24,000 bases of DNA from Parvibaculum sp. (GTDB lineage: Bacteria; Pseudomonadota; Alphaproteobacteria; Parvibaculales; Parvibaculaceae). This document shows, in pieces, positions 1 through 24,000 of this stretch. Every line of letters begins with the position of its first letter. The first letter of the stretch is position 1. The position numbers and the translations under genes were made by a program. The stretch covers positions 5,029-29,028 of the forward strand of contig JAHBYL010000034.1 of assembly GCA_019635955.1 (NCBI GenBank). Reading direction: 5' to 3'. Under the pieces are notes generated by a model. The model ran no database searches. It was given only the letters and a program-made list of their open reading frames with translations, and was not told where the DNA came from.

Positions 1-2091
1 AACCGCACTCTCGCTCACGATCTTGAAGATCGCGATGTCGCCGACGCGGCGCACATGCGTGCCGCCGCAAAGCTCCACCGAATAGGTGCGGTTGTCCTTC
101 GCATCGTCGACGCCCATGGCGAGCACGCGCACTTCCTCGCCATACTTCTCGCCGAACAGCGCCAGCGCACCCGCAGCAATCGCATCGTCCGGCGTCATCA
201 GCCGCGTCGAAACTTCCGTGTTCTGACGAATGATGCCGTTCACGATGGATTCAACCGCGGCAATCTCCTCCGCCGTCATCGGCTTCGGATGGCTGAAGTC
301 GAAGCGAAGCCGCTCCGGTCCCACCATCGAGCCCTTCTGCGTGACATGGGGACCGAGCACGCGGCGCAGCGCCTCATGCACGAGATGCGTCGCCGAATGA
401 TTGGCCCGCGTCGCGTCGCGCAACGCCTTGTCGACCTTCATCTCAACGATATCGCCGGTCTTGAGCCGCCCGCGCGCGAGCTTGCCGATATGGACATGCA
501 TGTCGCCGAGCTTCTTCATCGTGTCGATCACGGGGAATTCCGCGCCGTCCGCCGAGAAGATGATGCCCGTATCGCCGACCTGCCCGCCCGACTCGCCATA
601 GAACGGCGTCTGGTTCGTGATGATCGCCGCTTCCTGTCCCGCCTCGACCGCATCGACCGGTTGCCCATCCACCAGCAGCGCCACGATCTTGCCTTCCGCG
701 ACTTCGCTTTCATAGCCGAGGAATTCGGTCGCGCCGAGCTTCTCGCGGAGCTCGAACCAGACCGCCTCCGTCGCCTTTTCGCCCGACCCCGCCCAGGCAG
801 CGCGCGCGTCCTGGCGCTGCTTCGCCATCGCGGCGTCGAAGCCTGTCTGGTCGACGCTCATGCCGCGCGAGCGCAGCGCGTCCTGCGTGAGATCGAGCGG
901 GAAGCCGTAAGTATCGTAAAGCTTGAAGGCGACCTCGCCCGGCAAGACGCCCTTGCCGCCAAGCTGTTCGACCTCGTCGTCGAGGAGCTTCAGCCCGCGC
1001 GTCAGCGTTTCGCGGAAGCGCGTTTCCTCGAGCTTCAGCGTCTCGGTGACGAGCGCTTCGGCGCGGCGGAGTTCCGGATAGGCATCGCCCATCTGGCGGA
1101 CCAGCGCCGGCACCAGCCGGTGCATCAGCGGCTCGGCCACGCCGACAAGCTGCGCATGGCGCATGGCTCGGCGCATGATGCGGCGAAGCACATAGCCGCG
1201 GCCCTCATTCGACGGCATCACACCATCGGCAATGAGGAAAGACGACGAGCGCAGATGATCGGCGATCACCCGGTGGCTCACCGCATGGGCGCCGTCGGGA
1301 TCGCTTTTCGAGGCTTCGGCGGAAGCGACGATCAGCGCCCGCATGAGATCGGTCGCGTAATTGTCATGCGTGCCCTGCAGCACGGCGGCGATGCGCTCGA
1401 GCCCCATGCCGGTATCGATCGAGGGCTTGGGCAGGTTCGTGCGCGTCCCGTCGGCATGCTGCTCATACTGCATGAAGACGAGATTCCAGATTTCGATGAA
1501 GCGGTCGCCATCCTGATCGGGGCCGCCGGGCGGGCCGCCGGGAATCCTGTCGCCATGATCGAAGAAGATTTCCGAGCACGGTCCGCAGGGGCCCGTATCG
1601 CCCATCGACCAGAAATTGTCCGATGTCGGGATGCGGATGATCTTCGCGTCGGGAAGTCCGGCGATCTTCTTCCAGAGGCCGAAGGCTTCCTCGTCCTCGG
1701 CATAGACGGTCGCGAGCAGCCGCTCCTTCGGAATGCCGAATTCCCTGGTGATCAGCGTCCAGGCAAACTCGATCGCCTCCGCCTTGAAATAGTCGCCGAA
1801 GGAGAAATTGCCGAGCATCTCGAAGAAAGTGTGGTGGCGTGCCGTATAGCCGACATTGTCGAGATCGTTATGCTTGCCCCCCGCGCGCACGCATTTCTGC
1901 GCGCTCGCCGCGCGCACATAGGGCCGCGTCTCCTGACCGGTGAAGACGTTCTTGAACGGCACCATGCCCGCATTGGTGAAGAGCAGCGTCGGATCGTTGT
2001 TCGGCACGAGCGGCCCGGAGGGCACGGCCTCGTGCCCCTGCGCGCTGAAATAGTCCAGAAACTTGCGTCGGATCTCGTTGAGGCCGTCCAT
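1..2091 (-). CDS. alaS: alanine--tRNA ligase, N-terminal ~697 codons; the 3' end lies beyond the left window edge
   Basis: Reverse-strand translation from the ATG at 2091-2089 reads [52 protein letters not shown]...[38 protein letters not shown], the AlaRS catalytic core. The frame stays open to position 1, so it has no stop in the window and is absent from the ORF track. The listed 55..2178 + ORF is its antisense shadow. Confidence 0.95.
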
Positions 2092-2273
2092 GGGTCCGCT
2101 CTGTCTACTCGATTGGGCGGGCCCCTTCGGGACCCTCGGGCAAGCGGCAGCCACCGGCTATCCGCCCCTTTTCATTGATGAATATAGGTTGCCCGCTTTT
2201 ACCTGTCGCCCGGCAGACTGTCCAGAAAGCCCCGCCCGGCGCCTTGCCTGCCGGCAAGGGACGGCCGTGAAAC

Positions 2274-2305
2274 GGAAAACGGCGCCGGAGGGTACCCGGC
2301 GCCGT
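2274..2305 (-). terminator. candidate intrinsic terminator downstream of recA
   Basis: Perfect 10-bp stem acggcgccgg (2279-2288) / ccggcgccgt (2296-2305) with a 7-nt loop. On the minus strand it is followed by a short TTTTCC tail, about 60 nt after the recA stop. The U-tract is short. Confidence 0.45.
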
Positions 2306-2364
2306 CTTGTGCCCGGCCGGACGGCCGGAGCTAGAGAAACTTGTTCAGCCTCATCGGGCGCGCG

Positions 2365-3449
2365 TCAGGCGCTCGCCTCCATATCGCCATCCTCGACCTC
2401 ATCCGGTCTCACTTCGTCGAGAATCTTCTCGGCAATGAGGCCGGCATTCTGGCGGATCGCGGTCTCGATCTCGTTCGCCATGTCCGGATTCTCGCGCAGG
2501 AACTGCTTGGCATTCTCGCGGCCCTGGCCGATCCGCTGGCTGTTATAGGAGAACCAGGAGCCGGACTTCTCCACGATACCGGCCTTGACGCCGAGATCGA
2601 CAAGTTCGCCCATCTTGGAAATGCCCTCGCCATACATGATGTCGAACTCGACCTGCTTGAAGGGCGGCGCCACCTTGTTCTTCACGACCTTGACGCGGGT
2701 CTGGTTGCCGACCACCTCGTCGCGCTCCTTGATCGAGCCGATGCGGCGGATATCGAGGCGGACGGAGGCATAGAATTTCAGCGCATTGCCGCATCTGTCG
2801 CCGCTTCCGGGCTGCTGAACATGACGCCGATCTTCATGCGGATCTGGTTGATGAAGATCACCATGGTGTTCGACCGGAAATCGAGGCGGTGAGTTTGCGG
2901 AGCGCCCGGCCTATCAGGTACCTGAAGGCCGGGCAGCGAGTCACCCATTTCGCCTTCGAGTTCGGCTTTGGGCGTCAGCGCCGACCGAGTCGATCACGAG
3001 CACATCCACCGCGCCGGAGCGCACCAGCGTGTCCGCGATCTGAGCGCTCGCTCGCCCGTATCGGGCTGCGAAATCAGCAGTTCATCGAGCTGCACGCCGA
3101 GCCAGGGCATAGACGGGATCGAGCGCATGTTCCGCGTCGACAAAGCCGCAAATGCCGCCCCTCTTCTGGGCCCGGCAATGGTCTGGAGCTGCTGAGCGCG
3201 TCTTGCCCGGAGGATTCCGGCATTCGTAAATCCCGATCACGCATTGCGGGGCAGCCCGCCGATGCCGAGCGCAATGTCGAGGCCGAGCGAGCCTGTGGGA
3301 AACGGCTTCGATTTCCACCACCTGCTCGCGTTCTTGCTGAGCCGCATGATGGAACCCTTGCCGAACGACCGCTCGATCTGGTCAAGGCGGCGTCCAGCGC
3401 CTTCTTCTTGTCTAACGTCTTTCACGAGGCTCACTACATTCTTGGACAT
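2365..3449 (-). pseudogene. recA: recA, multiply frameshifted (recombinase A pseudogene, or locally mis-assembled gene)
   Basis: Conserved RecA peptides are spread over all three minus-strand frames, in the correct order. They run [11 protein letters not shown] / [13 protein letters not shown] / [18 protein letters not shown] / [11 protein letters not shown] / [17 protein letters not shown] / VIGIYE / PESSG / GKT / LQTIA / [22 protein letters not shown]. They continue [17 protein letters not shown] / [19 protein letters not shown] / [19 protein letters not shown] / ALRKLTASI / [24 protein letters not shown] / [55 protein letters not shown]...(to stop at 2365). Only the last ~140 codons are contiguous. 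The span is 1085 nt, which is not a multiple of 3. Track ORFs 3237..3449, 3082..3321, 3074..3385 and 2365..2715 are its fragments. Confidence 0.9.
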
Positions 3450-3509
3450 GCCGTTTTCCCTTTAACCACGCCGCCGAGTCGCGCAATGCGATTTTGATGG
3501 GAACAAACA

Positions 3510-3592
3510 GTACCCGTTTTGTTCTCAATGGCAACCGAATTTTTAAGCCATTGATTTTGCATGATTAATAAGACCATGTTCATATCGTGTTC
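3510..3592. repeat. copy A of an 83-bp SOS-box-bearing element, in the recA-proximal upstream region
   Basis: An ungapped hand alignment of 3510-3592 with 4213-4295 gives 57/83 identical positions. Shared blocks are gtacc, ttttgttct, tggcaa, tttttaa, attga and catgttc-N7-gttc. Both copies have the same orientation and the same length. Confidence 0.7.
3578..3592 (-). promoter_or_regulatory. alphaproteobacterial-type LexA (SOS) box, GTTC-N7-GTTC
   Basis: GTTCatatcgtGTTC lies 130-145 bp upstream of the recA ATG and about 90 bp upstream of the divergent hicA ATG. It matches the direct-repeat SOS box (GTTC-N7-GTTC, equivalently GAAC-N7-GAAC) described for Rhizobium and Rhodobacter recA promoters. 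Confidence 0.55.
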
Positions 3593-3682
3593 GCATTTTC
3601 CGGCCATTGCCTTCCGGCGCTAATCGAGCAAGAATAACATTTATGTTGACTTAACACATCTGTTAAAGAGCCTTGACCCCAG

Positions 3683-3871
3683 ATGAACAGCGCCGAACTG
3701 AAGAAGTATCTCGCGCGGCATGGCTGCACATTTCGAGAACCACAAGGGCGGCTCCGGCCATCTGACTGTCAGGCGCGGCACCCGCACTTCGCAACTGCCG
3801 ATGCACGGAAGCGGCAAGGAATTGGGTAAGGGCCTGTGAACAAGATCCTGAAGGATCTGGGACTGAAATGA
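3683..3871 (+). pseudogene. hicA: HicA-family toxin gene with two compensating frameshifts
   Basis: Frame 0 gives MNSAELKKYLARHGCTF. After one extra base near 3735 the next frame gives ENHKGGSGHLTVRRGTRTSQLPMHGSGKELGKGL. After one missing base near 3838 the frame returns to VNKILKDLGLK*. The total span is 189 nt (63 codons). The KELGKGL..ILKDLGL tail is typical of HicA-family toxins. No intact ORF appears in the track. Confidence 0.75.
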
Positions 3872-4204
3872 TGCGGAACTATGAAATCGAACTGACAGCG
3901 ATGGTGATACCTCGCTCATCACCTGCCCTTCATTGCCCGAGGTGACGAGCTTCGGCGAAACGCGGGAAGACGCCTCGCCCGCGCCGCCGCCGATGCGATC
4001 GAGGAAGCACCGCCGCGGGCGCGATCGCGGACGGCGTGGAAACTCTGCCGCCTGCCGCTAAGCCCAGGCGCGCTTCATGCGGTGCTGCCGCCCTCACCCA
4101 GTTGAAGGTCGAGCTTTATCAGGCCCTGCGCGCGGAAGGAAAGCCGCGCCGATCTCCAGCGCGCGATGAAGGTCCACCGCCCGCAGATCACCCGCGCTTG
4201 CTGA
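3868..4204 (+). pseudogene. hicB: HicB-family antitoxin gene, frameshifted and 3'-truncated
   Basis: The ATG overlaps the hicA stop (ATGA). Fragments in different frames read MMRNYEIELTA / DGDTSLITCPSLPEVTSFGETREDA / AADAIEEA / IADGVETLPPAAKP / ALTQLKVELYQALRAEG / RADLQRAMKVHRPQITR. This is HicB-like: an N-terminal HicB fold plus a C-terminal HTH-like segment. Similarity stops at the boundary of repeat copy B. Confidence 0.65.
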
Positions 4205-4212
4205 AATTCAAT

Positions 4213-4295
4213 GTACCTATTTTGTTCTTTTTGGCAATGGATTTTTTAACCTATTGAATATAAATGGAAATTGAACACATGTTCGCACGGTGTTC
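4213..4295. repeat. copy B of the 83-bp SOS-box-bearing element; orphan, lying between the hicB remnant and the cckA 3' end
   Basis: See copy A: 57/83 identity ungapped, same orientation. No recA-like coding sequence follows it on the minus strand. Confidence 0.7.
4281..4295 (-). promoter_or_regulatory. second GTTC-N7-GTTC SOS-box match, inside repeat copy B
   Basis: GTTCgcacggtGTTC sits at the position homologous to the box in copy A. Confidence 0.45.
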
Positions 4296-4339
4296 CACGT
4301 GAAACGTCTCGCAGCCACCCTCATGCGGGACAGTGCGGC

Positions 4340-6901
4340 CTACTTCGCCCCCATCACGTCCTTCACGGCAGCAGCAAGCTGCTTCAGGGAGAAGGGCTTC
4401 GGCAGGAAGTGGAATTCCTGGTCGGGGTCGAGGTTCTTGGCGAAGGCATCTTCCGCATAGCCCGAGACGAAGATGATCGGCGTGCCGGGGAGCAGCGTCT
4501 TCAGCTCCTTCGCCATGGTCGGCCCGTCCATATTGGGCATCACCACGTCGGACACGACGAGATCGATCCGCCCCTCGTGCTCGCGCACGACCTCGAGCGC
4601 CACCTCGCCGCTTTCGGCCTGCAGCACTTCATAGCCCCGCGTGGCGAGCGCGCGGGCGGCAAAGGTGCGCACGGCGTCCTCGTCCTCGACGAGCAGGATG
4701 GTCCCCTTGCCGGTGAGATCGGCCGTCTCGGCCGGCGCAGCGGCAGCGGCGGCGGCGGCTTCGGCTTCCGCCGCCTTTTCGGCCGGGGTCTCGATATAGC
4801 GCGGCAGATAGATGCGGAAGCTCGTGCCCTTCCCCACCGTCGAATAGGGGAAGATGAAGCCGCCCGTCTGCTTGATGATGCCATAGACGGTCGATAGCCC
4901 GAGCCCCGTCCCCTTCGAGGGGTCCTTCGTCGTGTAGAAGGGCTCGAAAATCTTGCCGAGATTTTCCTTCGGAATGCCGGTGCCCGTGTCCGACACCTCG
5001 ATCAGCACATATTCGGCATGCGGCATCAGCGGGTGGTCGAGCGCGCGGCTGTCCGCCTCCGACACATTCGCCGTGCGGATGGTGAGCCGCCCGCCATCCG
5101 GCATCGCGTCGCGCGCATTGACGGCGAGATTGATGATCACCTGCTCGAGCTGGTTCTGGTCGACCTTCACGAGGCCGAGATCGCGGCCATGCACGATCTT
5201 GAGCTCGACCTTTTCGGTGAGAAGCCGCGCCAGCAGGTTCTGCAGTTCCGCCAGCGCGTCCGTGAGCGAGAGAACCTTGGGGCGCAGCGTCTGCCGCCGC
5301 GAGAAGGCGAGCAATTGCCGCGTCAGGTTCGCCGCACGGTTTGCGTTCTGCTTGATCTGCACGACATCGGCGAAGGACGGGTCGCCCGCCTGGTGGCGCG
5401 CAAGCAGCAGGTCGCAGAAGCCGATGATGGCCGTCAGCAGATTGTTGAAGTCATGCGCCACGCCGCCCGCGAGCTGGCCCACCGCCTGCATCTTCTGCGA
5501 CTGGGCGAACTGCATCTCGAGCGATTTCTGCTCCGTCGCGTCGATCAGATAGACGACGACCGAGGCTTCCGCGCCCATATCGACGCTCGCGGCGTAAAGC
5601 TGCCCCACCCGGTCGAGATTGCGCGCCAGACGAACGTCGATCGCCCCGCCGCTCACCCCTTTCCGCGCGTTGCGGATCGCTTCTTCCGCCGCCTCGCGGT
5701 CCTCCTCCATCAGCAGGTCGGAGAGTTTCAGCCCGCGCTTCACCTCCGCCCCCGCATAGGCGAGGAAGGAGCGGTTCGCATTGTCGATGCGGCCTTCGCT
5801 GTCGACGGTCGCAATGCCGACCGGCGCATTGTTGAAGAAGCGGGCAAAGCGCATTTCGGCGTCGCGCGCCGTCTCTTCCGCCTTGTCGCCCGTGGTCCGG
5901 CTCAGCACCAGCGCGAATATACGCGCCTGCCCTGCCGCATCGGCCACGCGCGTCCGCAGCACGCGGACCGGAAAGGCCTTTCCGTCGGGCCCTCGCAGAT
6001 CGACGTCGAGCGGCAGCAGCTGCCCGCTCTGCGCGGCCTCGCCTTCCTCCAGCGCCGGCACCTCGCCAAGCACCAGCTCGTCGAGCTTCGTCCGCCGCTC
6101 GGTCAGAAGCCGAGGGTCCGATCCGAGCCATTCGCCGAGCCGCGCATTCATGAAGATGAGCCGGCTTTCGGCATCGGTCGCGAAAAAGCCGAACGGCGCA
6201 TGTTCGATATAGGAAAGGGACCGGCGATGCCGCTTTTCCGCCGAAGCCGCGCGCTCGCGCTCCACCGTGAGGTCGCGGAACAGCCAGACCGCGCCGCCCG
6301 ACGCCCCGCCCAGTGGCCGCACGATGGCGCGGTAGGTGCGCGTCACATTGCGCGGGCCGATCTCGATGTCCTCTTCGGCGGCAAAGCCCGTCCGCGCCGC
6401 CTGCGCCAGACGGAAGGACACTTCCGAGCCCTCGCCTTTCCCCGCCAGCAGCCGCTCGACCGGCACGACGCGGTCGCCGTCGAAGGCGCCGGTCAGGTCG
6501 CGCCAGGCGGCATTGGCGAAGAGAACGGAGCCCCGCCGGTCGGTCACATAGCAGGGGTCGGGAAGCGCGGAAAGCGCATCGGCGGCTGCAAGCGGCGACC
6601 GGCTGAACGCATCGGCCTGGCTGCCGGAAAGGCCGTAAAGCACCGCGCCGCCAATGGCGACGAGCCCGAACGCCGTCAGAAGACCGGGGAACCCGAAAAC
6701 GTGAACGCCGAGCGTATCGAGAAGCGTGGTGACGATGCCGAGCGCGACCGCCGCAATCACGACCCAGCGCCGGGCAGGCAGCGAGAAGCCGCCTTCGGAC
6801 GCGCGTCCGCCCTCGTCTCCGGCGCCGATTTCGGTTTCATTATAATCGGCCGGCGTATCGGCCATGGCCTGCTCCCGCGTCTCTCCGCCGGGCCGAATCA
6901 C
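4340..6901 (-). CDS. cckA: hybrid sensor histidine kinase/response regulator, CckA-like cell-cycle kinase
   Basis: 853-aa ORF. It has two N-terminal hydrophobic segments (VVIAAVALGIVTTLL, LLTAFGLVAIGGAVLYGL) followed by PAS-like repeats. Kinase motifs are the H-box GGVAHDFNNLLTAIIGFCDLLLARHQAGDPSF, the N-box NLAVNARDAMPDGG and the G-boxes DTGTGI / GTGLGLS. An Ala-rich linker leads to a C-terminal receiver (ILLVEDEDAVR...VVSDVVMPNMDG...KPF). The H-box region closely resembles what I recall of Caulobacter CckA. The start is either GTG 6901, overlapping the flhB stop by 4 nt, or ATG 6865 (MADTPADY). Confidence 0.85.
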   Translation of the reverse strand: MIRPGGETREQAMADTPADYNETEIGAGDEGGRASEGGFSLPARRWVVIAAVALGIVTTLLDTLGVHVFGFPGLLTAFGLVAIGGAVLYGLSGSQADAFSRSPLAAADALSALPDPCYVTDRRGSVLFANAAWRDLTGAFDGDRVVPVERLLAGKGEGSEVSFRLAQAARTGFAAEEDIEIGPRNVTRTYRAIVRPLGGASGGAVWLFRDLTVERERAASAEKRHRRSLSYIEHAPFGFFATDAESRLIFMNARLGEWLGSDPRLLTERRTKLDELVLGEVPALEEGEAAQSGQLLPLDVDLRGPDGKAFPVRVLRTRVADAAGQARIFALVLSRTTGDKAEETARDAEMRFARFFNNAPVGIATVDSEGRIDNANRSFLAYAGAEVKRGLKLSDLLMEEDREAAEEAIRNARKGVSGGAIDVRLARNLDRVGQLYAASVDMGAEASVVVYLIDATEQKSLEMQFAQSQKMQAVGQLAGGVAHDFNNLLTAIIGFCDLLLARHQAGDPSFADVVQIKQNANRAANLTRQLLAFSRRQTLRPKVLSLTDALAELQNLLARLLTEKVELKIVHGRDLGLVKVDQNQLEQVIINLAVNARDAMPDGGRLTIRTANVSEADSRALDHPLMPHAEYVLIEVSDTGTGIPKENLGKIFEPFYTTKDPSKGTGLGLSTVYGIIKQTGGFIFPYSTVGKGTSFRIYLPRYIETPAEKAAEAEAAAAAAAAPAETADLTGKGTILLVEDEDAVRTFAARALATRGYEVLQAESGEVALEVVREHEGRIDLVVSDVVMPNMDGPTMAKELKTLLPGTPIIFVSGYAEDAFAKNLDPDQEFHFLPKPFSLKQLAAAVKDVMGAK

Positions 6902-7980
6902 CTCCGGCCACGCCCGCCGGTCATCTTAGCCTTAAGACGCATGACATATCCAATGACCTCGGCCACCGCCTTGTAGTGTTCCGGCTTGACCTCGTCGTCG
7001 ATATTGACGGTTGCGTGAAGCGCGCGCGCAAGCGGCGGATTCTCGACGATCGGCACATCGTTTTCCTGGCCGATTTCGCGGATCTTGAAGGCGACGGCAT
7101 CGACACCCTTGGCGACGACGACCGGCGCGCCCATGCCCTGCTCGTATTTGAGCGCCACTGCGTAGTGGGTCGGGTTGGTGATGATGACGGTGGCGGTCGG
7201 CACTGCGGCCATCATGCGCTTGCGGCCGCGCTCGGTGCGGATCTGGCGCAGCTTCGCCTTCACCGTCGGGTCGCCTTCCATCTGCTTGTACTCGTCCTTC
7301 ACTTCCTGGACGGTCATGCGCTGCTTCTTCATCCACTGCATGCGCTCGAAGAGATAGTCGAGCACGGCAACGACGGTCATCACCGCGATCACGCCGGCGA
7401 ACATCTTGAGTGCCATCACCTGCACGACGGGCAGCAGCTGGATCACGTCCCAGGTCATCATCAGGGCGAGGCGGTCGCGCTCCGGCCAGACGATCATGAA
7501 GGAGACGACGCCCACCACGACGATCTTGACGATGCCCTTGGCGAGGTTCATCAGGCTCTTCGCCCCGAACAGGCGCTTCAGGCCCTCCTTCGGCGAAACC
7601 TTGGAAAGCTTCGGCTTCATGTTCTCGGTCGTGAAGACCGGCGAATGCTGGATGAGATGGCCGAAAAGTGCCGCGCCCGCGAGAATGCAGAGCGGGCCGA
7701 GCACGGCGCCGAACACATCCCGCCCGATGCCGAGCCAGATATGCCTGAGATGCTCGGCATCCATCGGTATCGCATTGGGCTGCGCGAGGAAGATCGAGAG
7801 CGACCCCATCATCGACGAGGCGGTCGAAGGCGCGAGCATGGCGATCGAGATCGCGGCGCCGAGCATCACGAACCAGGTGCTGATCTCCTGGCTCTTGACG
7901 ATATCGCCTTTCTTTTCGGCTTCTTCTAGTTTTCGGTGTGTCGGTTCTTCTGTTTTTTCCGAATCGTCCTGATCGGCCAT
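6898..7980 (-). CDS. flhB: flagellar type III export apparatus protein FlhB
   Basis: 360 aa. The N-terminus MADQDDSEKTEEPTHRKLEEAEKKGDIVKSQE is typical of FlhB. It has four TM segments and the NPTH autocleavage motif (VIITNPTHYAVALKY). Confidence 0.95.
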   Translation of the reverse strand: MADQDDSEKTEEPTHRKLEEAEKKGDIVKSQEISTWFVMLGAAISIAMLAPSTASSMMGSLSIFLAQPNAIPMDAEHLRHIWLGIGRDVFGAVLGPLCILAGAALFGHLIQHSPVFTTENMKPKLSKVSPKEGLKRLFGAKSLMNLAKGIVKIVVVGVVSFMIVWPERDRLALMMTWDVIQLLPVVQVMALKMFAGVIAVMTVVAVLDYLFERMQWMKKQRMTVQEVKDEYKQMEGDPTVKAKLRQIRTERGRKRMMAAVPTATVIITNPTHYAVALKYEQGMGAPVVVAKGVDAVAFKIREIGQENDVPIVENPPLARALHATVNIDDEVKPEHYKAVAEVIGYVMRLKAKMTGGRGRR

Positions 7981-7995
7981 GGGGGTCCCTCCGGC

Positions 7996-8757
7996 CTAAC
8001 CGACGAAAACGGACATCGCCTGCTCGAAATACTGCAGGAACCACGTCATCATGGCCGCTAGCAGGAAGAGCAGAAGCACGAAACCAAGCATGATGTTGGC
8101 CGGCATCGCGATGAAGAAAATCTGGATCTGCGGCATCAGCCTCGAAAGAATGCCGATACCGACATAGAAGATGAGACCGAACACGAGGAACGGCGCGGCA
8201 AGCTGCAGCCCGATCTTGAACGAACCGGAAATCATCGTCACCGCAACCTGCGAGAAGTCCCCGACCGGAATGGCCTGCCCCGGCACGAAGAGCTTGTAGC
8301 TGTCATGCATGGCGGCGATCAGCAGGTGGTCGAGATTGGTGACGAAGATTAGCGTCACGGCCGTCAGCGACAGGAAATTCGCGATCAGCACGCCCTGCTG
8401 CCCCTGCGTCGGGTCCACGTTCTGCGCGAAGGCAAGGCTCACCTGCAGCGCGATGATATTGCCCGCCACGTGAAGCGCGCTCATGACGATGCGCGCTGCA
8501 CCGCCGATGAAAAGCCCGACGGCGATTTCCGTCACCACCACGAAGGCGAGCCCCGCTACGGTGGCCGGCAGCTCGCCATAGCTCGAGGCGACGAGCGGCA
8601 TCATCACGAAGGAGAGCAGCAGCGCAAGGATGATGCGCACATTCGCGGGAATGCTCGTCTCGCCCAGCGCCGGCATCAGCATGATCATCGCGGCAAGCCG
8701 CGTGAAGATCAGCATGAAGGTGAACGCCGTTTGCGGCAGGTACTCGATGGTGATCAT
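7996..8757 (-). CDS. fliR: flagellar export apparatus protein FliR
   Basis: 253-aa polytopic membrane protein (…FTFMLIFTRLAAMIMLMPALGE…) in the fliQ-fliR-flhB order. Confidence 0.9.
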   Translation of the reverse strand: MITIEYLPQTAFTFMLIFTRLAAMIMLMPALGETSIPANVRIILALLLSFVMMPLVASSYGELPATVAGLAFVVVTEIAVGLFIGGAARIVMSALHVAGNIIALQVSLAFAQNVDPTQGQQGVLIANFLSLTAVTLIFVTNLDHLLIAAMHDSYKLFVPGQAIPVGDFSQVAVTMISGSFKIGLQLAAPFLVFGLIFYVGIGILSRLMPQIQIFFIAMPANIMLGFVLLLFLLAAMMTWFLQYFEQAMSVFVG

Positions 8758-8770
8758 GGAGGCGCTGTCT

Positions 8771-9034
8771 CTAGCCAGATATGATCTTTTGCGAGATCAG
8801 CACCGTGAAACCCTCGAGCGCCTGCGCCATGAATGGCAGCGATATGAGCATGGTGAGGAAGATCGCGATGATCTTCGGCACGAAGACCAGCGTCATTTCC
8901 TGGACCTGCGTCAATGCCTGCAGCAGCGCAATCGCGAGGCCGACGCCGAGCGCGACGAACATCATCGGCGCCGAGACGATCAACACCACATAGATCGCCT
9001 GCTGTGCGATATCGAGTACTTCAGGTCCGCTCAT
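8771..9034 (-). CDS. fliQ: flagellar export apparatus protein FliQ
   Basis: 87-aa two-TM protein (MSGPEVLDIAQQAIYVVLIVSAPMM…LLQALTQVQEMTLVFVPKI), typical of FliQ. Confidence 0.9.
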   Translation of the reverse strand: MSGPEVLDIAQQAIYVVLIVSAPMMFVALGVGLAIALLQALTQVQEMTLVFVPKIIAIFLTMLISLPFMAQALEGFTVLISQKIISG

Positions 9035-9058
9035 TTACTGTCCGCCCCCGCCCTGCCG

Positions 9059-9382
9059 TCAGATCGGCATGCGCATGATTTCCTGATAGGCCGTGATGAC
9101 CTTGTCCCGCACGGTCACGACCGTCTGCAGCGCGGATTCGGCTTCGGCGACCGCCGTCACCACGTCCACGATATTGCCGCCGGTGCCCCCGGTAACGGCC
9201 GCCATCTGCATTTCGCTCGCCTTCGACACATTCACCGTGTCGGAGAGCGTCTGCTTCAGAATTTCTCCGAAGCCGCCGTTCGCCTGCCCCGCATTGCCGG
9301 GCTGCGGCGTTTGCGCATTGCCGCCCATGCCTGCCGCGCGGGCATAGGCATTGAGCGCCATGGATGCCGGAATGGTGGTCAT
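9059..9382 (-). CDS. fliE: flagellar hook-basal body complex protein FliE
   Basis: 107 aa. The C-terminal region …VDVVTAVAEAESALQTVVTVRDKVITAYQEIMRMPI is the FliE signature region. It follows flgC. Confidence 0.9.
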   Translation of the reverse strand: MTTIPASMALNAYARAAGMGGNAQTPQPGNAGQANGGFGEILKQTLSDTVNVSKASEMQMAAVTGGTGGNIVDVVTAVAEAESALQTVVTVRDKVITAYQEIMRMPI

Positions 9383-9392
9383 GGATCAGCCC

Positions 9393-9812
9393 CTATCGCC
9401 GCAGGATTTCGATGGTCTGCGTAATCATGCGCCGCGAAGCCTGGATGAGATTGAGGTTGGCCTCGTAGCTGCGCTGCGCCTCGCGCATGTCCATGGATTC
9501 GACCATGCTGTTGACGTTCGGCATCTTCACATAGCCGTTCTCGTCCGCGCCGGGATGACCCGGCAGATATTTGAGCTGGAAGTCCGACCTGTCGAATGTC
9601 GGCCGGCCGATCTTCACCGTCTCGGCGCCGATCTCGCGATTGAGCGCCTTCTCGAAAGTCACGACCTTGCGGCGGTAGGGATCGCCGCCGGGCACGCGCG
9701 CGGCGGAATCGGCATTGGCGATATTCTCGGCGATGATGCGCATGCGCCCGCTCTGGGCCTTGAGGCCCGAGGCGGCCACCACCATCGATTTGATAAGATC
9801 CATCGCGCTCAT
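9393..9812 (-). CDS. flgC: flagellar basal-body rod protein FlgC
   Basis: 139 aa; MSAMDLIKSMVVAASGLKAQSGRMRIIAENIANADS… and …MVESMDMREAQRSYEANLNLIQASRRM are canonical FlgC. Confidence 0.95.
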   Translation of the reverse strand: MSAMDLIKSMVVAASGLKAQSGRMRIIAENIANADSAARVPGGDPYRRKVVTFEKALNREIGAETVKIGRPTFDRSDFQLKYLPGHPGADENGYVKMPNVNSMVESMDMREAQRSYEANLNLIQASRRMITQTIEILRR

Positions 9813-9833
9813 GATGCGTCCTTTCAGCCCGGC

Positions 9834-10265
9834 TCAGTTACTGCGGCCGAGTGCAATCTTGATGAGGCCGAGGCTCTTCGTGTAGAGCCCGGTCACTGTC
9901 TGGTAGTCCAGCTGCGTCTCGGCGACCTTGATCATCTGGTCCTCGAGCACGACCGAATTGCCCGTCGGCGAGGTTTCGAAATCCGGCTTCTTGATGACTT
10001 CGCCGCCCTTCGCCTGGCCGGGCTTGAAGCCCTGGCCGGCGCCCATGGCCGGGCTGCCGATATGGGCCGCCTGCGTGGCGACCGGGCGCATGGCGGGGCC
10101 GCTGCGCTTCACCATGTCGCCGAAATCGAGCTGCTTCAGATCGCGCGCGGTATAGCCCGGCGTGTCGGCATTCGCGACGTTCTGCGCGAGCACCTGCTGG
10201 CGCGCCGCAAGCCAGTGCATGCGCTGCTTCATCATGCCGATGATGGGAAGGTCGCCGAACGCCAT
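9834..10265 (-). CDS. flgB: flagellar basal-body rod protein FlgB
   Basis: MAFGDLPIIGMMKQRMHWLAARQQVLAQNVANADTPGYTARDL… is the rod-protein N-terminal motif. I prefer the ATG at 10265, which is preceded by GGGAG about 9 nt upstream, over the GTG at 10334 used by the track ORF (9834..10334). Confidence 0.9.
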   Translation of the reverse strand: MAFGDLPIIGMMKQRMHWLAARQQVLAQNVANADTPGYTARDLKQLDFGDMVKRSGPAMRPVATQAAHIGSPAMGAGQGFKPGQAKGGEVIKKPDFETSPTGNSVVLEDQMIKVAETQLDYQTVTGLYTKSLGLIKIALGRSN

Positions 10266-10372
10266 GTTGCGTGCTCCCGCGATCCTCTCAGGCGCTGTCT
10301 TCTGGGGCGCGCGAGAAGTCCGATCCGAAGCCACGCATTCCTTGGCGGCAGGGGCAGTCTCACCATCCCGGA

Positions 10373-10389
10373 GTTAACATCGCACTAAC
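10373..10389 (-). promoter_or_regulatory. CtrA-box-like element, one mismatch, oriented toward flgB
   Basis: The minus strand reads TTAGtgcgatgTTAAC (the plus strand reads TTAAcatcgcaCTAAC), against the Caulobacter CtrA consensus TTAA-N7-TTAAC. It lies in the flgB/fliO divergent intergenic region. Confidence 0.45.
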
Positions 10390-10390
10390 G

Positions 10391-10405
10391 CGGCAAATTC
10401 TGCCG
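10391..10405. promoter_or_regulatory. perfect CGGCA-N5-TGCCG palindrome (FlbD ftr-like)
   Basis: The sequence is cggcaAATTCtgccg. It belongs to a family of four related sites in flagellar intergenic regions of this window (10391, 10478, 18232, 22899). Confidence 0.45.
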
Positions 10406-10454
10406 GGGCCCTTCATAAAGGGCTAACCAGCCAAACCCCCGAATTCTCTGGCCT

Positions 10455-10469
10455 TTAACCCGGCATTAA
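10455..10469 (+). promoter_or_regulatory. TTAA-N7-TTAA CtrA-type box upstream of fliO-fliP
   Basis: TTAAcccggcaTTAA(g) lies 70-85 bp upstream of the fliO ATG. Confidence 0.5.
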
Positions 10470-10477
10470 GGCTGACG

Positions 10478-10492
10478 CGGCAAATTCTTCCC
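10478..10492. promoter_or_regulatory. degenerate copy of the CGGCA-N5-TGCCG element
   Basis: The sequence is cggcaAATTCttccc, with two mismatches in the right arm. It sits inside a 14/14 direct repeat, acgcggcaaattct, found at 10388-10401 and 10475-10488. Confidence 0.3.
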
Positions 10493-10539
10493 GTTCCGGG
10501 CCGTCGGGCGGCGGCCTTCTGGGTGGGAAGCAAGTCAAA

Positions 10540-10917
10540 ATGGACTTCTCTGAAATCTTCCGCTTCGTGGCGGCGCTGGCCTTCATCATCGGCCTGATCG
10601 GCCTTTGCGCCATGGTCGCGAAGCGCTTCGGCCTCGCGCCGGGCATCACGTCGGCGGGCGCAAACCGCCGCGTCGGTATTGTCGAGGTAAGGCCGGTCGA
10701 TGCGAAACATCGCCTGCTTCTCATCCGCCGCGACGGCAAGGAACATCTGGTTCTGATCGGCGGCGAACATCCGCTGCTCATCGAAAGCGGCATCGACGCA
10801 CCCGCGGCGCCTGCGGCCGCGACGGAAACCGATGCGCCGCGTCCGGCTTTCACCGGTCCTGCCCATATCGTTCAGCTTCAGCGTTTCGTCGAATACATCA
10901 AGGAGCGCCGCGCGTGA
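10540..10917 (+). CDS. fliO: flagellar biosynthesis protein FliO
   Basis: 125 aa. It has a single N-terminal TM segment (FRFVAALAFIIGLIGLCAMV), then RRVGIVEVRPVDAKHRLLLIRRDGKEHLVLIGG, the FliO-family core. Its stop overlaps the fliP GTG (GTGA). Confidence 0.75.
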   Translation: MDFSEIFRFVAALAFIIGLIGLCAMVAKRFGLAPGITSAGANRRVGIVEVRPVDAKHRLLLIRRDGKEHLVLIGGEHPLLIESGIDAPAAPAAATETDAPRPAFTGPAHIVQLQRFVEYIKERRA

Positions 10918-11696
10918 TCAGCCTCTCCTCCATCGCGTCCCGCCTGTCCGTGCCGCCCTCCTTGAAGCGCGGCGCGGCGATGCTCGCGCTCACGCTGGTA
11001 TTCATGGGTCTCGCTCTGCCGGCAGACGCCCAGTCCATTCAGATCGACATGACGGAAGGCCTCGGCCTCACCGAACGTGTCGTCCAGATCGTCGCGCTCA
11101 TCACCATCCTGAGCCTCGCGCCGTCGATCCTGATCATGGTCACGTCCTTCGTGCGGATCATCGTGGTGCTCGGCCTCCTGCGCACGGCGCTCGGCATGCA
11201 GCAATCGCCGCCCAACGCGGTGCTGGTGAGCCTCGCGCTCTTCCTCACGGCTTTCGTGATGATGCCCACCTTCACCGCCGCCTATCAGCAGGGCATCGAG
11301 CCGCTCATCAACGAGGAAATCGATACGGGCGAAGCCTTCACGCTGACCAGCGGGCCCTTCAAGACCTTCATGCTCTCCCAGGTCCGCAAGGAAGACCTCA
11401 AGCTCTTCGTCGACCTGTCGGGCATCGAGGAACCGGAAGAGCCGGAGGAGATCGGTCTTCAGGTGCTGGTGCCCGCCTTCATGATCAGCGAGCTGCGCCG
11501 CGCCTTTGAAATCGGCTTCCTGGTCTTCCTGCCCTTCATCGTGATCGACATGGTGGTGGCCTCCGTCCTCATGTCGATGGGCATGATGATGCTGCCGCCG
11601 ATCATCATATCGCTACCCTTCAAGCTCATATTCTTCGTGCTGGTGGACGGCTGGTCGCTGATCGCGGGAAGCCTCGTCCAGAGCTTCGGCACGTGA
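10914..11696 (+). CDS. fliP: flagellar export apparatus protein FliP
   Basis: Within track ORF 10605..11696, the FliP-like part begins at GTG 10914 (…AMLALTLVFMGLALPADAQ signal). It continues …VVQIVALITILSLAPSILIMVTSFVRIIVVLGLLRTALGMQQSPPN…MMLPPIIISLPFKLIFFVLVDGW. An alternative start is the ATG near 10980. Confidence 0.93.
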   Translation: MISLSSIASRLSVPPSLKRGAAMLALTLVFMGLALPADAQSIQIDMTEGLGLTERVVQIVALITILSLAPSILIMVTSFVRIIVVLGLLRTALGMQQSPPNAVLVSLALFLTAFVMMPTFTAAYQQGIEPLINEEIDTGEAFTLTSGPFKTFMLSQVRKEDLKLFVDLSGIEEPEEPEEIGLQVLVPAFMISELRRAFEIGFLVFLPFIVIDMVVASVLMSMGMMMLPPIIISLPFKLIFFVLVDGWSLIAGSLVQSFGT

Positions 11697-11732
11697 CGGC
11701 GGCGCGGCGCGCGCCCCTCACGGCCTCTCCGG

Positions 11733-14700
11733 TCAGTTGATCGCCGTCACTTCGTTGATCTTCAACGCGGCGATGAAACGGTCCAGCGTATCGATTGAGG
11801 CGACCCGGCTCGCCATGTCGCGGAAGGCGACGCCCTGCTTCACGATCGGTTCCGTGACCACGGCAAAGGCTTCGGCATCCGGGCTGCCGGCCATCGTTTC
11901 GCCGAACATGATCCGGAAACGGGCAAGCCCTTCTTCATCCTCCGCCAGCGAATAGGCTATGGCGCCGCGCATGATGAGCAGCCGTTCTTCACTGCTCGGC
12001 GGCTCGCCGCTCTTCCACCTCTCGCTGAGCGCCGTCTCGATGGCGGCACCTGCATCCGCCCAGCGCCCCGCGCTCCACAGCGTATCGGCCCGCAACCTGT
12101 CCACAAGCGGACCTTCCTTGCCCTCGATCAGGTCGAGCGCATGGTCGAATTGCTTGAGATCGGACAGCGCCCGCGCCTCGAGCAGCATCCGCCGTTCGGC
12201 CAGCGCTTCCGGCAGCAGGTTCTGCCGCGTCGCCCGGAGTGCCGCCAGCGCCCGGTCGGGCTTGTGATCGGTCAGGAAGATCGAGGCAAGCCGAGCCGCC
12301 ACCTGCGCCTTGGCAACGCCGCCATGCAGGCGGTTCGCCACCTGATAGTCGAGCAGATGCGCCGCCTGCTCCAGCAGGTCGACTTCCACCAGCCGCTCCG
12401 CCAGATCGCGGATCAGCTCGTCGCCCCGCTGGCCGATTGGCGTCAGCTCCTTGAACGCCTCGAAAAAGGCAAGCGCCTGAACGGGCGTCAGGTCGTCGAT
12501 CGACTTGCTGAGGAAATAATCGGCGAAGATTTCCGACATCCGCATGTTCATGCGATGCGCTTCGTCGCTGTCGGGAAAATTGTCGGTCGCGGTGCGCATC
12601 ACCTTCAGCGCCTCGCCGACCTTGCCTTCGGAAAGCCGCACCGCCGCAAGCTGCGTCAGGATATCGAGCTCGAGATCGTCGCCGCGCCAGGCATAGCGCA
12701 GGCTTTCGAGTTCCTTGCCGAAGGCCTCGTCGTCCATTTCGCCCGCGCGATGGAGCATCTGCGCCTTGCCGAAGCGCGCCCGCGCGGCGACCGGCGGATA
12801 ACCGCCTTCGATTGCGGCGTCGTAATAGACGAGCGCCCTGTCCTTGCGGTCATGCGCATCCGCGATCATCGCATTCACGAGCACGATCTGCGCATGGGCG
12901 CGCTGGCTCTGCGGTTCGCGCGGAAATCCGGCCGCATATTGTTCGGCGGCGGCAATGTCCTTCGTCTTGAGCGCGGCGATGGCGGCAAGCGAGCGGAATT
13001 CGGTCTGCAGCTCCTCGCCGAATGAATCGGAAATCGCACCTGCAAGTGCGAACTGCGCCCGCGCCTCGTCCCAATGGCCGAGCGAGGCGCGCGAAAGACC
13101 GCGCCATGCCGCCGCATGAGGCGAATTGTCGAGACCGGGGCCCGAAAGCTCGCGGATCGCCTCGACATGACGGCCGCTCAGCGCGGAGGAAACGCCGAGC
13201 GCCGCCTGAAAGGCTGGATCCGTTGCGAAGCGGAGATTGACCTGCCGCGCGGCAAGCAGCATCGCCCTCGCCTCCGGCGCAAGCCCATAGGCAAGCAGGA
13301 AGCGGCCATAGGCGAACCGGAGATCGCCGATCTCCTGCTCGCGCGCGCCCGCGAGCGCCGAAATGTAATGCTGGCGCCGGTCGTAATAGGTCTCGCCGGG
13401 CGCTTCGCGCCACTCGGCGAAGCGCATTTCGGCGGGCGAGGCCTGATCCACAAGCGGCGTCTCGCTTCCGTCCCGTCCGTCGCGGTGATCGTCCGCCGAG
13501 AGGGTAAGTCCGTCGACCCTTGTCACGATGACGCTGTCCGGCGCCGCCGCCACATTGAGATCGTCCGCCACCGGCACGATGGCCACGCCCTGCGCCGTTC
13601 TGAGCGCCTGGAACTCGACAAAGCTCCGCGGCATCTGCATCGCCTGTCCGGGGCCGATGGCTGTCACGGCGATGATATCGTCGCCGACCAGCGGATCGCG
13701 CACACGCAGCACCTTGCGCGGCGTGCGCAGGTCGAATTCGACAAGGCCGCGCCCATCGTCGCGCCACTTGCGGGAGATACCGATCGGCCTCCCGGTCGTC
13801 GGCAGCGTCTCGCCGGCCGAGATGCGCCAGCTCGCGCCTTCGTTGACGGCGCCGGTCAGCACACGGCCCTTCAGCGCAACGGTAAGCGCCACGCCTTCAT
13901 CGAGCTCGATCGCCTCGACGGCGCCCGCGAACGGACCTTCCGCCGGATCGGGAGCACCCGCCTGCGAAAGATCGACCGGCAGCGCGCGGTCGAAAATCAT
14001 CCAGAGCCGGTCCGCGCGCTCGAACACCGCGGCGCCGACGGGCTCCGGCCAGTCGACGAGAATATCCTTGCCATTGCGGCCATCGGCGAAACGCACCACC
14101 GCTTTGCCGGCGGGGCGCTTGCCTTCAGGCACCGGGCCGGCGGCGGCTTCGGGCTGTTCGGCCGGAGCCGCCTCCTCGGCGACCTTCGGCGCTTCCTCGG
14201 CGTCCGCCTCACGCGCCGCGGGCTCTTCCGCCGCCGGCGGCGTGATCTGCCGGGGCTCGCCCGCGCGCGCTGCGCTCTCCGGCCCGACGGCAGAAGCCGA
14301 ATGCAAAGGCTTTATGTCGAGAACGACGCTCAGGTCCTCGCGGAAATCGGAAACGGCAACGCCGGGCTTCAGCGTCAGCACGATCGCGAGACGTCCCTCA
14401 TGCTCCACCGCATTGATGCCCGCAAGGAACGGAGGAAGATCGGCCCGCAGCCGCGACAGATCGACCTTCGACGAACGGTCGAAGGTGATGGTGGCAAGGC
14501 CCTCGCGGTTCACCAGCGAATAGAGAACCGGCTGGTTCCAGTCGAACACGAGCCGCGTCATCTCCGGCAATGTCGCCGCGCGGACGACGAGGCCGGGCGG
14601 CGGCGCATCCGGCTCGACGATGCCCTGCGCCTTCGCGGCCATCTCCGCCGCGTCCGCTGCCTTCTTCGCCAGCCGCGCCTCTTCGATCCGCGCCAGCACC

Positions 14701-15179
14701 TCGGCGGGCAGCGGCGGCGGGGCGCCGGTCCAGCCGGGCGGCAGCAGGTCGACATAGACGGCGTTCTCCGCCGTCTTGGTATCGAGCGTGAAATCTGTAG
14801 TCAGCGCGGCGCGGATGTTGCGGCGGTCCTCGGACTGTCGGATCATCGCGAAATAGCGCGGCATCTCGCGCAGGAATGTGTCGCTGTCGATCTGCACGGC
14901 GCGCCCGAACTCGAGCACGAGCACACCTGAATTGACCGAGGCGCGATGCGAGGGAATACCGCCCGGGAAGGTGAAGATCAGACGGCCATAGCCGTCCTCC
15001 TCCCGCAATTCGACGCGCGTGTCGTTCGCGCTTGCCGGCTGCGAAAGGATCGTCAGCATCAGGAGGAAAGCGAACGCGGCAAATACCGCCAAGCGGCCGA
15101 ATATGCCGATTGTGTCGTCCGGACAACGATGTCGGATGAGCCGGTTCACGCGCTGCGCCCCTGAAGCTTCTGCCTGCAA
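11733..15179 (-). CDS. large secreted protein of unknown function: signal peptide, three or four AMIN-like beta-rich modules, a Pro/Ala/Glu-rich linker and a long TPR-like alpha-helical C-terminal half
   Basis: 1148-codon ORF with a coding-like composition; the antisense ORFs over it are Arg/Gly-rich shadows. The N-terminus …GRLAVFAAFAFLLMLTILSQPASA/ND looks like a Sec signal with an AxA cleavage site. Repeated modules are RVELREEDGYGRLIFTFPG…VYVDLLP, LVVRAATLPEMTRLVFDWNQPVLYSL…VVLDIKP and AVVRFADGRNGKDILVDWPEPV…. The C-terminal ~500 aa are helical repeats rich in A/L/R. The start is uncertain: TTG 15179 or GTG 15149. Confidence 0.8.
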   Translation of the reverse strand: MQAEASGAQRVNRLIRHRCPDDTIGIFGRLAVFAAFAFLLMLTILSQPASANDTRVELREEDGYGRLIFTFPGGIPSHRASVNSGVLVLEFGRAVQIDSDTFLREMPRYFAMIRQSEDRRNIRAALTTDFTLDTKTAENAVYVDLLPPGWTGAPPPLPAEVLARIEEARLAKKAADAAEMAAKAQGIVEPDAPPPGLVVRAATLPEMTRLVFDWNQPVLYSLVNREGLATITFDRSSKVDLSRLRADLPPFLAGINAVEHEGRLAIVLTLKPGVAVSDFREDLSVVLDIKPLHSASAVGPESAARAGEPRQITPPAAEEPAAREADAEEAPKVAEEAAPAEQPEAAAGPVPEGKRPAGKAVVRFADGRNGKDILVDWPEPVGAAVFERADRLWMIFDRALPVDLSQAGAPDPAEGPFAGAVEAIELDEGVALTVALKGRVLTGAVNEGASWRISAGETLPTTGRPIGISRKWRDDGRGLVEFDLRTPRKVLRVRDPLVGDDIIAVTAIGPGQAMQMPRSFVEFQALRTAQGVAIVPVADDLNVAAAPDSVIVTRVDGLTLSADDHRDGRDGSETPLVDQASPAEMRFAEWREAPGETYYDRRQHYISALAGAREQEIGDLRFAYGRFLLAYGLAPEARAMLLAARQVNLRFATDPAFQAALGVSSALSGRHVEAIRELSGPGLDNSPHAAAWRGLSRASLGHWDEARAQFALAGAISDSFGEELQTEFRSLAAIAALKTKDIAAAEQYAAGFPREPQSQRAHAQIVLVNAMIADAHDRKDRALVYYDAAIEGGYPPVAARARFGKAQMLHRAGEMDDEAFGKELESLRYAWRGDDLELDILTQLAAVRLSEGKVGEALKVMRTATDNFPDSDEAHRMNMRMSEIFADYFLSKSIDDLTPVQALAFFEAFKELTPIGQRGDELIRDLAERLVEVDLLEQAAHLLDYQVANRLHGGVAKAQVAARLASIFLTDHKPDRALAALRATRQNLLPEALAERRMLLEARALSDLKQFDHALDLIEGKEGPLVDRLRADTLWSAGRWADAGAAIETALSERWKSGEPPSSEERLLIMRGAIAYSLAEDEEGLARFRIMFGETMAGSPDAEAFAVVTEPIVKQGVAFRDMASRVASIDTLDRFIAALKINEVTAIN

Positions 15180-15225
15180 AATCGCGGCCTTCTGCCGCTG
15201 CGAGAAGCCAGTCTAGGTGGGGCCG

Positions 15226-15241
15226 GTTAAGTGGGCCTTAA
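15226..15241 (-). promoter_or_regulatory. perfect CtrA box TTAA-N7-TTAAC upstream of the giant ORF
   Basis: The minus strand reads TTAAggcccacTTAAC. It sits in the 83-bp gap between the motE-like stop (15263) and the giant ORF start, 47-77 bp upstream of the candidate starts. Confidence 0.55.
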
Positions 15242-15262
15242 AGCCCGGCATTTTTGCGCGGA

Positions 15263-16006
15263 TTAGCTGGCCTTTTCGGCATTGCGAAAGGCCGGATCGG
15301 CCGAAGCGTCAGCACCCTGGGGAGCCGCCGCCGGTTCGGCGTTCAGATTCGTGCCGAGCGCAAGCTCCACCGTCAGGTCCTGAGCGGCCACGGGGTCCAT
15401 TTCCGACAGCACGCTTGCGAGCTTCCGGGGCTGCATGCGCTTGGCCACCTCGATCAGCACGCCCATGTCGAGCCGCTCGAAGATCCGCGCCGCGTCCTTC
15501 GGCTTCATGGTCTCGTACATCGTGACCACGCCCGCGAGACGAGCCTCGTTTTCCGCGTCCTGCTCGCCAATGCGTGTGCCGATGCGGGACTCGATCTCTT
15601 TCAGTTCCGCGATGCGCTCCTCGATCCGCTTTTCGGCGGCGGTGAGAAGCTGCTCGCGCGTATCGAGCGCCTGGGCGCGCCGGTCGAGTTCCTCGCGGCG
15701 GGCCGTAAGGCTTTCGAGAACCGTGGTTTCCGATTTGCTGAAACGCGACGTAATGCCTTCATCGGCCGGCATCGGTGCAGCCGCTTCTCCGCCTGCTGCG
15801 GCATCTTCGCCGGGCACCGCTTCGCCTTCCGGCGCGGCCTGCGTCTCCGGCTCCGCCTTCGGCGAACTTGCCTGCGCGACCGAAATCGCGTGTCCGCCCC
15901 CGCCCGCCGCAATATCGGCAAGCTTCAGCGTCAGCAGCAGCGAAGCGCAGAGAATGACGGTGGGCAGCAGCCGCAATCGGTTGAGGAAGCTCATGGCGCC
16001 GGTCAC
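15263..16006 (-). CDS. motE: MotE-family flagellar protein (MgtE_N-like C-terminal domain)
   Basis: 247 aa. It has an N-terminal signal or anchor (FLNRLRLLPTVILCASLLLTL), an acidic Pro/Ala-rich stretch and a coiled coil. The C-terminus VVTMYETMKPKDAARIFERLDMGVLIEVAKRMQPRKLASVLSEMDPVAAQDLTVEL resembles the MotE/FlbB family. The start is GTG 16006 (4-nt overlap with the upstream gene) or ATG 15994. Confidence 0.7.
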   Translation of the reverse strand: MTGAMSFLNRLRLLPTVILCASLLLTLKLADIAAGGGGHAISVAQASSPKAEPETQAAPEGEAVPGEDAAAGGEAAAPMPADEGITSRFSKSETTVLESLTARREELDRRAQALDTREQLLTAAEKRIEERIAELKEIESRIGTRIGEQDAENEARLAGVVTMYETMKPKDAARIFERLDMGVLIEVAKRMQPRKLASVLSEMDPVAAQDLTVELALGTNLNAEPAAAPQGADASADPAFRNAEKAS

Positions 16007-16449
16007 CCCGACTTCTTTTTCAAGGCTTCGAGAAGCTGGCTTGCCGCCCGCGCGGCCGTGGCGGCATCGCGCGGCGAAGCGGGCCGCGCAGCCTGCCGCG
16101 CCGGAGCGGATGATGCGGACACGGGCCTGTCCGCCCGGCCCAGCCGGTCGGCAATGCTGTTGCCGGATTCGAGCATCAGCGACAATTCATCGGCAAGCCC
16201 GCGCGCCCGGCGGATTCGCTCGGCAAGTTCCTCGCCGCTCTCCTCGCTCGCACGCTTCAATCCATCGATGGCACCCACGGCGCGCTGCGTCGCTGCATTG
16301 AGCTCCGCGACGAGCTCGCGCATCCCGTCCTGTCCGGCGCGCATCGCGCGGAGCTTGCGGTCGAGAATGGCGCAGTAGGCGATGGTCGCCGCCAGAAACA
16401 GGCAGACGACGATCTCGAGCACGGTGCTGAAAGGGAGTTCGCCCAGCAT
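16003..16449 (-). CDS. small bitopic membrane protein (TM segment, coiled coil, Pro/Ala/Ser-rich tail), possibly PflI-like
   Basis: 148 aa starting MLGELPFSTVLEIVVCLFLAATIAYCAILDRKLRAMR…. It begins 2 nt after the fliM stop and overlaps the motE-like start. The upstream part of track ORF 16003..17172 is an out-of-frame read-through over fliM. The architecture matches my recollection of Caulobacter PflI, which is encoded beside fliM; that match is unverified. Confidence 0.6.
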   Translation of the reverse strand: MLGELPFSTVLEIVVCLFLAATIAYCAILDRKLRAMRAGQDGMRELVAELNAATQRAVGAIDGLKRASEESGEELAERIRRARGLADELSLMLESGNSIADRLGRADRPVSASSAPARQAARPASPRDAATAARAASQLLEALKKKSG

Positions 16450-16451
16450 GG

Positions 16452-17546
16452 TCACTTGCCTCCGCCCGACATGTTCATCTCGGGAATTTTCGTTTCGATG
16501 GCGGGCGCTTCCGCGCGCTTGTGATGGCGAATGCCCTGCTCCACGCGCACCGCGACATGATTGCCGACACGGCCCATCTTCCCCGTGCCGAGGCGAATGC
16601 CGCCGCAGCGCAGGTCGACCGAGCAGTCGGGACCGTTGTTCAGCATGAGCGTCTGGCCGGGCACGAAATTCATCACGTCCCGCAGCGTCAGCTTCTGTTC
16701 GTCGAGCACCGCTTCGAGCGCAACCTTGGTGGACCAGAGTTCGGTCGCGAGATGGCTTTCCCAGATCGAATCGCGCCCGAATTTCTCGCCCATGAACATC
16801 TGCAGCAGAAGTTCGCGGATCGGCTCGAGCGTCGCATAGGGGAGCATCATCTCGATGCGTCCGCCGCGGTCTTCCATGTCGACGCGCAACCGCACGAGAA
16901 TGGCCGCGTTGGCTGGGCGCGCGATCGCCGCAAAGCGCGGATTGGTCTCCATCCGGTCGAATTCGAGCGTGACCGGCGACAGCGGCTCGAATGCCGCCTG
17001 CACGTCCTGCAGCACGACCTCGATCATGCGCTGGACGAGATTGAGTTCGATGGTCGTATAGGGCCGGCCTTCGATGCGCATGGCCGCCGTGCCGCGCCGT
17101 CCGCCCAGAAGCACGTCGACGATCGAATAGATCAGGTTCGAGTCGACCGTGAACATGCCGTAATTGTCCCACTGCTTCGCGCGGAAAACCGCAAGAATGG
17201 CGGGCAACGGAATCGAATTGAGATAATCGCCGAAGCGGATCGAAGACACGTTGTCGAGCGACACTTCGACGTTGTCGGAGGTGAAGTTGCGCAGCGAAAC
17301 CGTCATCAGGCGCACCAGCCTGTCGAAGACGATCTCGAGCATCGGCAGGCGCTCATAGGAAACGAGCGCCGAATTGACGATGGCGTCGATGCCATGCCGT
17401 TCCGGAACCGTGTCCTCATCGACCTCGAAGCCGAGAAGACTGTCGATCTCGTCCTGGTTGAGAACGCGCTCGGGCGCCTTCGAAGCGGCTTCCGTCGCTG
17501 CGGCAAGCACGTCTTTGGCGATATCCTGGGTTTCTTCGGCGCTCAT
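16452..17546 (-). CDS. fliM: flagellar motor switch protein FliM
   Basis: 364 aa. It has an N-terminal CheY-P-binding-type motif, LNQDEIDSLLG. The central and C-terminal FliM regions include …FDRLVRLMTVSLRNFTSDNVEVSL… and …LMLNNGPDCSVDLRCGGIRLGTGKMGRVGNHVAVRV. Confidence 0.95.
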   Translation of the reverse strand: MSAEETQDIAKDVLAAATEAASKAPERVLNQDEIDSLLGFEVDEDTVPERHGIDAIVNSALVSYERLPMLEIVFDRLVRLMTVSLRNFTSDNVEVSLDNVSSIRFGDYLNSIPLPAILAVFRAKQWDNYGMFTVDSNLIYSIVDVLLGGRRGTAAMRIEGRPYTTIELNLVQRMIEVVLQDVQAAFEPLSPVTLEFDRMETNPRFAAIARPANAAILVRLRVDMEDRGGRIEMMLPYATLEPIRELLLQMFMGEKFGRDSIWESHLATELWSTKVALEAVLDEQKLTLRDVMNFVPGQTLMLNNGPDCSVDLRCGGIRLGTGKMGRVGNHVAVRVEQGIRHHKRAEAPAIETKIPEMNMSGGGK

Positions 17547-17570
17547 GAAAACCTGTCTGCGACTGAACTG

Positions 17571-18074
17571 TTACTGGACGATGATTTCCTTGAAGAGCAC
17601 GTCCTTGACGAGCGGCTCTTGCGTCGCAAGGGCAAGCCGGCGCATCAGCTCTTCGCGGAGATTGAGCATGCCCTGCGAGCCCTCGAGATCTTCCGGGCGC
17701 AATTCGCGGAGGAATGTCTGGAAGCCGTCCATGATGCGCGGCATCGCCGCCTCGATCAGCGGTACGGATTCCTTGTCGCGCACCTGCAGCGACACGCGCA
17801 TCTTGAGATAATGCTGCGGCGGCGGGCCGGCGAGATTTACGAGGAAATCCGGCATATCGTAGTAGACGGGCGCAGCCACCACGGGCGCCACCTCTTCCGG
17901 CTCGGCGCTGCCGCCGAGAATGCCCGACATATAGACGCCCACGCCCGCTCCGATCAGCAGGAGCAGCGGCAGCCCCACGTAAAGCACGAGCACCTTGCCC
18001 GCCAGCCTGCTCTTCGCAGGCGGCGCAGCACCTTCCACATCGTCTTCTGAAATGTCGGCGTCCACTGCGGCCAT
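17571..18074 (-). CDS. fliL: flagellar basal body-associated protein FliL
   Basis: 167 aa. It has a single TM segment (VLVLYVGLPLLLLIGAGVGVY), then YYDMPDFLVNLAG…YLKMRVSLQV…FLRELRPEDLEGSQGMLNLREEL…VKDVLFKEIIVQ, typical of FliL. Confidence 0.9.
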   Translation of the reverse strand: MAAVDADISEDDVEGAAPPAKSRLAGKVLVLYVGLPLLLLIGAGVGVYMSGILGGSAEPEEVAPVVAAPVYYDMPDFLVNLAGPPPQHYLKMRVSLQVRDKESVPLIEAAMPRIMDGFQTFLRELRPEDLEGSQGMLNLREELMRRLALATQEPLVKDVLFKEIIVQ

Positions 18075-18151
18075 TTCGGTATCGCCCCGGATGTTCGCGA
18101 AAGCGCACCTGCGCGCTTCCCTGAATTACAACCGGATGCTCGCCGACTTTG

Positions 18152-18167
18152 GTTAACGAAGCGTTGG
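18152..18167 (-). promoter_or_regulatory. CtrA half-site-like element upstream of fliL
   Basis: The minus strand reads CCAAcgcttcgTTAACCAA. The right half matches TTAACCAT-type CtrA half sites. It lies about 80-95 bp upstream of the fliL ATG. Confidence 0.35.
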
Positions 18168-18231
18168 CGAAACCGGCTCGCGGCGAAATGTCTTTAAAGA
18201 TTGGCACACGAGAGGCAGGCCCCGCTCGGCA

Positions 18232-18246
18232 CGGCAAAATCTGCCC
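18232..18246. promoter_or_regulatory. CGGCA-N5-TGCCc element (ftr-like enhancer candidate) upstream of flgF
   Basis: The sequence is cggcaAAATCtgccc, centred about 95 bp upstream of the -12 element (18335-18336) of the sigma54-type promoter at 18322-18337. Confidence 0.45.
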
Positions 18247-18291
18247 GGTAATCCCTGCCGAAAGCGCCGCCGCGCAAGGAGGTAATTACTC

Positions 18292-18304
18292 TAACTGTTT
18301 GATT
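18292..18304 (-). promoter_or_regulatory. IHF-consensus match (WATCAANNNNTTR)
   Basis: The minus strand reads AATCAAacagTTA, inside the only AT-rich stretch of this intergenic region. It lies between the ftr-like element and the -24 element. Confidence 0.35.
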
Positions 18305-18321
18305 TAGAACAGTTTTTTATC

Positions 18322-18337
18322 TGGCACAGGCCCTGCA
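18322..18337 (+). promoter_or_regulatory. sigma54-type -24/-12 promoter for flgF-flgG-flgA-flgH
   Basis: TGGCACaggccCTGCA has GG (18323-18324), N10, then GC (18335-18336). This is close to TGGCAC-N5-TTGCA. It lies about 55 bp upstream of the flgF ATG. Confidence 0.6.
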
Positions 18338-18392
18338 CTCCCTGTGGCAACGCAATCATGCGCCCTCGACAAGACGACCAGCCGGACCCGAC

Positions 18393-19127
18393 ATGGAAAA
18401 CGCTCTGCTCATAGGTCTCTCGCGCCAGATGGCAATGGCCCGCGAAATGGCGACCATCGCGAACAACATCGCGAATGTGAACACGACCGCTTTCAAGGCG
18501 GAGACAATGATGTTCGAGCAATATCTGAAGACGGATGCCTCCGAGGAATCCCCGGACCGGCGCATCTCCTTCGTCCAGGATGTCGGCCAGTACCGCAACA
18601 TGCGCGACGGCGCCCTGCAGACGACGGGCAATCCGTTCGATATGGCGATCGCGGGCGAAGGCTTCTTCCGGATCGAAACGGAAGCCGGCGTGCGCTACAC
18701 GCGCAACGGCAACTTCAACCTGAACAATGAAGGCCAGCTCGTCACCTCGGCGGGCGATCTCGTGCTGACGGATGCAGGCTCCCCCATCGCCTTCGCCAAT
18801 GACGAGACGGGCATCACCATCGCCCGCGACGGCACCATCTCGACCGATCAGGGCCGGCGCGGACGTCTCGCCGTCGTGACCTTCGAAAATCCGCAGGACA
18901 TGAAGAAGACGGGCGACTCTCTGCTTGAAACGGCGCAGCAGGAAGTTCCGGCCGAAAACATCCGTCTGGTCCAGGGCGCGCTCGAGGGATCGAACGTCAA
19001 TCCCATTCTCGAGATGACGAACATGATCGACGTCTCGCGCTCCTATGCCAGCGCTCAGAAGCTCATCGACCAGGCCGACCAGATGCGGCGTCAGGCCATC
19101 CAGCAACTTGGCGGCACCGCGGCTTAA
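18393..19127 (+). CDS. flgF: flagellar basal-body rod protein FlgF
   Basis: 244 aa; MENALLIGLSRQMAMAREMATIANNIANVNTTAFKAE… plus the C-terminal …LEGSNVNPILEMTNMIDVSRSYASAQKLI, which are rod-protein terminal motifs. It lies upstream of flgG. Confidence 0.9.
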   Translation: MENALLIGLSRQMAMAREMATIANNIANVNTTAFKAETMMFEQYLKTDASEESPDRRISFVQDVGQYRNMRDGALQTTGNPFDMAIAGEGFFRIETEAGVRYTRNGNFNLNNEGQLVTSAGDLVLTDAGSPIAFANDETGITIARDGTISTDQGRRGRLAVVTFENPQDMKKTGDSLLETAQQEVPAENIRLVQGALEGSNVNPILEMTNMIDVSRSYASAQKLIDQADQMRRQAIQQLGGTAA

Positions 19128-19168
19128 CGCGCGCACCGCAGGCAACGTAGAGTAGGGAACAGAAAATC

Positions 19169-19954
19169 ATGCAGTCGCTCAGCATCGCCGCCACAGGCAT
19201 GATGGCCCAGCAGCTCAATGTCGAGGTGATTTCGAACAACATCGCCAACATGAGCACCTCGGGCTTCAAGCGTCAGCGCGCCGAGTTCCAGGACCTGCTC
19301 TATCAGAACCTCCGCCGCGTCGGCACCAACTCGTCCGATGCCGGCACCATCGTGCCCGCGGGCGTGCAGGTCGGCCTCGGCGTGAAGACCGCTTCGGTCA
19401 ACCGCATCATGACGCAGGGCAATCTCGACAACACCGAGAACAAGCTCGACATCGCGATCCAGGGCCGCGGCTATTTCCGCGTCGAACTGCCGAGCGGCGA
19501 AGACGCCTATACCCGCGCCGGCTCCTTCCAGATCAGCCCGGACGGCCAGCTCGTGACGGCGGACGGCTACACCCTCGCCCCCGGCATCAACATTCCGCCG
19601 GAAGCGATCGACGTCACCATCAGCCGCGACGGTCAGGTCCAGGTCACGCTCCAGGGCGAGACCGCCTCGCAGGTCGTCGGCCAGATCGAGCTTGCGACCT
19701 TCGCCAATCACGCCGGTCTCGATCCGCTCGGCAACAATCTTTTCGTGGAGACCACCGCGAGCGGCGCGCCCACCATCGGCATTCCCGCCAATGACGGTGT
19801 CGGCTCCATCCTGCAGGGCTTCCTCGAAACCTCGAACGTGAATGCCGTGACGGAAATCACGACGCTCATCACCGCCCAGCGCGCCTATGAAATGAACGCC
19901 AAGGTCATCACCGCCTCCGACGAGATGATGTCCGTTACCACGAACATTAAGTAA
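19169..19954 (+). CDS. flgG: flagellar distal rod protein FlgG
   Basis: 261 aa; MQSLSIAATGMMAQQLNVEVISNNIANMSTSGFKRQRAEFQDLLYQ… and …LETSNVNAVTEITTLITAQRAYEMNAKVITASDEM are canonical FlgG. Confidence 0.95.
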   Translation: MQSLSIAATGMMAQQLNVEVISNNIANMSTSGFKRQRAEFQDLLYQNLRRVGTNSSDAGTIVPAGVQVGLGVKTASVNRIMTQGNLDNTENKLDIAIQGRGYFRVELPSGEDAYTRAGSFQISPDGQLVTADGYTLAPGINIPPEAIDVTISRDGQVQVTLQGETASQVVGQIELATFANHAGLDPLGNNLFVETTASGAPTIGIPANDGVGSILQGFLETSNVNAVTEITTLITAQRAYEMNAKVITASDEMMSVTTNIK

Positions 19955-19966
19955 GCGGTGAACAGG

Positions 19967-20953
19967 ATGATGATGCGTCTTCTCCCCCTCCTTGCCGCCG
20001 CCGCGTTTGTCGCGCTCGCAGGTACGGCCTCGGCCGCAGACCTCCGTTCCGCCGTGACGGTTTCGGGCCCCACGGTGACGCTCGGCGACCTCTTCGACAA
20101 TGCCGGCGCCGCCGCCGATGTCGTCATCGCCGATGCGCCGGCGCCCGGTCTTCGCAGCGAGATTTCCGTGTCGCGCATCTCCCTCGCCGCACGCCGCAAC
20201 GGTATCGCCTGGCGCAATGAAAGCGGCGTCAGCCACATCGTCGTCGCCCGTAGCGGCATCGCCGTGCCGGAAGAGGAAGTGTCCTCCGCCATTGCCGCCG
20301 CCATCGTTGCGCAGTCGCAGGGCCTCCCCTCCGCATCGCAGCTTCAGGTCGACTTCACGAACGGCGTCGCTGGGCTTCAGGTCGCCGAAGACGCCGATAT
20401 TTCCGTGAAGGTCGAGCAGCTCGCCTTCAACCGCCGCAATGGCAGCTTCACCGCGATCCTGCGTGCGCCTGCGGGCGACGCGCTGAGCCCGCTCCACCGC
20501 GTGACGGGTCGCGCCTACCCCGTCTCCGACGTACCGGTGCTGACGCGCGACATGCGCCCCGGCGACATCGTCCGCCACAGCGACATCGACTGGGTCCGCA
20601 TTCCCGCAAACCGGATCGGCCAGAACGTCATCACCTCCCTCGACCAGCTTGTCGGCATGTCGCCGCGCTATCAGGCGCGGGCGGGCGAGCCGCTTCGCCT
20701 CGCCGACATGGTTCCGCCGGTCGTCGTCCAGAAGGGCGCGCAGGTCGACATGCTTCTCGCTTCCGGCGCCTTGACGCTCATCGCCCGTGGCCGCGCGCTC
20801 GAAAACGGCGCCATCGGCGACATCATCAATGTACTGAACACGCGCTCGAACCGCACGCTTCGCGGCGTCGTGGACGGGCCGAACAGCATCCGCATCGATA
20901 CGCCTGGCAGCGCCCGCGCCGTCTCGGCCGCCGCCCAGCCGAACAATTCGTAA
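19967..20953 (+). CDS. flgA: flagellar P-ring assembly chaperone FlgA
   Basis: Signal peptide MMMRLLPLLAAAAFVALAGTASA. The C-terminal half is SAF/FlgA-like: …RPGDIVRHSDIDWVRIP…LVGMSPRYQARAGEPLRLADMVPPVVVQKGAQVDMLL…ALENGAIGDIINVLNTRSNRTLRGVV. The track ORF starts at GTG 19958; the ATGs at 19967-19975 are more likely. Confidence 0.85.
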   Translation: MMMRLLPLLAAAAFVALAGTASAADLRSAVTVSGPTVTLGDLFDNAGAAADVVIADAPAPGLRSEISVSRISLAARRNGIAWRNESGVSHIVVARSGIAVPEEEVSSAIAAAIVAQSQGLPSASQLQVDFTNGVAGLQVAEDADISVKVEQLAFNRRNGSFTAILRAPAGDALSPLHRVTGRAYPVSDVPVLTRDMRPGDIVRHSDIDWVRIPANRIGQNVITSLDQLVGMSPRYQARAGEPLRLADMVPPVVVQKGAQVDMLLASGALTLIARGRALENGAIGDIINVLNTRSNRTLRGVVDGPNSIRIDTPGSARAVSAAAQPNNS

Positions 20954-20994
20954 AAGCACAAGGCCCCATGGGTCCCGACCGAAAAGGTAAAGTC

Positions 20995-21732
20995 ATGTTC
21001 GCCGGTACTGCTTCCCGCTTCGCTGTCATCGTCCTTCTCGGCGCCACGCTCGCCGCCTGCAACGCGCCGGACCGCCTGTCGAATATCGGCAAGGCGCCGG
21101 ATCTCGCGCCCATCGGCACCACCCCGCCCACCGTCACGATGCCGATGCCGCAGCCCGAACATGTGGTCTATCAGCCGAACTCGCTGTGGCGCTCCGGCTC
21201 GCGCGCCTTCTTCCGCGATCAGCGCGCCGCCCGCGTCGGCGACATTCTCACCGTGAACATCAACATCACGGACAGCGCCAAGGTGAACAACACCACGAAG
21301 CGCAGCCGCGCCAACTCCGAAAGCGCCGGCGTCAACAATCTCTTCGGCTACGAGTCCTATCTCGGCAAGGTCTTCCCGGATGCGGTGGACAATACGAGCC
21401 TCGCCGATCTCGGCAGCACCAGCTCGAATGCCGGCACCGGCTCCGTCGACCGCCGCGAACAGGTGGATCTCACCATCGCGGCCGTCGTGACCGACGTCCT
21501 GCCGAACGGCAATCTCGTGATCGCGGGCCGCCAGCAGGTACGAGTGAACTTCGAGGTGCGCGACCTCCTCATCACCGGCATCGTCCGCCCCGAGGACATC
21601 ACCAACACCAACACGATCCAGCATTCGCAGATCGCCGAAGCGCGCATCTCCTATGGCGGCGAAGGCCAGATCAGCGACGTGCAGCAGCCGCGCTACGGCC
21701 AGCAGCTTCTCGACATCGTGATGCCCTTCTGA
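20995..21732 (+). CDS. flgH: flagellar L-ring lipoprotein FlgH
   Basis: Starts MFAGTASRFAVIVLLGATLAAC, which carries a lipobox. Continues …FRDQRAARVGDILTVNINITDSAKV…NLVIAGRQQVRVNFEVRDLLITGIVRPEDI…ISYGGEGQISDVQQPRYGQQ. ATG 20995 has an upstream AAAGG; the track ORF starts at 20968. Confidence 0.9.
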   Translation: MFAGTASRFAVIVLLGATLAACNAPDRLSNIGKAPDLAPIGTTPPTVTMPMPQPEHVVYQPNSLWRSGSRAFFRDQRAARVGDILTVNINITDSAKVNNTTKRSRANSESAGVNNLFGYESYLGKVFPDAVDNTSLADLGSTSSNAGTGSVDRREQVDLTIAAVVTDVLPNGNLVIAGRQQVRVNFEVRDLLITGIVRPEDITNTNTIQHSQIAEARISYGGEGQISDVQQPRYGQQLLDIVMPF

Positions 21733-21751
21733 GCAAGGCATCGCTCCAACG

Positions 21752-21783
21752 AAAAACGCGGCTCCGAAAGAGCCGCGTTTTTT
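21752..21783. terminator. bidirectional intrinsic terminator between convergent flgH and dksA
   Basis: The sequence aaaaaCGCGGCTCcgaaaGAGCCGCGtttttt has an 8-bp GC stem and a 5-nt loop, with an A-run on the left and a T-run on the right. Confidence 0.75.
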
Positions 21784-21808
21784 GTGTGTCCCGGGTGAAG
21801 TCTTCCGT

Positions 21809-22225
21809 TCAGTCGTCGCGATAGACCTTCTCGCGCCGCTCATGCCGCTCCTGGGCCTCGATCGACAGCGTCGCGATCGGGCGCGCGTCGAGCCGTTTCA
21901 GACTGATCGGCTCGCCCGTCTCCTCGCAATAGCCATAGGTGCCCTCGTCGATCCGGCGGATGGCCGCGTCGATCTTCGCGATCAGCTTGCGCTGGCGGTC
22001 GCGCGTGCGCAGCTCGAGGGAGCGTTCGGTTTCGGAAGAAGCGCGGTCGGCGAGGTCTGGATGCTGAACCGAGTCGTCCTGCAGGTGCTGCAGCGTCTCG
22101 CGGTTCTCGACCAGAATGTCCTCTTTCCACTTCTCGAGCTTGCGGCGGAAATATTCCTTCTGCCGCTTGTTCATGAACGGTTCGTCGTCTGACGGCATAT
22201 AGCCCTTGGGCAAACGCACGGCCAT
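21809..22225 (-). CDS. dksA: RNA polymerase-binding transcription factor DksA (single-Cys variant)
   Basis: 138 aa; …FMNKRQKEYFRRKLEKWKEDIL…DLADRASSETERSLELRTRDRQRKLIAKIDAAIRRIDEGTYGYCEETGEPISLKRLDARPIATLSIEAQERHERRE. It has the DksA coiled-coil tip (the 'D..A' region) and a C-terminal domain in which only the first of the four Zn-finger Cys residues is retained. Confidence 0.9.
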   Translation of the reverse strand: MAVRLPKGYMPSDDEPFMNKRQKEYFRRKLEKWKEDILVENRETLQHLQDDSVQHPDLADRASSETERSLELRTRDRQRKLIAKIDAAIRRIDEGTYGYCEETGEPISLKRLDARPIATLSIEAQERHERREKVYRDD

Positions 22226-22392
22226 CTAGGCACTCTCTTTCTGACACAAACCCTTGCCGAAGCGCGCGGAGTATAGGGAGCGCGCCCACGATTCTCAACC
22301 GGCCAATGGCCGCCAAGCCGGTGAAATATTTGTGGAAATCGCCCGGTTTCAAGTGCGGAAAGCAAAGCCCGTACAGACCGGCTCTCTAGACC

Positions 22393-22809
22393 TTAAGTAT
22401 AGGTCCCGAACTTCGCCAGTTCCACCCGCGCCCGGAGCTCGATCTGGTCGAGAACCTCCCGCAAGCCCGGGTCGGCAAAGCCGCCCTGCTGCCGCTCCAC
22501 CACCGCGAGCAGGCGCGAAAGCTTGGATTTCGGCAGTTGCCCGGCAAGCAGCGCGAGCTTGATCTCGTCCAGAATGTCGAGCATGTCCTCGGCCCGGCGG
22601 ATGGCCCGGCGTTTCGGCGCGTGGAGCGCGTCGTCGGTCTCCTGCAGCGCGAGCAGCGCATCGACCGCGGCAAGCGATGCAGGGCCCGAAAGCCCGGCCG
22701 AGCCGCGCGCCGCCGGAGCGCCGGAAAGCGAGAAATTGCCGCCGCTCCGGCCCTGCACTCCGCGCGAGCCGCCAAGCGGGGAAGCCCCTCTGCTCTCACC
22801 AATCTTCAT
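22393..22809 (-). CDS. fliX: flagellar assembly regulator FliX
   Basis: 138 aa. It has a Gly/Ser/Ala-rich N-terminus, then …LAAVDALLALQETDDALHAPKRRAIRRAEDMLDILDEIKLALLAGQLPKSKLSRLLAVVERQ…LREVLDQIELRARVELAKF. The size, the sequence pattern and the divergent placement next to flgI match Caulobacter FliX as I recall it. Confidence 0.75.
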   Translation of the reverse strand: MKIGESRGASPLGGSRGVQGRSGGNFSLSGAPAARGSAGLSGPASLAAVDALLALQETDDALHAPKRRAIRRAEDMLDILDEIKLALLAGQLPKSKLSRLLAVVERQQGGFADPGLREVLDQIELRARVELAKFGTYT

Positions 22810-22870
22810 TCATGTCTCCGGCGCATTTCCCGACGGGAACCTGCAACCCCTCCAATTTGGACCGGAGGTC

Positions 22871-22885
22871 TTAAAGCCGCGTTAA
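22871..22885. promoter_or_regulatory. TTAA-N7-TTAA CtrA-type box in the fliX/flgI divergent region
   Basis: TTAAagccgcgTTAA lies 62-76 bp upstream of the fliX ATG. Confidence 0.5.
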
Positions 22886-22898
22886 GCCTGTTTCCTGC

Positions 22899-22917
22899 CC
22901 CGGCAGGATTTGCCGGG
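22899..22917. promoter_or_regulatory. perfect 7-5-7 palindrome CCCGGCA-N5-TGCCGGG (ftr-like enhancer candidate)
   Basis: The sequence is cccggcaGGATTtgccggg. This is the longest member of the CGGCA-N5-TGCCG family, centred about 115-125 bp upstream of the flgI sigma54-type promoter elements. Confidence 0.5.
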
Positions 22918-22982
22918 AGCGGCAGCTTCTGCTCCCGCATCGGCCCTTCGGCGGCCCGGGCCGTCCAAATAAAAATCAATAA

Positions 22983-22995
22983 AATCAATTACTTG
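22983..22995 (+). promoter_or_regulatory. IHF-consensus match (WATCAANNNNTTR)
   Basis: AATCAAttacTTG sits in an AT-rich stretch that also holds a tandem 9-mer, aaaatcaat x2 (22972-22989). It lies between the palindrome and the -24 element. Confidence 0.35.
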
Positions 22996-23021
22996 ACTTG
23001 AAGAGGCGGTGCGCCGCCGCA

Positions 23022-23037
23022 TGGCATGGCTTTCGCA
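23022..23037 (+). promoter_or_regulatory. sigma54-type -24/-12 promoter for flgI
   Basis: TGGCATggcttTCGCA has GG (23023-23024), N10, then GC (23035-23036). It lies about 40 bp upstream of the flgI ATG. Confidence 0.55.
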
Positions 23038-23076
23038 AACATTGGCCCGTATCGCAAGCGATTGAACGGTCGATCC

Positions 23077-24000
23077 ATGTCCCGGTTGAAGTCCTGGCTG
23101 CCCCTCTCCCGCCCCGCCGCGTTTCTGGCGGCGCTTTTCGCCGTCATGGCGCTTCTGCCCGTCACGGCCGAAAAGGCCGAGGCGAGCTCCCGCATCAAGG
23201 ACATCGTGGATGTCGAGGGCATCCGCGACAACATGCTGGTCGGCTACGGCCTCGTTGTCGGCCTGAACGGTACGGGCGACACGCTCCGCAATGCCCCCTT
23301 CACCCAGCAGAGCCTGACCGGCATGCTCGAGCGCCTAGGCGTGAACACGCGCGGCACGACGCTCAAGACGGCGAACGTAGCCGCGGTGATGGTCTCCGCG
23401 AACCTGCCCGCCTTCTCGACCCAGGGCACCCGCATCGACGTCACCGTCAGCGCGCTCGGCGACGCCTCGAACCTTCAGGGCGGCGTCCTTCTCGTAACCC
23501 CGCTGATGGGCGCCGATGGCGAGGTCTACGCCGTCGCCCAGGGCTCGATCGCCACGGGCGGCTTTGCCGCCGCCGGCGAAGCGGCCTCCGTCACGCGCGG
23601 CGTGCCCACCAATGGCCGCATCGCGAACGGCGCCATCGTCGAACGCGAACTCGATTTCCGCCTCGCAGAACTGCGCACGCTGCGCCTGTCGCTCCGCAAC
23701 CCGGACCTGACCACCGCCCAGCGCGTCGCCGGCGCCATCAACACCTTCCTCGGCACGAATACCGCCATGGCCGATAACCCGACCACGGTGCAGCTCAACG
23801 TGCCTGCCGGCTGGCGCGGCGGCGTCGTCGGCCTGCTCACCGATATCGAACAGCTCCGCGTGCAGCCCGATCTCGCCGCCAAGGTGGTGATCGATGAATC
23901 CTCCGGCGTCATCGTCATGGGCCAGGACGTGCGCATCAGCAAGGTCGCGATCGCGCAGGGCAACCTCACCATCTCGATCAGCGAAACGCCGCAGGTCAGC
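23077..24000 (+). CDS. flgI: flagellar P-ring protein FlgI, N-terminal 308 codons; continues beyond the right window edge
   Basis: My own translation from ATG 23077 reads MSRLKSWLPLSRPAAFLAALFAVMALLPVTAEKAEASSRIKDIVDVEGIRDNMLVGYGLVVGLNGTGDTLRNAPFTQQSLTGMLERLGVNTRG…QGGVLLVTPLMGADGEVYAVAQGSIATGG…. This is canonical FlgI with a signal peptide. It has no stop in the window, so it is not in the track. Track ORF 22998..23777 + is out of frame. Confidence 0.95.
   Translation, partial: MSRLKSWLPLSRPAAFLAALFAVMALLPVTAEKAEASSRIKDIVDVEGIRDNMLVGYGLVVGLNGTGDTLRNAPFTQQSLTGMLERLGVNTRGTTLKTANVAAVMVSANLPAFSTQGTRIDVTVSALGDASNLQGGVLLVTPLMGADGEVYAVAQGSIATGGFAAAGEAASVTRGVPTNGRIANGAIVERELDFRLAELRTLRLSLRNPDLTTAQRVAGAINTFLGTNTAMADNPTTVQLNVPAGWRGGVVGLLTDIEQLRVQPDLAAKVVIDESSGVIVMGQDVRISKVAIAQGNLTISISETPQVS

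Follow-up and report, generated by a model that had tools for sequence, protein, structure and literature searches.

In Caulobacter crescentus, CC_2058 was named FssB in 2021 as a protein required for stator activity, and the cited parts of that study report that deletion of fssB leads to assembled but paralysed flagella and to a loss of stator-dependent signalling (PMC7885107). A second protein, MotK of Cereibacter sphaeroides, was described in 2024. According to the sections of that paper used here, it consists of a signal peptide, an AMIN-like and a TPR-like part, binds MotE and MotB2, is periplasmic and polar with a localisation that needs MotA2/MotB2, and is required for rotation, as motK deletion paralyses the flagellum; its binding to FliL2 was not detectable in the same sections (PMC10954123). 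PflA, known from Campylobacter jejuni and Helicobacter pylori, contains a beta-sandwich, a linker and 16 TPR motifs, which form spokes that position the stators; the spokes were seen directly in situ. According to a review, rotation or stator/collar assembly also depends on MotC of Sinorhizobium meliloti and on FlcA/FlcB of Borrelia burgdorferi.

In a preprint of 2025 and a review of 2026, CC_2058, MotK and MotC are considered to be PflA homologues that partner the MotE/FlgY E-ring. The preprint lists CC_2058, MotK and the orthologue from Parvibaculum lavamentivorans as "potential PflA" (Supplementary Table 5, PMC11870540). In the papers cited here, the case for uniting the long alphaproteobacterial proteins with those at the MotK position was based mainly on predicted structure and gene position, and the relationship to the Borrelia collar proteins was proposed in the literature from structure only.

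Gene neighbourhood, promoter and export signal

The analyzed window is a stretch of 24,000 nucleotides of a Parvibaculum sp. contig. A single large ORF was found on its minus strand (gene position 11,733–15,179, read from 15,179 to 11,733; 1148 codons from a TTG start). It is likely that this gene represents the alphaproteobacterial PflA/MotK/FssB family in Parvibaculum and that its product is an accessory protein of the flagellar motor located in the periplasm. The start codon is ambiguous, namely TTG at 15,179, GTG at 15,149 or TTG at 15,092; the GTG codon agrees with the 1138-aa length of a metagenomic homologue with 98% identity, and the second TTG codon agrees with the 1119-aa NCBI models from the same cluster. 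Direct reading of the translation suggested a Sec-type signal peptide at residues 1–51 (15,027–15,179, minus strand) with an Arg-rich n-region, the hydrophobic core LAVFAAFAFLLMLTIL and the cleavage motif PASA/ND, and this signal is retained with any of the three candidate starts. It is a typical n-h-c signal ending in ASA/ND, and the AlphaFold2 model contains a single N-terminal helix there (residues 27–45). The product is thus predicted from its sequence to be secreted via the Sec pathway.

The genes preceding the ORF on the minus strand are, in order, fliL (17,571–18,074; PF03748, 1e-21), fliM (16,452–17,546; PF02154, 7e-69), a DUF6468 gene in the position of pflI (16,003–16,449; 2e-23), whose start overlaps the fliM stop, and an MgtE_N/FlbB-like gene (15,263–16,006), which encodes a protein of the MotE/FlgY/FlbB type with an N-terminal membrane helix. 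The latter gene lies 83 bp upstream of the large ORF, and its product is the probable E-ring partner of the protein. From the opposite side, fliP converges on the ORF. The order fliL–fliM–DUF6468–motE–X was kept in 73 of the 78 informative loci, which belong to many alphaproteobacterial families, and flagellar genes adjoin the homologue in 76 of the 78, including several orders and plasmid-borne flagellar clusters. One homologue (L068) is located outside any flagellar cluster, among unrelated genes.

The 83-bp gap contains a perfect CtrA-type box, TTAAGTGGGCCTTAA (15,227–15,241, no strand assigned), 48 bp upstream of the large ORF. Three such boxes were found in the window against 0.01 expected, and 41 of 69 related loci carry a full box at the corresponding site. 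The box probably belongs to the ORF's own cell-cycle/flagellar promoter. A scan for promoter and terminator consensus sequences around the ORF gave nothing above chance.

These data agree with the original prediction for this ORF in several respects: it had described a Sec-type signal peptide ending in ASA/ND, a perfect CtrA box of the gene's own and a location after fliL, fliM, a PflI-like gene and a motE-like gene. Co-occurrence with flagellar clusters across Alphaproteobacteria, which it had named as a check, is evident from the loci counted above.

Domain architecture of the protein

Domain borders were taken from an AlphaFold2 model of the full protein with a mean pLDDT of 84. Overall, the AlphaFold2 models (pLDDT 84 and 87) contain an N-terminal beta-sandwich part, a flexible linker and a long TPR-like superhelix. 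Beta modules were modelled at residues 55–146, 197–291, 360–456 and 468–554, disordered Pro/Ala/Glu-rich segments at residues 294–349 and 562–579, and an all-helical repeat domain of about 550 residues at 587–1139.

The following coordinates all refer to the minus strand. The first AMIN-like beta-sandwich module (residues 52–150; 14,730–15,026), recognised by AlphaFold2, hhalign and fold match, is joined by a long Ala/Lys/Glu-rich helix in the AlphaFold2 model (residues 159–184; 14,628–14,705) to the second one (residues 192–293; 14,301–14,606), which carries the motif TRLVFDW...VVLDIKP and pairs in hhalign with the one domain at the N-terminus of MotK-type proteins. Then follow the disordered Pro/Ala/Glu-rich linker with pLDDT below 50 (residues 294–349; 14,133–14,300), AMIN-like module 3 (residues 355–460; 13,800–14,117; AlphaFold2 and hhalign) and a fourth beta domain, seen in the AlphaFold2 model (residues 462–560; 13,500–13,796). 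Modules 1–3 are homologous to each other with an hhalign probability of 90–98%. The reading of the N-terminal part as four copies of one beta repeat was rejected, as the fourth domain is unrelated in sequence to the other three. Modules 3 and 4 jointly form an apparent insertion relative to MotK-type proteins, and the multi-module N-terminus is the sole feature of the protein that is mildly unusual.

The C-terminal TPR-like domain of about 30 helices (residues 581–1140; 11,760–13,439), supported by AlphaFold2, homology and fold, is the core that defines the family and is common to the MotK-type, Azospirillum and Erythrobacter proteins. Its most conserved block, a cluster of invariant columns with the pattern LTPIGQRGDE..LAERLV.VDLL.QAA.LL.YQV.NRL.G.AKAQVAARLA, was found at residues 900–1005 (12,165–12,482) and is a candidate partner-binding surface.

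A Pfam scan of the window protein gave no AMIN match at E ≤ 1, and hence none at the gathering score; therefore, the designation AMIN-like is based on the fold and on matches in homologues. In particular, PF24837 matched 10 of 39 homologues, all below the threshold (best 25.1 bits vs. a cut-off of 27), and PF11741 matched three of 39, also below the threshold. The best Foldseek match of the N-terminal model was Myxococcus xanthus PilQ (3jc8_Qa, E 8e-5), and the model superposed on the AMIN domain of AmiC (4bin) with an rmsd of 3.1 Å over 108 columns, so that beta-sandwiches of about 100 residues are superposable on the AMIN domains of both AmiC and PilQ. PilQ carries tandem AMIN domains. The window protein shares with AMIN domains (PF11741; AmiC 4BIN, PilQ) the eight-stranded beta-sandwich of about 100 residues, the tandem copies as in PilQ and the conserved first-strand motif xTRLVFDW, but differs from them in the lack of a Pfam match, with only sub-threshold matches in its homologues.

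TPR matches of the window protein in the Pfam and NCBIfam scans were all below the threshold, and TPR_2 passed in some homologues (35.5 bits vs. 27). In the PDB fold search, the full model matched many TPR solenoids with E values of 1e-6 to 1e-9. TPR-like is thus the safe term for the helical domain.

The original prediction of three or four AMIN-like modules holds for three modules and fails for the fourth. It had also placed the spacer after all beta modules, but the model places it between modules 2 and 3. Its TPR-like repeats of about 500 residues correspond to the modelled helical domain, with the reservation that the Pfam TPR matches are sub-threshold.

Comparison with homologues and known motor proteins

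The family of the window protein comprises 1828 clusters at 50% identity (E ≤ 1e-30). The window protein belongs to a long form of about 1100–1250 aa, with three AMIN-like modules in tandem and a fourth beta domain that is conserved; this form also occurs, among others, in Bradyrhizobium, Rhodopseudomonas and Xanthobacteraceae. The orthologue from P. lavamentivorans (WP_143710221.1, P0021), which is the protein listed in the preprint, is 63% identical to the window protein. More distant homologues were found using tblastn in Erythrobacter (E 1e-24), where the gene lies in a flagellar cluster, and in Azospirillum oryzae (E 5e-13). The Azospirillum gene is also part of a flagellar cluster, directly upstream of motA–motB, and its protein is linked to the window family by hhalign with a probability of 99.8% (E 1.2e-28).

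The family was then compared with that of the Paracoccaceae proteins at the MotK position, which includes the protein of Rhodobacter capsulatus (gene order fliL–x–x–motA–X) and was compiled without C. sphaeroides MotK itself. The hhalign probability was 99.8% (E 1.5e-27, 666 columns), with module 2 paired with the N-terminal domain of the MotK-type proteins and the helical domains paired with each other. This relationship is visible in profile–profile comparison only; pairwise BLASTP with the MotK-position protein of Paroceanicella was not significant (E 0.13). A search for homologues that started from Paenirhodobacter returned R. capsulatus, R. lacus, R. maris and others, with Cereibacter absent, and tblastn of the large protein against plasmids gave no match in Rhodobacterales. 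In the flagellar cluster of Marinovum pMaD5, the FlbB/MotE gene is not followed by a TPR gene.

The window protein resembles MotK of C. sphaeroides (Q3IY86, WP_041669865.1; 652 aa) in its predicted signal peptide, in the AMIN-like beta domain at the N-terminus, in its Pro-rich disordered linkers and in its helical TPR-like domain; MotK, too, is encoded together with motE. However, MotK-type proteins have a single beta module, whereas the window protein has three AMIN-like modules and the fourth beta domain, and their genes follow motA, which is absent between the window gene and its motE-like neighbour. FssB (CC_2058/CCNA_02137, Q9A6M9, WP_010919921.1) occupies the same position in the order fliL–fliM–pflI–CC_2059–CC_2058, next to a partner gene of the MotE/FlgY type with a membrane helix, and has a Sec signal, a TPR domain and a reported AMIN-like N-terminal domain; it is shorter, with 958 aa vs. 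about 1120–1148 aa. Synteny, together with the joint entry in the preprint's Supplementary Table 5 (PMC11870540), suggests that the window protein is the FssB orthologue. The proposed links to CC_2058 and to C. sphaeroides MotK thus follow from gene position, published tables and relatives.

Among 350,542 PDB chains, the top match of the full model was 9hmf_K, a C. jejuni periplasmic scaffold chain (E 6e-11), with 9% identity and a TM-score of 0.13–0.18; TPR solenoids also give matches to many proteins that are not related to them. At 773 residues, the length of 9hmf_K is consistent with residues 16–788 of PflA, and the chain is most likely PflA. The relationship to PflA is one of fold level only. 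PflA (PDB 9HMF) likewise combines an N-terminal beta-sandwich, an unstructured linker and a long TPR superhelix, and is a partner of the FlgY E-ring and a stator scaffold forming the proximal-disk spokes. It differs in having a single beta-sandwich, in its identity of about 9% without sequence-level significance, and in working with a second TPR protein, PflB, which is absent from most alphaproteobacteria according to the 2025 preprint. A PDB sequence search with the family profile returned only generic or designed TPR proteins; therefore, no family member was found there by sequence. MotC and FlcA/FlcB are comparable to the window protein as TPR-rich proteins of the periplasm, with MotE as the partner of MotC and FlbB as that of FlcA/FlcB, but MotC mainly contains TPR repeats and, according to the review, does not have the extra AMIN domain of MotK.

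Proposed role and alternative explanations

Very probably, the large, presumably secreted protein is part of the flagellar motor, and its most likely role, as our analysis suggests, would be to connect the MotE/FlgY E-ring, the stators and peptidoglycan as a spoke or anchor in the periplasm. The gene would be transcribed from its own promoter with the observed CtrA box, together with the class II flagellar genes, and the protein would be exported by Sec. By analogy with the homologues, the long helical-repeat domain may act as a radial spoke or adaptor that docks on the E-ring of the adjacent MotE/FlgY-type protein and contacts the periplasmic part of MotB, so that stator units would be held or activated around the rotor. 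The N-terminal AMIN-like beta-sandwiches on flexible linkers could attach this complex to peptidoglycan or to another partner; the binding of PflB by the beta-sandwich of PflA may serve as a model. The predicted phenotype of loss is assembled but paralysed flagella. In Caulobacter, plug mutations in MotB restored the mutant of the related gene fssA.

The protein might instead serve mainly as a stabiliser or chaperone of its MotE/FlgY-type neighbour, or the reverse, with no load-bearing part in the motor. MotE is degraded in C. sphaeroides when MotK is absent, as stated in the cited part of PMC10954123, and MotE of S. meliloti was initially taken for a chaperone that serves the TPR protein MotC. 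We regard this explanation as unlikely: MotK-sfGFP is found at the flagellated pole in dependence on MotA2/MotB2 according to the same part, PflA is visible as spokes in situ, and the conservation, in 1828 clusters, of three AMIN-like modules together with some 550 residues of helical domain is hard to reconcile with a pure chaperone. There is even less reason to regard the protein as a landmark that positions the flagellum at the pole instead of a stator scaffold. The large gene does lie two genes downstream of the PflI-type (DUF6468) gene, PflI of Caulobacter has been linked to the positioning of the flagellum, and AMIN domains were proposed to localise periplasmic complexes (PMC10954123 and its reference 115, in the sections cited). 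But the flagella of fssB and motK mutants are assembled and fail to rotate, the sections of PMC7885107 and PMC10954123 cited here describe no misplacement phenotype, and in the latter the localisation of MotK depends on the stator, not the reverse. A placement role is accordingly very improbable, and this part of the original prediction is left without support.

The least probable explanation is that a generic periplasmic TPR/AMIN protein, for example of type IV pili or the cell wall, lies beside flagellar genes by chance. In fold, the N-terminus indeed matches PilQ and AmiC best, the TPR matches are generic and homologue L068 is surrounded by unrelated genes; this would hardly explain the flagellar surroundings in 76/78 informative loci, the conserved CtrA box of flagellar type or the specific profile homology to MotK-position proteins, and the scanned ORFs of the window include neither a pilus nor an amidase gene.

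The preferred reading thus remains that of a motor scaffold of the PflA/MotK/FssB family. The likeness to periplasmic scaffolds of the PflA/PflB type that had been predicted is borne out by the top PDB fold match and the profile link to the MotK-type family. In view of the family membership, the PflA-like fold and the paralysed fssB and motK mutants, the predicted function was essentially right. On the other hand, the protein had been thought to match no named flagellar protein, but it matches the FssB, MotK and PflA family. Nor is it an unrecognised component: with FssB described in 2021, MotK in 2024 and the P. lavamentivorans orthologue already tabulated, it is an ordinary further member of a known family.

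There is some chance, albeit a small one, that the long form builds its own additional ring or cage in the periplasm, anchored to peptidoglycan, and thereby covers alone the tasks divided between PflA (spoke) and PflB (rim) in Campylobacterota. If so, this would be an elaboration of the motor not yet imaged in Hyphomicrobiales or Parvibaculales. The binding target of the AMIN-like modules and the effect of the spoke on the stator are questions already posed in the literature of 2024–2026. At the sequence (profile) level, the comparison supports a grouping of the long alphaproteobacterial proteins with those at the MotK position, and genome annotation could give a name to the proteins at this gene position, of which thousands are called "hypothetical" or "tetratricopeptide repeat". 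The E-ring/spoke module, namely a MotE/FlgY-type protein with a PflA/MotK/FssB-type TPR protein, is confirmed as present and tightly conserved in Parvibaculaceae and many other alphaproteobacteria.

Gene, start codon and CtrA boxes

The large ORF expected at 11733–15179 was found on the minus strand, where it runs from 15179 down to 11733 (1148 codons, counted from a TTG). Its start codon is uncertain. The candidates lie at 15092–15179 (TTG 15179, GTG 15149 and TTG 15092), and public models of near-identical homologues differ (1138 aa from GTG 15149 or 1119 aa from TTG 15092). A predicted Sec-type signal ending in ASA/ND is kept with any of the three codons. Upstream, also on the minus strand, are genes for FliL (PF03748, E 1e-21), FliM (PF02154, E 7e-69), a DUF6468 protein (E 2e-23; its start overlaps the fliM stop) and a MotE-like protein of 247 aa, which gave weak matches to MgtE_N (3.6e-5) and to the NCBIfam model of the spirochaete collar protein FlbB (1.4e-9). 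The gene fliP is convergent at the 3' end. Two candidate ORFs without a Pfam match were noted in the flagellar region, at 10423–10866 (minus, 147 aa) and 21782–22192 (plus, 136 aa).

Perfect TTAA-N7-TTAA boxes were located at 15227–15241, upstream of the large gene, at 10455–10469, near the divergent gap between flgB and fliP, and at 22871–22885, just upstream of the flgI ORF. Since three boxes were observed in the window versus 0.01 expected, and 41 of 69 related loci, drawn from many genera, carry a full box between the motE-like gene and the large gene, the CtrA box assigned to this gene in the original prediction is real and conserved. Together, the boxes at 10455, 15227 and 22871 suggest CtrA control of the entire flagellar cluster. 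Directly downstream of flhB, a hybrid histidine kinase of 853 aa is encoded (4340–6901, minus) with three PAS domains, HisKA, HATPase_c and a receiver. Such a layout would be expected for CckA, a kinase that acts upstream of CtrA, and makes CckA the candidate identity.

The recA gene of the window is broken. The ORF at 2365–3450 (minus) covers the C-terminal part alone (RecA_C and the end of the RecA domain), and the N-terminal two thirds can be traced only across all three frames, with several stops. The gene could be a pseudogene, but an indel-rich or chimeric piece of assembly is more likely; the remaining genes examined in the window have intact reading frames.

Domain organization of the protein

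The protein was modeled using AlphaFold2 with 39 homologues as input (mean pLDDT 84), and residues 50–560 were modeled separately (pLDDT 87). Counting from TTG 15179, the model contains an N-terminal helix corresponding to the signal peptide (27–45), beta module 1 (55–146), a long charged helix (159–184), beta module 2 (197–291), a disordered Pro/Ala/Glu-rich linker (294–349), beta modules 3 (360–456) and 4 (468–554), a short disordered linker (562–579) and a helical domain of about 30 helices (587–1139). Comparison of sub-alignments using hhalign revealed that modules 1–3 are mutually similar (probability 90–98%, E 1e-6 to 4e-14); module 4 matched none of them. The architecture read by eye, a signal peptide followed by three or four AMIN-like modules, a spacer and TPR-like repeats, was thus essentially correct except that the spacer lies between modules 2 and 3 and that the modules are three related ones plus one different domain.

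A Pfam scan of the protein gave no AMIN hits, and all its TPR hits were sub-threshold; among the 39 homologues, the AMIN-like family PF24837 gave sub-threshold hits in 10 and AMIN PF11741 gave hits in three. The best PDB match of the N-terminal model was 3jc8_Qa (E 8e-5), which belongs to the Myxococcus pilus machine (chain Q) and which we take to be PilQ, a protein with AMIN domains in tandem. It was followed by the AMIN domain of AmiC (4bin; probability 1.0, rmsd 3.1 Å, 108 columns) and by Neisseria PilQ. This comparison of predicted folds supports the AMIN-like reading of the beta modules.

Distribution and flagellar synteny

This very large family comprises 1828 clusters at 50% identity (E<=1e-30), mostly of 1100–1400 aa. 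Relatives occur in at least 537 stretches of the GTDB species-genome collection, with carriers including Parvibaculaceae, Bradyrhizobium, Rhodopseudomonas, Afipia, Xanthobacteraceae, Stappiaceae, Tepidamorphaceae and Rhizomicrobium. The nearest relatives are Parvibaculum proteins labelled "hypothetical" or "tetratricopeptide repeat protein". Eighty loci were fetched, two of which were cut at the gene and left out. The order fliL-fliM-DUF6468-motE followed by the homologue was found in 73 of the 78 loci counted, and three further loci kept the downstream fliP-flgB-fliR-flhB block. In the other two no flagellar neighbours were present within the flank, which a Pfam scan confirmed for one, a Robiginitomaculum MAG. 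This locus encodes a full-length homologue of 1137 aa (L068, 5917–9330) among cytochrome c, GntR regulator, oxidoreductase and Band 7 genes, with no flagellar genes within 6 kb; it is either a relocated copy or on a mis-binned contig.

Plasmid-borne flagellar clusters encode shorter, more distant homologues that share the helical domain alone. On an Erythrobacter aureus plasmid (L081) such a homologue comes after fliL-fliM-DUF6468. It is annotated as two ORFs of 76 and 548 aa (5322–7836) and the tblastn match begins upstream of the annotated start, which points to a gene that is split or annotated from the wrong start; just before it, on the opposite strand, is a second member of the fliL family. 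In Azospirillum oryzae a homologue of 796 aa is encoded directly upstream of motA-motB, and it aligned with residues 581–1140 (99.8% probability, E 1.2e-28). Given this alignment and the occurrence of distant homologues in flagellar clusters, the helical domain is a specific domain of this family, linked to flagella, rather than a generic TPR. The Marinovum algicola plasmid pMaD5 (L083, 3734–6780) carries fliL-fliM-pflI-like-FlbB(MotE). The genes that follow are for a small membrane protein and for a hipA module and include no TPR gene; the MotE partner has to be either missing or encoded at another site.

Relation to PflA, MotK and FssB and the probable role

Among 350,542 PDB chains, the best match of the full model was 9hmf_K, a chain of the C. 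jejuni periplasmic scaffold (E 6e-11), probably PflA, as its 773 residues fit residues 16–788 of that protein. The match is at the level of fold only (9% identity, low TM-score). In Drobnic et al. 2025 (PMC12222027), PflA is described as a beta-sandwich at the N-terminus, followed by an unstructured linker and 16 TPR motifs. It makes up 17 radial spokes, which position the stators in concert with FliL and the PflB rim. Tachiyama et al. 2025, the preprint of Feng et al. (PMC11870540) and a 2026 review (PMC13023049) argued that the E-ring is formed by MotE, CC_2059, FlgY or FlbB, with CC_2058, MotK, MotC, PflA and FlcB as its TPR partners. Among the "potential PflA" proteins in Supplementary Table 5 of the preprint are those of Parvibaculum lavamentivorans DS-1 (WP_143710221.1, 1120 aa), C. 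crescentus (WP_010919921.1, 958 aa), C. sphaeroides (WP_041669865.1, 652 aa) and Paroceanicella (WP_138578638.1, 883 aa). By exact-sequence look-up, the first is the P. lavamentivorans homologue analyzed here (P0021, with 63% identity to the window protein across 96% of its length) and the last is the Paroceanicella protein used in our BLASTP and profile comparisons. The orthologue of the large gene was therefore already catalogued: the original prediction named the right kind of protein, a PflA-like periplasmic motor scaffold, but not an unrecognised one.

According to Velez-Gonzalez et al. 2024 (PMC10954123), MotK of Cereibacter sphaeroides has a signal peptide and an N-terminal domain modeled on the AMIN domains of AmiC and PilQ, as well as disordered, Pro-rich stretches and a helical domain of TPR-like type, and is encoded in the order fliL-pflI-motE-motA-motK. 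It is a polar periplasmic protein that binds MotE and MotB2 and is needed for rotation and not for assembly; CC_2058 of Caulobacter was proposed as a distant homologue. The latter had been named FssB by Hershey et al. 2021 (PMC7885107), who describe a Sec signal, a TPR domain and a deletion that left cells flagellated but paralysed and abolished stator-dependent surface signalling. The link to both proteins is an indirect one, tested through relatives at the motK position. These relatives are encoded after fliL-x-motE-motA on a Paroceanicella profunda plasmid (883 aa) and after fliL-131 aa-206 aa-motA in Rhodobacter capsulatus (749 aa). Pairwise BLASTP of the window protein with the Paroceanicella protein was insignificant. 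Profile comparison matched the window family to 20 Paroceanicella-type sequences (99.6%, E 7e-24) and to a 33-sequence family including R. capsulatus (99.8%, E 1.5e-27, 666 columns). In the latter alignment the single N-terminal domain of MotK-type proteins pairs with module 2 and the helical domains pair together, modules 3 and 4 being an apparent insertion. Membership in the PflA/MotK/FssB family is highly probable. Only its long N-terminus, in which a conserved fourth beta domain follows three AMIN-like modules, is mildly unusual, and the whole long-form family has it.

The protein might instead act only as a chaperone, place the flagellum at the pole, or be a generic protein unrelated to flagella. 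All three readings have little support because PflA spokes have been imaged directly, MotK localisation is polar and stator-dependent, fssB and motK mutants are reported to be paralysed but flagellated, and the synteny statistics tie the gene to flagellar clusters. The protein is probably the Parvibaculum member of the PflA/MotK/FssB family and a periplasmic accessory protein of the flagellar motor. By analogy, its helical domain would be a spoke or adaptor linking the E-ring, which the adjacent MotE/FlgY-type protein would form, to the periplasmic part of MotB, with the invariant block at residues 900–1005 as a candidate interface. Such an adaptor would recruit or activate stators, and the AMIN-like modules on flexible linkers may tether the assembly to peptidoglycan or another partner.
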